Of a stretch of 46,471 nucleotides of DNA, positions 1-46,471 are shown one piece after another. The translations under genes and the position numbers were made by a program. The notes beneath the pieces are model-generated. The model made no database searches. It saw only the letters and a list, made by a program, of their open reading frames with translations, and had not been told where the DNA came from. Positions within the stretch are counted from its first letter, which is position 1. Every line of letters begins with the position of its first letter. The DNA is from Promethearchaeota archaeon (GTDB lineage: Archaea > Asgardarchaeota > Lokiarchaeia > Sigyniarchaeales > SOKP01): NCBI GenBank assembly GCA_048937405.1, contig JBHLNF010000019.1, forward strand, positions 1 through 46,471, read 5' to 3'.

Positions 1-1
1 C

Positions 2-610
2 TATTGCCTTTAGAACTAGCTTAGAATACTTTTTTAACAGTTTTTCACATTTCTTTTCAATATAATTATTATGAATCTTTTTACTTATGAACTCCATAAA
101 ACTCAAGCTATAAATCATGCCAATATTAGGATCACTTTTTCCATACAATGATTCAATCTTTCTTCTTACTTCTGATTCTTGTTCGGGCTTTAAAGATCTC
201 ATTTTCATTATGAAGTCGATTATGTGTGCAATAGTAGTGTTAAAACTTTTTGTTTGGATTTCGGTTAAACAATCCCCTATAATCACATTCAATACAATTT
301 TACGGTCAAGTTCTGAACCTATTGCATCTTTATATTCTCTATATTTGTTTAAAATAGAATCTATGGGAATTTTATGAATGCTTTCATTAAAAAACTCCAA
401 ATATTGGCGAATTTGTCCCTCATCGATTAAATTTATCATTTTGGAAATTAAGGAATAAAAAAGTTCTATTGCTTTACCCGCCCCTTTAATATGCTCAGAA
501 CGATCTTTAGTACGTCCATAAATACGATCATCCCCATAATAAAACTGCTGATATAATAAATACCGTACCATATCATCTGGATCTATTTTAACTGTTGGTT
601 TGATATTCAT
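2..610 (-). CDS. hypothetical protein, 3' end runs off the window (>203 aa, MNIKPTVKIDPDDMVRYLLYQQFYYG...)
   Basis: Manual translation: ATG at 610 and an open frame to the window edge. It is not in the ORF track because no stop codon lies in the window. Composition is protein-like and helical. Confidence 0.8.
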   Translation of the reverse strand, partial: MNIKPTVKIDPDDMVRYLLYQQFYYGDDRIYGRTKDRSEHIKGAGKAIELFYSLISKMINLIDEGQIRQYLEFFNESIHKIPIDSILNKYREYKDAIGSELDRKIVLNVIIGDCLTEIQTKSFNTTIAHIIDFIMKMRSLKPEQESEVRRKIESLYGKSDPNIGMIYSLSFMEFISKKIHNNYIEKKCEKLLKKYSKLVLKAI

Positions 611-831
611 GATAACTCTTGTTATTACTTATTCTCATTTATTTTTTTATTTTTCTTTTCAAAAAAACAATTTTATTTTAGTTGCACTTCAGTATGTAAA
701 TAATTCATTTTCAGTTGGAATTCTTGTGGTTACCATCAAAACCTATAATGGATGTAGTGGAACTTATTATTGACTGTTTTTTATCAGTGCAAACTTATAT
801 TCCTTAAAGGATTTTAAATCTTTTTTTTTTC

Positions 832-1257
832 TTAATATTCAATTAATGGAATATCCTTAATATCTTTAAATTGATTACTAAAGATTTTAATAATTTGATG
901 AGAAAAAGGTTTAAAATGAGAAATTTCACCATTGAAATCCTGAAGTATTTCTTTATATTTTTTTATGAAAGTATCAATTATCTTCTCAGAAATTGATTCT
1001 AATAACTGTTTATCAAATATTTTATTCTCACATTTAAGTACCAAGTGATAATTAGATTTATGAGTATAAAAGAAAAAGCTAAAACTGTCTAATTCTAAGA
1101 TCTTCAAACTTTCTTTAAAACTCTGCTTTGTAAATCGACAAATTACATCAAAATATCCTGCTATAGATTGTTTATCGTTAACATTTTCATCACTAATGAA
1201 ATTGTGATAAAATACAGCTAATCCTGCTTGATTAATTATCATTAATTCTTGGATCAT
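832..1257 (-). CDS. longin-like domain protein (sigma-adaptin/sedlin/TRAPPC2-like fold)
   Basis: 141 aa. N-terminal MIQELMIINQAGLAVFYHNF beta-hairpin (IINxxG), then helix, beta strands and a C-terminal FxxF helix, typical of Asgard longin-like proteins. Confidence 0.65.
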   Translation of the reverse strand: MIQELMIINQAGLAVFYHNFISDENVNDKQSIAGYFDVICRFTKQSFKESLKILELDSFSFFFYTHKSNYHLVLKCENKIFDKQLLESISEKIIDTFIKKYKEILQDFNGEISHFKPFSHQIIKIFSNQFKDIKDIPLIEY

Positions 1258-1523
1258 TTTGCTTAAAGTGTAATATTCTTAACCAGAATTTTCATCTAAA
1301 ATATAGAACAAGTTATTTTTAAACTTTTATTTAATAATTTATCAAGTCAAAATATTCAAGTTCTTTTCTAATTAATGCACATAACTTGTATATAAATTCA
1401 TGTTATTAGTTAAACAATAAAAAATGCATATTTTATAGTCGGTGATTGGAATAACCATGAATTTTAAACGAAATCATACCTAATCACTATCATACTTAAT
1501 CATAATTACTTATAGTAATGTAA

Positions 1524-1712
1524 ATGGCATGGGGAGGTTCCTTGAATAAGGAAGGATCTGATTATATAAGAAAGCTTAGAGAAGCAGATAAAGTCATTTC
1601 ATTTTTAGAAAGTTTTAAAAATGATTTAAAAACTGATGAAAAAGAAAATATCTCAAAAACTATTGAATTAATTATTGATTATATTTTGCGTATTTCAGAG
1701 AAAAAAGATTGA
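1524..1712 (+). CDS. small hypothetical helical protein
   Basis: 62-aa ORF with ATG start, amphipathic helices, filling an intergenic gap convergent with hycI. Confidence 0.6.
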   Translation: MAWGGSLNKEGSDYIRKLREADKVISFLESFKNDLKTDEKENISKTIELIIDYILRISEKKD

Positions 1713-1716
1713 TAAT

Positions 1717-2286
1717 CTAAGGTTTCTGGATAATCTTCTTAATGAGAATGACAAGTTGGTCGGCTACTTTTTGAATAGTTGGAGTAAGATTTAGTTCAAA
1801 AAAAGGAATGTCTTCATTCTCACTTCTTTCTTCAAGGGAATATTCATTTTCTTTATAGAATCTTAATTCTGTAAAGCCTTCAAGACTTTCTGGTACAATT
1901 CCAATCATAAAAATCTTTAAAGTGGGCAATTTTTCAAGTAATAAGTCGACAACGATATGTATTGGTATTGTATGGGAAGAAATTGGAACCAATTCTTGAA
2001 TATTTTCTCTTTCGATTATAGCAACTGATCCGGGGGGTTGTTTTAAGGTGCATGTATCTATAAGAATTAGATGTGATGCTTGAAATTCTATAACATCTTC
2101 AATTCTACTCATCGGATCAATTCCAGCATTAACAAATAAACAGTTCTCATTAGAATATGGTAAGAGTTCACTTATTATGTAGATGCCTACTGCGTCATCT
2201 CTAAGCTTTTCTTCTCCAATCCCCATGAAAACAACTCTTGTAGCACCATTTAGTTTAATTAAAAGTTTCTCAAGCATCTCTTTCAT
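1717..2286 (-). CDS. hycI: hydrogenase maturation protease (HycI family)
   Basis: Motifs VFMGIGxxxLRDDAVG, LILIDT, PPG, SSHTIP, IGIVP. Confidence 0.85.
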   Translation of the reverse strand: MKEMLEKLLIKLNGATRVVFMGIGEEKLRDDAVGIYIISELLPYSNENCLFVNAGIDPMSRIEDVIEFQASHLILIDTCTLKQPPGSVAIIERENIQELVPISSHTIPIHIVVDLLLEKLPTLKIFMIGIVPESLEGFTELRFYKENEYSLEERSENEDIPFFELNLTPTIQKVADQLVILIKKIIQKP

Positions 2287-2438
2287 AACAACATAAATAT
2301 TTGATATTTTATAATCTCACTGTAAAATTTAGCAAATTGAAAAACTTTAAAAAATAATACTTTATTATTAATTGAAATAAAAAAAATTCCTAACGCTATC
2401 GATAAAGATATATCTTATATTAAAGATGAGGATGTTAT

Positions 2439-4676
2439 TTGTATATAAATAGTGACGAAGAGGTAATATCAAAAGAACACATTCAAGATCTATTAAATGA
2501 CTTAGATATTGGATATTTTAAAGGAGAGTTTAAAGGGAAATTACTGATTCATAATACGGCAATTAACAGAATTTTAGGAATTGATCCCTCAGTAGATCTG
2601 ACAGGATCTCATTCATCTCAATTTTTTTCTAATCCTGAAGCCCAAAAAAGCTACCATGATCAATTAATAAAAAATGGATATGTAAAAGATTTTATTGCTA
2701 AAATAAGAACTCCAAAAGCGGAACTAATTTATATTCAAATTAATTCTCACATGATTAATAAAGATGATAATGATTGTATTCTTATAGAAGGAACCGTGAC
2801 TAATGTTACAGAAAAGTATAGGTTAGAGAAAAATCTAAAGGAGACGGAGAAGATATTTAAACTAATTGCTGACAATTCAAATGATTTAATTGCTATTTTA
2901 AATAAAGATTTTAAACATGTGTTTATAAATGAAAGTGCTTATTATTCGGTATTAGGATACAGAAAGGATGAAATTCTTGGAAAAAGACCAAGAGATTTTG
3001 CTCATCCAGATGATCTTAAGAGAGTATCCAGAGTTATGAAAAATGCTTTATATAGTGGTGTATTTTCAGAAGAATTTAGAACGAGACATAAGAATGGACA
3101 CTATTTATATGTTGAACTTAAAGGTAAATTCTTAATTGAGAATAATGAAATTATAGGAGCTATTTTGATTTCGAGAGATATTACTAAACGTAAAGAAACT
3201 GAGCAAAAATTAAGAAAATCTGAAGAAAAATACAGAAATTTAATTGAAGATGCACAGGAAGGTGTTTGGGCTTTAGATGAATATGAGAACACCATATTTG
3301 TAAATGCAAGACTTTGTGAAATGCTAGGATATACAAAAGATGAGATGATTGGTAAAAATCTTCATTCTTTCATTCCTGAGTCAATGGCGCCATTAATAGA
3401 AGGAAATCGCTCCAAAAGAGAAAAGGGTGTTAAAGAAACTTATGAATTCCAATTTTTAAAGAAAGATGGAAGTATTATCTATACTGAAATAAGTGCAGCC
3501 CCCATTATGGATGAATATCAAAAATACAAAGGTTCCTTTGCCTATATTACTGACATAACAAGTAAAAAGATTGCAGAACAAAAATTAATAGAATCTGAAA
3601 ACAAATATAGAACTTTATTTGAATCAAGTACTGATGGAATATATTCTACAGATATGGAAGGTCTCTTTATTGAAGTTAATGAAGCATTTCTAAAAATGAC
3701 CGGATATTCAAGAAAAGAGCTTTTAGAACTTCATAATCGTCAAATTACTCCTTCAAAATGGTATGAAAAGGAAGATAATATGTTATTCACTCATTTAGCT
3801 GAAGGTGAAAGCAAGGTTTATGACAAGGAATTTATACTTAAAAATGGTAATATTTTGCCAGTTAGTATCAGATTCTGGATTTTACAAGATGAGCAGGGTG
3901 ACCCATATAGAATATGGGTAATTGTAAGAGACATCACTGAGAGTAAAAAGATGGAAAAAAAATTGAAAGAAATAAATAGATTAAAATCTGAATTTTTAAG
4001 TAGAGCATCTCATGAATTAAAAACTCCCCTCGTTTCGGTTAAAGGCTATACAGATTTAATTTTAACTATGTACGCAAAAGAGTTAAATCCTGAGATAATT
4101 TCTAAATTAGAGGAAGTTGATAAAGGATGTATAAGATTGCAAAAAATAATCAATGATCTTCTATACACGTCTAAAGTAGAATCACCAGATTTAAAACCAA
4201 AACTCGAAAAAGAAGACTTGTCCTTTTTAATTAAATTCTGCATAAATGAGCTTCGCCCTTTGGCTTTAACACGGGAACATTCACTTAACATAGAAATTCA
4301 TGAATCGATAATAACTCTATTTGCAAAAGAAGAAATTCATGACGTACTGTCAAATTTATTGACAAATGCTATAAAATATACTCCTCCTCGTGGTTGGATT
4401 GAAATAAAAACAGATTTAACAGATGATTTTGTAATTGTTTCTATTAAGGATAATGGTATAGGATTCACAAAAGAGGAAAAAGAAAGGATTTTCAAACAAT
4501 TTGGAAAGATTGAACGTTATGGTCAAGGACTTGATTTAGGAATTGATGGTACTGGTCTAGGACTACACATTTCAAAAAAAATTATCGAATCCCATGGTGG
4601 AGAAATATGGATGGAATCAAAGGGTAAGGATAAAGGAAGTATATTTTATTTCTCACTTCCACTTATTAAAGATTAA
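2439..4676 (+). CDS. cytoplasmic multi-PAS sensor histidine kinase
   Basis: Four PAS/PAC-like repeats (RDITKRK, TDITSKK, RDITESK), H-box ASHELKTPL, N-box NLLTNAIKY, G1 DNGIG, G2 GTGLGL. No TM helix. Confidence 0.92.
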   Translation: MYINSDEEVISKEHIQDLLNDLDIGYFKGEFKGKLLIHNTAINRILGIDPSVDLTGSHSSQFFSNPEAQKSYHDQLIKNGYVKDFIAKIRTPKAELIYIQINSHMINKDDNDCILIEGTVTNVTEKYRLEKNLKETEKIFKLIADNSNDLIAILNKDFKHVFINESAYYSVLGYRKDEILGKRPRDFAHPDDLKRVSRVMKNALYSGVFSEEFRTRHKNGHYLYVELKGKFLIENNEIIGAILISRDITKRKETEQKLRKSEEKYRNLIEDAQEGVWALDEYENTIFVNARLCEMLGYTKDEMIGKNLHSFIPESMAPLIEGNRSKREKGVKETYEFQFLKKDGSIIYTEISAAPIMDEYQKYKGSFAYITDITSKKIAEQKLIESENKYRTLFESSTDGIYSTDMEGLFIEVNEAFLKMTGYSRKELLELHNRQITPSKWYEKEDNMLFTHLAEGESKVYDKEFILKNGNILPVSIRFWILQDEQGDPYRIWVIVRDITESKKMEKKLKEINRLKSEFLSRASHELKTPLVSVKGYTDLILTMYAKELNPEIISKLEEVDKGCIRLQKIINDLLYTSKVESPDLKPKLEKEDLSFLIKFCINELRPLALTREHSLNIEIHESIITLFAKEEIHDVLSNLLTNAIKYTPPRGWIEIKTDLTDDFVIVSIKDNGIGFTKEEKERIFKQFGKIERYGQGLDLGIDGTGLGLHISKKIIESHGGEIWMESKGKDKGSIFYFSLPLIKD

Positions 4677-4870
4677 ACCTTTTAACTATTTTCTAAAACA
4701 ACCATTATAAATTATTTATATTATTATATCATATGTGAATTATAAGAATAATCATTACTATCCGTCTATAAGATTAAATGAAATAATCCAGTCGTATAAT
4801 TCTGTAGATCTAACCTTGAATTGACTAATAGTCAAATTCTTTAAAAAAGAATATAATTATATATTTAAGA

Positions 4871-5473
4871 ATGGAAGAAAAGACATCAGATAATTTAGAA
4901 AAAGTACAGATAAAGGGTATTATTAATAACGATAAGGTTATTGTTTTAGATCCTAAAGGAATTCAAGAATTTTACGAGAATTCATATATTGGTACGATTG
5001 AAAAGAATGAAAAAAATGATGAATTCTTAATTTTAGAGCCAATAGAAGTGCTTCTTTTAATTGAACGTAATCGAATTCTATTATGGGAGGATAATGATGA
5101 AAATAATATCCAATATAGTTTTGAAACAGCTCTAGAAAATTTTACTCAATTCGATGAAAGGTTATGGCATAAATATATAATCTATATGGATTTAAGAAAA
5201 AGAGGATATATTGTTCGTACTGGTTATGGAGATGGTATTGATTTCCGAGTCTATAAAAGAGGTGCTAATTTTGAAAAAGATTCAGCGAGATTTTTAATTT
5301 TTCCTGTATTTGAAGGAAACCCTATTGAATTAAGAGATTTAGATAAGATGTCGAGAGTTGCTATGGGTTCTCGAAAGGAATTAATTGTTGCTACAGTAGA
5401 TAGACTTTCTAAACCTATTTATTACAGTGTAAAAAAATTCCAAATATTGAATAGGGAAGAAAGTGCTGAATAA
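4871..5473 (+). CDS. endA: tRNA-intron (splicing) endonuclease family subunit, probably the non-catalytic structural subunit
   Basis: Motifs LEPIEVLLL, YMDLRKRGYIVRTG, DFRVYKRG, RVAMGSRKELIVA. The His of the canonical catalytic HS motif is absent (DSA instead). Confidence 0.85.
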   Translation: MEEKTSDNLEKVQIKGIINNDKVIVLDPKGIQEFYENSYIGTIEKNEKNDEFLILEPIEVLLLIERNRILLWEDNDENNIQYSFETALENFTQFDERLWHKYIIYMDLRKRGYIVRTGYGDGIDFRVYKRGANFEKDSARFLIFPVFEGNPIELRDLDKMSRVAMGSRKELIVATVDRLSKPIYYSVKKFQILNREESAE

Positions 5474-5637
5474 TGAGGATTTTAAAAATAAATACAGAGT
5501 TTTATTCTATTTATTTTTTTTTTTAGAATAGCACTTCAGAAAAATATATAAGAATTGCAATTTTACTTAAATATTAAAATATTAGGATTGATTTCAATTC
5601 TTCATATATTTAGGCGAAATAAGTAATATATTACAAA

Positions 5638-6735
5638 TTGATTAAAATGAATAATATAGAATATAATAATAAAACTACTGTGTTGATTGTATCTGATACT
5701 CATTTAGGAGCCTCAGGGGCAAAATATGATGATTTTAACAATTTCCTAAATTTAATATACTCAAAAAAGGAAGAAGGGAAATTAGAATTGCTTAAATGCT
5801 TAATAGTTGCAGGAGATTTCTTTGATTTATGTATGGATAGTTATAGAGACCTATCTAAGGAAAAAATAAATTTGGAAATATATGATAACCTTATTAAACT
5901 TCAAGACAAAGGCATACAAATTGTAATTACTCTAGGGAATCATGAGATACCGACCACATGGTGTCATGATCGGCTTTTCAAATCACGTAAGAAAACTTTC
6001 ATTGATGAATTTACAAAGCAATTTAATACAAGTGGAAGATACCTTGAATTTTTCAAGAAAATTAAATTCTGTCAATATTGTATATTATATACCAATAATG
6101 ATTCCAAATTGGAGATTAATTTGTATGATAGAAAGAAAAATCTTGCTAAGAATAAAATTTCTAAGAATGTAGTGAAACTTGATATATTATCAGATATGGA
6201 TACTAAACAAAAATTTTTATTTTCTCATGGTTATCAATTCGAACGTTGGTATCTTCACTTTTTTGCTTCCTTTGTTTGGGCTACCAGCATCAATTCCCCC
6301 GATATAATTAAAGAATTAAATAATTTCTTATATAATGATTTATATAAAGAAGCTGAAAAATTTAGTAAAGAACAAATTGAAGAAGCACTAGAAACGCCTT
6401 CTACGGCAGAATTTATTAAGACTCGGGATATAAAGGTGGAAAAAATTAACAGGAAAAAACTTAGAAAATTAATGAATAAGAATAGAAAGACTAATTTAAG
6501 GCGGGAAAAAATCAAAGATAAAAACAAAAGATACTTTAAAAAAGCCTTTAAATTCTTAGAAAAAGAAAAATATTCCCATATTTCTCACGTTATTTTTGGT
6601 CATACACATCAAGAGGACCAGCAACAAAAAAACAACAAGTATGTACTAAATGCTGGAGCATGGCAAAATGTTAAGCATGGACATTATATCGAGATCCTCG
6701 TCGACGGAAAAGTAATACCGAAAAATTATGAATAA
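5638..6735 (+). CDS. calcineurin-like metallophosphoesterase (LpxH/YbbF-like)
   Basis: All five motifs present: SDTHLG, GDFFD, GNHE, HG, GHTH. Confidence 0.85.
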   Translation: MIKMNNIEYNNKTTVLIVSDTHLGASGAKYDDFNNFLNLIYSKKEEGKLELLKCLIVAGDFFDLCMDSYRDLSKEKINLEIYDNLIKLQDKGIQIVITLGNHEIPTTWCHDRLFKSRKKTFIDEFTKQFNTSGRYLEFFKKIKFCQYCILYTNNDSKLEINLYDRKKNLAKNKISKNVVKLDILSDMDTKQKFLFSHGYQFERWYLHFFASFVWATSINSPDIIKELNNFLYNDLYKEAEKFSKEQIEEALETPSTAEFIKTRDIKVEKINRKKLRKLMNKNRKTNLRREKIKDKNKRYFKKAFKFLEKEKYSHISHVIFGHTHQEDQQQKNNKYVLNAGAWQNVKHGHYIEILVDGKVIPKNYE

Positions 6736-7027
6736 TCATAATCTTTTTCTTTTTTGAAATTTATACAAAGCTTCATAATTTTATAAATATTCTAGATATA
6801 ATAAGAACAAAGAAAAACCATAATTTTACCAAAATCAAGTAAGAATTTAGGTCAGGTCTGATAAATTCTTAATAAAGAAGAGAATAGTAATATTAATTCG
6901 GAGCAAAATAGAAAGGTTGTTTTATAGATTTCTCAAATAAAACACACTTTTATCCGACCCCTCTATATTAATTTCATTCTAAATAGGAAAATAATTTAAA
7001 TGGGTTTGAATAATAGACTACAGATTA

Positions 7028-7041
7028 TCATCATATGATGA
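7028..7041. promoter_or_regulatory. 14-bp perfect palindrome TCATCATATGATGA, candidate transcription-factor operator
   Basis: Perfect palindrome 47 bp upstream of the TTG start at 7089 and downstream of an AT-rich TATA-like element. Confidence 0.35.
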
Positions 7042-7088
7042 AAGTTTTATTTAGTTTCTAATTCAATTATTATAAAAGGTGAACTATT

Positions 7089-8168
7089 TTGACGTTTAAA
7101 ACTAATATTACCGAAATGTTTGGAATTAAACACCCGATCGCAAATGCTGCCATGGGTCCTTTCAGAACAACTGAGTTGGCTGTAGCGGTCGCGGAGGCTG
7201 GTGGTTTAGGGATGATTTCTCACGCAAACCAGTCTATGGATGGGAGGGAAGAAAGTGCCTTAATTGCATTAAAAAAAAATCTTGATTATGTTGTAGAACA
7301 TACAGAGGGGATTTTTGGATTCAATATAAGAACTTCAAGACTCACTCCAGATTGTGAAGAGTTGATTTCTGGAGCTGCAAAGCATATAATGGCAAATCCT
7401 AAATTGAGAGAGCAATGTCTTTATGTGCTCACTAGCGCAGGTTCAGCATCAAGAATGCCTCAAAATAAAGATTTCCAGAAATTAAGGGAAAACTCACAGG
7501 TTAAGCACTTCCATGTTGCCCCGGCACTCTGGTTGGCAGATAAGTGTGTTGCCGCGGGATGCGACGGGCTTGTTGTAACTGGATTTGAAGGTGGGGGACA
7601 CCAATCATATGAAAAAGTTGGAGGTCTGGTATTGCTACAGCAAGTACAGCAAAAACATCCAGATATCCCAAAAATTGCATGTGGTGGATTTGCCACTGGT
7701 TATGGTCTTGCAGCCGCCTTATCTATAGGTGCAGGAGGAGTTGCTATGGGATCGAGATTTATCGCATCTAAAGAAAGTGAATTCCATGAAAATTATAAGA
7801 ACGTAGTTCCCCCCGCAAAAGCTCAAGATACAATTGTGAGAACAGGAGCTTTAGGAACCATCAGACTCTGGAAGAACGAATATGCTATGAAGAAAGGACT
7901 AGTAAAGAGTAAAGAAGAAAAAATTGCTGAAGAAAAAGCGAAGGATGATCACAGAGCTGAAATTTCAAAAGAAGAACTTGCTGAAGAATTAAGACAAGAT
8001 TCAATTGCAGCTTTTGCAGCTTATGAAGGTGATATGCAGAAAGGTTCTGTGTTATTAGGACAAAGCATAGGTATTGTAAACCAGATCGAGAGTGTTTCTG
8101 ATATCATTGAAACTGTTATTAAAGATGCTGAAAAAGCATTAAAAAAAGCTATAACTTATGTGATATAA
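7089..8168 (+). CDS. nitronate monooxygenase / FabK-like FMN-dependent enoyl reductase
   Basis: Motifs FGIKHPIANAAM, AVAEAGGLG, GFEGGGH, CGGF, GAGGVAMGSRFIASKES, GQSIG. Confidence 0.9.
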   Translation: MTFKTNITEMFGIKHPIANAAMGPFRTTELAVAVAEAGGLGMISHANQSMDGREESALIALKKNLDYVVEHTEGIFGFNIRTSRLTPDCEELISGAAKHIMANPKLREQCLYVLTSAGSASRMPQNKDFQKLRENSQVKHFHVAPALWLADKCVAAGCDGLVVTGFEGGGHQSYEKVGGLVLLQQVQQKHPDIPKIACGGFATGYGLAAALSIGAGGVAMGSRFIASKESEFHENYKNVVPPAKAQDTIVRTGALGTIRLWKNEYAMKKGLVKSKEEKIAEEKAKDDHRAEISKEELAEELRQDSIAAFAAYEGDMQKGSVLLGQSIGIVNQIESVSDIIETVIKDAEKALKKAITYVI

Positions 8169-8525
8169 CTCTTCTCTTCTTTAATTATCAAATTACTTTT
8201 TTTTCAATTTTTTTTATACAAATTGAATTTAATAATCTGAATGATTTGTTTTAGTGGAATTTTAATTAAAAACAGACAAATAATTTGCCTTTCTATTCCA
8301 ATTTCAAAGGAAATTGTTATAAAATTCAAGATTTCATTTGCTCGTTTAAAGTGTCTGGTATTTGATTTTCGAATATTTATGTATCCTTGGTCAATTATGG
8401 TGGACGAGTCAATGAAGAATTCTGTACAGGATTATCCAATAAAAACTACTAAGGTCAATATAATCCTCCATTAAAATGAGAATAAAAAGAGGTATTAAAA
8501 AAAAAGGTTAAAGGATAAAATTTAT

Positions 8526-9059
8526 TTAGTTCTTATATTTCTTTTTAAGTGCCATAATTGCTACGATAGCTAAACTTGAAATAATGATGATTATATTATA
8601 ACCCGGAACAGATAAAGAAGGTGAGGGATCAATATTGAGTGTATAAGTAAGCGTGGTAGTTTCCTGATCGGGATCCTCATTTAAAAATACGAAATAAAAT
8701 GGTGGAACATTATCTTCTTCTGATGGATCACAAACTGAATGCATATTTACTGACCAAGAACCAGAGTCATTAACATGATCTTCAGAAACTATTCTATGCC
8801 AACTATCAGCAAGATAACAACTTTCCGAATAACTATGTAATGTAATATTCACGTTTGGATTTGTTCCTGTAAATGACCAACTAACTTTTGAATTTGGGTA
8901 TATTTTAACAGCCTCTTTTTCATTATATTCGAGAACTACTGTATCTGAAACTTTTGCACATTTAGCATTTGGAATGGTCAGGAGTAAGAAAAATCCTATT
9001 AAACTTAAAATGAAATAAATATATAGTTTTTTTTGCATATTTCCATCCTTTTTTATCAT
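8526..9059 (-). CDS. secreted beta-sandwich surface protein with Loki-CTERM-type C-terminal sorting signal
   Basis: N-terminal signal peptide. C-terminus VPGY + hydrophobic helix + KKKYKN. The start may be the second Met (MQKK). Confidence 0.75.
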   Translation of the reverse strand: MIKKDGNMQKKLYIYFILSLIGFFLLLTIPNAKCAKVSDTVVLEYNEKEAVKIYPNSKVSWSFTGTNPNVNITLHSYSESCYLADSWHRIVSEDHVNDSGSWSVNMHSVCDPSEEDNVPPFYFVFLNEDPDQETTTLTYTLNIDPSPSLSVPGYNIIIIISSLAIVAIMALKKKYKN

Positions 9060-9676
9060 TCTAATTTTATTGAAAATAAATTCCTCACTTAAAATATTTA
9101 CTTTAATAATATTTAAATCTATAATAATTGAGTTTAAACCTTAAAATATGAGGTAAAAAATTAAATACTAAATTATTTTGCTTTGAATAAAACGCTCATT
9201 TCTAAAAAGCTACTGGTCTTCATAATCGCACCTTTCAAGAACTGAATGTTAATATCATATAATATAATTATAGGTCTTAAAAGCCTTTTTTAATATAATT
9301 TCGATTTAAGATATTTTTGTCTTTTCAAAGGAATTTTCATTGAAATCAGACTCTGAATCTACATTTCTATTAAAAAGAAAATTTTGAGAAAAAAATTCTC
9401 TATGAATTTAGTTTCACTTATTCAAGTAAAGAAAATCATGATTTTTTCTAAATTTTCATTCACATTTTAGTTTATGATTTATTAATCTTATCTAAAACAT
9501 ATATTAGGCTCTTAACTTTTATTTTATAATAGGCATTGTACTTTTCTTTAGAATAGTAATGATAGTTGTTTACAATCTATTAATAAATACAATGTTTCAT
9601 TATTTTATATATATTTAACAAATAGAAGCTTTATAGGAAGAAATATTATATTTATCAAAAAGCAAAAAATTAAGTC

Positions 9677-11317
9677 ATGCAAGATAAGTTTTTATGTGAT
9701 ACATCGATAATCTTTAATGGACAAATCCTTAATTTAATAGAAGATGGAGAGTTGGGAGAAAAACCAGAAATTATCATATGCAATATCGTAATTGCTGAAG
9801 TTGAATATCGAACTAATGTTCAAAAAGAAATTGGTTTTTTTGGATTAAATGTATTGAAAGAACTGCGCAATCTTCATAATGAAAGAAAAATTGATTTATT
9901 GATCGTAGGAAGACGACCAACGAGAGAAGAAATAAAACTCGCTCAAGGCGGTGAGTTGGATGCATTAATTAGAGAGGAATCTCGCAAAAATAATGCGATT
10001 TTAATAACAGCAGATAGAATACAAGGAGACGTTGGAGTATTTGAGGGATTAGAAGTATTATTTGCTTGGGAAAAAAGAACAGTGAAAGAAGAGGAAATGC
10101 TTTCTCTTAAATTGTTTGAATATTTTGATGATGAAACAATGAGTGTTCATCTTAAGCGAAATAATCCTCCTTATGCTAAAAAAGGAGCTCCGGGAAATTG
10201 GAAATTACATAAAATTAGAGAAGACATAATTTCAAATGAATTGATAGAAGATATCGCAATGGAAATTGTTGAAGTTACAAGAGAAGATAAAAATTCTTTT
10301 ATTGAAATTGAAAAAGAGGGTGCTGTAGTTGCTCAAATGAGAGAGTTTCGAATCGTTATAACACGCCCTCCTTTCTCTAGTGACGTAGAAATCACTGCTG
10401 TTCGACCACTAGTTAGTTTAACTTTAGATGATTACTCTATTGATAAACGGTTAAGAAAAAGACTTGAAAAAGCGGAAGGAATATTAGTATCTGGTTCTCC
10501 AGGTGCAGGTAAATCAACATTTTCTGCCGCATTAGCTAATTTCTATTTAGAACACGATAAGGTTGTTAAAACACTTGAAAGTGTGAGAGACTTACAAGTT
10601 AGACCCGAAATCACTCAATATACAAAACTTGAGGGCAATATTGAAAATTCGGCTGATATTCTTTTGCTCGTAAGACCAGACTTCACCATTTTTGACGAAG
10701 TAAGAACAACAAGAGATTTCGAAGTTTATGCTGATTTTCGATTATCTGGTGTGGGAATGGTTGGTGTTGTGCATTCATCATCTGCTATTGATGCCATTCA
10801 AAGATTTATTGGACGAATTGAGCTTGGAATGCTCCCATCAATCATTGACACAATAATTTTTATTCAAGGTGGAGATATTTCGACCGTTTTAATATTAAGA
10901 ATGACTGTTAAGGTACCTCATGGTTTTAGAGATAAGGATTTAGCTAGACCTGTTGTAGAAGTTAGAGATTTTGAAAGTGATCGTTTAGAATTCGAGATTT
11001 ATAACTTTGGAAATGATGTTGTGGTGAATCCTATCAGTTCTAAATATCCTTCAAGGGGAAAAGGGGTACATTCTAGTGGAATGAAAAAGGAAAAAAAAAT
11101 TCATTTGGATATTGAGGTAAAAAAACAAAAAATCATAATTAAAGCTAATCCTAAATATGCAAGTCAAAATATTGAAATTTTTGCAGATAATGATCTGATT
11201 TTTACAGGATCATTAAGCCGTAATAGTGATATTTCTCTTTCATTATCAAATAAAGAAGCAAAAAAGTTATTAATGAAATTAAATGATAATAGAGAAATTT
11301 ATGCTAAAGTTAAATAA
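9677..11317 (+). CDS. PINA-type PIN domain / PilT-VirB11-like ATPase (MJ1533/COG1855 family)
   Basis: N-terminal PIN (CDTS, GGELDALIR, ITAD), Walker A GSPGAGKST, RPDFTIFDEVR, GVGMVGVVHS, AIQRFIGRIELG. Confidence 0.92.
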   Translation: MQDKFLCDTSIIFNGQILNLIEDGELGEKPEIIICNIVIAEVEYRTNVQKEIGFFGLNVLKELRNLHNERKIDLLIVGRRPTREEIKLAQGGELDALIREESRKNNAILITADRIQGDVGVFEGLEVLFAWEKRTVKEEEMLSLKLFEYFDDETMSVHLKRNNPPYAKKGAPGNWKLHKIREDIISNELIEDIAMEIVEVTREDKNSFIEIEKEGAVVAQMREFRIVITRPPFSSDVEITAVRPLVSLTLDDYSIDKRLRKRLEKAEGILVSGSPGAGKSTFSAALANFYLEHDKVVKTLESVRDLQVRPEITQYTKLEGNIENSADILLLVRPDFTIFDEVRTTRDFEVYADFRLSGVGMVGVVHSSSAIDAIQRFIGRIELGMLPSIIDTIIFIQGGDISTVLILRMTVKVPHGFRDKDLARPVVEVRDFESDRLEFEIYNFGNDVVVNPISSKYPSRGKGVHSSGMKKEKKIHLDIEVKKQKIIIKANPKYASQNIEIFADNDLIFTGSLSRNSDISLSLSNKEAKKLLMKLNDNREIYAKVK

Positions 11318-11335
11318 CTATACCTAAAGATTTTA

Positions 11336-12088
11336 CTAACTCGTTAGAATTTTCTTTACTTTTTCCATAATTGGAGGTAGAACATCTTCAATTAAATTAT
11401 CAAATTTTATATCCGCTACATAATCATAAGGTGTGTCACCTTTATTCAAAATGATTAATTTTGCACCATTTTGTTTTGCAATCCCTGGCATATTTGCAGC
11501 AGGAGTAACTACTAAGGATGACCCTATTACAAAAAAAGTATCCGCTTTTTGAGATCGTTTTATAGATTCTTCAAGTTCATCATAAGGTAAGGGATCTCCG
11601 AAATTTACTATACTTGATATTAATCTTCCCCCACAATGAGGACATGAAGGTTGTCCCTCTTGAACTGGTAGTGTTCTATATCCTTTACCCCATTTTTCTT
11701 TATCCCAACCTGCCTCTTCGAATAACATCTTATTATTACATGACAAACACTTCATAAAGTATAAATTGCCGTGGAGTTCACTGAGCATATCAAAAGGGAT
11801 TCCAGATTTAGCATGAAGACCATCCACATTTTGCGATATTAAATAATTTAGCTTTCCCATTTCCATTAACTCCACAATTAGATAATGGTTAGGATTAGGT
11901 TTGACTTGATCCCAAGGAGGGCTTTTTGGAGGAGGAAGTCCTTTATCTCGTCTAGTCCAAACACCATCTGGACCCCTATAATCAGGTAATCCACTAGCTG
12001 TTGAACATCCAGCACCTGTAAAAACAACTAACCTTTCTGACTCAGCTATCCATTGAGCGGCTAAATCAATTTTTTCTTCAAAATCCAT
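11336..12088 (-). CDS. NAD-dependent protein deacylase, sirtuin (class IV, SIRT6/7-like)
   Basis: Motifs [29 protein letters not shown], ELHGN, CxxC...CxxC, [10 protein letters not shown]. I moved the start to the Met at 12088 (MDFEEK) because the upstream 24 codons are low-complexity. Confidence 0.92.
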   Translation of the reverse strand: [250 protein letters not shown]

Positions 12089-12410
12089 AAAAAACATTAA
12101 AAAAAAACAATTTAAAAAGATTTTTATAATATATTTTAAATCAGTTATTATCCGATCCACATATCAAAAATAATTATTTTTACTTTTTTGCCCCATTTTA
12201 TAAAATTTTCTTGATTTTGAATTATTTCTATTTTCCAAACGAGAAAAATCAAGTATTTTATAAAACTATTTTTAGACACTTAATCAAGAACTATCATTTA
12301 CCATTAAATCTATCACCCAATATTAAAACTTAAATAGGCATATAGTATAATTAGGTTAAATATAATTTTTTTGATATTCAATTTATTTAACAGAGGTTAA
12401 GGATTAGATT

Positions 12411-12812
12411 ATGTTATCTCATGATTTAAATTTCAATTTAGAAGCTTTAAAGAACATAGAACAAGTGTATGAAAAAATAGAAACCACAATTGACGAAACT
12501 AAAATTATCAATGAAATTTCGAGATTTTTGAGTCAAAATGTAATACTTTCAGATTCTATTACAAGAATGATAATCTGGAATGCCATACGGGAATGGCAAA
12601 TTAAAAACAATAAAACTATAGCGCATATTAGAGAATTTGCAATTGGAAGAAGATTAAATGCTATTAAAGAGATATTTTTTATTGGTAATAAAATGTTGAA
12701 AAGCATGTTAAATCAACCAAAAAATAAAAGTGAGATATTTATTGATATTGCTTTTGAAAAAGCTTTCAAACTTTTCCTTAATCATCTATATAAAAATAAT
12801 ATTATTACATAA
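12411..12812 (+). CDS. hypothetical helical protein
   Basis: 133-aa ORF with ATG and upstream purine-rich GAGG/AGGA. No motif recognised. Confidence 0.7.
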   Translation: MLSHDLNFNLEALKNIEQVYEKIETTIDETKIINEISRFLSQNVILSDSITRMIIWNAIREWQIKNNKTIAHIREFAIGRRLNAIKEIFFIGNKMLKSMLNQPKNKSEIFIDIAFEKAFKLFLNHLYKNNIIT

Positions 12813-12826
12813 AGTTCTTACATAAT

Positions 12827-13564
12827 TCAAACTAATTTTTTAGACTTTAAAGATTTCAATAGAATATTGAGATTTTCTTCAAGATTATAATACTTTATCA
12901 TTTCAAAAGGTTCTTCAATATCATTCAAATTGGAAAGACTATGAGAATCACATCCAATTCCAATTGGGATATTATATTCTTTAAGTTTTTCAAAAAAACC
13001 AATATATTTAGGAGAATAAAATGAGGGATAACTAGAATTAAACTCAAAATATATTAAACATTCTTTAAGAAAATTCATTAAAGTATCAAGGTTTCCCGAG
13101 ACAAAATATGATGGATCAAAATGGGCGAGTCCTAATATTGGAAAATCATTTAAATTTGTTATTGATTTTTTCCAAAAATTGATAATTTTTTTCAAAAACG
13201 CAACTGCTTCATAATTCTGAAGATATTCAAATAGTAATAAATCAAATTTATCAATTTGAATGAATTTTTTAATGAATTGTTCAGAGCTTCCTAAATCTAT
13301 TTCAATTGCTTTAAAAAGTTTTAACTTTTTGTTCTGATTTATCAAATATCTTTGGCAACTCGATAATTCTTCTAAATAGTCTGAAATGGTATCATAATTA
13401 TTTAGCCGAGAAACCCAAGATTTCCATGAGTTTGTAAAGTGATCTGTTATTGCAATATAATCCAAATCTAGTTTTATTGCTCTTTTTATAATTTGATTAA
13501 TTGATTGCTTTCCATCAGAATAATTAGAATGAATATGGAGATTTATTTTTGGATAACGGAACAT
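12827..13564 (-). CDS. PHP-domain phosphoesterase (histidinol-phosphatase-like)
   Basis: Motifs HIHSNYSDG, ITDH, AHF, GCDSH. ATG at 13564 is preferred over the overlapping TTG at 13591. Confidence 0.85.
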   Translation of the reverse strand: MFRYPKINLHIHSNYSDGKQSINQIIKRAIKLDLDYIAITDHFTNSWKSWVSRLNNYDTISDYLEELSSCQRYLINQNKKLKLFKAIEIDLGSSEQFIKKFIQIDKFDLLLFEYLQNYEAVAFLKKIINFWKKSITNLNDFPILGLAHFDPSYFVSGNLDTLMNFLKECLIYFEFNSSYPSFYSPKYIGFFEKLKEYNIPIGIGCDSHSLSNLNDIEEPFEMIKYYNLEENLNILLKSLKSKKLV

Positions 13565-13580
13565 TGTTTCATTGGAGTTC

Positions 13581-15476
13581 TTAAAAACCAAGTGTTTTTG
13601 TTTCTCTATTTAAATATAGACTGAAAGACCCACTAATTAAAAGAATTAATGCGAGAAAAAGTAAAATAGTTATATATAAAAATTCACAAGTTTCTTTAGG
13701 TATAATTGTGCTTCCAAAAGTGATAGAGTCTATTGATAAAATATCTAATGGTAATAATGATATCAGAATAAAAATAAAAATTGAACCGATAATTTGAATA
13801 ACACCTATAGCATTATTAATGTAATATATCATTCTTACTTTACTCTTTTTCAGTTCAATAATCTGCCCGATTCCAATATTAATAGCAACTTCAGCTTTAT
13901 TAACTCTTTTTATAAAGAAATATATTACTTCTTTAAGTGGAATAATATCAAAAAAGATAGTCCCGAGAACAAAAATACAAAAAAATATCAATATTCGCAA
14001 TAAAACATAAGAAAAAAGAGAAGGAAATCCCTCTATTGTAGAATTTATAATACTTAGATTATTTATTACCCAAATAAAAATTCCAATTAGAATTATTGCA
14101 AAAAATTTTAAACCTGCTAATGTTAAGGTAATAGAATTACGATCAGCTATTGTTAATAAATAATAGGTAACTCCTATTAATAGAAAAATCAAACCAAGAA
14201 ATACGGCATTGATATTTCTTACACTTAGTACAAAAGCTAAAATTAAACAAGTAGATCCAATGATAACTGGTAAATAAGGAAAAAATGGTGCTTTAAAAGG
14301 ACGATCCAATTCTCTCCTTTTATATCTTAGACTTACAGCAGCAAAATTAACAAATGCTAAAGCAAAAAAATAAATAAATGTTGTAATATTCGCAGTAAAT
14401 TCAATATCTGCATAAATAATGGGTAAAATTGTAAATAAAATAGTTGTTGCTGTAGTAATTATAATTACTAAAGTAGGGACTTGTGTTTTTTTACTTACTT
14501 TTAAAAATTTTTTTGATATATAATTATCTCTTGCTAGGGCAAGCATCACAGCGGCTGCAGATCCTAATGCTGCATTCATTGCAATAAAAGTTGAAATAGC
14601 TGCAGCAATTCCCATTAATACATATCCAGGAACCCCTAATATATCATTCATTACTATTGCCAACAAAAGAGGAGAATCTTCCGATCCCTTCATTGAACCA
14701 ACATTAATTAGTACTACTATTGTCATGGCTAAATAAATAAGTAAGGTTATTAAAATAGCAAAAATATTTGTTTTAGGAATATTTTTTGAAGGATTTTTCA
14801 AATCTGCATTTAAATAAGCGAGGTTTGAAGTAATACTGGTAAAAAAAATAAATAAAGTTGAAAACCATGTAATAACAGAAAAAAATTTTATATTTGAGAA
14901 TAAAAAACTTGGATCATATCCATTTACATTACTCGCAGGAGCAATAAATAGTCCTGAAAAAATAAAAATTCCAAAGATTCCTAACAAGATGACTGTCAGT
15001 AAAATAAGCGTTCTTAATGCTACTTTATGAGTTCTAAACACTACAATAGCAGTAAAAAGAATAAGTGTAATTGTTATTAGTATAGATATAATTTGAACAT
15101 TCCCTAAGGGGAAAAAGGCTTCAAGTATATCAGAAAAGGCTTGAGCAGAAAATGAGAACGTTGCAATGTTTGCAATCCATAAAAAAAAGCCAATTATAAA
15201 AGCCAAGAATCCTCCCAGTGCTTCTTTGCTAAAATTATAAGCCCCACCTGAAATAGGCAAACTAGTAGATAATTCACTATAATTTAAAGCTGTAATAAAA
15301 ATTAGAATACCACCAAGAATAAGACTTATCAAAACTCCGGCTTCTGCTTCTTTAATTGCTGTTCCTAAAAGAATAAAAATTGATCCTCCAATACCACAAC
15401 CAATCCCATACACAACTCCAGTTAATAATCCAATATTCCGAGCTGGGAGAATTTTTTTTTCTTCTTTTTCAGTCAA
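13581..15476 (-). CDS. APC-superfamily amino acid permease with extra C-terminal membrane segments
   Basis: Motifs IGGSIFIL, YSELSTSLPISGGAY, LKNPSKNIPK, ALARD, RPFKAPFFP. About 16 hydrophobic segments. Confidence 0.88.
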   Translation of the reverse strand: MTEKEEKKILPARNIGLLTGVVYGIGCGIGGSIFILLGTAIKEAEAGVLISLILGGILIFITALNYSELSTSLPISGGAYNFSKEALGGFLAFIIGFFLWIANIATFSFSAQAFSDILEAFFPLGNVQIISILITITLILFTAIVVFRTHKVALRTLILLTVILLGIFGIFIFSGLFIAPASNVNGYDPSFLFSNIKFFSVITWFSTLFIFFTSITSNLAYLNADLKNPSKNIPKTNIFAILITLLIYLAMTIVVLINVGSMKGSEDSPLLLAIVMNDILGVPGYVLMGIAAAISTFIAMNAALGSAAAVMLALARDNYISKKFLKVSKKTQVPTLVIIITTATTILFTILPIIYADIEFTANITTFIYFFALAFVNFAAVSLRYKRRELDRPFKAPFFPYLPVIIGSTCLILAFVLSVRNINAVFLGLIFLLIGVTYYLLTIADRNSITLTLAGLKFFAIILIGIFIWVINNLSIINSTIEGFPSLFSYVLLRILIFFCIFVLGTIFFDIIPLKEVIYFFIKRVNKAEVAINIGIGQIIELKKSKVRMIYYINNAIGVIQIIGSIFIFILISLLPLDILSIDSITFGSTIIPKETCEFLYITILLFLALILLISGSFSLYLNRETKTLGF

Positions 15477-15539
15477 TTTTAGTGCACAATGGTTATTTCA
15501 TAATTCAAAATTGGAAATATAGATTAATAATTTGAAAGA

Positions 15540-16994
15540 TCAAGACTTTTCCAAATGAAAAATACCTGAAATAATTGATAAAATAGCTCCTATTAATAAA
15601 AATAAACCCATTATAAAATTTGTGACATTACCTAAATCAATAAAAGTATAAAATATCCCAACAGACCATATTATGAAAAAAATACCAATTCCAATTAATA
15701 TACCACCAAAAAATTTAGAAGCTCTATAAATCGCGGATAAAACTTCTAATCTATGAATTCGACTTTCTTTATCTCGAATTTCCTTTTCCTGATTTTCTAA
15801 TTCTATTTTGAGTTTTTGCAAAATCACTCTAGACTCATTGGTGCTATTTTCAATGGCTTCTTTTGCTTTATTTAATTTTTCATGATCAGCTTCAACATGT
15901 TTTAATTTTTCAGTTAATGCTTCTAATCTCTCTTCTCGTTCAATATATTCTGTATTCGAAGTTTCAATATCTTTTTTCAAATCATTGATTCTTTTCTCAT
16001 TTGCTTCAATTAAATTTTCTTTTGAAATAATTTGTTCTACTAAGGAATTTGCAGATTCGTTTAATTCTTGTATTCGAGATTCAATCTCAATCATTTGTTG
16101 TTGTTTATCTGATAACTGTAATTTATATTTTGAAAGAAGTTCTTCATAAGTTTCTCTCTGTTTTTCCATTTCAGGAAAACCTTCTTTGTATTCTTCAAGT
16201 CTTGATTCAATTTCTTTAATTCTTCTTTCCTTTTTCTCAATTTGTTCTGTTAAAAGATTTTTTTCCTCTTCTTTCGCTTCAATTTCTGAATTAGAATGTT
16301 CCAATTCAATTTTATTTTTACTAATACTCACTTTTAAAGTTTCATTTTCAGCTCTTTGACTTCTCAATTTTTTTTCTAATGCTTCTGATTCTTCTCTTTG
16401 TTTATCAACAATATCCTCTTTTTCTTGAATATCTTGATTAAGTTTTGAAATCTTTGTACGCAATTCATCTTGATTAGCTACTTTTTCTTTTATTGAATCA
16501 GTAAGTACAATTAAGTCTACCTGTCTTGTTTCATAAGTTTTTACTAATTGTTCATTGTTTTTTAAAAGCTCCATGTATTCTTCTTCTAAATTTTCTTTAC
16601 TAGATCTGGTTATACCTAATCTATCTTCTAAGTTAGTCATTTCTTCGTTCTTTCGATTATACTTTTCCTCAAGTTGAGAAATAGTATCCTCAATTGCTGC
16701 GAGATATTCTTCTTTGTCTTCTATTTTTTTTAATATAGTATCAAGCTTTTCTTGAGCTTCTTTTGTTTCTTCGTTAATTTTTTCTTTTACTTTTTTACTT
16801 ACCTCTTTTTCTTCGGCTATCTCACCATTTGTTATGGTTTCTGATATATCTTCGATACTTGTTTCAAATTTTCTTAATGTTTTATCAATCATATCTCTTG
16901 AGTTTTTTGCTTTAGATAAGAATTCCTTATCTACTCTATCAGTTTCCTTTTCCGACTTGCTTTCCTTTTCTTCTCCTTTAAATTCGTTTGTCAT
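15540..16994 (-). CDS. long coiled-coil protein with C-terminal two-helix membrane anchor
   Basis: About 420 aa of E/K/L heptad-rich sequence followed by two hydrophobic helices (FFGGILIGIGIFFIIWSVGIF; FIMGLFLLIGAILSIISGIF). Confidence 0.85.
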   Translation of the reverse strand: MTNEFKGEEKESKSEKETDRVDKEFLSKAKNSRDMIDKTLRKFETSIEDISETITNGEIAEEKEVSKKVKEKINEETKEAQEKLDTILKKIEDKEEYLAAIEDTISQLEEKYNRKNEEMTNLEDRLGITRSSKENLEEEYMELLKNNEQLVKTYETRQVDLIVLTDSIKEKVANQDELRTKISKLNQDIQEKEDIVDKQREESEALEKKLRSQRAENETLKVSISKNKIELEHSNSEIEAKEEEKNLLTEQIEKKERRIKEIESRLEEYKEGFPEMEKQRETYEELLSKYKLQLSDKQQQMIEIESRIQELNESANSLVEQIISKENLIEANEKRINDLKKDIETSNTEYIEREERLEALTEKLKHVEADHEKLNKAKEAIENSTNESRVILQKLKIELENQEKEIRDKESRIHRLEVLSAIYRASKFFGGILIGIGIFFIIWSVGIFYTFIDLGNVTNFIMGLFLLIGAILSIISGIFHLEKS

Positions 16995-17531
16995 TTTATT
17001 GGATTTATCATTATAAGATTATGATAGTTTATACCTCATATAGAATTAGAATATGAAAATTTAATTATTTTTTGCAATTTTTTATTTTATTGCAAAATTT
17101 ATTTTGTTCAAATAGATGTCGATATAAATAGAACATTATTTTGCTCATCATATTTGATTCTTAAGAAATAGAGAGAGTTCAGATATTTAAATGTTGATTT
17201 TTTCTTGTTTTTATTTGAGGTATAGAATCAAATAAATGAATAACTTTATATATGAAAATGTTTTCAGCGCTCATTTGAAATTATTTAAAAAATATTTTGG
17301 TCAAAAATGCGATTTGTATGTCTTTTGATTCGATTGAAAGATTTAGATAAAACTTTTTCAATGATTTTGATTTGCGTTTGAACATATCCATTATCCCCTT
17401 AAAATTCCAATTTATTTCATAGGTTTTGCTAATTTATTTCTTTTTTCATCATAATATAATAAATAATTTTTCCCTAATACTTTTTCAAGGCGAGAATTTT
17501 TGAATTAAATTCGCAGAACTTATAAACATTT

Positions 17532-18497
17532 TTATTTTTTTGTATTTTTCATAAAATTAATTACATCTTCATAAGAAGTATCGGGCATTGGACCAATAGT
17601 TTCCACCTTTAATGCACCTACAGCATTGGCAAATAATGCAGTTTTCTTTAAATCCCAACCTAATAAGTAACCTACTATAAAAGCCCCCGCAAATGAATCT
17701 CCTGCTCCAGTAGGATCTCTTTCATTAACTTTAAAACTATTTACGTTCAATCCTTCTTGGTTATCTTTAGTAAAAACAATACATCCATCTTTTCCTTGTT
17801 TTAAGACAATGATTCTAGGTCCAATTTCAAGTAATTTTTGACAAGCTATTTTATTTTCTTTAATTCCTGTTAATAACTCAGCCTCTTCTCCACTTGGAAA
17901 TAAAATATGTGTATTTTCCAAAATTGGTCTACTTATTTTTAGTATTTTTTCTAAACTGAGCATTTCAAGTCTAATATTTGGATCAAATGATATTACAATA
18001 TCTGAATGTAATTTTTTCGCGTAATTAACAGCTTTATAACATGCTTCACGAGATGATTTACTGATATAAAGGGCACTACCTGTAATATGCAGATTTTTTA
18101 TATTATTTAAATAATCCTTCTTAATATCTTTGGATGATATTTCTCCAGCTGCACCTTTAGCAAAGATAAATTTGCGAGAACCATCTGAATTATATTGATT
18201 GAATGCAATTCCCGTAGTAATGCCATTCGAAACTCTAATTTGGGATATATCTACATTATCCTTTTGCAATTTTTGAATAACACATTCTCCAAATTCATCA
18301 TCTCCAATTACTCCAATAAATCCTGTTGTAAGTTGAAAAATTGATCCCATTCGTGCTGCTGTATCAATATAATTAGCTGGTGCCCCACTAGGATATGGTC
18401 CTCTATAAATTTCTCCAACTGTTTCATGTGGAATATCTTTTTTTATACGAATTATCTCAACTAATAATTCTCCTAAAGAAATAATATCAGGACACAT
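17532..18497 (-). CDS. PfkB/ribokinase-family sugar kinase
   Basis: Motifs LGELLVE, SGAPAN, GVIGDDEFG, SFDPNIR, DPTGAGDSFAGAF, ANAVGA. Confidence 0.93.
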   Translation of the reverse strand: MCPDIISLGELLVEIIRIKKDIPHETVGEIYRGPYPSGAPANYIDTAARMGSIFQLTTGFIGVIGDDEFGECVIQKLQKDNVDISQIRVSNGITTGIAFNQYNSDGSRKFIFAKGAAGEISSKDIKKDYLNNIKNLHITGSALYISKSSREACYKAVNYAKKLHSDIVISFDPNIRLEMLSLEKILKISRPILENTHILFPSGEEAELLTGIKENKIACQKLLEIGPRIIVLKQGKDGCIVFTKDNQEGLNVNSFKVNERDPTGAGDSFAGAFIVGYLLGWDLKKTALFANAVGALKVETIGPMPDTSYEDVINFMKNTKK

Positions 18498-18609
18498 TTT
18501 TGAAAATAAGTTATGTTATATATGATTATTTTATTCTAATTAAATGATTAAAAAAGAGTTTCTTGATATTCAAAAATAATTATTATTATTTAAATAATAA
18601 AATGGAGAG

Positions 18610-19482
18610 TTATTTTATGAATTTCTTTTTATATGATTCAATAGTACTTGAAATCTCACTTAAATGAAGTTTTAATTCTTTAGGGTGCATTTCTTTTAGT
18701 TTATCTACATCATTAATGATTTCTTTCATCTCTTCAATCCATAAATTCATAAGAATTTCCTTTTCTTTATTTTTGCAAGCTAATTTTATCTCATCATTAA
18801 TCCAATCCTTCGCACTCTCATATATCTGATTTTTAAGGACATCAACCGCTATTTTGACTAAATCTTGTTGACTTTTAAGATTTTCAATCACTGGTATAAT
18901 TTCATTCCTGAATTCTGTAATTTTTTTATCAGTAGTTATTATCAAATCTTTAAGCCCATCTTCTTTCGCATTAATATCATTTTTCATTGTTTTCAAATTG
19001 ACTGAATTTTCTCCTTTATTTTTCTTTATAAGATTATTAATAGATTTTATATCATTTTTGAGTCCATTTACATATACATTTAACTGTTGATCGATGGTTT
19101 TTATTTTTTTTTCAATTTCAGAGTTGAGTAATTTATGATTACCATCAATTCTTTGTTCAAGAGTTCCAAATTTTTCATTAAATTCCTTTTTAAATAAATT
19201 CTCTAGGTCTTCTATTTTTTTTTCAAAAATTTTTCCTTGATCTTCTATATTTTGGTTTAAAAGAGTATATTCATCCTTCAATTTTTGTTCTAGTTTGCTT
19301 ATTCTTTCAGTTGATTCTTTTTTAAAATTATCAACCTGAGTTACTAATTTCTTTTCAAGATTACTAATATTGTCACTTGTCTTTTGTTCAGATTTTTTTA
19401 ATAAATCATTAAATTTTTGATTAAACTTATTAAATTGATCCTTTAATTTTTGGAATTCCTTAACAGACACTTCTTCAGGCAT
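18610..19482 (-). CDS. soluble coiled-coil hypothetical protein
   Basis: 290 aa, K/E/L heptad pattern throughout. Lies directly downstream of the small GTPase on the same strand. Confidence 0.8.
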   Translation of the reverse strand: MPEEVSVKEFQKLKDQFNKFNQKFNDLLKKSEQKTSDNISNLEKKLVTQVDNFKKESTERISKLEQKLKDEYTLLNQNIEDQGKIFEKKIEDLENLFKKEFNEKFGTLEQRIDGNHKLLNSEIEKKIKTIDQQLNVYVNGLKNDIKSINNLIKKNKGENSVNLKTMKNDINAKEDGLKDLIITTDKKITEFRNEIIPVIENLKSQQDLVKIAVDVLKNQIYESAKDWINDEIKLACKNKEKEILMNLWIEEMKEIINDVDKLKEMHPKELKLHLSEISSTIESYKKKFIK

Positions 19483-19545
19483 ATTGCATTCCTTATTTTT
19501 GTTTATTACTTTTTTAATTACATACTAACCTTTACCCAAAGAGTC

Positions 19546-20583
19546 CTATTGATATGGCATGGATTGTTCTTCATTAAGTTTAGAAATTACTTTCACTAAT
19601 TCAAACTCTTCTCTGTTTAGTTTAATCATCAAATTAGCATTCTTTTCAAAATCTTTTATAGAGTTTATGAGAATCCTCTTTAAATCATCAATCAGTTCTA
19701 AAATCGATTCGGTTTGTGACTTTTTTAAATGATTTATTGTTTCATCAAGTTCAGATAAATTGATCAAGAATCTATCGAGTAGTTCTAATCTTTGCTCTTC
19801 ATTCTTATCTAGTTCTTGTCTAAGAAAATCATTATATTTTTGTTCCTCATCTTTCTTATCTAATTTTTCAATAGCACTCTCTTTTTCAACTTTTTTCGGT
19901 TTAAGTTTGATACTTTCAAAGATTGAATCAATTTTAGTTAAGTCTAAAAGTTTACTTTTTAATTTCTCTTCATTCTTACCAATAACACTATAAAACTCTT
20001 TAGTGGGATTACTAATAATTAAATCTGGATTCAATATCTCTTCTCTTTTTAAGTATGAAGATATTAACAATTCAAAACATTCAGCAACATTTTCACCAGT
20101 TTTGGCAGATGTTAGCATTATATGATCATTTTTTGCTAAAATCTCTTGGATAGCTATTTTTGTGGATTCTGGTTTATCTAATAAATCCAATTTATTCCCA
20201 ACATATAGAGATAAGAAGTCTTCAGAATATTTATTTAAAGTTTCCAAAAAATCTTCTTTTAATTTTTCTAATGTTTCCTTTGGTCTAGTTAAATCAAAAA
20301 CTAAGATTGCAATATCTGTGTTTGTATATACTGAAGGATTAAATGGATTGAAAGATCTCTGACCACCTAAGTCCCAAATTGAAATCAAAATTTTAAGTTT
20401 TTTATCATTCTCCTTTAATATATAATCCTTTTTATTAGTGATATTACCTATTGTTGGTAAATATTGTTCAGGAATTTCATTACCTAAAAAAGCATCTACT
20501 AATGAAGTTTTCCCAACTTTTCCTTCTCCACAAATAACTATTTTAATATTAAATTTTATCTCCTCGTATGGAGTCCTCTTAAT
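19546..20583 (-). CDS. Rab/Roc-like small GTPase with C-terminal coiled-coil extension (~345 aa; non-canonical start)
   Basis: The frame stays open 65 codons upstream of the TTG at 20388, up to a TAG at 20584-20586, and there encodes G1 GEGKVGKTS and G2 YLPTIG. Downstream are G3 WDLGGQ, G4 NKLD and G5 TSAK. The exact start (ATT 20583 or a nearby ATA/ATT) is uncertain. Confidence 0.88.
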   Translation of the reverse strand: MKRTPYEEIKFNIKIVICGEGKVGKTSLVDAFLGNEIPEQYLPTIGNITNKKDYILKENDKKLKILISIWDLGGQRSFNPFNPSVYTNTDIAILVFDLTRPKETLEKLKEDFLETLNKYSEDFLSLYVGNKLDLLDKPESTKIAIQEILAKNDHIMLTSAKTGENVAECFELLISSYLKREEILNPDLIISNPTKEFYSVIGKNEEKLKSKLLDLTKIDSIFESIKLKPKKVEKESAIEKLDKKDEEQKYNDFLRQELDKNEEQRLELLDRFLINLSELDETINHLKKSQTESILELIDDLKRILINSIKDFEKNANLMIKLNREEFELVKVISKLNEEQSMPYQ

Positions 20584-21208
20584 CTATTTTATTTATTTCA
20601 AAATTTTTTTATAAGACTCAACTAAAATCAACAATTTTTTATAAAATCAAAAAGATCCCAATATTTAAAGTTATTTTTATAATATTTATTAATGTTGTTT
20701 GAATACCCCCATAATATTCTAATATTTTATTCATATTGTTTACGATTTAAACACATCTAATAAAATAATATAAGTATTTCCATAAAAGTTCAGTAAAGCT
20801 AAAAAGATCAAGATAATAATAAATATAAGGCATAAGATATTAGAATAAAGATTAAAAGAAACATGTATCTTCTTTTTGTATTTTAAAGCAATACTTATAT
20901 TCTTTTTCGTCTTATTTTATTATATTTCATATGAGTTTGATTGTCTAAAAATGAATTCAAAGAAAAAGATACAATTAATTTCAAATGTACTGTATATATA
21001 TGATGATGGGATTTATCTTTATTGTAGAAACATGTTTAATGGCAATTTAAAGGGAGATAGTCTTGGTTGTGGTTATCCTGTGGATTTATGTCATGATTAT
21101 AACGAATTTACTTACCCGAATGGTAATTGGGAAGACATTTCTCTGATAACAATAGATAAAATAATTCAAGATAAAAAACTCCTAATCTAATCAATGATTG
21201 TGAGAAGA

Positions 21209-22036
21209 ATGGAATTTTTAGAGACAAAAGTAATTCTAGAAGGTTTAAAGTTTCCAGAAGGTCCTCGTTGGCATGATGAGAGACTTTGGTTTTCTGATAT
21301 GAGATCACGAAAGGTTACAGTCGTTGATCTAAATGGAAATTCAGAAATAATAGCAGAAGTACCAAATCGCCCTTCTGGGTTGGGTTGGCTTCCTGATGGA
21401 AGTCTTTTAATTGTTTCAATGGAAGATCGTCATTTACTTCGTCTTGACGCGGACGGTCTTACTGAATTAGCTGATTTAAGCAAACTTATATCGTTTTCCA
21501 TAAATGATATGGTTGTAGATAAAGAAGGAAGATCCTACATAGGAAGTTTTGGCTTTGATTATCTCAATAATAAATCTTTCAATTCTGCTGAGATTGTACT
21601 TGTATCACCTCAAGGAGAAGCTAGGATTGTTGCTGATAATATGGATTTCCCTAATGGAATGGTTATCACTCCAGATGATAAAACTCTTATAGTAGCAGAA
21701 ACATATGCATTTCAACTTACAGCTTTTGATATACTTGATGATGGTTCTCTAACGAAACGAAGAGTTTGGGCGAATCTCGAATCATTACCACCAGATGGTA
21801 TATGTTTAGATGCAGAGGGTGCAATTTGGGTAGCTACACCTAACCATAGTAGTGTTGTACGTGTTCTTGAAGGTGGTAAAATAACTCATAAGGTTAATGT
21901 TTCCACAGAGGCTTATGCTTGTATGTTAGGGGGACCAGATAGAGATATACTCTTCATTTGTACATCAACTCAAGAAAGAACAAATGGAAGAATAGAATAT
22001 GTAAAAGTTGATGTACCTGGAGCAGGACTTCCTTAA
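21209..22036 (+). CDS. SMP-30/gluconolactonase/LRE family protein
   Basis: Motifs FPEGPRWH, INDMVVD, FPNG, PDGICLDAEGAIWVA. The start is at 21209 or 21194. Confidence 0.92.
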   Translation: MEFLETKVILEGLKFPEGPRWHDERLWFSDMRSRKVTVVDLNGNSEIIAEVPNRPSGLGWLPDGSLLIVSMEDRHLLRLDADGLTELADLSKLISFSINDMVVDKEGRSYIGSFGFDYLNNKSFNSAEIVLVSPQGEARIVADNMDFPNGMVITPDDKTLIVAETYAFQLTAFDILDDGSLTKRRVWANLESLPPDGICLDAEGAIWVATPNHSSVVRVLEGGKITHKVNVSTEAYACMLGGPDRDILFICTSTQERTNGRIEYVKVDVPGAGLP

Positions 22037-22088
22037 TTAATAACATATTTAAATAATTTTATTAGAACCACAAAATAATTATTAGAAA

Positions 22089-22565
22089 ATGACAAATAAT
22101 AGAAAAGAAATTGAACCGTATGATTATATTGAATATTTCAAGAAAAATACTGGACTTATAGTATCAATGGATAAAAGTGGAAAACCAAATGTTATGGCTC
22201 TTGATTGGAAAAATATCGAAGATTTTGACGGTAATATAGTAATAAGAGCTCAGGTGGCTTATTCTCGATATACTTATACCTTACTTACAAAAGGAGTAAA
22301 TCAATTTTCAATAAACATCCCCTCTGATGCTCAATATACTGCCGTAGATATTGCTGGATCTTATTCAGGAAGAAATACTGATAAATTCAAAAAAGCGGGA
22401 CTAGAAACCATTCCTGGAGAGAAAATTAAAGTACCTACTATAAAAGATTGCCTTTTAAGTTATGAATGCCAAATTATTCACACAAGTAAATCAAATATGA
22501 GTAGTCATCATTATTTCTATGGAAAAATTCTAGCTGCTTATGCCTCTGATGAAATATTAGAATAA
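22089..22565 (+). CDS. flavin reductase-like (flavoredoxin) protein
   Basis: Motifs GKPNVMA, SRYTY, FSINIP, GSYSGRNTDKF, YECQI, HHYFYGKI. Confidence 0.88.
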   Translation: MTNNRKEIEPYDYIEYFKKNTGLIVSMDKSGKPNVMALDWKNIEDFDGNIVIRAQVAYSRYTYTLLTKGVNQFSINIPSDAQYTAVDIAGSYSGRNTDKFKKAGLETIPGEKIKVPTIKDCLLSYECQIIHTSKSNMSSHHYFYGKILAAYASDEILE

Positions 22566-22982
22566 CTACTCTAATACTCTTTCACAATAGCAGTCTGAAG
22601 AATTTGAAATTTGTTCACCACACGGGCACATCTTTGGATGGTTATATCTTTCACAGATTTTATTTATAATATCACAAGAGAAAAGAAGATTGAATTTTTC
22701 GCATTCTTCATGAGCAACTTTAGGATTCACACTAAATTCATTAATTAATAAGATCTCAAGTAAGCGAGCATGACGAGTTAGCTCGATTGCCATATCTTTT
22801 CCTTTTTCTGATAGATTTACTGGGTTATAGCGTTGATAAATTACATATTGCTTTTCTTCCAATCTTTTAATAGAACTTCCTATTGTAGAATGTGGCATAT
22901 TAATCTTTTTAGCTATCTTACCTACCTTTTGAGGTCCATCTTTATATAACAATTTTAAAATTTTAAATTCGAAATCTAGCAT
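22566..22982 (-). CDS. DtxR/MntR-family metal-dependent repressor (short, Cys-rich)
   Basis: wHTH (IAKKINMPHSTIGSSIKRLEEK, YQRYNPVNLSEKG), RHARLLE, and C-terminal HPKMCPCG corresponding to canonical PxxCPHG. Confidence 0.85.
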   Translation of the reverse strand: MLDFEFKILKLLYKDGPQKVGKIAKKINMPHSTIGSSIKRLEEKQYVIYQRYNPVNLSEKGKDMAIELTRHARLLEILLINEFSVNPKVAHEECEKFNLLFSCDIINKICERYNHPKMCPCGEQISNSSDCYCERVLE

Positions 22983-23025
22983 TTTACAAAAGAAAAATAT
23001 AACTATTTAATTTATTAAATCAATA

Positions 23026-23781
23026 TTAGTGTTCATGACCTCCTAATGACAATAATAATACCATCGTTATAATTCCAAGTACCAGCACAAGTAATTGTCG
23101 AATAATATATTTTAAATCTGTGTGTTGATGAAGGTCTGGAGTTAAATCTGATAACGCAATATATATAAAACTTGCAGCAGAGATTGCTAATAAAAATGGT
23201 ACAACAAATTCAATCGAGTCTAAAATAAAATAAGAAATTATTGATGCAGGTATTGTTGTTGAACTCGAAATAATATTATAAATAAAAGCTTTCTTTCTTG
23301 AGTAACCTGAATGTAAAAGAACCCCAAAATCTCCTGTTTCTTGAGCTATTTCATGAATAATTATTGTGAATCCAGCAACAAGTCCAAGATTTAATCCTGA
23401 TAAAAATGCTGCAGCAATCACAATACCATCAGTAAAATTATGGAAAGAATCTCCCACAAGTATAATTGGACCAGAAGCCTGGGAATGAATCTCACATGTA
23501 TTATTCCGACAATTTCTCCATATCACAATTTTTTCCATAATAAAGAAGAAAAGGATACCACCTAAGATATAAGGCATAATTAAATGAGGTTCTCCAACTT
23601 CTTCAACAGCTTCAGGAATTAATCCTAAAAAAGCAACAGTTAACAAAACTCCTGTGGCAAAAGAAATTAGGATTGGAATTATTGTCTTTTGAAATTTCTC
23701 ACTTATAAACATGAAACTTCCAGCAGCACATATCGCGCCAATACTTCCTAAAATACTAAAAATTATAACCCAAAGTAAAAT
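23026..23781 (-). CDS. ZIP-family (ZupT/GufA) divalent metal transporter (non-canonical ATT start)
   Basis: Motifs SFATGVLL, GDSFHNFTDG, HEIAQETGDF, ASFIYIALSDLTP. The first TM helix (LLWVIIFSILGSIGAICAAG) lies in frame upstream of ATG 23712, beginning at ATT 23781. Confidence 0.9.
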   Translation of the reverse strand: MLLWVIIFSILGSIGAICAAGSFMFISEKFQKTIIPILISFATGVLLTVAFLGLIPEAVEEVGEPHLIMPYILGGILFFFIMEKIVIWRNCRNNTCEIHSQASGPIILVGDSFHNFTDGIVIAAAFLSGLNLGLVAGFTIIIHEIAQETGDFGVLLHSGYSRKKAFIYNIISSSTTIPASIISYFILDSIEFVVPFLLAISAASFIYIALSDLTPDLHQHTDLKYIIRQLLVLVLGIITMVLLLSLGGHEH

Positions 23782-23836
23782 ATTTTACCACTATATGTTA
23801 ATATTGAATTGATTTAGTTAGTTTTGTCAATTATTT

Positions 23837-23862
23837 AAAATTTACGATGGATCGTAAATTTT
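23837..23862. promoter_or_regulatory. inverted repeat AAAATTTACGAT-GG-ATCGTAAATTTT, probable DtxR-family operator
   Basis: Perfect 12-bp arms with a 2-bp spacer, 55 bp upstream of the ZIP-dtxR unit. AT-rich palindromes of this size are typical of DtxR/MntR boxes. Confidence 0.7.
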
Positions 23863-23980
23863 TATTAAATTAAATTTTACTAATTTTTCTCTTAAAAAGA
23901 TACTTGCTAAAAGAACTTAATAGTCAGAAAATCCAATTAATGTATAAGTCAAATATAATATCTATTCTAAAGGTCATTTC

Positions 23981-25417
23981 ATTATTAAAAAGCCACTAAT
24001 TCTAACTTGTATAGAATGTAATAAAAAGTATGAATTTACCTCAATTGAACATGAGTGTCCTGAATGTAAAGGTCTTTTATGGTTTGAATTAAATGTTGAT
24101 AATCTTAAAATAAAGTTTAATAAAATTAATATCAATAGCAAATTCTGGGACTTTAAATTCGCGTTTCCTCCAATCGATAAAAATTGCATTATAACTTTAG
24201 GTGAAGGTGGAACTCCTTGTAGATCTTCAAAAAAATTAAGTGAAAAATTACAAGTAAATAATTTATATTTTAAAGATGAAACATCAAATCCAACAAATTC
24301 TTTTAAGGATCGTACAGCAGCATTATTGGTATCACATGCAAGAAGTTGGGCTTTTGAAAAAATCATTTGTGCTTCAAATGGAAATCAAGGTGCTTCCATA
24401 GCAGCTTATTCTTCCCTTGAGGGAATTAAATGTTTCAATATTATTCCCAAGGAAATTGACGTAGGTAAAAAAGCTCAAATTATTGCTTATGATTCTGATT
24501 TAAAAATTGTCGGTGATACTGTTGACGACGCTATTGATTTTGTCTTAAATGATAAGGATTTTAAAGATTATTATCAAGGCACGCCAGAATTGAATCCCCT
24601 TACATTAGAAGCACAAAAAACCATAGCTTATGAAATCTCTAATCAGATTGAAATACCTAATTGGGTTATAATTCCAATGGGAAGTGGAGAACTACTAGTA
24701 AGTCTTTGGAAAGGTTTTAATGAACTTAAAAAAGTAAAAATCATTACTCAAATTCCAAAATTAATTGGTGTTCAATCTCAATCTTCATCTCCAATTATCA
24801 ACGAATTTTTTAATAATTCTGAACATAAAAAAGCAATTCCAAATGAGTATAAATCAATTGCATTAGGAATCTTGGTACAAAAGCCGATATATAAAGATTT
24901 AGCGATAAAATGTATAAAAGATAGTGAAGGAACCGTAATTGCTGTTCCTGAAGAGTTTTTATTAAACTCAATTGAAGAACTTATAAAAGATGAGGGAATA
25001 TTCGCAGAACCATCCTCTGCTTTAACTTTTGCTTCTTTAAAATTGTTAGATCAAAAAGGAGTGTTTGAATCTAAAGATAATATAGTTTGTCTCATTACTG
25101 GAAGTGGATTTAAAGCACCATATGTATTGGAGGCTATTTCATCACAAACTAAAACTACTGGAAAAGGTTCTATAATCATAACAAAGTTAAAAATACTCTC
25201 TCAGGTTTCTCTTTCAAGTATCAAAGGAATAACTGGAACAGAGATTAAGGAGACTATGGGTAATATTAGTTTAGCAGCTATATATCAACATCTAAAAGAA
25301 TTAGAGACAAAAGGTTTGATATACAGGAAAAAAGAAGGAAAGATTGTTTTATACTATATAGCTGATATTGGGAAAAAAGTCTTGGACGCTTTAGATGTAC
25401 TAATTACTTTACTTTAA
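23981..25417 (+). CDS. thrC: threonine synthase-like PLP enzyme with N-terminal Zn ribbon and C-terminal winged-HTH (~478 aa; non-canonical ATT start)
   Basis: The frame is open from the TAA at 23945-23947 and encodes CIEC...CPEC, TLGEGGTP and KDETSNPTNSFKDR (PLP Lys codon 24305-24307), all upstream of the first canonical start at 24326. Downstream are ASNGNQG, PMGSGEL, EPSSA, LITGSGFK, then the wHTH IYQHLKELETKGLI. Confidence 0.88.
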   Translation: MIKKPLILTCIECNKKYEFTSIEHECPECKGLLWFELNVDNLKIKFNKININSKFWDFKFAFPPIDKNCIITLGEGGTPCRSSKKLSEKLQVNNLYFKDETSNPTNSFKDRTAALLVSHARSWAFEKIICASNGNQGASIAAYSSLEGIKCFNIIPKEIDVGKKAQIIAYDSDLKIVGDTVDDAIDFVLNDKDFKDYYQGTPELNPLTLEAQKTIAYEISNQIEIPNWVIIPMGSGELLVSLWKGFNELKKVKIITQIPKLIGVQSQSSSPIINEFFNNSEHKKAIPNEYKSIALGILVQKPIYKDLAIKCIKDSEGTVIAVPEEFLLNSIEELIKDEGIFAEPSSALTFASLKLLDQKGVFESKDNIVCLITGSGFKAPYVLEAISSQTKTTGKGSIIITKLKILSQVSLSSIKGITGTEIKETMGNISLAAIYQHLKELETKGLIYRKKEGKIVLYYIADIGKKVLDALDVLITLL

Positions 25418-25429
25418 AATTCCAAAATC

Positions 25430-26029
25430 TCAATATTCACTATCAATAGTAACAAAAATTTTATCAAAAACTTGTGGTAAATTACCTGTTATTATCTTAC
25501 GAGTGGCTGTTGTCAATAGTAATGAACCAATAACGCCAAATCCAAATTGAAATAAGTTTCCTGGCAATTCACCCAAAGCTCCTCCAATACCATATATAGG
25601 TAGCTCAACTAAAAAATAACCAGAGACCATTATTAACCCACCAATAATTACAGCAATAAAATCTCTATAATCAATTTTTAATTTTTTTCTTTTTGGATTA
25701 CTAATTAATCCTACAAGAAATCCCTCTAAACCTTTAATTATTAAAGTTGGAATTGCAAATTGTGGAAATCCAATAATATCTGCTATTGCAGACCCAATAC
25801 CACCAGCAAGCCCTCCAATAATCGGACCAAAATATAAACCAGATAGCATTACGCCGAAATCACCAATATTTATATATCCTGTAGTTACAGGAACAGGTAT
25901 TCTTATAATAAGTGTTAATATACAAACTAATGCTGCAAATATACTAGTTATCGAGATAATTAATACATTATTAGGTAGAAGATAACCTAAAAAGCATTTA
26001 TCATCTTTAAGTTCTCCATTTTTTACCAA
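25430..26029 (-). CDS. ECF transporter S component
   Basis: Motifs IFAALVCIL, IPVPVTTGYINIGD, FGPIIGGLAGGIGSAIAD, TLIIKGLEG. The start is probably TTG 26029 rather than 26137. Confidence 0.88.
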   Translation of the reverse strand: MVKNGELKDDKCFLGYLLPNNVLIISITSIFAALVCILTLIIRIPVPVTTGYINIGDFGVMLSGLYFGPIIGGLAGGIGSAIADIIGFPQFAIPTLIIKGLEGFLVGLISNPKRKKLKIDYRDFIAVIIGGLIMVSGYFLVELPIYGIGGALGELPGNLFQFGFGVIGSLLLTTATRKIITGNLPQVFDKIFVTIDSEY

Positions 26030-26248
26030 TTTGCTCTCATCTCTCTTATTTTTTATATTTACAAATATAAGTTTAAACTTATATTTAATTTGTATTCTTT
26101 TATATTTAAATTTTATATATTTAACCCAGCTTTTCATGAAGAGAATATAATTTTTAAATAGCTTAGAGATCTATAAAGTATTAATAATCTAATTAAAACT
26201 TTACAGTTTAGTAGAAAACCAAATTAAGAATTTAAATAGGAAACAAAA

Positions 26249-29200
26249 ATGAAAGCTAAAAATAATTTTAAAGCCAAAAGAAGAATTTTCGTTTTAGTCA
26301 TTTTAATTTTCGGATTATTCTTACCACTATTCTATGGATTTCAATCTAATAATCTTAAAGTTGATTTCTCTTCTGGATTAAATACAACACAAGCTAATGG
26401 TTCTAGTGAGGATTCAGTGATATGGAAATTAGGTAAAGGTTTACCCGGATCAGGTGCGACAATGAAGCCTAGGTTAATAAATTTAACTGAAAGTAGTGAA
26501 TCATTAATTATAGTTGGAACAGATGAAGGTCTGGCAGCTATTACATTAGACGGTTTTATCAACATGAGTTATAGAACATTTGGACCTGTGATTGATTTTG
26601 ATATTATTGAAGATATATCAGGTGATTCTAATGATGATATAATCCTTATTACTTATTACAATGAGCATCCAAACCTAATTGCAATAGCTTCTAATAATGG
26701 TACAGAATTATGGAAGTTTAAAGCTACTATAGAAGGAATTAGTCCTGAAACTTTTGAAACCCAAGAATTTATCACATATACATGGGATATTGAAGCAATC
26801 AATGATATAAACGATGATTCGATATCGGAAATTGTGATTTCTTCATGGTATAGAATATTTGTTGTAAGTGGAAAAACAGGTGAAAAAATTTGGATGAGAG
26901 ATGGAGATTTTACAAACGATGTTTGGAAATTAGCAATTCTTGAAGATATAAATAATAATGGATTCGAGACTATTATTGCAGGATCGGAAGAAGGAAAATT
27001 ATGTGCTTTTGATTCTAGAAGTGGAAGGAAACTCTGGACTTTTAAGGTTGATGAGTTGAAGCACCGTGTAAGAACTTTCGCAGGATATTCTACAGAGATC
27101 ATTCCAAATTCTATTGATGATATTAAGGTAATTGAGGATGTTGATAATGATGATATTGATGATATTCTTATTGCAGCTGATGACGGCTATCTCAGATTAA
27201 TTTCTGGAAATTCTGGAATTGAACTTAACAATATTATTTGTTATAATATAACTAAACCAAGCGAATCATCATCTGATTTTGAAGACTCTCCATATACTTC
27301 AAGAGAGAGATTATTTACTAAAAGTGGCATAAAAATTTATGAAATCCCTGATATTGATAATAATGGGAAAAGTGATTATATTTCAATTGCCACTGATCTT
27401 GATTATGGTTATATAGATTACTATGAGAAAAAAATTGTAGGAACAATTTTTCACATTAATCCAGAATTTGAATTTGAAAAATTCAATATTACTTATCATA
27501 TAAATTGGACATATCAAAGTTTTTATCAAGATTCTTATCCTGAAATAATTGAATTTAATTCTGGATCACAAGTTTATTTCTATCATTATGGTAGAGATCA
27601 GTATTATGACGGATCTACTAATCCTCGAATTATCAGATATGATATTAATGATTTAAATTCTGAAAATCCAATAATTGTCTATAATGACCCAGATCAACCA
27701 AGTTCTCTTTCTTATGATTCACCAACAGTATCTTATTTATTAAATGTAGGAGATGTGAATTCTGATGGAATCGACGATTTATTTGCTATTAGTGCTGATG
27801 GTCGTTATTTATGTATTGATACAGCAAATGACAATACACTCTGGGTAAGGACTCGGAAAGACTTCAAGTTAGAGATCACAGACATTGATGATTTAAATGA
27901 TGATGGATTTGATGATTTCTTAATCAAACAAATAAGTGATTTTAAGCCAGATTGGATTTATTCAGTTGATTCCGAGGGAGAGGAATCTGATACTGAGAAA
28001 CCAAAAATTATAAATGAATTATTTACGATGGATGGAAAAACTGGAAATATAATTTGGTCTTTCGAAACACCCTCTCCTCAGTATTATGAAGGATTAAGGG
28101 ATTTAAAGAACGTAGGTGATATTACTGATGATGGAATAGATGATTATGTAGGATGGATAATCCCATCAACTATACCATCTGATATTTCTGAAATTATAGA
28201 AGCTCTTATAGATGATGAAGTAATTGGACAAGATGATGTTGATAATGAAATTATTCATGAAGATATTTACAGGACATTATTATCTAAATATACTAAATTA
28301 CTCGCGATTAGTGGTTCCAATGGAACTATTTTTTGGAATAACGATTTAATAGATTTTCCCTATAAATTTCATCGCCAGTATAGCTATAATGGCACCTATG
28401 AAGATCCAACTTCAGGTGTTTCTACTGGTGAAGATTTTTATAATAGAGTAAATGGTGAATATCCTCAAGATTGGAGTGGAGGTGGAAGTTATGAGTACAT
28501 ATATTGGGATGGTGATTGGGACATTTCGACATTATTACATCCAATTGATATTGATATTAAAAATGGAACAGAGTCTGGCAATTTATTTGATGTAAGGGGT
28601 AACCAAGATAGTAATTATACAGTCACATCCTACAATTCATCTGCTTCTTCTAAATCATTGAAAATAGGTACGACACTTGATAGTTCCTCAATAGGAACTA
28701 TAGAAAGTCAGGATGGTTTATATTGGGATTTATACTCAATAATTTCTAATGAAGAACAGCGAATTAAAGCCGAATTATCATTTAATATGTCTCAACTAGT
28801 TGATAAAGAGTTGGATTATATAAAAGTTGATTATAATGGATTTATGCTTGATAATGATATTGAATGGATTGAAATTTCTATTTTTAACTTTTCTCTTAAT
28901 GAGTGGAAAAATATAAGTACAAACGAAATTAACATAACAGAATCACAATCATCGAGTTTCTCATGGACTTTAAATTATACAAAAGGATTAACTTCTGGTT
29001 TAGATAACTTAGTAAGAATTAAATTAGAAGCTAAAAATTCTTCCGCATTTAGTATAAGTGTTGATGAACTCGTGGTAAATTATATTTATACTTTTAAAAA
29101 TTACTCAATTTCTGCTGAGAATGTTGGGGACTCATGGAGAGCATTATTCGAATTAACTATATCCACAGATTTTTCTGATGATAAATTATTAGGAGTTATG

Positions 29201-31501
29201 GAGTATCAACTTTCTCAAATTGAAAGATTTTCTGCCTTTAAACTACAAAATAAAATAGCAATAAATATAACAACTTCTCTGTGGTTTAATTTTTCATATG
29301 AAATTTTTGATTATTCAACTGGTAAATGGGTTTTGTGTAATTGGAGTAAAGATACAGACATATGGAATAACCATACATATCATGATTTAAGAGGTCAATT
29401 TGGTGGTAACAGGGTTAATTATACATATTTTAATTTTGGAAATGAACCGTATAACTATAATGATGATTCTATGTGGCTTATTACACGTGGGACTACAGAT
29501 GCTGATCCATTCATAGAATTTGATTATGAAAATAAAACTACTCTATCAAATTTTATGGATTCAAATAAAAATATTCGAATAAGAGTAAACGTGACTAACA
29601 AAAAAGATCCTTTTAATTTAACAATAGATAATTTTGGTATTGGTGCATTTTATTGGGGTTTATTTGATAATAGTTATGATAGATTTTATCTATGGGATTA
29701 CTCTCAAACTTTTGACAATTTAAAATTCACTACTAATAACCTCTTAAATTTAGAAATTCAAGATTTTGAAGTAGTTAATGGTACGAATGACAAGTATCTA
29801 GATATTATTGCTATAATTGGCATTGAAGATGAATGGAGCACAAGGATTTGCCTTTTTGATATTAAAAATCAAGAAACCTATACAAAATGGAGTGTAAATA
29901 AATTATATATCCCATTTCAAAAAGTGCGTATATTGCCGATAAACAACAGTCTAAATAATTGGATTTTGAGCGGAATTTTTCAATATGGAAACAATTTTAA
30001 TTGTTCACATAGATTAATTAGTGAACCTTATTGGAAATCTCAAATAACACATTTTGAAAACTTCAATGCGTCTAAAGTTGTGATTAATTATATTTGGGAT
30101 GAAATTCCACAATTTCCAAGCGAAGGCCTTTTTAGTACCATTCCTTATGAATTTCCAGGGAAAACTTATGTGACGAAAGATGGAAAAGTAGGATTAATCT
30201 TAGGAATGTATGAGTTCAGCGAATCAGACATTGATTGGGGGCCAAGACTTACTGATATTCGAATAATTGATGTAAACAGCCGTAATATTACCAGTAAGAT
30301 CTCTACAACTGGGTTAGAATATTATGGAACACCTGATGCAGGTGAACTTGATTTCAATTTAGAAGGTGCAGGATTAGGATTATTAATTTCATATGAAGAT
30401 TTCAACGGTGATGATTTTCTTGATCATGTTGCTTTTTATAATCCACAAATATCGGAAGTAGGTTATATGTCTAGTATAGAACTAAGAATTTATAGTGGTA
30501 ATTCTAGTGATTCAGATCCTGTTGTTCTATATAGTAAATCGTTTGGAGATCTTAGTTTTAGTTCTGAATCTTTGAAAAAAGGAATGTTCCCATTCTCGCT
30601 AATTGATGACATTAACAATGATGATTTTCCAGATGCTATTATTGGAATCCAAACTAAGAGTTATGACTATGGGTATTATTTTGAAGAAAGTGGAACTCGC
30701 TTTACATTTGGTAATTGTAAGGGATCTCATATTGACTTCTATGATATTCATAATAGTTTTGAAAATGAGTTAAATGAATTAACAGAATATAAATGGGTAT
30801 TAGATTCTTCTAAATGTGTTTCCCGATGGGAATCACCAAGTTATGAATTTATATTTAATGCTGAAAAGATTGGAGATATTAATGGGGATAATTCTTCTGA
30901 GATTTCTGTTTATCGAAACTCTTATATTGAATCTGGGGGCCACTATTTAATCCGCCCACTAACAGAAATTTTAGATATTACAAATCAAAATATAGTATAC
31001 AGATTCAATATGTATATTGATTCAATTTATCCAATTGCCGATTTAAACGAAGATGGTAAGGAAGAACTTTTAATTTCAAGTGGAGAAATATTATATTGTA
31101 TAAATTCTAAATTTGGTGTTCAAATTTCAACTCCTAGAAATGAGCAAAGGATGGGATCTCATAATTTTGATATAAAATGGGACACAGACTCAAACTATGA
31201 TTATTTTGAAGTTTTTATAGATGGTGTCAGTCAAGGTCCTACTACAGCTAAAAAAGTTACTGTATCTCTTGGTTCTGGATGGAGACAAATTAGTATTATA
31301 ATGCACGATACAAGTGGTTTAATTTTAAGTGTAAAAACTATAAATGTGTTAGTTCCACCTAATGAGATTCATTTAATTTTAACGTTCGTATTTTTAGGTG
31401 TTATTGCTGGTTCATATATAGTCTACAGACGATATCGTAAAAAGAAAGCAGAATTGGTGCTAATTGATAAAAGAATCAAAAAAAGAGGTAATAAGAGATG
31501 A
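26249..31501 (+). CDS. giant membrane-anchored FG-GAP/PQQ-like beta-propeller surface protein with Ig-like domain
   Basis: Signal/anchor helix; about 12 Dx[DN]xDG-like Ca2+ loops (e.g. DISGDSNDD, DVNSDGIDD, DLNDDGFDD, DFNGDDFLD, DLNEDGKEE); GxxLW docking motifs; C-terminal Ig-like domain, TM helix and YRRYRKKK tail. Confidence 0.88.
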   Translation: MKAKNNFKAKRRIFVLVILIFGLFLPLFYGFQSNNLKVDFSSGLNTTQANGSSEDSVIWKLGKGLPGSGATMKPRLINLTESSESLIIVGTDEGLAAITLDGFINMSYRTFGPVIDFDIIEDISGDSNDDIILITYYNEHPNLIAIASNNGTELWKFKATIEGISPETFETQEFITYTWDIEAINDINDDSISEIVISSWYRIFVVSGKTGEKIWMRDGDFTNDVWKLAILEDINNNGFETIIAGSEEGKLCAFDSRSGRKLWTFKVDELKHRVRTFAGYSTEIIPNSIDDIKVIEDVDNDDIDDILIAADDGYLRLISGNSGIELNNIICYNITKPSESSSDFEDSPYTSRERLFTKSGIKIYEIPDIDNNGKSDYISIATDLDYGYIDYYEKKIVGTIFHINPEFEFEKFNITYHINWTYQSFYQDSYPEIIEFNSGSQVYFYHYGRDQYYDGSTNPRIIRYDINDLNSENPIIVYNDPDQPSSLSYDSPTVSYLLNVGDVNSDGIDDLFAISADGRYLCIDTANDNTLWVRTRKDFKLEITDIDDLNDDGFDDFLIKQISDFKPDWIYSVDSEGEESDTEKPKIINELFTMDGKTGNIIWSFETPSPQYYEGLRDLKNVGDITDDGIDDYVGWIIPSTIPSDISEIIEALIDDEVIGQDDVDNEIIHEDIYRTLLSKYTKLLAISGSNGTIFWNNDLIDFPYKFHRQYSYNGTYEDPTSGVSTGEDFYNRVNGEYPQDWSGGGSYEYIYWDGDWDISTLLHPIDIDIKNGTESGNLFDVRGNQDSNYTVTSYNSSASSKSLKIGTTLDSSSIGTIESQDGLYWDLYSIISNEEQRIKAELSFNMSQLVDKELDYIKVDYNGFMLDNDIEWIEISIFNFSLNEWKNISTNEINITESQSSSFSWTLNYTKGLTSGLDNLVRIKLEAKNSSAFSISVDELVVNYIYTFKNYSISAENVGDSWRALFELTISTDFSDDKLLGVMEYQLSQIERFSAFKLQNKIAINITTSLWFNFSYEIFDYSTGKWVLCNWSKDTDIWNNHTYHDLRGQFGGNRVNYTYFNFGNEPYNYNDDSMWLITRGTTDADPFIEFDYENKTTLSNFMDSNKNIRIRVNVTNKKDPFNLTIDNFGIGAFYWGLFDNSYDRFYLWDYSQTFDNLKFTTNNLLNLEIQDFEVVNGTNDKYLDIIAIIGIEDEWSTRICLFDIKNQETYTKWSVNKLYIPFQKVRILPINNSLNNWILSGIFQYGNNFNCSHRLISEPYWKSQITHFENFNASKVVINYIWDEIPQFPSEGLFSTIPYEFPGKTYVTKDGKVGLILGMYEFSESDIDWGPRLTDIRIIDVNSRNITSKISTTGLEYYGTPDAGELDFNLEGAGLGLLISYEDFNGDDFLDHVAFYNPQISEVGYMSSIELRIYSGNSSDSDPVVLYSKSFGDLSFSSESLKKGMFPFSLIDDINNDDFPDAIIGIQTKSYDYGYYFEESGTRFTFGNCKGSHIDFYDIHNSFENELNELTEYKWVLDSSKCVSRWESPSYEFIFNAEKIGDINGDNSSEISVYRNSYIESGGHYLIRPLTEILDITNQNIVYRFNMYIDSIYPIADLNEDGKEELLISSGEILYCINSKFGVQISTPRNEQRMGSHNFDIKWDTDSNYDYFEVFIDGVSQGPTTAKKVTVSLGSGWRQISIIMHDTSGLILSVKTINVLVPPNEIHLILTFVFLGVIAGSYIVYRRYRKKKAELVLIDKRIKKRGNKR

Positions 31502-32457
31502 CTATTAAAGAAGATAAATTAAAATTTGAAATTTGGAGTCAAGAATTAACAAAAATCTATGGTAAAGGAAAGGAGGCTTTAAAAGCAGTATCAGAAATTG
31601 ATTTACGTGTAAAACCAGGGATACATGGATTTCTAGGACCAAATGGAGCCGGAAAAACAACAACAATCAATATGTTAGTAGGTGCTATTTCTATAACAAA
31701 AGGGATTGCTAAAATTAGAGATAATAAAGCTGGAACAGTCACCGCAAAACAAATAATTGGCTTTTTACCTCAAGATCCCGTGCTCTATGAAGACATGCTT
31801 GGAGAAGATTACTTAATATATATGGGACAATTAGGAGGTTTACAAAAGCAAAAAGCCAAATTAAAAGCTCAAGAATTATTGGATTTCTTTGATCTTTTTG
31901 AATTTCGTAATAAAGAAATTGGAACTTATTCGGGGGGAATGAAACAGAAAATCGGTATTGCAGGAGCATTAATTCACGACCCAAAAGTCTTAATATTAGA
32001 TGAACCCACAGCTAATTTAGATCCACTTGGAAGAGCTGATGTTATACAGAAAATTAAAAGCTTGTCTGACAGAGTGAGTGTTTTCGTTTCAAGTCATATT
32101 TTATCTGAAATTGAACAAATGTGCGAAGATGTAACTATGATTGATCAAGGGAAAATAGTTATTTCAAACACCATTAGAAATATAAAAAAGAGTTTTATAA
32201 CTAATCTCTTCATCTTAGATACCAATATGAATGAAAAACTTCTAAAGCAATTAAAGGACAAAGAATATGTTACCAGTATTAGAATCGACGAAATAGATGG
32301 AAAAATTCATATTATTCCTAAAATTGCTGAAAAACTACGAGAAGTGATACCTGAAATGCTTGTTAAAAATAAAGCAATTCTATATAGTTTTCACCAACCG
32401 GAATTATCATTGCAGGATATTTTTATGGAAGTAATGTCAAAGAAGGAGGTAGCTTAA
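31498..32457 (+). CDS. ABC-2 type transporter ATP-binding subunit
   Basis: Walker A GPNGAGKTT, signature YSGGMKQK, Walker B ILDEP, SSH. ATGA overlap with the upstream gene. Confidence 0.95.
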   Translation: MTIKEDKLKFEIWSQELTKIYGKGKEALKAVSEIDLRVKPGIHGFLGPNGAGKTTTINMLVGAISITKGIAKIRDNKAGTVTAKQIIGFLPQDPVLYEDMLGEDYLIYMGQLGGLQKQKAKLKAQELLDFFDLFEFRNKEIGTYSGGMKQKIGIAGALIHDPKVLILDEPTANLDPLGRADVIQKIKSLSDRVSVFVSSHILSEIEQMCEDVTMIDQGKIVISNTIRNIKKSFITNLFILDTNMNEKLLKQLKDKEYVTSIRIDEIDGKIHIIPKIAEKLREVIPEMLVKNKAILYSFHQPELSLQDIFMEVMSKKEVA

Positions 32458-32459
32458 AG

Positions 32460-33491
32460 ATGGAAAAGAACAAGTTAAGTGTCATAAGCAAGTTAAAAAA
32501 TAATTTTGGAAATTTTAATAAAAAAGTGCTTATACCTACAAAAACGTGGTTATCGAATCATATTTTCAAAAGAACCTTTATTATCACAAAAAAAACATTT
32601 CAGGATATTTTTTCTTTCAAAAAATTTATCATTATGATAATATTCATACTACTACTTCCATTGATCTATTCATTTAGCAGTGCTGGAGTAGATTTCGATT
32701 TAATTTCTCCAAATCATGCTGCAACAGTAATAAGTATTAATTTAGCGTTTTCTATGTTTTTTTGGTCTTTAGGTTTAGTTTATACAATTTTTATTGGAAT
32801 CTCTGGATCTCCTCTTATTGCGGATGAAATAAAATCGGGAACTATGCTAATATTAATAAGTAAACCTATTAGTAGAATAAAAATATTCATAGGTAAATAT
32901 GTTGGTGTATTCCTGTATGGAATGTTATTAAGTTTTATATCTATATTTGTTATTGGATGGATCGGAGTTTTAATACAATCGGGGAATATTGATCATTTTG
33001 TCAGTTTAATACCATTCCTAACAGCGTTATATCTATACAGCTTGTTTATCTTATTTTTATTTGCTAGTATTACATTGGCCTTGTCATCAGTTTTTGAGAA
33101 ATCTAGGAATGCTTCTTTAGGGATACTCTTAATAGTAATTTTTTCATTTCTAGCGTTTATGATAATCAGACAATTAGCAGGTGAAAATTATGCATTATTT
33201 CAATTATATCATTTTGATCTCGGTTACCATCTTGGAAATGTATTTATTCTTTTCATTGAAAGTCTTAATGCAATTCCTCCTTCAACGAGTTGGCAGCTTG
33301 TATTTGGAATGTTAACAGGAGTATATACTACGGATTCACCAACTGATCGTGACCAAAATATAAATCTGGGTGGTTATGAAAAAACAAATTATTATCTACC
33401 AATTTCTTCTCTATTAATATGGCTTTTAATTGCTTGTTTACTTTTAGTATTTGGTTTAATAAGCTTGAAAAAAAGAGAAATATCAGTGTAA
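32460..33491 (+). CDS. ABC-2 type transporter permease (NosY/GldF-like)
   Basis: Motif IADEIKSGTMLILISKPISRIKIFIGKY, about 6 TM helices, C-terminal KKREI. AGGAGGT Shine-Dalgarno-like sequence and a 2-nt gap to the ATPase gene. Confidence 0.92.
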   Translation: MEKNKLSVISKLKNNFGNFNKKVLIPTKTWLSNHIFKRTFIITKKTFQDIFSFKKFIIMIIFILLLPLIYSFSSAGVDFDLISPNHAATVISINLAFSMFFWSLGLVYTIFIGISGSPLIADEIKSGTMLILISKPISRIKIFIGKYVGVFLYGMLLSFISIFVIGWIGVLIQSGNIDHFVSLIPFLTALYLYSLFILFLFASITLALSSVFEKSRNASLGILLIVIFSFLAFMIIRQLAGENYALFQLYHFDLGYHLGNVFILFIESLNAIPPSTSWQLVFGMLTGVYTTDSPTDRDQNINLGGYEKTNYYLPISSLLIWLLIACLLLVFGLISLKKREISV

Positions 33492-33641
33492 TTATTAATT
33501 TTAATCCCTTTCTTTTTGAGACGTTTTAAAATACGTGTAATAATTTAATTCTAATTACAAATTAAGCACTTAGATTGGGATAAATTAAGGAATAAGTAAT
33601 AAAAAAAATGATTTTGTTAAAAAAATATATAAAGAAATTGT

Positions 33642-34598
33642 TTAGAAATTAGAATAAATCATAAATTTATTTCCAGAGCCAAGGGAATATATCTCAAACT
33701 TACTACCACGTTTTGTTTCACAAAACATTTGAATCATTGGAAATAAGTAAATTTGAGATGTTATTTGAGCATTATTATCTTTCTCATAATTTTTATAATC
33801 ACTTCTTGCAGCTCCAACTGTTTTACTAATATTTTTATTCATATATCCTAAAGAAGGTTCAACTTTTGACTCGAGTTCTTTAAAGTTACTAAATCTAATC
33901 CCTTCAACATCTTCAATCATTTTATGAAGATCATCACCGATCTCCTTCTCATATCTTGTTTGAGCACTACTATGTAATATAGGGACACCAGTAATTACTG
34001 TCTTAAAAGGAACAGGGAGAATCTCGTATTTATACATATTTTTATGCCCACCACACTCTTTACATGGTTCTGATCGATTACCAGTTCCATAACAAACACC
34101 ACAGGGATAAGAAAAGATTTTCTTTTCCTTTCTTTGTTCCTCTCCAACTAATACTACAATGGTTTCCTCAATTTTTCCAGTTCCTTTACATGTTTTGCAT
34201 TTATTCTCCATATATCCCTTCCCCCTGCAATTCTTGCAAGGAACCGCTTGAATTGATTCATAATGAGGTACTTTATCATCACCTTTCCAGTTTTCCTTAT
34301 TTACATTCCCAGCTCCCTTAAAAGAATAATATTGCTCTTTGCCTACTTTAGGAGCAATTACTAAATTTTCTTCTTTCCCTTTTGGTGCAGGACCGAGAGA
34401 TTTTTTAACAGCGAAATAAATAGCTGCTTCCTTCATAGTATCTTTAACATATTCTGCGGCACTTATTGCATCTAAAGAAAAAACTGCCCCTTTCGTTCCA
34501 AATTGCTTTTCCATCTTCTTTTTATCTGTTCTTGCTGCTTTTTGTTTCCATTTTTCAAAAATTTCATCTAAATTCGGAGTTTTTATTCTTACTGACAT
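33642..34598 (-). CDS. DnaJ-type CxxCxGxG zinc-finger protein without J domain, SSUH2-like
   Basis: Four repeats CKNCRGKG, CKTCKGTG, CGVCYGTG, CKECGGHK, preceded by KVPH. No HPD motif. Confidence 0.75.
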   Translation of the reverse strand: MSVRIKTPNLDEIFEKWKQKAARTDKKKMEKQFGTKGAVFSLDAISAAEYVKDTMKEAAIYFAVKKSLGPAPKGKEENLVIAPKVGKEQYYSFKGAGNVNKENWKGDDKVPHYESIQAVPCKNCRGKGYMENKCKTCKGTGKIEETIVVLVGEEQRKEKKIFSYPCGVCYGTGNRSEPCKECGGHKNMYKYEILPVPFKTVITGVPILHSSAQTRYEKEIGDDLHKMIEDVEGIRFSNFKELESKVEPSLGYMNKNISKTVGAARSDYKNYEKDNNAQITSQIYLFPMIQMFCETKRGSKFEIYSLGSGNKFMIYSNF

Positions 34599-34748
34599 TT
34601 TTTTTCATTTCTAATATTTATTTTTATGTTTCATATTCGAAATCAAATTGATTCGGAATTATAAAAATATAAAATAGAATAATTTATAATCTTTATATAG
34701 GTAGAAAATTAAAAATAAAAATAATAAAAGAGAAAACTATAATAAAAA

Positions 34749-34910
34749 ATGTCTGCTGAAGAACGACAGTCTGTAGAATATTTTCTAGAATGGATTAAAA
34801 ATAATGGTCTGGCCGATTGGATTACCCATTTTTTGAATCAAGGCGATGAAACAAAACTTAGGCAAATAAAAGAAGTATATGATAAAATTAAACAAGTTTT
34901 TGGATTCTAA
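34749..34910 (+). CDS. 53-aa small protein (MSAEERQSVEYFLEWIKNNGLADWITHFLNQGDETKLRQIKEVYDKIKQVFGF)
   Basis: Manual translation, ATG to TAA. It is below the apparent size cutoff of the ORF track, has clearly higher GC than its flanks and shows an amphipathic helical pattern. Confidence 0.7.
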   Translation: MSAEERQSVEYFLEWIKNNGLADWITHFLNQGDETKLRQIKEVYDKIKQVFGF

Positions 34911-35036
34911 TTTTTAATTTCTTTTTATTATCCTAATTATTAAAATTTCCTCAAACATATTCAGTCTATTAGTGTATAGAAAAATTGAATTGTATCTTTT
35001 CATATTAATTTATTATTATCTATAAATGGAGTAAAA

Positions 35037-37703
35037 TTGAGTGTTCCTTCAAGAAATTTTTTCATTGTTATAGATAGAAATCGTGATCATAGAAAAGAAA
35101 TACTTTTCAATGTAAATTTTTTCTACCTAAAATCATTTAAGAAAAAGCGGTTCACATTTACATATATAAATGAACCATTCTTTAAGGGTACTGTATTAAT
35201 TGGGTCAGATTTTAAAAATAAAATAAGACCTCTCAATTTTATTAAAATTGATAATGATGGAAACTCTTATCCAATCGATCCGCGTTTACTTAAAAAGTTT
35301 ATTATTTCAGATAAAAATAAATTTATTGCTTTTTCAAACCAAACTAGACCTGAAGATGTAGGACAAGTTAAAGATATGTTAAGTAGTTTTCAATTTGATA
35401 AGGAAAAAATTATTGATTTAACTGTATGTGATTCATGTTTAGATAAAAAAAAGTTTACATTCCTAAGCAAAAATATTCAAATTAAATCTTTAAAAAATCA
35501 AATAATATGCTCTGAATGCTCTTATGATATCGTTCTTAATAGAATCAAGTTAACAGGGATGATCTCTAAAGAGAAAATCAGTCCTAAGTTCAAGAATTTC
35601 CTTATGCATATGATTCTCAAATTTAAAGATATTAAAAAGGTAATTGATGTTTTTAAAGCTGATTTTGATCCTACAAGCTCCAGTGATATAACCTTATATG
35701 ATATTGAAAAGACACCCACAATTAGTAAAAAATATCTTAATCAAAGAATAGACAACCTTGACATTCCTACAGAGTTTAAAGAAATACTGAGGTGCTTAAA
35801 TTTAACTATTTTATTACCAATTCAGGCAATTTCTATTGAAAAAGGGTTATTGACAGAACGAAATAATCAATTAATTATGGCTCCAACCAGTGGAGGTAAA
35901 ACTTTAGTAGGAGAGTTAGCCGGAATATCAAAAGTGTTAAATAATAGAAATGCTAAAATGTTATATTTAGTACCAATTGTAGCTTTAGCTAACATCAGAA
36001 CAGAAGAATTTAAAGAAAAATATAAAACAATTGATCTAAATGTAATAAAAAGAGTTGGGGAATCCTTATTTGGTAAAAAAGAGGAAGATAACATTAAATA
36101 TTTAGCTAATGCTCATGTGATTATTGCTACTTATGAAGCAATTGATTATATCTTAAGAAGTGGGAATATAGAATTTCTAGGAAATATTGGAACAATAATC
36201 ATTGATGAAATTCAAACATTAATTGATCAAGAACGGGGATTTATATTAGATGGTTTAATATCCCGATTAAAAACGCAATTTAATTCTCAATTTCTATATT
36301 TGAGTGCAACCTTAGGAGAACCAGAGGTGTTATCCGTAAAATTAAACTGTGAATTAATTAGATATGAAAATCGTCCAGTTCCAGTCGAACGTCATTTATT
36401 AATGTGTCTAAATGAAACTCAAAAACAAAAATATATTTTTAGCTTAATTAAAGCTGCTTTTTCTAAAAAATCGATTTATGGATTTAAAGGTCAATCGATA
36501 GTATTCACAAATACTCGTAAAAAGTGTGAATCAATATCATTATATTTGCAGAATAGAAATCTTAAAGTAGTTGCTTACCATTCTGGATTAACAAACGAAG
36601 AAAGAAAAAAAATTGAAGAAGATTTTCAATCTCAGAAAATTATGGGAGTGGTTGCAACTGCCGCTTTAGCAGCAGGGGTTGATCTTCCAGCAAGTCAAGT
36701 AATCTTTGAGTCTTTAGCAATGGGTATAAATTGGTTAACTGTTGCCGAATTTGAACAAATGATTGGAAGATCAGGAAGATTAAAAAAACATGAGAAGGGT
36801 TTAGCTTATATACTTGTTGAGCCTGGAAAAGTGTATTCACCCAAAATGAAAATTACAGAAGAAAATATTGCGATTAAGCTTTTAAATGGAAAGATCAAAG
36901 ATTATGAACTTATTCCTGATGAAGATAAGTCTCAAACAGAAATTCTTGCATTTATTGCTATGCTTAACGAATGGATTTCAAAAGAAACCATCTTTAAATT
37001 TTATGATAATTTAATTAATAATCATTTTGATTTTGAAGAAATTTTGAGGAAATTATTGTCTTTTAAATTGGTGCGAATTAGAGAAGACTTAAAGTTAAAA
37101 ATTACTCGTTTAGGAAGAGCCATTGCCAACTCATTTTTATCTGTTGAAAAAAGTCTTGAGATAATTAAAATCTTACAAGATAAAATTAAAAATCCTTTAG
37201 ACATTGCTTTAGACTTAGAAAATCTTAGAAATGTTTATTTATCAAAAGATTTAGTTGCCGATTTGTCAAAAAATGTTAATATGAAATATTTTTCTAATAA
37301 TTTATTCAGCGCTAGTGTGTTATCATTGATGAATGCTGATTATGTGAAAAAAAGAAAAACATTTTCACGTGATTTTATTGACTTTATTATGAAATTAACT
37401 AGTGATATATTTAATTGTACCTGTAAGGATAATCCTTATTGCGATTGTGGACGATTAAATCTTGAAAAATTAATACTTGATTTACGGGTTAAAGATAAAA
37501 TGACAATCGAAGAAATATCTAATCATTTGATTATAGAATATAAAATTATGATATTTAGGGGAGATTTGATAATGTATCTCGAAAACCTTATCTATAGTTT
37601 AGAAAGTATCAAAAATATAGCAGAAGGAATATCTAATTTAGCTGATGATTACAAAAAAGAGATAAAAGAAATACCAAACTTAATAGATAAGATCAAATAT
37701 TAG
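35037..37703 (+). CDS. archaea-specific superfamily II (Ski2-like) helicase, COG1202/MJ1401 type, with C-terminal Cys cluster
   Basis: Motifs LLPIQ, APTSGGKTLVGELAG, DEIQ, LSAT, YHSGL, TAALAAGVDLPA, QMIGRSGR. C-terminal CTCKDNPYCDCG and N-terminal CxxC...CxxC. Confidence 0.92.
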   Translation: MSVPSRNFFIVIDRNRDHRKEILFNVNFFYLKSFKKKRFTFTYINEPFFKGTVLIGSDFKNKIRPLNFIKIDNDGNSYPIDPRLLKKFIISDKNKFIAFSNQTRPEDVGQVKDMLSSFQFDKEKIIDLTVCDSCLDKKKFTFLSKNIQIKSLKNQIICSECSYDIVLNRIKLTGMISKEKISPKFKNFLMHMILKFKDIKKVIDVFKADFDPTSSSDITLYDIEKTPTISKKYLNQRIDNLDIPTEFKEILRCLNLTILLPIQAISIEKGLLTERNNQLIMAPTSGGKTLVGELAGISKVLNNRNAKMLYLVPIVALANIRTEEFKEKYKTIDLNVIKRVGESLFGKKEEDNIKYLANAHVIIATYEAIDYILRSGNIEFLGNIGTIIIDEIQTLIDQERGFILDGLISRLKTQFNSQFLYLSATLGEPEVLSVKLNCELIRYENRPVPVERHLLMCLNETQKQKYIFSLIKAAFSKKSIYGFKGQSIVFTNTRKKCESISLYLQNRNLKVVAYHSGLTNEERKKIEEDFQSQKIMGVVATAALAAGVDLPASQVIFESLAMGINWLTVAEFEQMIGRSGRLKKHEKGLAYILVEPGKVYSPKMKITEENIAIKLLNGKIKDYELIPDEDKSQTEILAFIAMLNEWISKETIFKFYDNLINNHFDFEEILRKLLSFKLVRIREDLKLKITRLGRAIANSFLSVEKSLEIIKILQDKIKNPLDIALDLENLRNVYLSKDLVADLSKNVNMKYFSNNLFSASVLSLMNADYVKKRKTFSRDFIDFIMKLTSDIFNCTCKDNPYCDCGRLNLEKLILDLRVKDKMTIEEISNHLIIEYKIMIFRGDLIMYLENLIYSLESIKNIAEGISNLADDYKKEIKEIPNLIDKIKY

Positions 37704-38902
37704 GTTATGTGGATTTCTACTACATCAAAATCTTTTAAAGCATAATCTAACCCAACCTTTTTTCGCTTTTGTCGCGCTCCTTCTCGTATTACTATAGCGT
37801 GATCGAAAGATTCATAAAAACTTCTATGGACTTTTAAAGCTACTTCTTTAATAGTAGAATTCTCATCCATTATTAATGGCTGTTGAGCAATAATTCCACT
37901 ACTCATAGTGTATATCCTGATTTTATTTAAGATTTTTAAGATTATTTCCCCAAAATCTTTAGGAAAATTTTCCTTCTGAAAGCTTGTCCCAATAATTATA
38001 GGAAATCTATCTTTATAACTAGTTTTTAAGCTGTCAAAAACATCTTGAGTATGTGATAAATCACCTTTAGTACCTAATACAATTACTTTTTTATATACTA
38101 CTGAGGGAGTTAAAGCATCAATAATATTGTCAAGAGTAATTTTACCATAAATCTTCACAATCCCATTACGCATTCCATTTTCATATACAATCTCTTTTAT
38201 TTGATCTGTTAGATCTTCCATTCCTTCAATTTTTTTGGCTTCTTTGGTTAGATAAAGAACTTGTATCTTGTTGGCACCAGTCTTTTCGATAGTAAGAGGT
38301 GGTGGTAATTGATTTATTCGAATATCTGCTTTAGAGAATTCATTTAATAGTAATTCCATCTGTTCTTCAACATCTCTCGATAGATCTATACAAAAACATA
38401 ATAGATCTGCTGCTCTACATTGTGAAAGTATTTCTTTTCCATTTCCGACTCCATCATTAGCACCTTCCATGATAGAGGGCATTTCGACTATTTGAAATCG
38501 TATTTTCTGATATAGATATATCCCAATTTCTGGTAAAGCTGTAAATTTTCCAATGTTCTCTTTCGCTGCTCCCGTTAGATAGTTTAAGATTGAAGTTTTT
38601 CCTACACCTGGAGTTTGGAAGGTACTAATTAATATTATCTGTAATCCTTCTTTTTTTATTGAAAAAGGACTGACTATTTTCTGTGTAGTTTTCTGTTTTT
38701 GTTTACGATCATCTAGTTCACGCTTCATTTTTGCTAAGCGTGATTTATTAAGTGCAACAATCTTTTCTGTTGCTTTATGTTTAGGAACTAAGGACAGAAA
38801 TTCCTCTAACTTTTTAATCCTTTCTTCTAAAGCTCCAGCATCTAAATATTCTTGATATTTCGCTTTAGCTAGGGGTGGTAAATTGGAACTCAATTTTAAC
38901 AC
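37700..38902 (-). CDS. DRG/OBG-family GTP-binding protein with TGS domain (degenerate G motifs)
   Basis: N-terminal SNLPPLAKAKY...LSLVPKHKATEK, GVGKTS, GVGNGKEILS, KIRIYT, C-terminal VGLDYALKDFDVVEIH (TGS). Confidence 0.88.
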   Translation of the reverse strand: MLKLSSNLPPLAKAKYQEYLDAGALEERIKKLEEFLSLVPKHKATEKIVALNKSRLAKMKRELDDRKQKQKTTQKIVSPFSIKKEGLQIILISTFQTPGVGKTSILNYLTGAAKENIGKFTALPEIGIYLYQKIRFQIVEMPSIMEGANDGVGNGKEILSQCRAADLLCFCIDLSRDVEEQMELLLNEFSKADIRINQLPPPLTIEKTGANKIQVLYLTKEAKKIEGMEDLTDQIKEIVYENGMRNGIVKIYGKITLDNIIDALTPSVVYKKVIVLGTKGDLSHTQDVFDSLKTSYKDRFPIIIGTSFQKENFPKDFGEIILKILNKIRIYTMSSGIIAQQPLIMDENSTIKEVALKVHRSFYESFDHAIVIREGARQKRKKVGLDYALKDFDVVEIHIT

Positions 38903-38915
38903 TATTTAATTAATT

Positions 38916-39371
38916 TTAAAATAAAGAGCGAAATCTATCTTCAGTTTTTAATCTTAAATCTCCTAAAATCTCGTTAATTCTTTTCTCAAATTGTCTAAAA
39001 TATTTAGCTTTTTTTGAAAAAATATCATTTAATGGATATCGATTGAGAAAATAAGAGATAATTCGATTCAATTGTTCTTTTACAACTGAGGCATCTGTTC
39101 CTTTTTCTATAATGGCATATGACAGCAAGGGTTGCTTATTATACACATCATCTGTAGGTAAATTAATCATTTCACAATAACATACTAGTTTAAAACTTGC
39201 TAAACTGATTACATTTATATCATCTCCAAAGACCTCGCTAGTAAAACTTTCAAGTGCGGTTAAAAAACCTGCTCGTAGGTTTGGATCTAGGACATTATCT
39301 GATGAGGTATAATATTTAATTTCAACTAAGTTTCTCATCCCTAGATTAATTCCAACTTCTAGAATTGCCAT
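38916..39371 (-). CDS. longin-like domain protein
   Basis: 151 aa. Motif DPNLRAGFLTALESFTSEVFG followed by beta strands and an LxxIxxxFLxRY...FxxF helix pattern, typical of Asgard longin-like proteins. Confidence 0.6.
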   Translation of the reverse strand: MAILEVGINLGMRNLVEIKYYTSSDNVLDPNLRAGFLTALESFTSEVFGDDINVISLASFKLVCYCEMINLPTDDVYNKQPLLSYAIIEKGTDASVVKEQLNRIISYFLNRYPLNDIFSKKAKYFRQFEKRINEILGDLRLKTEDRFRSLF

Positions 39372-39560
39372 CTTTCTAAAGGGTTTTTTTACAGATTAAA
39401 AGATATTAATTTAATCAGATTATCTTTTTTATAGTATAAATTATAGTTTATATTTCTATTTTTTTTGTAAACCTTGATCTAATATAATTTTAATTGTTTT
39501 TTCTATAACACAGCAAATTTCAAGGTAAATTTTAATTTTGATTTAGTTAAGATATAAGTA

Positions 39561-40424
39561 TTAAGATAAATTTACCTGTTTCTTATAAGCTGCAAATGTG
39601 TTCTCACAAAGCATTGCAACTGTCATGGGTCCTACTCCACCAGGAACGGGAGTTATTTTTTGGCATTTTTCTAAAACATTTTCAAAATCTACATCACCAC
39701 ACAATTTTCCTTCAACTCGATTCATACTTACATCAATTATTATTACTCCTTCCTTAATTTTGTTCTTAGTTATGAAATTTGGTTGCCTAACAGCGGTTAT
39801 CAGGATATCTGCCTTCCGGATGTATTCATTAATATCTTTTGTTGATGTGTGGCAAATTGTAACGGTTGCATTTCTCTTTAACAACATAAAAATTAAGGGT
39901 TTTCCTACCAAATTTGATCGATTTATTATAACTACATCTTTTCCCTTAATTTCCACATTATAATATTCTAATAGTTTTATTATCCCTTTGGGTGTACAAG
40001 CTGCCAATTCTTCATTATAATCAAAGAGTTTTCCACGATTAAGTGGATGCAAACCATCGGCATCTTTTGATGATAATATTTCTTCTATAAAATCGTTAGT
40101 ATGTTCTCGTATTTTTTTGGGTAAAGGTAATTGTAGAAGTATAGCATGAGTAGTAGGATCATTATTAGCTTTACTTATTTCATCCATTAATTCATCTTTT
40201 GATATGTTTTCATCGAGTTCTATTATTTTTGATTCTATTCCAACTTCCTGACATGCTTTATGTTTATTGTTAACATAAATTTTTGAAGCACTATCCATAC
40301 CTACTAAAATTGTTATTAATTTTGGGATAATACCTGTCTTTTTTACAGCTTTAGTTATTTTATCTTTAAGTTCAGCATTTAGTTTATCTGCTAAATATTT
40401 TCCATCTAATATTTTATCTTTCAT
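39561..40424 (-). CDS. folD: bifunctional methylene-THF dehydrogenase/cyclohydrolase
   Basis: Motifs ILDGK, ASKIYVNNK, LLQLPLP, KDADG, CTPKG, RSNLVGKP, GDVDF, ITPVPGGVGPMT. Confidence 0.96.
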   Translation of the reverse strand: MKDKILDGKYLADKLNAELKDKITKAVKKTGIIPKLITILVGMDSASKIYVNNKHKACQEVGIESKIIELDENISKDELMDEISKANNDPTTHAILLQLPLPKKIREHTNDFIEEILSSKDADGLHPLNRGKLFDYNEELAACTPKGIIKLLEYYNVEIKGKDVVIINRSNLVGKPLIFMLLKRNATVTICHTSTKDINEYIRKADILITAVRQPNFITKNKIKEGVIIIDVSMNRVEGKLCGDVDFENVLEKCQKITPVPGGVGPMTVAMLCENTFAAYKKQVNLS

Positions 40425-40512
40425 GATTTTATTTTGATGATAAAATAGAAATTAAGTTCATTGTTGTTATGAAAAAATAAATCAACATATTCATACTAAG
40501 CATAGAATAGCT

Positions 40513-41610
40513 TTATATTCTTCTTTTTCTCCAGATATATACCATTATTCCAATAAAAGCAGCAATAGATGTAAAAATTATAATTAAAATCCAATAATTA
40601 AACTCCACCATCCAAACATCTTTAGATAGACTAGAGAGGGAAGGATTTAATATCTTTAAAGTTTTAAAAGCATGATATGAAGGAATAATTGAGGATATCT
40701 TTTGTACTTCACCTTCAGTATTCTCTGAAAATCCTCCATCATTAAAATTTTGAAGGGTTAATATCCATGAAATTGTTTGAGCCTTATTCAATTCATTAGG
40801 ATCTATTAAAGAAATTGTTTTTACACATAAATATGAACTACTTAACATTGCATATTGAGTTGTACTATCTGGTAAGTATCCACCATAATTATTGATATCT
40901 ACTGAATCATTAACATATAATTGTTTAAGATAAGCTAGAGTTTTGTTAATGTTAACAATATCAGTAATATTCCATAATTGATCAAATAATAAAACCGCAA
41001 AATATGTATCTAGTAAATTAGTTGATAAACTTTGATTTCCCCCAAAACCACCATCTATATTATTACATGCCTGAATCCAATTCTTATGTTCTGGGAGGCT
41101 GTCAATAGTTACATCAATTAATGAGTAGAGTTGAATAACATAATAGGTAGAGGATAAACTAACTGAGCTGGAAGTGTTTGAGAAAGAAAACCCTCCTCCA
41201 ATTTGTTTAGTTTCATTTAAATATTGATAAATCCTGTTTTTTAGATTATCATCAATTTTATATTGCAAGATATTGAGCGATTTCATCAAATAAAATAATT
41301 TATACAATTGAACCTGATTTGTATTAAACATATTAGTTATTTCATTTTTTAAATTAGTTTGGAGTGTTTCAATTTCATGTGGATTAGATCCGTAATCATT
41401 TAATATCTCTAATGCATAAACTGTTGCTTCATAAGAAACTGATTCATTTGTACCAATTACATTGGAAAATCCAATACTTTCAATTTCATTTTCTTTAATA
41501 AAATCTAATAGATAAGATCTACGTGTTTTTCCTAATACAATCGGAATTATATTTATTGTTATTAAAAAGATAAATATTATAATAATTATATTCCGATATT
41601 TGTACTTCAT
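40513..41610 (-). CDS. secreted, membrane-anchored prenyltransferase/squalene-oxidase repeat (alpha/alpha toroid) protein
   Basis: Signal peptide; repeats GGGFS, NIDGGFG, NYGGY, LQNFNDGGFS, each followed by a (S/T)Y-x-(A/V) helix; C-terminal TM and WRKRRI. Confidence 0.8.
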   Translation of the reverse strand: MKYKYRNIIIIIFIFLITINIIPIVLGKTRRSYLLDFIKENEIESIGFSNVIGTNESVSYEATVYALEILNDYGSNPHEIETLQTNLKNEITNMFNTNQVQLYKLFYLMKSLNILQYKIDDNLKNRIYQYLNETKQIGGGFSFSNTSSSVSLSSTYYVIQLYSLIDVTIDSLPEHKNWIQACNNIDGGFGGNQSLSTNLLDTYFAVLLFDQLWNITDIVNINKTLAYLKQLYVNDSVDINNYGGYLPDSTTQYAMLSSSYLCVKTISLIDPNELNKAQTISWILTLQNFNDGGFSENTEGEVQKISSIIPSYHAFKTLKILNPSLSSLSKDVWMVEFNYWILIIIFTSIAAFIGIMVYIWRKRRI

Positions 41611-41765
41611 AAAAAGATACCTAGATCTGATAAATCAAAATTTAATTGTTTAAATCTATCTTGAAATTAAAAATTAACTATATGTCAATCTAAAGAAAGA
41701 AAACTTTCAATTTTTTATAATTTAAGAATAGAACTTTTTAAAACTTAGTTTTTTTTTTTATTTAA

Positions 41766-43289
41766 TTATAGGATGTCACTTATATCTCTGTATAATAGGT
41801 TTACATTTACTTGAAACTGTTCGTGTGTTATAAATAACTGTTGGAATGAAGGCAGACTTCCTAAAATGGCAGCACCATTAAAAGTAGCATACTGAAGATT
41901 ATCAGGAATGAAATATTTTAGTACTTTATTCGCAGATCCCATAAATTCTGAAAATTCTTGAGCTGCTGATTTCTCAATTTTTGTTTCTGGTAATTTCGTA
42001 GCTTCTAATGCTGCGATTTTTTTCCCACAATATGGACAAAAAAGAGAATCTGTATCAGGTAATTCTTTTTTGCAATGTGGACATTTTTCTTTTTCTGATT
42101 GATTTTGTTTAATTGTACCTAAATTTCCAATCTTTATTTCAGGCAATATCAATACTCCACCACATGAAGGACATCGATCTTTTCCGTCAGAAAGATCAAC
42201 TAATGTACCACAATTAGGGCATGTATCATCTTTCTTTTTTGAAATTTCAAGAGTTTGAAGTTGAATTAATTCACTCTTAACTGCGGAAAGAGGGGATACT
42301 GGTTTGGGAATAGGACCTAATTGTGATAAAAGAGGATCTAATTCAGATTCAAAACGTTCTTGAAAACCACTATAAGAAAGATTTCCTCCCGCAAATACAA
42401 TATGAGAAAGCATTTCATGCCAATAATTATTATCAATTACTTTTAAACTCTCAATGACTGCTTGAGGTATATTCATTATATTTCCGTAACCTAACATACC
42501 AGGATTAAATAAGACTTCTGGAGCTTGATAGAGAATGTAAGTGGGAACATTTATTGATGATCCATCAGGCATAGGAACTTTGAACATCTCTCCCGCTTTA
42601 GGGGGAATATTTGGATCTAAAACAAAATAACAATTCTTTTCTTTGATATCTTGGATAATTTCATCGGCAGCACTAGAAGAAATGCTTGCTCCTTCTCTCA
42701 TTAAAAGACTTTTTAAATTTTGATTAACATCTATTCCTGCAATTGGTATTTTTTGTACTGCATGTTGAAGAATTTGCCCGTTAATTATTGGTACTACCCA
42801 TGTTAGACCATCTCCACTTTCAATAACTAATCCTGTGGTTAATCCAACACTGAATAAGGAAAGTAGTGGTGTTGGCAGCATTACCAAACTCCTAACTCGA
42901 TGAGTTTCAAAAAATACACGCGCTATAAACTCTTTTGTCTCTTTTTGCATAAAAGGAGGTTCACAATAGAATACAGGATACTGTGAAAGGTTATCAATTC
43001 TAAGTAATGTGTAAAAAATATGATTTAAAATCTCATAATAACTATCCCAATCCATAATTTCTCCACGACTTAATGGATGGTTTATTTTAAGTACACCGCG
43101 CATTCGGGATACGTCATTTCCTACATAGATACTTCTAGCACTTACATCAACCATTACAGATTTATACTTTTCTGTACCAGTTATGCAAGGAAACACAAAT
43201 CTAGGGCTTGGTTCACCGGCGAATCCAACTTTTACATATGCAGAGCCAATATCAATTATAATTGGCGTTCCAGGTAGAGGCAGTGCCAT
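41766..43289 (-). CDS. actin-related protein with double zinc-ribbon insertion
   Basis: Actin motifs IIIDIGSAYVKVGFAGEPSPRFVFP, DWD, EPP, FFET, TTGLVIESGDG, AGIDV, DIKEKNCY, MPDG, APEVLFNP, IVFAGG, GFQERF, QYATFNGAAILGSL. Insert contains CPNC/CPSC/CPHC/CPYC. Confidence 0.93.
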   Translation of the reverse strand: MALPLPGTPIIIDIGSAYVKVGFAGEPSPRFVFPCITGTEKYKSVMVDVSARSIYVGNDVSRMRGVLKINHPLSRGEIMDWDSYYEILNHIFYTLLRIDNLSQYPVFYCEPPFMQKETKEFIARVFFETHRVRSLVMLPTPLLSLFSVGLTTGLVIESGDGLTWVVPIINGQILQHAVQKIPIAGIDVNQNLKSLLMREGASISSSAADEIIQDIKEKNCYFVLDPNIPPKAGEMFKVPMPDGSSINVPTYILYQAPEVLFNPGMLGYGNIMNIPQAVIESLKVIDNNYWHEMLSHIVFAGGNLSYSGFQERFESELDPLLSQLGPIPKPVSPLSAVKSELIQLQTLEISKKKDDTCPNCGTLVDLSDGKDRCPSCGGVLILPEIKIGNLGTIKQNQSEKEKCPHCKKELPDTDSLFCPYCGKKIAALEATKLPETKIEKSAAQEFSEFMGSANKVLKYFIPDNLQYATFNGAAILGSLPSFQQLFITHEQFQVNVNLLYRDISDIL

Positions 43290-43391
43290 TTTCTATCAAT
43301 AATTTAGTTTTATATTGTTTTTCTTATTAATAATCTAAAATTTATATTTTTTATAATTTCTTTGTAAGCATTATAATTTTAAAATTCTTAA

Positions 43392-43817
43392 TTATTTTTT
43401 CATATATTCAAGAAGTTTTTTGATGATCTCATTTTGCATAACTAAACCTATTAGTTCATTACTATCATTCACAACAGGTAATCTTTGTATTTTCTTCCCT
43501 AACATCATCTCAATTACATACATTAAAGTATCATTTTTTTTGACAACAAATGGCTCTAGAGTCATTAAATCCTTAACAGTTGTATCAGGAGTATCAACAC
43601 TCATCGCGAATCTTGCTAAGCGTATATCTCTTTGCGTAATGATTCCAACTAGATGCATATTCTTACGATCTTTTACAACAGGAAGTCCGCTAATATTTTT
43701 TCGTATCATAAGTAGCTCAGTAGCACTAATTTTTTCATTTGGAAATGTAAATAATGGGTCTTTTATCATGATATTTGATACTTTTATTTCACTAAATTCT
43801 TTTAGGTTATCTTCCAT
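43392..43817 (-). CDS. CBS-domain pair protein
   Basis: Motifs VSNIM, ISGLPVV, LVGIITQRDI, VKDLM, IQRLPVV, LIGLV. Confidence 0.92.
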   Translation of the reverse strand: MEDNLKEFSEIKVSNIMIKDPLFTFPNEKISATELLMIRKNISGLPVVKDRKNMHLVGIITQRDIRLARFAMSVDTPDTTVKDLMTLEPFVVKKNDTLMYVIEMMLGKKIQRLPVVNDSNELIGLVMQNEIIKKLLEYMKK

Positions 43818-43908
43818 ATTTTATACCTATTACCTAAAACATTTTAAATAGACATACTTTTCAATTTCTCTACTGAAAATAATCAATAATAGAATTAAAA
43901 TATATTTA

Positions 43909-44289
43909 TTAGACGATCTTTATCGTTTCTCCTAATATTTTTTCAATTTTTGTGATTTCTCTTAGGTATTGCTTATATAAGTTTAAAATGTATTTTCCCC
44001 AATCATTTAATTTTACCCATCCTCCTCCACCACTACCTCCTTTTCCGGTTATTACAACAGCTTTACCTGTTCTTCTCTCGATTCGCTTTAAAATATTCCA
44101 AGCATATTTATAGGAATAATTGCATTCTTTTGCTGCTTGAGTTAATGAACCTTCTTCATTTTTTTCAATATTTTTTAACAATTCTGCCCAACCAGTACCC
44201 AATATACTCTTACCCTCGAATTCAAGCCAAAATTTAATACCAAATTTTATTTTAGATTTTAACTCTTCAATATTGGGTTGAGTTTCCAT
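43909..44289 (-). CDS. modE: stand-alone ModE-type winged-HTH transcriptional regulator
   Basis: Motifs KFWLEFEG, LLKNIE, GSLTQAAKECNYSYKYAWNIL, GKGGSGGGG. No molybdate-binding TOBE domains. Confidence 0.8.
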   Translation of the reverse strand: METQPNIEELKSKIKFGIKFWLEFEGKSILGTGWAELLKNIEKNEEGSLTQAAKECNYSYKYAWNILKRIERRTGKAVVITGKGGSGGGGWVKLNDWGKYILNLYKQYLREITKIEKILGETIKIV

Positions 44290-44390
44290 AATACTATATT
44301 TTATTTTTGGTTTATTTAATAATTTTATAGTTTAGAAAAGAAAAAAATTAAAGTTAAGTTTATTTTACTTTTTTAAAAATTTTAATAGAA

Positions 44391-45149
44391 ATGGCTCTCA
44401 TGTTTTTTTCCAATAGAGAATCTGAGAAAAGATGTAAAGAAGTAATAAAAAACCTTTATTACTTCTCAGAAAATCAAATGTTAGATTGCAATCAATATAT
44501 TATTAAAGATTCAAGTACAGAGAAACTTGCGTTATTTGATACTGGAAATGGCATTTCTCTTAATGGTTTATTCAAGGGTATGGAAAAATATAACCTTAAA
44601 TATCAGAATATTAACAAAGTTTTTTTAACTCATGAGCATGTAGACCATGTATTAGGTTTATATCCATTAGTGAAAACACTAAAGAATAATCCCCCTGAAA
44701 TTTATGCATATGGCGAAACCGCTAGAATTCTAAAAGCTGGTAATAAGTCTCAAATATGTCCAGATATTCTTGGTATAAATCTTGATTTGTTTGGAATTGA
44801 AATCTTCCCTTTAAATGTGAATAATCTTGAAAATTCCAAAGAAATTGAAGTTTCTTCTGAATTTATGTTTCAAATCCTTTTTACTCCAGGTCATTCTTTA
44901 GGGTCAATTTGTTATTATGAATCAAATAAAAAGGTTCTAATCCCAGGAGATCTAGTATTCACAGGAGGAAGTTTTGGAAGATATGATTTTCCTGGTGGAT
45001 CTTTAAGTACATTAATTAATTCAATCAGTCGTGTAAATAATTTAGATGTAAATTATTTACTTCCTGGTCATATGGGGATTAGTGATAAAGGCAATCAACA
45101 AATAGCCTTATCTTATAGAATGATAAAATCTATGAGTTCATTTTACTAA
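44391..45149 (+). CDS. metallo-beta-lactamase fold hydrolase (glyoxalase II-like)
   Basis: Motifs FDTG, THEHVDH, TPGHSLG, GDLVF, GRYDFPGG, LPGH. Confidence 0.92.
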   Translation: MALMFFSNRESEKRCKEVIKNLYYFSENQMLDCNQYIIKDSSTEKLALFDTGNGISLNGLFKGMEKYNLKYQNINKVFLTHEHVDHVLGLYPLVKTLKNNPPEIYAYGETARILKAGNKSQICPDILGINLDLFGIEIFPLNVNNLENSKEIEVSSEFMFQILFTPGHSLGSICYYESNKKVLIPGDLVFTGGSFGRYDFPGGSLSTLINSISRVNNLDVNYLLPGHMGISDKGNQQIALSYRMIKSMSSFY

Positions 45150-45445
45150 TTTCCATATGTTAACAATATTATATTCTAATTTAATAGTTATAATATTTTT
45201 AAAGAAATCTATCAATTTTGAATTTGAATACAAAAATCTAGATTATCACCCGAATTTTATATGATAATCATAATAATTTTGGGTTTAATTTTTGATTTGG
45301 CCTTAAAAAACTTTAAATTACATAAGAGTAAAATAAAAGTATTTAATTTTTAAGGTGACTAATTAGACACTAATATTTAAATAACACATCTATATATTAT
45401 TTTTATAATCCTCTTTAAATAAAAATTCTTTAAATGTGAAAATAT

Positions 45446-46108
45446 ATGTCTGAAAAAAAACCTCAGTATCCAAGTGAGATATTCATAAGAAGTTATCCTA
45501 AGATAATTTTTTTTTGGCCTCTACTAATAACAAGTTTCGTTTTATGGTTAATTCAAGCATTTATTGACCCCAGTAATGTTCTAGGATATATTTGGTTCAT
45601 AGTTTTCTTTGTAAATATATTTGTAACTGCTTTTGACTTCTCCTCGACTAAATTCTTTGTATTAATATTAGCTATTGTTATTATCATCTTACTTGTTGTT
45701 TTTTTGATTCTCCCAAATTTTGCATTAGATCTAACAGGGGTAAGTCTTGATTTAGCTTTACCATGGGAATTCTATATGACAATGTCATTAATCTTGCTTT
45801 TTATATTAGGAATCGTAGTAATCAGCACTAGATTTGAATATTATAAAATTGAACGAAATGAGATTTTCCATAAAACTGGAATCTTTAGCTCAGCTGAGAG
45901 GTTTCCAGTAAAGAGTTTAAGGTTCAAAAAGGAGATTCCTGATGTATTTGAATTTTTTATGTTGCGAGCGGGAAAACTCACAATAATGCCAGGAAAGGCT
46001 GATGAAGTAATGATCCTTAATACAGTGCTTAATATCAATAAAAGGGAAAGACAACTTGATTGGTTGCTCTCCCATGTTAGTGTAGAGCCAGATGAAATAG
46101 ACTCTTAA
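45446..46108 (+). CDS. membrane protein (4 TM) with C-terminal bacterial-PH-like domain
   Basis: Four hydrophobic helices, then YYKIERNEIFHKTGIFSS...FPVKSL...AGKLTI, a bPH_2-like pattern. Confidence 0.65.
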   Translation: MSEKKPQYPSEIFIRSYPKIIFFWPLLITSFVLWLIQAFIDPSNVLGYIWFIVFFVNIFVTAFDFSSTKFFVLILAIVIIILLVVFLILPNFALDLTGVSLDLALPWEFYMTMSLILLFILGIVVISTRFEYYKIERNEIFHKTGIFSSAERFPVKSLRFKKEIPDVFEFFMLRAGKLTIMPGKADEVMILNTVLNINKRERQLDWLLSHVSVEPDEIDS

Positions 46109-46173
46109 AAAATGAAATAAAATTTTTATTTTTTTTTTATTTTTTAATTCTTCTAATATATAATTTCTAATTT

Positions 46174-46470
46174 TTATTTTGGAATTCCAATTTCCTCTCG
46201 TGTATTAATATCGTCTTTAATTTTATCTTTCTTATTATTTATTTTACCTAAGTTCTTTTTATTATCTTCTGGTAGATAATTTGTTCTCTTTTTAAATAAC
46301 AAAGTTAGTGCAATGACCATAATTACAGATACACTCCCTAAGATTAATAAAACAGAATAAAGCAGAGGTGTTAAATCTATTGGATCTGTAGGATCTTCAA
46401 ATATTCTGGAAGAAATACCAAATGATTCTATATGATTATTTGATGTTAAATTAATGATTTTTGTTTTATA
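46174..46470 (-). CDS. C-terminal end of a single-pass membrane protein (5' part outside the window)
   Basis: Manual translation: open frame from the window edge to TAA at 46174-46176, containing TM LLYSVLLILGSVSVIMVIALTLLF followed by KKR. Confidence 0.75.
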   Translation of the reverse strand, partial: YKTKIINLTSNNHIESFGISSRIFEDPTDPIDLTPLLYSVLLILGSVSVIMVIALTLLFKKRTNYLPEDNKKNLGKINNKKDKIKDDINTREEIGIPK

Positions 46471-46471
46471 T

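Follow-up and report, generated by a model that had tools for sequence, protein, structure and literature searches.

The closest described relatives of the sirtuin reported here come from Asgard archaea. Lokiarchaeum ossiferum encodes three sirtuin paralogues, LoSIR2a-c (bioRxiv 10.64898/2026.07.02.735847). In that preprint (July 2026), LoSIR2b shows NAD-dependent deacetylase activity on Loki histone-tail peptides and is the most active of the paralogues on Loki histone tails. In a fluorogenic assay it deacetylates a generic substrate about as well as human SIRT1, and a DUF592-fused version, like other tested Asgard SIR2s, restores silencing in yeast sir2 mutants (bioRxiv 10.64898/2026.07.02.735847). 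Phylogenetic work by Grau-Bove et al. (2022; bioRxiv 10.1101/2021.11.30.470311) recovered SIRT7 as the well-supported sister of a clade made up of Heimdall and Loki sequences, and class IV-like bacterial sirtuins were already mentioned in a 2021 review. Sirtuins with histone tails as substrates belong to the core of eukaryotic chromatin regulation, and their origin bears on the evolution of chromatin in eukaryogenesis.

The DNA analyzed here (the window) is a stretch of 46,471 nucleotides from a Promethearchaeota archaeon, and the assembly from which it comes comprises 4.47 Mb in 29 contigs. The minus strand of the window carries the gene for a sirtuin, here called P0001, with the following features (numbered in the window, with residues counted in the protein).

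11336..12088, minus strand: sirtuin coding sequence (P0001; 250 aa plus stop), from the ORF translation, a Pfam SIR2 match and SIRT6 as the best PDB match
12121..12140, minus strand: AT-rich, TATA-like stretch, 24-43 nt 5' of the ATG at 12097, read from the sequence
12002..12016, minus strand: GAGCS NAD-binding (Rossmann) motif, residues 25-29, aligning to GAGIS in SIRT6
11954..11986, minus strand: 11-residue signature, residues 35-45, in gapless alignment with the corresponding 11 residues of SIRT6
11900..11953, minus strand: short Pro-rich link, residues 46-63, replacing the helical module, as seen in the motif spacing and in a structural model that has no helix bundle
11765..11836, minus strand: catalytic segment SQNVDGLH...SELHGN, residues 85-108 (N87, D89 and the catalytic H106), with invariant columns, aligning to SQNVDGLH...AELHGN in SIRT6
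11633..11749, minus strand: zinc-binding module, residues 114-152 (C114, C117, C149, C152), from the CxxC...CxxC pattern and weak Zn_ribbon matches

The sole longer version of this reading frame opens at a GTG at 12160 (11336..12160, minus strand). The lengths of homologues (250-256 aa) favor a start at the ATG at 12088 or at another in-frame ATG, at 12097. The TATA-like stretch may be a putative archaeal promoter, although such a stretch has low specificity in a window with a G+C content of 24-33%. P0001 matches Pfam SIR2 (PF02146) with 115 bits (cut-off 24, E 5e-33) and CobB-type NCBIfam models with ~200 bits, which is under their equivalog cut-offs. The PADLOC defense models gave no family at E<=0.01, and an identity as an anti-phage defense SIR2 was ruled out on this basis. 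No tRNA or Rfam features were found in the window. Elsewhere in the window are a 507-aa Asgard actin-family protein with unusual C-terminal zinc-ribbon domains (41766-43289, minus strand; Pfam Actin, E 3.6e-65) and a 1750-aa ORF (26249-31501, plus strand) whose only matches, weak ones to beta-propeller (PQQ_2/BamB-like) domains, lie close to the N-terminus.

When P0001 is compared with all PDB chains using phmmer, the best match is human SIRT6 (3pki_A, 163.8 bits, E 4.8e-47), and query residues 3-105 align to it as one ungapped stretch. The next matches are Sir2-Af2 (150 bits), Sir2Tm (131), Sir2-Af1 (128) and SIRT7 (115), and the lead of SIRT6 over Sir2-Af2 in sequence score is modest (~13 bits). 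The distance from the GAG motif to the QN motif is 60 residues in P0001 and in named SIRT6 proteins, as opposed to 76-86 in relatives that bear the helical module. An AlphaFold2 model built from a 10-sequence alignment (pLDDT 92.4, pTM 0.88) places just one short helix (43-48) in the link, with no helix bundle. In a Foldseek search of the PDB with this model, the top 25 chains were all human SIRT6 (TMq 0.82-0.86, with an rmsd of 2.4-2.8 A for the best chains), and the runners-up were Sir2-Af2 and Sir2Tm (TMq 0.67-0.74). The original prediction had described a SIRT6/7-type sirtuin in this window, with a short loop between GVWT and PxxxH instead of the helical module. The ORF and the quoted strings are there, the SIRT6 string that it had quoted matches that in the HMMER alignment to 3pki_A, SIRT6 is the best match by both sequence and fold, and the motif spacing and the model bear out the short loop.

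The catalytic, NAD-binding and zinc residues of P0001 (GAGxS, Q86, N87, D89, H106 and Cys4) are all intact. G25, A26, G27 and S29 occupy invariant columns (alignment A1), and D36 and R38 are likewise invariant across the homologue alignment. Both class IV motifs, PD[FY]RGPxGVWT and SQN[VC]DGLHxxSG...ELHGN, are present and align gaplessly to SIRT6, and the spacing from N to H in the catalytic segment (19) is that of SIRT6-type proteins. The second Cys pair of the zinc module is CPHC (CxxC, residues 149-152). The SIRT6-type zinc loop (C166-X10-C177) is absent from P0001 and, among the aligned rows, occurs in metazoan SIRT6 only. The module also has an insert (GWD..KWG.GYRT) that is conserved in the Asgard homologue P0122.

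Over two short fragments copied from the preprint supplement (i.e., not over the full length), P0001 is 71% (residues 17-92) and 57% (residues 155-229) identical to LoSIR2b, with one single-residue gap. It falls in the same tree clade (Asgard clade A, see below) as P0122, the motifs of which are, on inspection, those of LoSIR2b. The source assembly has three SIR2 genes, a set that mirrors LoSIR2a-c. P0001 is the only SIRT6-like one; the other two paralogues have the helical module and match Sir2-Af2 best (237 and 218 bits). Judged by sequence, P0001 is its genome's counterpart of LoSIR2b. It is an ordinary member of a published and partly characterized group of Asgard sirtuins, and the core of the case for an Asgard SIRT6/7-type enzyme is already in the literature and partly tested on LoSIR2b. 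Our reading is that P0001 is probably a compact, core-only, NAD+-dependent protein-lysine deacylase of a short-loop lineage that is sister to class IV, the counterpart of LoSIR2b, with histone tails among its likely substrates.

Homologues with 77-97% identity to P0001 are found in MAGs of Promethearchaeota, Loki, Hod and Heimdall archaea. At E<=1e-40, there is a match in 128 of 301 Asgard genomes sampled evenly across the phylum, in 59 of the 68 genomes of the family and in 19 of the 21 of the genus; among the genomes searched at this threshold, several large Asgard families had zero matches. The Asgard lineages with a short-loop sirtuin include Heimdall, Hod and Jord. A search of 1.84 billion cluster representatives with P0001 as the query returned 531 matches at E<=1e-30. 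Beyond the Asgard relatives, the top 150 were mostly long (>300 aa), and those with retrievable names are eukaryotic (e.g., SIRT6 of Branchiostoma and fish, and proteins from one lycophyte, one fungus, Willaertia, Gefionella, Mantamonas and Leptophrys).

The distribution across bacteria and archaea was determined by scans of one genome per prokaryotic species. Short-loop sirtuins from Archangium (Myxococcota) are 53-58% identical to P0001, those from Thermodesulfobacteriota and Chloroflexota/Dehalococcoidia are 46-55% identical, and those from Planctomycetota are mostly 40-45% identical. Archaea other than Asgard contributed single MAGs of Bathyarchaeia, Methanolliviera and Thermoplasmatota. 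The nearest neighbors of P0001 in the protein atlas are bacterial clusters, and bacterial homologues (45-58% identity) are more similar to it than are eukaryotic ones (~34-44%). The classical view of class IV sirtuins as eukaryote-specific, on which the original prediction had drawn, is outdated, given how widespread homologues at 45-58% identity are in bacteria. As these bacterial homologues occur in phyla for which histones are atypical, an ancestral role that was not specific to histones is suggested.

Some relatives depart from the common arrangement. One metagenomic protein (P0125, 273 aa) is 54% identical to P0001 and has an insert of ~23 residues in the link (GAG-to-QN spacing of 83). 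Although Sir2-Af2 is its best PDB match, the trees place it within the short-loop clade, and this indicates that the link region was gained or lost more than once. In four related Asgard genomes there are two adjacent copies of the short-loop sirtuin (G240:C190:72308-73951, G273:C29:28108-29706, G279:C323:18478-20075 and G207:C9:775447-777129), and in the G207 pair one copy has internal stops. A fused version of this Asgard sirtuin (P0121, 408 aa; loci L260 3001-4227 and L261 1805-3031) has an extra N-terminal region of ~160 residues with a weak, sub-threshold Profilin match (E 0.0022, 18.5 bits vs. a cut-off of 25). A model of this region built by AlphaFold2 from the single sequence is poor (pLDDT 45.7). 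On 5 contigs, all from separate assemblies, the fused ORF lies next to a further SIR2 gene and a 494-aa ORF without a recorded Pfam match.

The conserved residues, together with what is established about sirtuin chemistry, point to a conventional reaction. NAD+ would bind the Rossmann half (GAGCS, Q86, N87, D89), and the acyl-lysine would enter the cleft between this half and the Cys4 zinc module (C114, C117, C149, C152). H106 would serve as the general base, and the expected products are nicotinamide, 2'-O-acyl-ADP-ribose and the free lysine. P0001 most likely acts as a protein-lysine deacetylase, and its substrates would include histone tails. The histone part of this role is plausible because LoSIR2b (57-71% identical over two fragments) acts on such tails in vitro, and because the genome that encodes P0001 also encodes a tailed histone. 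There are six histone-fold genes in this genome, and one of them has a K-rich tail (81 aa, with seven K in the first 14 residues; G000:C28:539988-540164; locus L245 1492-1737, minus strand). The product of this gene is a candidate substrate of P0001, and Alba and other proteins are possibly substrates as well. It should be noted that the histone link comes from the homologue LoSIR2b, as described in a preprint using peptide and heterologous assays.

The genes around P0001 are on opposite strands or are separated from it by intergenic gaps, and no chromatin genes were found in the neighborhood. The gene at 9677-11317 (plus strand) runs toward the sirtuin gene, and the two gene ends are 18 bp apart. 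Its 546-aa product has a PIN domain at the N-terminus and a PilT/T2SSE-like ATPase domain in the center. The convergent pair recurs in 61 of 80 related loci. A PHP-domain gene is nearby in 53 of the 80 loci and a 631-aa multi-pass membrane ORF in 37. Neighbors without a chromatin link are what would be expected if P0001 were a general-purpose deacylase, involved in CobB-like regulation of metabolic enzymes or Alba and without a special chromatin function, in which case the resemblance to SIRT6 would reflect shared ancestry of the core. This explanation would also accommodate the close homologues in many bacteria, the bare catalytic core without targeting extensions, the three Alba genes in the genome and the high scores against CobB-type models, although these are below the cut-offs. 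However, it was LoSIR2b, rather than another paralogue, that proved most active on Loki histone tails (bioRxiv 10.64898/2026.07.02.735847), the two other, Af2-type sirtuins of the genome could take on general roles, and a tailed histone is present. Overall, we regard a purely general-purpose enzyme as possible but rather unlikely, and prefer a LoSIR2b-like deacylase that has histone tails among its substrates.

The placement of this deacylase relative to the eukaryotic enzymes was evaluated using four trees: a FastTree phylogeny of 285 rows; an IQ-TREE mixture-model tree (LG+C20+F+G4, PMSF, quick search) of 117 rows; an IQ-TREE LG+F+G4 tree of 66 rows and 245 columns with SH-aLRT and UFBoot support; and an LG+F+G4 tree of 73 rows that includes four named vertebrate SIRT7 sequences (the SIRT7 sampling being amniotes only). 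A short-loop clade consisting of P0001, SIRT6, SIRT7 and their relatives is supported at 98-99 SH-aLRT / 100 UFBoot. The Af2-like sirtuins with a helical module, the two other paralogues of the genome and E. coli CobB (where included) fall outside of it. With this clade and a spacing of 60 rather than 76-86, P0001 is not within class U or class III. SIRT6, SIRT7 and all other eukaryotic sequences are united in one clade with 100/100 support that excludes P0001. Thus, P0001 can be firmly assigned to a broadly defined class IV, and is not within the span of SIRT6 and SIRT7.

Within the short-loop clade, P0001 belongs to Asgard clade A (Loki/Hel-type, with P0122). Clade A groups weakly with sequences of Thermodesulfobacteriota, Chloroflexota and Myxococcota (support of 83, 79.7/75 and 94.9/76), and a Thermodesulfobacteriota sequence (L188) and P0130 are nested inside it. 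Separate from clade A is another Asgard clade (B; Heimdall, Hod, Jord, Thor and Hermod; support 94-99). Under LG+F+G4, the eukaryotes branch as sister to a single group of all prokaryotic short-loop sirtuins (51.5/84 and 73.8/89), and in the mixture-model tree this level is an unresolved polytomy. These results weakly favor a prokaryotic short-loop group, made up of the two Asgard clades and several bacterial phyla, as the sister to all eukaryotic SIRT6/7. One outcome that had been named as contrary to an Asgard precursor, nesting in a widespread bacterial clade that is not sister to SIRT6/7, is therefore found in part: P0001 does group with widespread bacterial sequences, but the group as a whole is the sister of SIRT6/7. 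The specific pairing of Asgard sequences with SIRT7 (as in bioRxiv 10.1101/2021.11.30.470311) was not reproduced in our trees, in which vertebrate SIRT7 (amniote sequences only) is inside the eukaryote clade.

Alternative topologies were compared by AU tests, with IQ-TREE constraint runs on the 66 rows and four rogue rows left free. The p value was 0.77 for the free tree, 0.36 for clade A with eukaryotes, 0.37 for clade B with eukaryotes, 0.32 for A, B and eukaryotes together and 0.33 for A with B, so no topology was rejected. Strict constraints that barred L188 and P0130 from clade A carried large likelihood penalties, and the one of these that was entered into the AU test, clade A with eukaryotes, was rejected (p 0.015). 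We judged this rejection to be a constraint artifact.

These tests bear on the original suggestion of an Asgard precursor of SIRT6/7. In its strongest form, P0001 would be, or closely represent, the direct archaeal precursor, vertically inherited from an Asgard ancestor, with the bacterial copies explained by transfers out of this lineage. The shared architecture and joint clade (98-99/100), the wide occurrence of the gene across Asgard lineages (Heimdall, Hod and Jord among them) and the AU values for A, B or both with eukaryotes (0.36, 0.37 and 0.32) are consistent with such a history, as is the Asgard sister clade of SIRT7 reported by Grau-Bove et al. (bioRxiv 10.1101/2021.11.30.470311). 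However, the best trees have no pairing of Asgard with eukaryotic sequences: eukaryotes are placed as sister to all of the prokaryotic proteins (51.5/84 and 73.8/89), and their 100/100 clade holds vertebrate SIRT7 and leaves P0001 out. In addition, clade A groups with Thermodesulfobacteriota and Chloroflexota and has bacterial sequences nested inside it, and the bacterial homologues are closer to P0001 in identity than the eukaryotic ones. Asgard-eukaryote groupings are compatible with the alignment (AU p 0.32-0.37, vs. 0.77 for the free tree), without being favored by the best trees. We consider it doubtful that P0001 stands at or near the direct precursor, and the broader proposal, that an Asgard short-loop sirtuin of clade A or of the Heimdall/Hod clade B was the direct source of the whole SIRT6/SIRT7 lineage, with bacterial copies as secondary transfers, is likewise possible but doubtful. 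If the donor was an Asgard archaeon, eukaryotes would have inherited chromatin-bound class IV sirtuins from archaea, already paired with tailed histones.

In a further alternative, the main activity of P0001 would be, as in SIRT6, that of a long-chain defatty-acylase or mono-ADP-ribosyltransferase and not that of a deacetylase. This could draw on SIRT6 as the best structural and sequence match, on the structure of the next-best match, Sir2-Af2, with a myristoylated peptide (4twj), and on the name "mono-ADP-ribosyltransferase sirtuin 6" that JGI gives to some orthologues, but this name is an automatic orthology label and not a test, and LoSIR2b is roughly on a par with human SIRT1 in deacetylating peptides (bioRxiv 10.64898/2026.07.02.735847). 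We consider this alternative improbable.

P0001, a LoSIR2b-like deacylase in our preferred reading, is one more member of an Asgard group that was already linked to SIRT6/7 and to deacetylation of histone tails. What the present analysis adds is that enzymes with the SIRT6-like architecture are common in several phyla of bacteria, that they occur in two separate Asgard clades, and that ~245 alignable columns are too few to pick out the prokaryotic sister of the eukaryotic enzymes. Because these columns fail to single out a sister group, claims of an Asgard origin for SIRT6/7 need care.

Compared with known sirtuins, P0001 most resembles human SIRT6 (PDB 3pki, 3k35) in architecture: SIRT6 likewise has no helical module, and has the same motif spacing and the equivalent catalytic His, Asn and Asp. 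However, the two are just 34-36% identical. P0001 covers SIRT6 residues 30-269, and thus has neither the N-terminal extension (the alignment begins at SIRT6 residue 30) nor the C-terminal extension of ~85 residues; where SIRT6 has the C166-X10-C177 loop, P0001 has CxxC and its own insert between the Cys pairs. Without the SIRT6/7 extensions and the CX10C zinc loop, SIRT6-style nucleosome binding by P0001 is not expected. Vertebrate SIRT7 (PDB 9gmk) shares with P0001 the short-loop lineage and a CxxC second zinc pair (HKC motif), but it is a far weaker match (115 bits; 33-35% identity) and has long basic N- and C-terminal extensions, judging from its length (400-406 aa) and the start of the alignment at chain residue 93. 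Sir2-Af2 and Sir2Tm, which we take to be class U (following the usage of UniProt and Frye 2000), are prokaryotic and core-only like P0001, provide the second-best PDB match and form the nearest outgroup in trees, but carry the helical module (GAG-to-QN spacing 76-86), whereas P0001 (60) does not. Bacterial short-loop sirtuins (e.g., from Archangium gephyra and Archangium minus, Desulfobacterales, Dehalococcoidia and Pirellulales) have the same link, motifs and size (230-265 aa) as P0001, although many are ~15 residues shorter. The closest of the characterized enzymes is LoSIR2b (GNAMCCOK_01652 of Candidatus Lokiarchaeum ossiferum B35), from an Asgard lineage other than that of the P0001 host. 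It is core-only and short-loop, and it shares with P0001 a 19-residue stretch, ISQNVDGLH...ELHGN and the CxxC...CxxC zinc module.

Follow-up and report, generated by a model that had tools for sequence, protein, structure and literature searches.

Our first question was whether three neighbouring genes, with no canonical start codon ahead of their conserved sequence, are intact and, if so, where their translation begins. The genes are from a Promethearchaeota archaeon (Lokiarchaeia), an uncultured Asgard lineage, and assembly GCA_048937405.1. The window, by which we mean the whole stretch of DNA analysed, is 46,471 nucleotides long (positions 1-46,471 of contig JBHLNF010000019.1). The assembly, a MAG, is rich in AT and its scaffolds contain gaps. 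The genome, at 4.5 Mb, is of free-living size, and nothing points to an altered genetic code. Note that canonical start codons are here ATG, GTG, and TTG, while ATH denotes ATT, ATA, or ATC. We consider it likely that none of the three is defective and that each is translated from a near-cognate start codon, as part of a genus-wide habit. There are no reads, Ribo-seq data, or N-terminal peptides to support this, and initiation at the codons described below is inferred.

Conserved sequence precedes the first canonical start codon of three genes

The window has approximately 38 real genes, of which three show this pattern: those for a small GTPase, a ZIP transporter, and a threonine synthase-like (ThrC-like) enzyme (Table 1). 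In all three, Pfam-defined conserved sequence precedes the first ATG, GTG, or TTG. The GTPase matches Pfam Ras (PF00071) with 92.6 bits (cut-off 21.6; 2.5e-26), and a motif scan places the G1 P-loop, DxxG, and NKxD all in one frame. Between its stops, this frame (19546-20583, minus strand) has no canonical codon until TTG 20388. Both the P-loop (20529-20503) and position 1 of the Ras profile, at residue 14 of the open frame, are upstream. The ZIP protein matches Pfam Zip (PF02535) with 117.1 bits (cut-off 35.1; 1.2e-33). In its open frame (23026-23784, minus strand) the first ATG is at 23712, and transmembrane segment 1 (TM1) is encoded further upstream. The ThrC-like protein matches Pfam PALP (PF00291) with 211.9 bits (cut-off 35; 1.7e-62). 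In its open frame (23948-25417, plus strand), residue 82 is the first of the PALP domain, and the first canonical codon, TTG 24326, is residue 127. The PLP lysine motif SFKDR falls inside the pre-canonical segment. The protein belongs to the PALP family; which enzyme of that family it is remains putative, and threonine synthase is used here as a working name.

That the P-loop, the Zn ribbon and PLP lysine, and TM1 precede the first canonical codons had been pointed out in a first-pass annotation of the DNA, together with an ATT near the 5' end of each frame: 20583, after an in-frame TAG, for the GTPase; an ATT ATT pair at 23981, 6 nt after AAGGT, for the ThrC-like gene; and 23781, just behind an in-frame TAA and GTGGT, for ZIP. 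The letters are all as described. Two other frames in the window with long pre-canonical segments, 35037 and 9059, were also inspected and have no convincing ATH start.

Table 1. Coordinates of features at the three loci, numbered by position in the window
Feature	Position	Strand	Remarks
Ras-like small GTPase, open frame with coiled-coil tail	19546..20583	-	Pfam Ras, residues 14-176
GTPase, best start candidate ATT	20545..20547	-	Directly before Ras profile position 1; codon and geometry conserved in G048
GTPase, alternative start ATA	20557..20559	-	Conserved in G048
GTPase, SD-like GAGGAG	20560..20565	-	Conserved with G048
GTPase, ATT directly after in-frame TAG	20581..20583	-	Not a credible start; AGT in G048; no G-rich SD upstream
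ZIP metal transporter, CDS from ATT	23026..23781	-	251 codons plus stop; Pfam Zip
ZIP, start codon ATT	23779..23781	-	Aligned with ATT/ATG/ATC/TTG/ACG across 25 genus loci
ZIP, SD-like AGTGGT	23785..23792	-	Overlaps in-frame TAA stop; G-T-G at -10 to -8
19-codon ATG-initiated ORF, +1 frame	23940..23999	+	Overlaps ThrC-like start; function unknown
ThrC-like, SD-like AAGGT	23970..23974	+	6 nt before ATT ATT
ThrC-like, ATT ATT	23981..23986	+	Second (23984) is likely start; column match with orthologues
ThrC-like, CDS from second ATT	23984..25417	+	Zn ribbon, PALP, and C-terminal wHTH; Pfam PALP

Orthologues align ATT with canonical start codons

The ZIP gene provides the most extensive alignment. 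Across 25 loci of the genus, including our own, the start column contains ATT (15 loci), ATG (7), ATC (1), TTG (1), or ACG (1). Hence, a canonical ATG or TTG is opposite the ZIP ATT in 8 of the 25. Both sides of the midpoint root of the tree carry ATT, and the ATG label changes at least three times, as forced by the starred branches. ATT and ATG have switched several times on this tree. Only one codon (AAT) separates ATT 23781 from the in-frame TAA, and the latter overlaps the Shine-Dalgarno (SD)-like sequence, whose G-T-G occupies the genome's consensus SD position. At the equivalent place, orthologues have (A/G)GTGA with in-frame TGA TAA. Of the 23 pre-canonical codons, compared with those of genome G006, 10 are identical, 9 differ synonymously, and 4 non-synonymously. 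An out-of-frame canonical start, joined to the ZIP frame by an indel, was considered and rejected; the sole nearby GTG belongs to the SD itself, and 25 species keep the relation between the frames.

For the ThrC-like gene, three species have TTC ATT ATG, with the ATG in the column of ATT 23984, while seven, including our own, have ATT in that column. In three of those seven, TAA is directly 5' of the TTC, and in five species there is no in-frame canonical start whatever. The SD-like sequence (AGAGGT or AAGGT) is kept in species bearing ATT but weak or absent in those bearing ATG. Between our genome and G006, 52 of the 114 pre-canonical codons are identical, 26 differ synonymously, and 36 non-synonymously. 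Judged from such codon comparisons, in which synonymous changes are frequent, purifying selection acts on the pre-canonical segments. The alignment of ATT with ATG or TTG in relatives, proposed as a check in the first-pass annotation, is thus observed for both genes (ZIP, ATG in 7 and TTG in 1 of 25 loci; ThrC-like, ATG in 3 species).

The GTPase start is less sharply defined. The earlier choice, ATT 20583, is not supported, since this codon is AGT in the closest relative (G048) and has no SD. The start is instead most likely ATT 20547, with ATA 20559 as an alternative. For the former, the aligned spacing to AGGAG is 9 nt. The latter is two codons from the TTG-start column of most orthologues, but directly abuts GAGGAG, leaving no spacer. 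Note that neither candidate has ideal SD spacing and that conservation of both is limited to G048. In 4 of the genome's 60 P-loop GTPases, no canonical start lies 6 or more codons ahead of the P-loop; the same is true of 4 among 25 orthologues of this GTPase. Two other routes to this frame were rejected. Read-through of the upstream TAG (Pyl) is ruled out by an in-frame TAA three codons further upstream. For an out-of-frame start joined by an indel, there is no ATG or GTG from the P-loop to approximately 20640, while the single TTG there is followed at once by a stop.

Probable near-cognate starts across the genome and genus

We also compared the frequency of SD 5-mers before different codons, within ORFs whose pre-canonical segment spans 15 codons or more. 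Such 5-mers precede 6.5% of ATT and 5.8% of ATA codons, compared with 2.6% of other codons (Fisher p = 3e-7 and 1e-4 respectively). This is a 2.5-fold enrichment over the whole genome. With the three affected genes of the window, it goes beyond what chance would give. When all pre-canonical codons were included only a weak contrast resulted; restriction to ORFs with long pre-canonical segments made it clear. The enrichment was also found in G006. Conversely, G026, a genome from another family of the same order that served as negative control, had no SD enrichment before ATT or ATA. The genome's consensus is a G-rich block at -12 to -8, which the ZIP and ThrC-like sites fit.

Orthologue pairs with a second species (n = 890) were examined after filtering out antisense 'shadow' ORFs, which had inflated the tally. 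Of our genome's genes in these pairs, 8.3% have homology beginning 10 or more codons ahead of their first canonical start, and 5.1% have it beginning 15 or more codons ahead. Opposite a confident ATG of G006, our genome has ATG (346), TTG (14), ATA (13), ATT (7), or GTG (5). ATA plus ATT are thus opposite such an ATG about as often as TTG plus GTG. ATG is by far the commonest start, at approximately 80% of aligned starts. One example is ribosomal protein S4, where ATA, behind AAGGTGA, is opposite a confident ATG. An SD 5-mer is present at 41% of ATH starts but 15% of ATG starts (p = 0.008). We estimate that roughly 2-8% of genes, genus-wide, use ATT or ATA, and rarely ATC. The figure varies within this range with the criterion applied, and BLAST alignments that extend too far may be among the cases counted.

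The earlier inference, that AUU initiation is appreciably frequent in this lineage, is strengthened by the genome-wide statistics and by aIF1 (see below), with the correction that ATA is about as frequent as ATT. Relaxed start selection in the lineage remains an inference. Systematic mis-annotation, also inferred, is not fully established. Truncated products are on public record for ZIP, as a 228-residue protein begun at ATG 23712, and for one of seven other genes; this is only two of eight overall. Standard gene finders, limited to ATG, GTG, and TTG, can truncate or may miss a few percent of the lineage's proteins. This affects the catalogues of Asgard proteins, 'eukaryotic signature' GTPases among them, on which studies of eukaryogenesis draw.

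The gene for aIF1 starts with a conserved ATT

The initiation factor aIF1 proofreads start codons and rejects those that are not AUG. In 22 of 22 genomes of the genus, the aIF1 gene (PF01253) starts at a strictly conserved ATT, and the encoded Zn knuckle is upstream of the first TTG. In other families, the start is GTG, TTG, or ATA. The ATT suggests feedback, resembling that of IF3 and eIF1, that sets the tolerance of near-cognate initiation. Such autoregulation is inferred. A broader idea is that start codon stringency is globally relaxed and tunable. In this case, SD-led genes with AUU and AUA starts would form a sizeable regulon, amounting to a few percent of all proteins and extending to ribosomal ones, with output set by the level of aIF1, which would sense its own level via the invariant AUU. 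We regard this as a real possibility, though with slightly less than even confidence. Frequent AUU and AUA starts, alongside an AUU-started aIF1 in an archaeon whose initiation factors are of eukaryote type, would provide a natural system for understanding how e/aIF1-based fidelity is set and evolved.

A proposed model for initiation

In the mechanism that we propose, a duplex between the SD (of GGTG, AGGT, or GGAG type, some 7 nt upstream) and the anti-SD would place the 30S subunit. Initiator Met-tRNA would then pair with AUU, or with AUA elsewhere in the genome, via two of the three bases, so that methionine is the inferred first residue. Starts would be ATT 23781 for ZIP, ATT 23984 for the ThrC-like gene, and most likely ATT 20547 (alternatively ATA 20559) for the GTPase. 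Note that the anti-SD sequence is assumed, because 16S rRNA was sought in the assembly and not found.

Alternative explanations

The first-pass annotation would have been refuted by consensus errors, by pseudogenes, or by a frameshift joining each frame to an upstream canonical start; none of these conditions was found to hold. With respect to errors, false non-canonical starts could arise from indels in homopolymers or from an ATT wrongly called in place of ATG, and an AT-rich MAG with gaps is where these might be expected. However, identical ATT codons occur in independent assemblies, including single-contig genomes (15 for ZIP, 7 for the ThrC-like gene, and 22 for aIF1). This excludes assembly error and we give the idea next to no credence. 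It is barely more credible that translation occurs only from TTG 20388, ATG 23712, and TTG 24326, so that the proteins are truncated or the genes are pseudogenes. While gene callers do choose such starts, as the recorded ZIP product illustrates, the truncated forms would be without the P-loop, the Zn ribbon and PLP lysine, or TM1. Furthermore, the pre-canonical codons show conservation along with numerous synonymous changes, and as many as 25 species keep the frames unbroken.

No frameshift provides a canonical start generally, but one local arrangement needs consideration. For the ThrC-like gene only, ribosomes could start at ATG 23940, in the overlapping +1-frame ORF, and then either slip by -1 at the A-run 23987-23991 or terminate and reinitiate at ATT. 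This small ORF ends 4 codons past the ThrC-like ATT and, in the genomes where comparison was informative (our own, G006, G005, G008, and G015; G002 was not covered), has a canonical start at the equivalent place in the first four (TTG in G005). Conversely, it is interrupted in G015, and inspection by eye revealed none in the three species that bear ATG. Across species there is no conserved X XXY YYZ heptamer, the A-run is broken in G008, and ZIP, aIF1, and many further ATT or ATA genes need no such device. We judge this explanation unlikely, though the ORF could contribute by coupling or frameshifting. A very unlikely alternative, in our view, is that the codons are not 'weak' because a dedicated or altered initiator tRNA, or an elongator Ile-tRNA, reads AUU and AUA cognately. 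ARAGORN, Rfam tRNA, and anticodon-arm patterns identified no initiator tRNA in the assembly, and only 20 tRNAs were found, many with several introns. Hence, an unusual initiator cannot be excluded. Against cognate reading, ATG still dominates aligned starts, ATH starts have stronger SDs, as weak codons would need, and the ATT of aIF1 fits a stringency feedback. Near-cognate initiation, led by the SD, remains our preferred explanation.

Comparison with known systems

In mitochondrial and Mycoplasma-type codes (NCBI tables 2-5), ATT, ATA, and ATC are listed as alternative starts. The genus is similar in having AT-rich genomes with routine ATH starts. Our genome differs in its free-living size, unchanged code as far as can be seen, and SD-dependent initiation. 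For archaea, we found no published description of an AUU/AUA start habit; a review of archaeal initiation gives only AUG, GUG, and UUG as start codons, on leadered and leaderless mRNAs (PMC7531240). The genus conforms in its SD-led 30S placement and ATG majority, but adds AUU and AUA, which are roughly as common as GUG and UUG.

Eukaryotic eIF1 is autoregulated via the poor initiation context of its own mRNA, according to work cited in PMC6237735. Likewise, the orthologous e/aIF1 discriminates against poor starts, and its own mRNA carries one. However, the weak feature for eIF1 is the Kozak context of a scanned AUG, whereas in the genus it is an SD-placed AUU, and the feedback is inferred. Bacteria provide the closest parallel. 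AUU or AUA starts occur behind strong SDs in infC and pcnB of E. coli, and in infC (AUA), cvfC1 (AUU), ccpN, and citZ (both AUA) of S. aureus, where four such sites are mapped (PMC13009471). As in these infC-type cases, the AUU and AUA codons of the genus follow a strong or extended SD at the usual spacing and are conserved among relatives. In both, the gene for a fidelity factor (IF3 in bacteria, aIF1 in the genus) itself uses a near-cognate start. Unlike the bacterial examples, the genus has eukaryote-type factors (aIF1, aIF1A, and aIF2) and no experimental mapping. While bacterial cases are a handful of genes per genome, we estimate 2-8% of genes in this archaeal genus, including housekeeping genes such as that for S4. 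We conclude that the habit is a new form of the SD-led near-cognate initiation known from infC, pcnB, and S. aureus.

Conserved sequence precedes the first canonical start codon in three genes

The MAG containing the window spans 4.47 Mb, with 29% GC, in 29 contigs. No 16S rRNA was found in the assembly. More broadly, the whole genome yielded only 20 tRNA matches and no rRNA; several tRNAs have two or more introns, and no initiator tRNA was recognisable. Note that we refer to ATG, GTG and TTG as canonical starts, and to codons upstream of the first such codon as pre-canonical. In lists of stop-to-stop and start-to-stop open reading frames (ORFs), the GTPase, ZIP and ThrC genes all have long open stretches, with domains, before any canonical start. 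In the GTPase frame, the Pfam Ras profile begins at residue 14, and the first TTG is residue 66. For ThrC, the Pfam PALP domain runs from residue 82, and the first TTG is residue 127. The ZIP assignment was likewise confirmed by Pfam. The first-pass annotation, proposing that all three genes begin at AUU, was thus right about the conserved upstream sequence, and every codon and motif it cited was found at its stated coordinates.

Coordinates of features discussed (C8 is the window; other contigs belong to the same MAG, G000)
Feature	Contig	Position	Strand
Small Ras-like GTPase	C8	19546-20583	-
Metal-dependent regulator match	C8	22566-22982	-
ZIP transporter	C8	23026-23781	-
Inverted repeat	C8	23840-23859	
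19-codon ORF, ATG-initiated	C8	23940-23999	+
ThrC	C8	23984-25417	+
Winged-helix domain of ThrC	C8	25220-25417	+
Further small GTPase	C17	263232-263841	+
Further small GTPase	C17	263994-264567	+
Further small GTPase	C7	892592-893069	+
tRNA (CAU) with introns	C17	141571-141708	
Ribosomal protein S4, start	C28	552392	+
Ferredoxin-type protein	C6	21291-22487	+
aIF1 (SUI1)	C29	21980-22300	-

ATT aligns with canonical starts of ZIP and ThrC orthologues

Across 25 genus loci, the column occupied by the ZIP ATT (23781) reads ATT in 15, ATG in seven, and ATC, TTG or ACG once each. The species with ACG has TTG two codons further upstream. Hence, as anticipated, ATT aligns with ATG or TTG. A Shine-Dalgarno-like (SD) motif, (A/G)GTGA, lies upstream, with G-T-G at -10 to -8, the position of the G-rich block preceding confident ATG starts in this genome. 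Because in-frame TGA or TAA stops sit within or beside the motif, there is no usable start further upstream. Compared with G006, a second genus genome, 10 of the 23 pre-canonical codons are identical, 9 differ synonymously and 4 non-synonymously. Species with ATT fall on each side of the midpoint root in the ZIP protein tree, and well-supported branches alone require at least three changes of the ATG label. We conclude that ATT and ATG were swapped repeatedly.

The divergent ZIP/ThrC intergenic region also contains a perfect inverted repeat, ATTTACGAT-GG-ATCGTAAAT, some 60-80 nt 5' of where ZIP begins. In several species, ZIP orthologues are preceded by palindromes of a similar kind (TTTACGA...TCGTAAA). 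Since the gene beside ZIP matches a 'metal-dependent transcriptional regulator' record, the repeat is a candidate operator through which metal could control ZIP.

For ThrC, 5' ends were read in 11 genus orthologues (64-77% identity). Three species have TTC ATT ATG at the start site and, in seven including our own, this ATG column is ATT, again matching the proposed alignment. Five of the seven (own, G006, G005, G008 and G002) have no in-frame canonical start ahead of the Zn ribbon, and TAA immediately precedes TTC in G005, G008 and G015. Species with ATT share AGAGGT or AAGGT 9 nt upstream, while those with ATG have little SD. The 114 codons from ATT 23984 to TTG 24326, which contain the Zn ribbon and PLP-lysine motif, are identical to G006 at 52 positions, synonymous at 26 and non-synonymous at 36. 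A minor alternative is that ThrC is reached, by coupling or a -1 shift, via the 19-codon ORF that overlaps the ATT in the +1 frame. The canonical start of this ORF is kept in four species, but the frame is interrupted in G015; possible readings are a leader peptide, a device for coupling, or simply conservation of the 5' region. At its other end, the ThrC-like protein has a winged-helix (HxlR/LexA-like) domain (residues ~431-486 of the open frame). Such a fusion is unusual among PALP enzymes, and length is conserved across genus orthologues.

A probable new start codon for the GTPase

Most GTPase orthologues have a conserved TTG start, behind GGCGAT and 12 codons ahead of the P-loop glycine. 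In our genome and its closest relative, G048, the TTG column is GAG; both read GAG GAG ATA AAR TTT AAT ATT AAA. The TTG is also lost in G005 and G038, which brings the orthologues without a canonical start to 4 of 25. The start first proposed, ATT 20583, is rejected because G048 has AGT there and SD is absent. We favour ATT 20547 as the putative start, given that it is immediately 5' of Ras position 1 and is preceded by AGGAG (aligned spacing 9 nt, inside the 4-10 nt range applied throughout). The alternative, ATA 20559, directly abuts the SD without a spacer.

SD motifs are enriched ahead of ATT and ATA genome-wide

In 4 of the genome's 60 P-loop GTPase frames, no canonical start lies 6 or more codons ahead of the P-loop. 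Besides the GTPase in the window, three small GTPases without such a start are tabulated; one of these three has AAGGTG, then ATA 8 nt later. The 3,246 ORFs spanning 150 codons or more include 5.1% with at least 30 pre-canonical codons and 2.3% with at least 50. In ORFs with at least 15, an SD 5-mer precedes 6.5% of ATT (p = 3e-7) and 5.8% of ATA codons (p = 1e-4), compared with 2.6% of all others. CTG is likewise enriched (6/28).

Mutual-best pairs of stop-to-stop frames were then compared with single-contig G006 (1.6 Mb sampled). Facing 434 confident G006 ATG starts, our genome has ATG 346 times, TTG 14, ATA 13, ATT 7 and GTG 5. In reverse, the counts are ATG 364, TTG 20, ATA 12, GTG 8, ATT 6 and ATC 4. 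Ribosomal protein S4 (N-terminus IGDPRRLK) is a clean case: ATA lies 6 nt after AAGGTGA, the aligned G006 codon is ATG, and the next canonical start comes 23 codons later. Once ORFs shadowed by longer ones were removed, 890 pairs remained. Homology begins 10 or more codons 5' of the first canonical start in 8.3% of our genes and 11.0% of those in G006 (15 or more codons: 5.1% and 6.9%), an appreciable share, as the first-pass annotation expected. SD 5-mers accompany 41% of ATT, ATA or ATC starts lacking an upstream canonical codon, 15% of ATG and ~30% of TTG/GTG starts (p = 0.008), which would be expected if weak codons depend on strong SDs. Separately, the gene for the ferredoxin-type protein, which has two 4Fe-4S Cys clusters, has 103 codons before its first ATG. 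Here, AAGGTGA is followed by TTT AAT CTG ATA, and the start may be CTG or ATA.

As a control, we used 0.8 Mb of G026, from another family of the order. In this sample, no SD enrichment was seen ahead of ATT (2/84), ATA (0/60) or ATC (1/27), compared with 2.7% for other codons, though numbers are small. SD use at G026 ATG starts is at least as frequent (21%). The signal before ATT and ATA recurs in G006. Hence, it is not produced by the method, and the near-cognate habit looks lineage-restricted, within the limits of a small control.

The ZIP protein as read from ATG 23712 (228 aa) has an exact match among public records; of 7 other truncated products looked up, only 1 was found. N-terminal mis-annotation therefore does occur, to an extent that these cases do not settle.

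aIF1 and a possible feedback

The single aIF1 gene encodes its Zn knuckle ahead of the first TTG, and has ATT two codons 3' of an in-frame TAA. The ATT is strictly conserved in all 22 genus genomes whose sequence could be read here, and the leader is near-invariant: AAGGTTGTGA, stop, two codons, ATT AAA GAC GAC. At this point, genomes from the order's other families carry GTG, TTG or ATA.

Taken together, gene anatomy and comparative pattern support AUU/AUA initiation in the genus; initiation itself is inferred, and experimental proof is awaited. The original proposal of AUU starts is supported, with the GTPase start corrected and ATA added beside ATT. We infer that 30S complexes, anchored by SD, could accept AUU or AUA with initiator Met-tRNA. 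In Sulfolobus and Pyrococcus systems, aIF1 disfavours non-canonical starts (PMC6237735). It may set tolerance for near-cognate codons here, and its own AUU start would then confer negative feedback.

A review of archaeal initiation gives only AUG, GUG and UUG as start codons (PMC7531240), and our full-text search found no papers describing initiation at AUU/AUA in archaea, Asgard or otherwise. In S. aureus, four AUU/AUA sites have been mapped behind extended SDs (PMC13009471). The evidence supports a form of known near-cognate initiation, not previously described for archaea in the literature found. The proposed aIF1 feedback resembles that of bacterial infC (PMC13009471) and eukaryotic eIF1 (cited in PMC6237735).

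What the first reader, a model, noticed from the sequence alone, without database searches (positions are those of the whole stretch)
41766..43289. Actin-related protein with a ~130-aa double zinc-ribbon insert and non-canonical catalytic residues
Seen: a complete actin fold interrupted at about 41930-42320 by a linker and four CxxC pairs (CPNC, CPSC, CPHC, CPYC; 42027-42221). From recalled alignment, the insert sits in the subdomain-3 loop equivalent to actin ~320-327. Positions equivalent to actin Q137 (IQAVLSL, here PTPLLSL), H161 (THTVP, here TWVVP) and H73 (EHG, here SRG) are substituted, while the phosphate loops DIGS and ESGDG are retained. Inference: this is not the canonical Lokiactin but an Arp-like paralogue that binds nucleotide, probably hydrolyses it poorly, and uses Zn ribbons for protein or nucleic-acid docking. 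It could be an Asgard nucleator, capping or chromatin-associated Arp analogue.
Basis: partly seen in the sequence, partly recalled or inferred. Interest (0 to 1): 0.8.

Follow-up and report, generated by a model that had tools for sequence, protein, structure and literature searches.

The report
Asgard actin paralogue with zinc-ribbon insert
This is a real, strongly conserved actin-related protein of one order of Asgard (Loki-type) archaea that carries a zinc-ribbon module spliced into a surface loop, has lost key ATP-hydrolysis residues, and is always encoded next to a membrane-anchored surface protein, so it may tie the archaeal actin cytoskeleton to the cell envelope.

Summary
Window 41766-43289 (-) encodes a 507-aa actin-family protein. 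About 135 aa, holding four invariant CxxC pairs, are inserted between actin residues 320 and 326. Gln137, His161 and His73 are replaced by Thr, Trp and Arg.

It is not an assembly chimera. More than 300 homologues share the length and architecture. The gene is in 126 of 133 genomes of its GTDB family and 17 of 19 in the order's other families. It was not found in other orders. Contigs from two studies span both junctions.

It is not Lokiactin; the genome has two of those. It forms its own well-supported clade. The 'Ca. Lokiarchaeum ossiferum' orthologue is UYP44711.1, one of the published "ARPs", with one ribbon only. No searchable paper mentions the insert.

The AlphaFold2 core is confident and most like actin. 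The ribbons sit on low-confidence linkers. The subdomain-3 face around the insert is remodelled, while D-loop and cleft elements are conserved.

A cluster of ModE-like HTH, this protein, a signal-peptide/TM-anchored prenyltransferase-like toroid protein and FolD recurs in most sampled genomes across the order.

My best reading is a poorly hydrolysing adaptor ARP linking Lokiactin to an envelope-associated partner. Function is untested. This scan reached the same reading earlier on other DNA.

The parts
41766..43289 (-). Gene for the zinc-ribbon actin-related protein (ZnR-ARP), 507 aa plus stop
   Evidence: ORF list and translation. Pfam Actin 3.6e-65. More than 300 homologues of 502-512 aa with the same architecture.
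42324..43289 (-). N-terminal actin core, aa 1-322: subdomains 1, 2, 4 and most of 3. It includes phosphate loop 1 (DIGS), phosphate loop 2 (ESGDG), a full-length D-loop, and T140 / W164 / R75 in place of Gln137 / His161 / His73.
   Evidence: HMMER alignment to solved actins. AF2 pLDDT above 90 over most of this part. Family-wide residue table.
41919..42323 (-). Insert of about 135 aa (aa 323-457), lying between the equivalents of actin residues 320 and 326
   Evidence: Break points of the HMMER alignments. An insert at the same site in all 21 order-level orthologues aligned. Logan contigs from two studies span both junctions without differences.
42150..42230 (-). Zinc ribbon 1 (aa 354-380; CPNC ... 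CPSC), present in every orthologue aligned
   Evidence: Cys invariant among close orthologues. Order-level pairwise identity 0.46, the same as the core at 0.48; net charge -3. AF2 pLDDT 66-71.
42015..42089 (-). Zinc ribbon 2 (aa 401-425; CPHC ... CPYC), absent in some lineages
   Evidence: Best Pfam Zn_ribbon_3 stretch at 402-425. Missing in the family-f4 lineage and in the Lokiarchaeum genus, including UYP44711.1.
41940..41966 (-). Short conserved acidic-aromatic motif (AAQEFSEFM, aa 442-450) in the third linker
   Evidence: E445 and F446 are at least 90% conserved in the 137-sequence alignment. Acidic EF/EY-type stretches sit at the same place in distant orthologues. AF2 gives a low-confidence helix at 442-451.
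41769..41918 (-). C-terminal actin core (aa 458-507), closing subdomains 3 and 1
   Evidence: Second HMMER stretch, query 456-494 to actin ~326-363. AF2 pLDDT 92-94.
40513..41610 (-). Downstream partner gene: a 365-aa prenyltransferase-like alpha/alpha-toroid protein with an N-terminal signal/TM helix, a C-terminal TM helix and a 5-8-aa basic tail
   Evidence: Pfam Prenyltrans 3e-19. AF2 pLDDT 90, with 12 toroid helices plus terminal TM helices. Best folds are RabGGTase and FTase beta subunits. It lies next to the ARP gene in 14 of 15 order-level genomes inspected outside the close-orthologue loci and on the same contig at neighbouring coordinates in the genome tables.
43909..44289 (-). Upstream small ModE-N-type winged-HTH gene. 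It directly abuts the ARP gene in other families; a CBS gene is interposed in the close (61-80% identical) orthologue loci of this family but not in its genus g2
   Evidence: NCBIfam ModE_repress domain 9.6e-17, below its cut-off. BLAST hits in the upstream ORF of L011, L012, L018, L019, L020 and L048.
43392..43817 (-). CBS-pair protein gene between the HTH and ARP genes (not seen there outside this family)
   Evidence: Pfam CBS 1.9e-26. Present at this position in L006, L007, L009 and L010. At the same position L008 has a 140-aa gene with no Pfam hit on record. No such gene stands there in L027, a genome of the same family (genus g2), or in the f2 and f3 loci.
39561..40424 (-). FolD gene, the last conserved member of the HTH-ARP-PT-FolD block
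   Evidence: Pfam THF_DHG_CYH. Follows the PT gene in L021, L022, L023, L025, L026, L028 and L050.

Best explanation
The gene encodes a lineage-specific actin-related protein found across one GTDB order of Lokiarchaeia, the order that also holds 'Ca. Lokiarchaeum ossiferum'.

Shown: it keeps a complete, actin-like fold and most adenosine- and phosphate-binding residues. It has lost catalytic Gln137 in every member and His161 in most. Its barbed-end subdomain-3 surface is remodelled. From that surface a zinc-ribbon module on long, poorly conserved, low-confidence linkers emerges.

Inferred: it binds nucleotide but hydrolyses it slowly or not at all, so it acts as a structural adaptor rather than a treadmilling polymer. 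Its conserved D-loop, the invariant SD2 'MRGVL' and its target-binding cleft let it dock on Lokiactin, most simply at or near a filament's barbed end. The flexibly tethered, acidic ribbon 1 then recruits a protein partner.

The gene almost always sits in an HTH-ARP-surface-protein block, so the partner or process is probably at the cell envelope. That would couple the cytoskeleton to a type-I alpha/alpha-toroid surface protein whose cytoplasmic tails are short and basic.
For: Reality and conservation: more than 300 homologues share length and architecture. All 8 Cys are invariant among close orthologues. The gene is in 126/133 genomes of its own family and 17/19 in the three sister families. 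Contigs from two studies span the junctions.

Fold: AF2 gives mean pLDDT 80.5, core above 90, ribbons 65-71 and linkers below 50. The top 50 Foldseek matches are all actins with TM about 0.9. VIA-align ranks actin first at Z 44.3 with 35% identity, ahead of every Arp.

Separate paralogue: SH-aLRT 99 for the clade with the insert removed from the alignment.

Catalytic loss: Gln137 is Thr, Ser or Ala in all members; His161 is Trp in f1 and variable elsewhere; Ser14 is mostly Glu (sometimes Gln) outside f1. D11, G13, K18, G156, G158, K213, E214, G301 and G302 are kept.

Remodelled barbed face: only 1/20 identical to the genome's own Lokiactin at actin 283-294 and 320-327, against 35% overall. The D-loop is 7/15 identical, 'MRGVL' is invariant order-wide, and the cleft is conserved within the family.

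Insert anatomy: ribbon 1 is as conserved as the core (0.46 vs 0.48) and acidic, while the linkers score 0.13-0.25.

Context: ARP and PT genes are adjacent in families f1-f4 even at 34-51% ARP identity and 21-37% PT identity. The PT protein is a confident toroid between two TM helices with basic termini.

Expression: the L. ossiferum orthologue UYP44711.1 is transcribed below Lokiactin level in RT-qPCR (PMC9834061; primer mapped).
Against: There are no biochemical data: ATP binding, hydrolysis, zinc binding, polymerisation and partners are all inferred.

The cytoplasmic tails of the surface protein are only about 5-8 residues, which is little to dock on.

FolD, a metabolic gene, is conserved in the same block, so part of the synteny may be historical or regulatory rather than functional.

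One genome of family f4 (G278) has no detectable PT gene downstream of the ARP.

The D-loop is conserved only about as well as the protein average at order level (0.58 vs 0.61), so Lokiactin docking is not specifically supported.

Actin residues 326 and 328 are surface-exposed in F-actin (established knowledge). A long-linkered insert at this site might therefore be tolerated in a polymer, so the capping or terminal role is not forced.

I had no model coordinates and no complex prediction.
Confidence: 0.4

Rival explanations
1. It is a filament-forming actin in its own right, as a homopolymer or a co-polymer with Lokiactin. The remodelled SD3 face has co-evolved with its SD4 partner surface. 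The zinc ribbons decorate the outside of the filament as docking sites, roughly where tropomyosin lies on F-actin.
For: It has a full-length D-loop, a plug-length segment and a cleft that are all well conserved within the family (0.92, 0.77 and 0.87 against 0.84 overall). The core is closer to actin than to any Arp in both sequence and structure. Linkers of about 30 aa on each side could route the ribbons out of a longitudinal interface.
Against: The catalytic Gln137 is lost everywhere, and His161 and Ser14 in most lineages. That is unusual for dynamic actin polymers. The SD3 longitudinal contact region shows the lowest identity to the genome's own Lokiactin of the interface sets compared, 1/20. 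RT-qPCR in L. ossiferum puts the orthologue well below Lokiactin (PMC9834061), and that study attributed the cytoskeletal filaments seen by cryo-ET to Lokiactin.
Confidence: 0.25
2. It is a nucleic-acid- or chromatin-associated ARP. The zinc ribbons, which resemble RpoP, L37ae and Spt4-type ribbons, bind DNA, RNA or the transcription machinery. The adjacent ModE-type HTH protein would be its DNA-binding adaptor, in analogy to nuclear Arps or to ParM-ParR type segregation pairs.
For: There are weak NCBIfam hits of the ribbons to L37ae, RNAP subunit P and a putative Zn-ribbon RNA-binding protein, at E 4e-4 to 4e-3 and all far below cut-off. JGI labels one relative 'actin-related protein/RPABC4/Spt4'. 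A small wHTH gene abuts the ARP gene across most of the order.
Against: Ribbon 1, the universally kept one, has net charge -3, ribbon 2 has +1, and the insert as a whole is not basic. The HTH protein is a common ModE-N-type regulator that is just as likely to control the operon. A CBS gene separates it from the ARP gene in much of family f1. There is no centromere-like repeat or plasmid context. The zinc-ribbon hits are generic.
Confidence: 0.12
3. It is an assembly or annotation artefact: a chimeric contig, or a fusion of an actin gene with a zinc-ribbon gene.
For: None found.
Against: The same architecture occurs in hundreds of independent assemblies, including closed genomes. The reading frame is unbroken and the actin C-terminus resumes after the insert. 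Contigs from two studies cross both junctions with 0 differences.
Confidence: 0.01

Closest known systems
Lokiactin / eukaryotic actin (Pfam PF00022)
   Same: Same fold from end to end: TM about 0.9 and VIA Z 44.3 to actin. Both phosphate loops, the adenosine-site residues K213, E214 and G302, a D-loop of actin length, the target-binding cleft and a plug-length segment are all present.
   Different: It is only 35% identical to the genome's own Lokiactin, whereas Lokiactin is about 59% identical to eukaryotic actin. It forms a separate clade. Gln137, His161 and His73 are replaced. The SD3 longitudinal face is rewritten, and about 135 aa of zinc-ribbon insert sit at actin 320-326.
Asgard 'ARPs' / asgardactin clades (Rodrigues-Oliveira et al. 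2023, PMC9834061; Da Cunha et al. 2022, PMC8850707)
   Same: It belongs to this loosely defined set. The L. ossiferum orthologue is UYP44711.1, one of the three non-Lokiactin homologues placed among ARPs and measured by RT-qPCR. I identified it by the exact match of the published primer 361F in L011.
   Different: Those papers treat the proteins only as branches of a tree. I found no mention of the zinc-ribbon insert, the lost catalytic residues or the conserved gene neighbourhood in the searchable literature. The L. ossiferum protein has only one ribbon, while most of the order has two.
Eukaryotic Arps with functional insertions (Arp3, Arp5, Arp8; Arp4 as a non-hydrolysing ATP binder)
   Same: The principle is the same: an actin fold kept as a scaffold, catalysis relaxed, and lineage-specific loops or insertions giving partner binding. 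Structural similarity is high, with Arp4 at Z 40.0, Arp3 at 39.2 and Arp8 at 33.7.
   Different: Sequence identity to these is 17-25%, against 35% to actin. None is known to me to carry a zinc ribbon (own knowledge, not tested). Orthology to any Arp1-10 class could not be tested, because no named Arp sequences were available for the tree.
Double zinc ribbon, DZR (PF12773) and Zn_ribbon_3 (PF13248)
   Same: Two C-x2-C ... C-x2-C knuckle pairs score above the Pfam cut-offs: DZR 29.6 against 27.3 and Zn_ribbon_3 42.8 against 27.
   Different: Here the module is inserted inside another domain's loop on long linkers. It does not stand at a terminus or alone. The family gives no function.

Membership tests
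Actin family (PF00022) | Profile match above the curated cut-off | tested here: met
   220.6 bits against a cut-off of 27. phmmer to solved actins gives 1e-66 to 1e-60.
Actin family (PF00022) | Four-subdomain actin fold with both phosphate loops and the adenosine site | tested here: met
   AF2 core pLDDT above 90. Foldseek TM about 0.9 to actins. VIA Z 44.3. DIGS, ESGDG, K213, E214 and GG(N) are retained.
Lokiactin (canonical Asgard actin) | Branches within the Lokiactin clade, sister to eukaryotic actin | tested here: not met
   In the tree built with the insert removed, the ZnR-ARP clade has SH-aLRT 99 and the Lokiactin clade has 100, and they are separate.
Lokiactin (canonical Asgard actin) | About 60% identity to eukaryotic actin, with catalytic Gln137 and His161 present | tested here: not met
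   Lokiactins of this order are 58-61% identical to a fungal actin and keep Q137 and H161. This protein is 35% identical to its own Lokiactin and has T140 and W164.
Eukaryotic Arp classes (Arp1-Arp10) | Orthology to one class in a phylogeny | tested here: inconclusive
   No named Arp sequences could be brought into the tree. By structure and identity every solved Arp ranks below actin (Arp4 Z 40.0 at 22%, Arp3 39.2 at 24%, Arp8 33.7 at 18%). The published tree places the L. ossiferum orthologue 'with other ARPs' without a class (PMC9834061).
Arp2/3-type nucleator | Paired Arp2 and Arp3 plus ARPC1-5 scaffold subunits | not tested
   I did not search for ARPC homologues. The genome's other actin paralogues (L003, L005) are not adjacent to this gene.
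Double zinc ribbon (PF12773) / Zn_ribbon_3 (PF13248) | Two pairs of CxxC knuckles per ribbon, scoring above the cut-off | tested here: met
   DZR 29.6 against 27.3 and Zn_ribbon_3 42.8 against 27. The eight Cys are invariant in close orthologues.
Double zinc ribbon (PF12773) / Zn_ribbon_3 (PF13248) | Zinc is actually bound | not testable with these tools
   This needs metal analysis of purified protein.
ParM/ParR-like actin segregation pair | Actin-like ATPase with an adjacent DNA-binding adaptor and a centromere, usually on a mobile element | tested here: inconclusive
   An adjacent small HTH gene is present, but it is ModE-N type. The context is chromosomal. ParM-type folds rank far lower, at Z 19-21. 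I did not search for a centromere-like repeat.

The most novel reading that the evidence does not exclude
ZnR-ARP is a dedicated membrane-cytoskeleton linker of Lokiarchaeales. It would be a non-hydrolysing actin paralogue that sits on Lokiactin filaments, probably at barbed ends. Through its zinc-ribbon and acidic insert it would anchor them beneath a co-encoded type-I surface toroid protein. That would be a prokaryotic analogue of eukaryotic adhesion or cortex coupling, built from an actin fold itself rather than from a separate adaptor.
Probability: 0.2. Interest if true: 0.85.

Novelty: new variant of a known kind. Interest (0 to 1): 0.6.

Why it matters
[quoted passage not shown] Lokiactin, profilin and gelsolin have been studied, but the Asgard "ARPs" are still only branches on trees.

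This one is single-copy and nearly universal in the order that holds cultured 'Ca. L. ossiferum'. A closed genome of the size of 'Ca. P. syntrophicum' (not verified) also carries it. It is under strong purifying selection. It shows a clear structural innovation (a domain inserted in the barbed-end face), clear loss of catalytic residues, and a conserved gene partner at the cell surface.

That makes concrete hypotheses testable in existing cultures and with recombinant protein: capping or anchoring, envelope coupling, and ARP specialisation arising independently of eukaryotic Arps.

Tried and rejected
1. Literature. Nine full-text searches combined Asgard, Lokiactin, ARP, zinc ribbon, insert, asgardactin and HC1 actin. 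None found a paper describing the insert. Many key papers are not in the library, so this is not proof that the insert is undescribed.

2. Arp placement. I could not obtain named Arp1-10 sequences. The top 150 representatives are unnamed or odd actins, and 20 cluster look-ups gave only actins, Anaeramoeba actin-related proteins and metagenomic 'actin-related' labels. The phylogeny therefore lacks eukaryotic Arps.

3. The recalled idea that Arp3 carries an insert at this same loop could not be checked. The search for Arp3 + beta15 + insert returned only irrelevant papers.

4. The ESM Atlas look-up with the insert alone gave no usable hit.

5. Expression: no RNA holder is listed for this DNA. 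Only DNA contigs could be laid.

6. The intergenic regions are too AT-rich (about 28% GC) to read archaeal promoters or terminators by eye. I did not use the sigma-70 scan tool because it does not apply to archaea.

7. The chimera or fusion artefact is rejected.

8. I considered and rejected the downstream toroid protein being a cytoplasmic protein prenyltransferase. Both of its termini are TM helices with basic ends, it has 4-8 N-glycosylation sequons, and it is only 12-17% identical to prenyltransferase beta subunits. I did not check its catalytic zinc ligands.

9. No model coordinates were available, so I could not measure contacts between the insert and the core.
Full report
**Observation.** The minus-strand ORF at 41766-43289 encodes 507 aa.
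- Pfam finds Actin (3.6e-65, aa 9-321 plus a C-terminal piece). It also finds generic zinc-ribbon families in aa ~351-426: Zn_ribbon_3 at 3e-11 and DZR at 8e-7.
- phmmer against solved structures gives actins at 1e-66 to 1e-60. The best hit is the 'HC1 actin' 9wc4. No Arp appears among the 60 best distinct sequences.
- The alignments stop at query 320-322 (actin 320) and resume at query 456 (actin ~326). The insert is therefore about 135 aa, nt ~41919-42323, in the subdomain-3 loop.
- The eight cysteines run from C357 to C421, which is nt 42027-42221.
- The same alignment fixes T140 = Gln137, W164 = His161 and R75 = His73. DIGS and ESGDG are retained.

**Is it real?** Yes.
- A search of 5.8 billion proteins returned 322 homologues. 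The best 120 are nearly all 502-512 aa and all carry Actin plus zinc-ribbon Pfam hits. They come from many Promethearchaeota/Lokiarchaeota MAGs.
- In 20 orthologues of 61-86% identity all eight Cys are invariant and the insert length is constant.
- The exhaustive representative search adds relatives at 40-49% identity that have the same insert.
- I searched 399 genomes of the phylum with the C-terminal 212 aa. The gene is in 126/133 genomes of the window's GTDB family and in 17/19 genomes of the three other families of the order. It is in 0/7 genomes of other orders of the class. Elsewhere there are only marginal hits (E about 1e-6), which may be generic zinc-ribbon or actin C-terminal matches and were not inspected.
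- Full-length orthologues from those families are 34-51% identical over the whole length, insert included.
- Logan contigs from two studies cross both insert junctions with no differences.
- The chimera hypothesis is refuted.

**What it is not.** It is not Lokiactin.
- The genome has five actin-family genes. Two are Lokiactins, 58-59% identical to a fungal actin. The third is a 374-aa paralogue, the fourth is this one, and the fifth is a divergent 405-aa paralogue.
- A maximum-likelihood tree with the insert columns removed gives four separate, supported clades. ZnR-ARP has SH-aLRT 99. Lokiactin has 100 and groups with eukaryotic actins. The other two each have 100.
- The tree has no named eukaryotic Arps, so orthology to an Arp class is open.
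- By structure the core is nearest to actin (VIA Z 44.3, 35% identity). It ranks ahead of Arp4 (40.0), Arp3 (39.2), Arp8 (33.7) and crenactin (33.4). All 50 top Foldseek matches are actins at TM about 0.9.

**Link to published work.** One closed 6.03-Mb genome of the order is 'Ca. Lokiarchaeum ossiferum'. The published RT-qPCR primer 361F for GenBank UYP44711.1 matches its orthologue exactly (primers from PMC9834061). The family is therefore one of the three 'ARPs' that Rodrigues-Oliveira et al. placed in their tree and found transcribed below Lokiactin. Da Cunha et al. split 'asgardactins' into five clades (PMC8850707). Neither paper mentions a zinc ribbon, and nine full-text searches found none that does.

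**Anatomy of the insert.**
- After the SD3 helix comes a conserved 'QLGPIPxP'. Next is a roughly 30-aa linker with a weakly predicted helix.
- Ribbon 1 follows (D-T/N-C-P-x-C-G ... C-P-x-C-G). It is present in every orthologue and is as conserved as the core at order level (0.46 vs 0.48). Its net charge is -3.
- A variable linker leads to ribbon 2, which has net charge +1. Ribbon 2 is absent in the basal f4 lineage and, nested among two-ribbon forms, in the Lokiarchaeum genus. It has therefore been lost at least once.
- A last variable linker holds a short conserved acidic-aromatic motif (A-x-E-F, aa 442-450).
- AlphaFold2, run on a 137-sequence alignment, gives pLDDT above 90 for the core, 65-71 for the ribbons and below 50 for the linkers. 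This fits a flexibly tethered module rather than one packed on the core.

**The actin core.**
- Kept: D11, G13, K18, G156, G158, K213, E214, G301 and G302.
- Lost: Gln137 is Thr, Ser or Ala in all members. His161 is Trp in this family and T, F, Y, N, H or S elsewhere. His73 is Arg in all members. Ser14 is mostly Glu, and sometimes Gln, outside this family. R183, R206, R210 and K336 are also changed.
- It is established that Gln137 and His161 position the hydrolytic water in actin. Their family-wide loss and variability argue that hydrolysis is slow or dispensable. This is inference.
- Against the genome's own Lokiactin the protein is 35% identical overall. It is only 1/20 identical in the SD3 longitudinal-contact segments (actin 283-294 and 320-327).
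- The D-loop is 7/15 identical and the SD2 'MRGVL' is invariant across the order. The target-binding cleft is well conserved within the family.
- So the barbed-end SD3 face is rewritten, not merely interrupted, while the pointed-end elements look functional.

**Context.**
- In three divergent orthologue loci of the window's own family (61-80% identical; L006, L009, L010) the gene order is HTH, CBS, ARP, prenyltransferase-like (PT) gene. In the two of these that extend far enough, FolD, a longin-like gene and DRG follow.
- In L008 (62% identical) the order is the same, but the gene at the CBS position has no Pfam hit on record and no HTH-sized gene stands upstream of it.
- Across the other families everything beyond HTH-ARP-PT-FolD changes, but that block persists. 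I saw ARP-PT adjacency in 14 of the 15 order-level genomes inspected (G130, G132-G135, G137-G139, G143, G144, G149, G279, G281; for G136 from table coordinates only). The exception is G278. This holds at 34-51% ARP identity and 21-37% PT identity.
- The two genes overlap by 8 nt in one Lokiarchaeum-genus genome (L018).
- The genome tables put the two genes on the same contig at neighbouring coordinates in the many genomes compared.
- The PT protein has 315 homologues from the same kinds of MAGs. Its AF2 model is confident (pLDDT 90) and shows a 12-helix alpha/alpha toroid between an N-terminal and a C-terminal TM helix.
- Its best structural matches are RabGGTase and FTase beta subunits, at 12-17% identity.
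- It has basic N- and C-terminal ends and 4-8 N-glycosylation sequons. By the positive-inside rule the toroid faces outward, leaving only tails of about 5-8 residues in the cytoplasm.
- The HTH protein is a ModE-N-type winged helix.

**Interpretation.**
- The shown facts fit an adaptor ARP best. It has a nucleotide-holding but poorly hydrolysing actin fold whose pointed-end elements can engage Lokiactin. Its rewritten barbed face carries a tethered, acidic, protein-binding zinc-ribbon module.
- The conserved pairing with a surface protein points to the envelope. I give this 0.4.
- A filament-forming reading, with the ribbons on the filament surface, keeps 0.25. The D-loop, plug and cleft are conserved, and actin residues 326/328 are surface-exposed in F-actin.
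- A nucleic-acid or chromatin role gets 0.12. The ribbons are not basic, and the adjacent HTH is a common regulator type.
- An artefact gets about 0.01.
- The remainder is for functions I have not thought of.

**Novelty.** This is a new variant of a known kind. The family is in the databases, labelled 'zinc ribbon domain-containing protein' or 'actin-related protein', and it sits in a published tree. Its defining insert, its catalytic degeneration and its conserved operon appear undescribed. This scan had already reached the same reading on another genome (e1-5145367). I reproduced that independently here.

Noticed in passing
window 40513-41610 (-): The downstream gene encodes a type-I-like surface protein. 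It has a prenyltransferase-beta-like alpha/alpha toroid (AF2 pLDDT 90), a signal/TM helix at the N-terminus, a TM anchor with a basic RKRRI-type tail at the C-terminus, and 7 N-glycosylation sequons. Strong full-length homologues occur only in the same order, always beside the ARP gene. An extracellular prenyltransferase-like fold is unexplained in itself.
   Followed up: partly
window 43909-44289 (-): A small ModE-N-type winged-HTH gene is conserved immediately upstream of the ARP gene across most of the order. Its stop overlaps the ARP open frame in L. ossiferum (L011 2898-3290 against 1307-2899). It could be the operon's regulator or a partner.
   Followed up: partly
L001 (G000:C25:219075-220187) and L002 (G000:C7:555879-556991): The window's genome carries two Lokiactin genes (441 and 423 bits to Pfam Actin). 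The five other genomes of the order that I checked each show one. L002 branches outside the other Lokiactins. This may be a real duplication or contamination; the genome's contamination estimate is 5.7%.
   Followed up: no
L011 (G138) and L018 (G139); L015-L017 (family f4): The Lokiarchaeum genus, including the cultured L. ossiferum (UYP44711.1), and the f4 lineage have only the first zinc ribbon. Experiments on the cultured strain would therefore miss ribbon 2.
   Followed up: yes
G194:C12:3130-3764 and G228:C102:13297-13931: In two genomes of the same genus the ARP match is split or has in-frame stops (one TAA; and one each of TGA, TAG and TAA). These may be pseudogenes or assembly errors.
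   Followed up: no
P0128, P0129, P0133: After the Asgard ZnR-ARP relatives, the next-best hits in the 1.8-billion-protein library are unusually long (742-895 aa) actin-related proteins. Two are from the anaerobic protist Anaeramoeba and one is an unnamed EukProt entry. They are 27-32% identical to this protein. This may be compositional, or these may be a eukaryotic group of insert-bearing ARPs.
   Followed up: no
window 37700-39371 (-): A longin-like gene plus DRG-family GTPase pair follows FolD. The pair is present in the three orthologue loci of this family that extend far enough (L006, L008, L010). It was not seen next to the block in families f2-f4. This pair was already noted by the scan as e1-5562186.
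   Followed up: no
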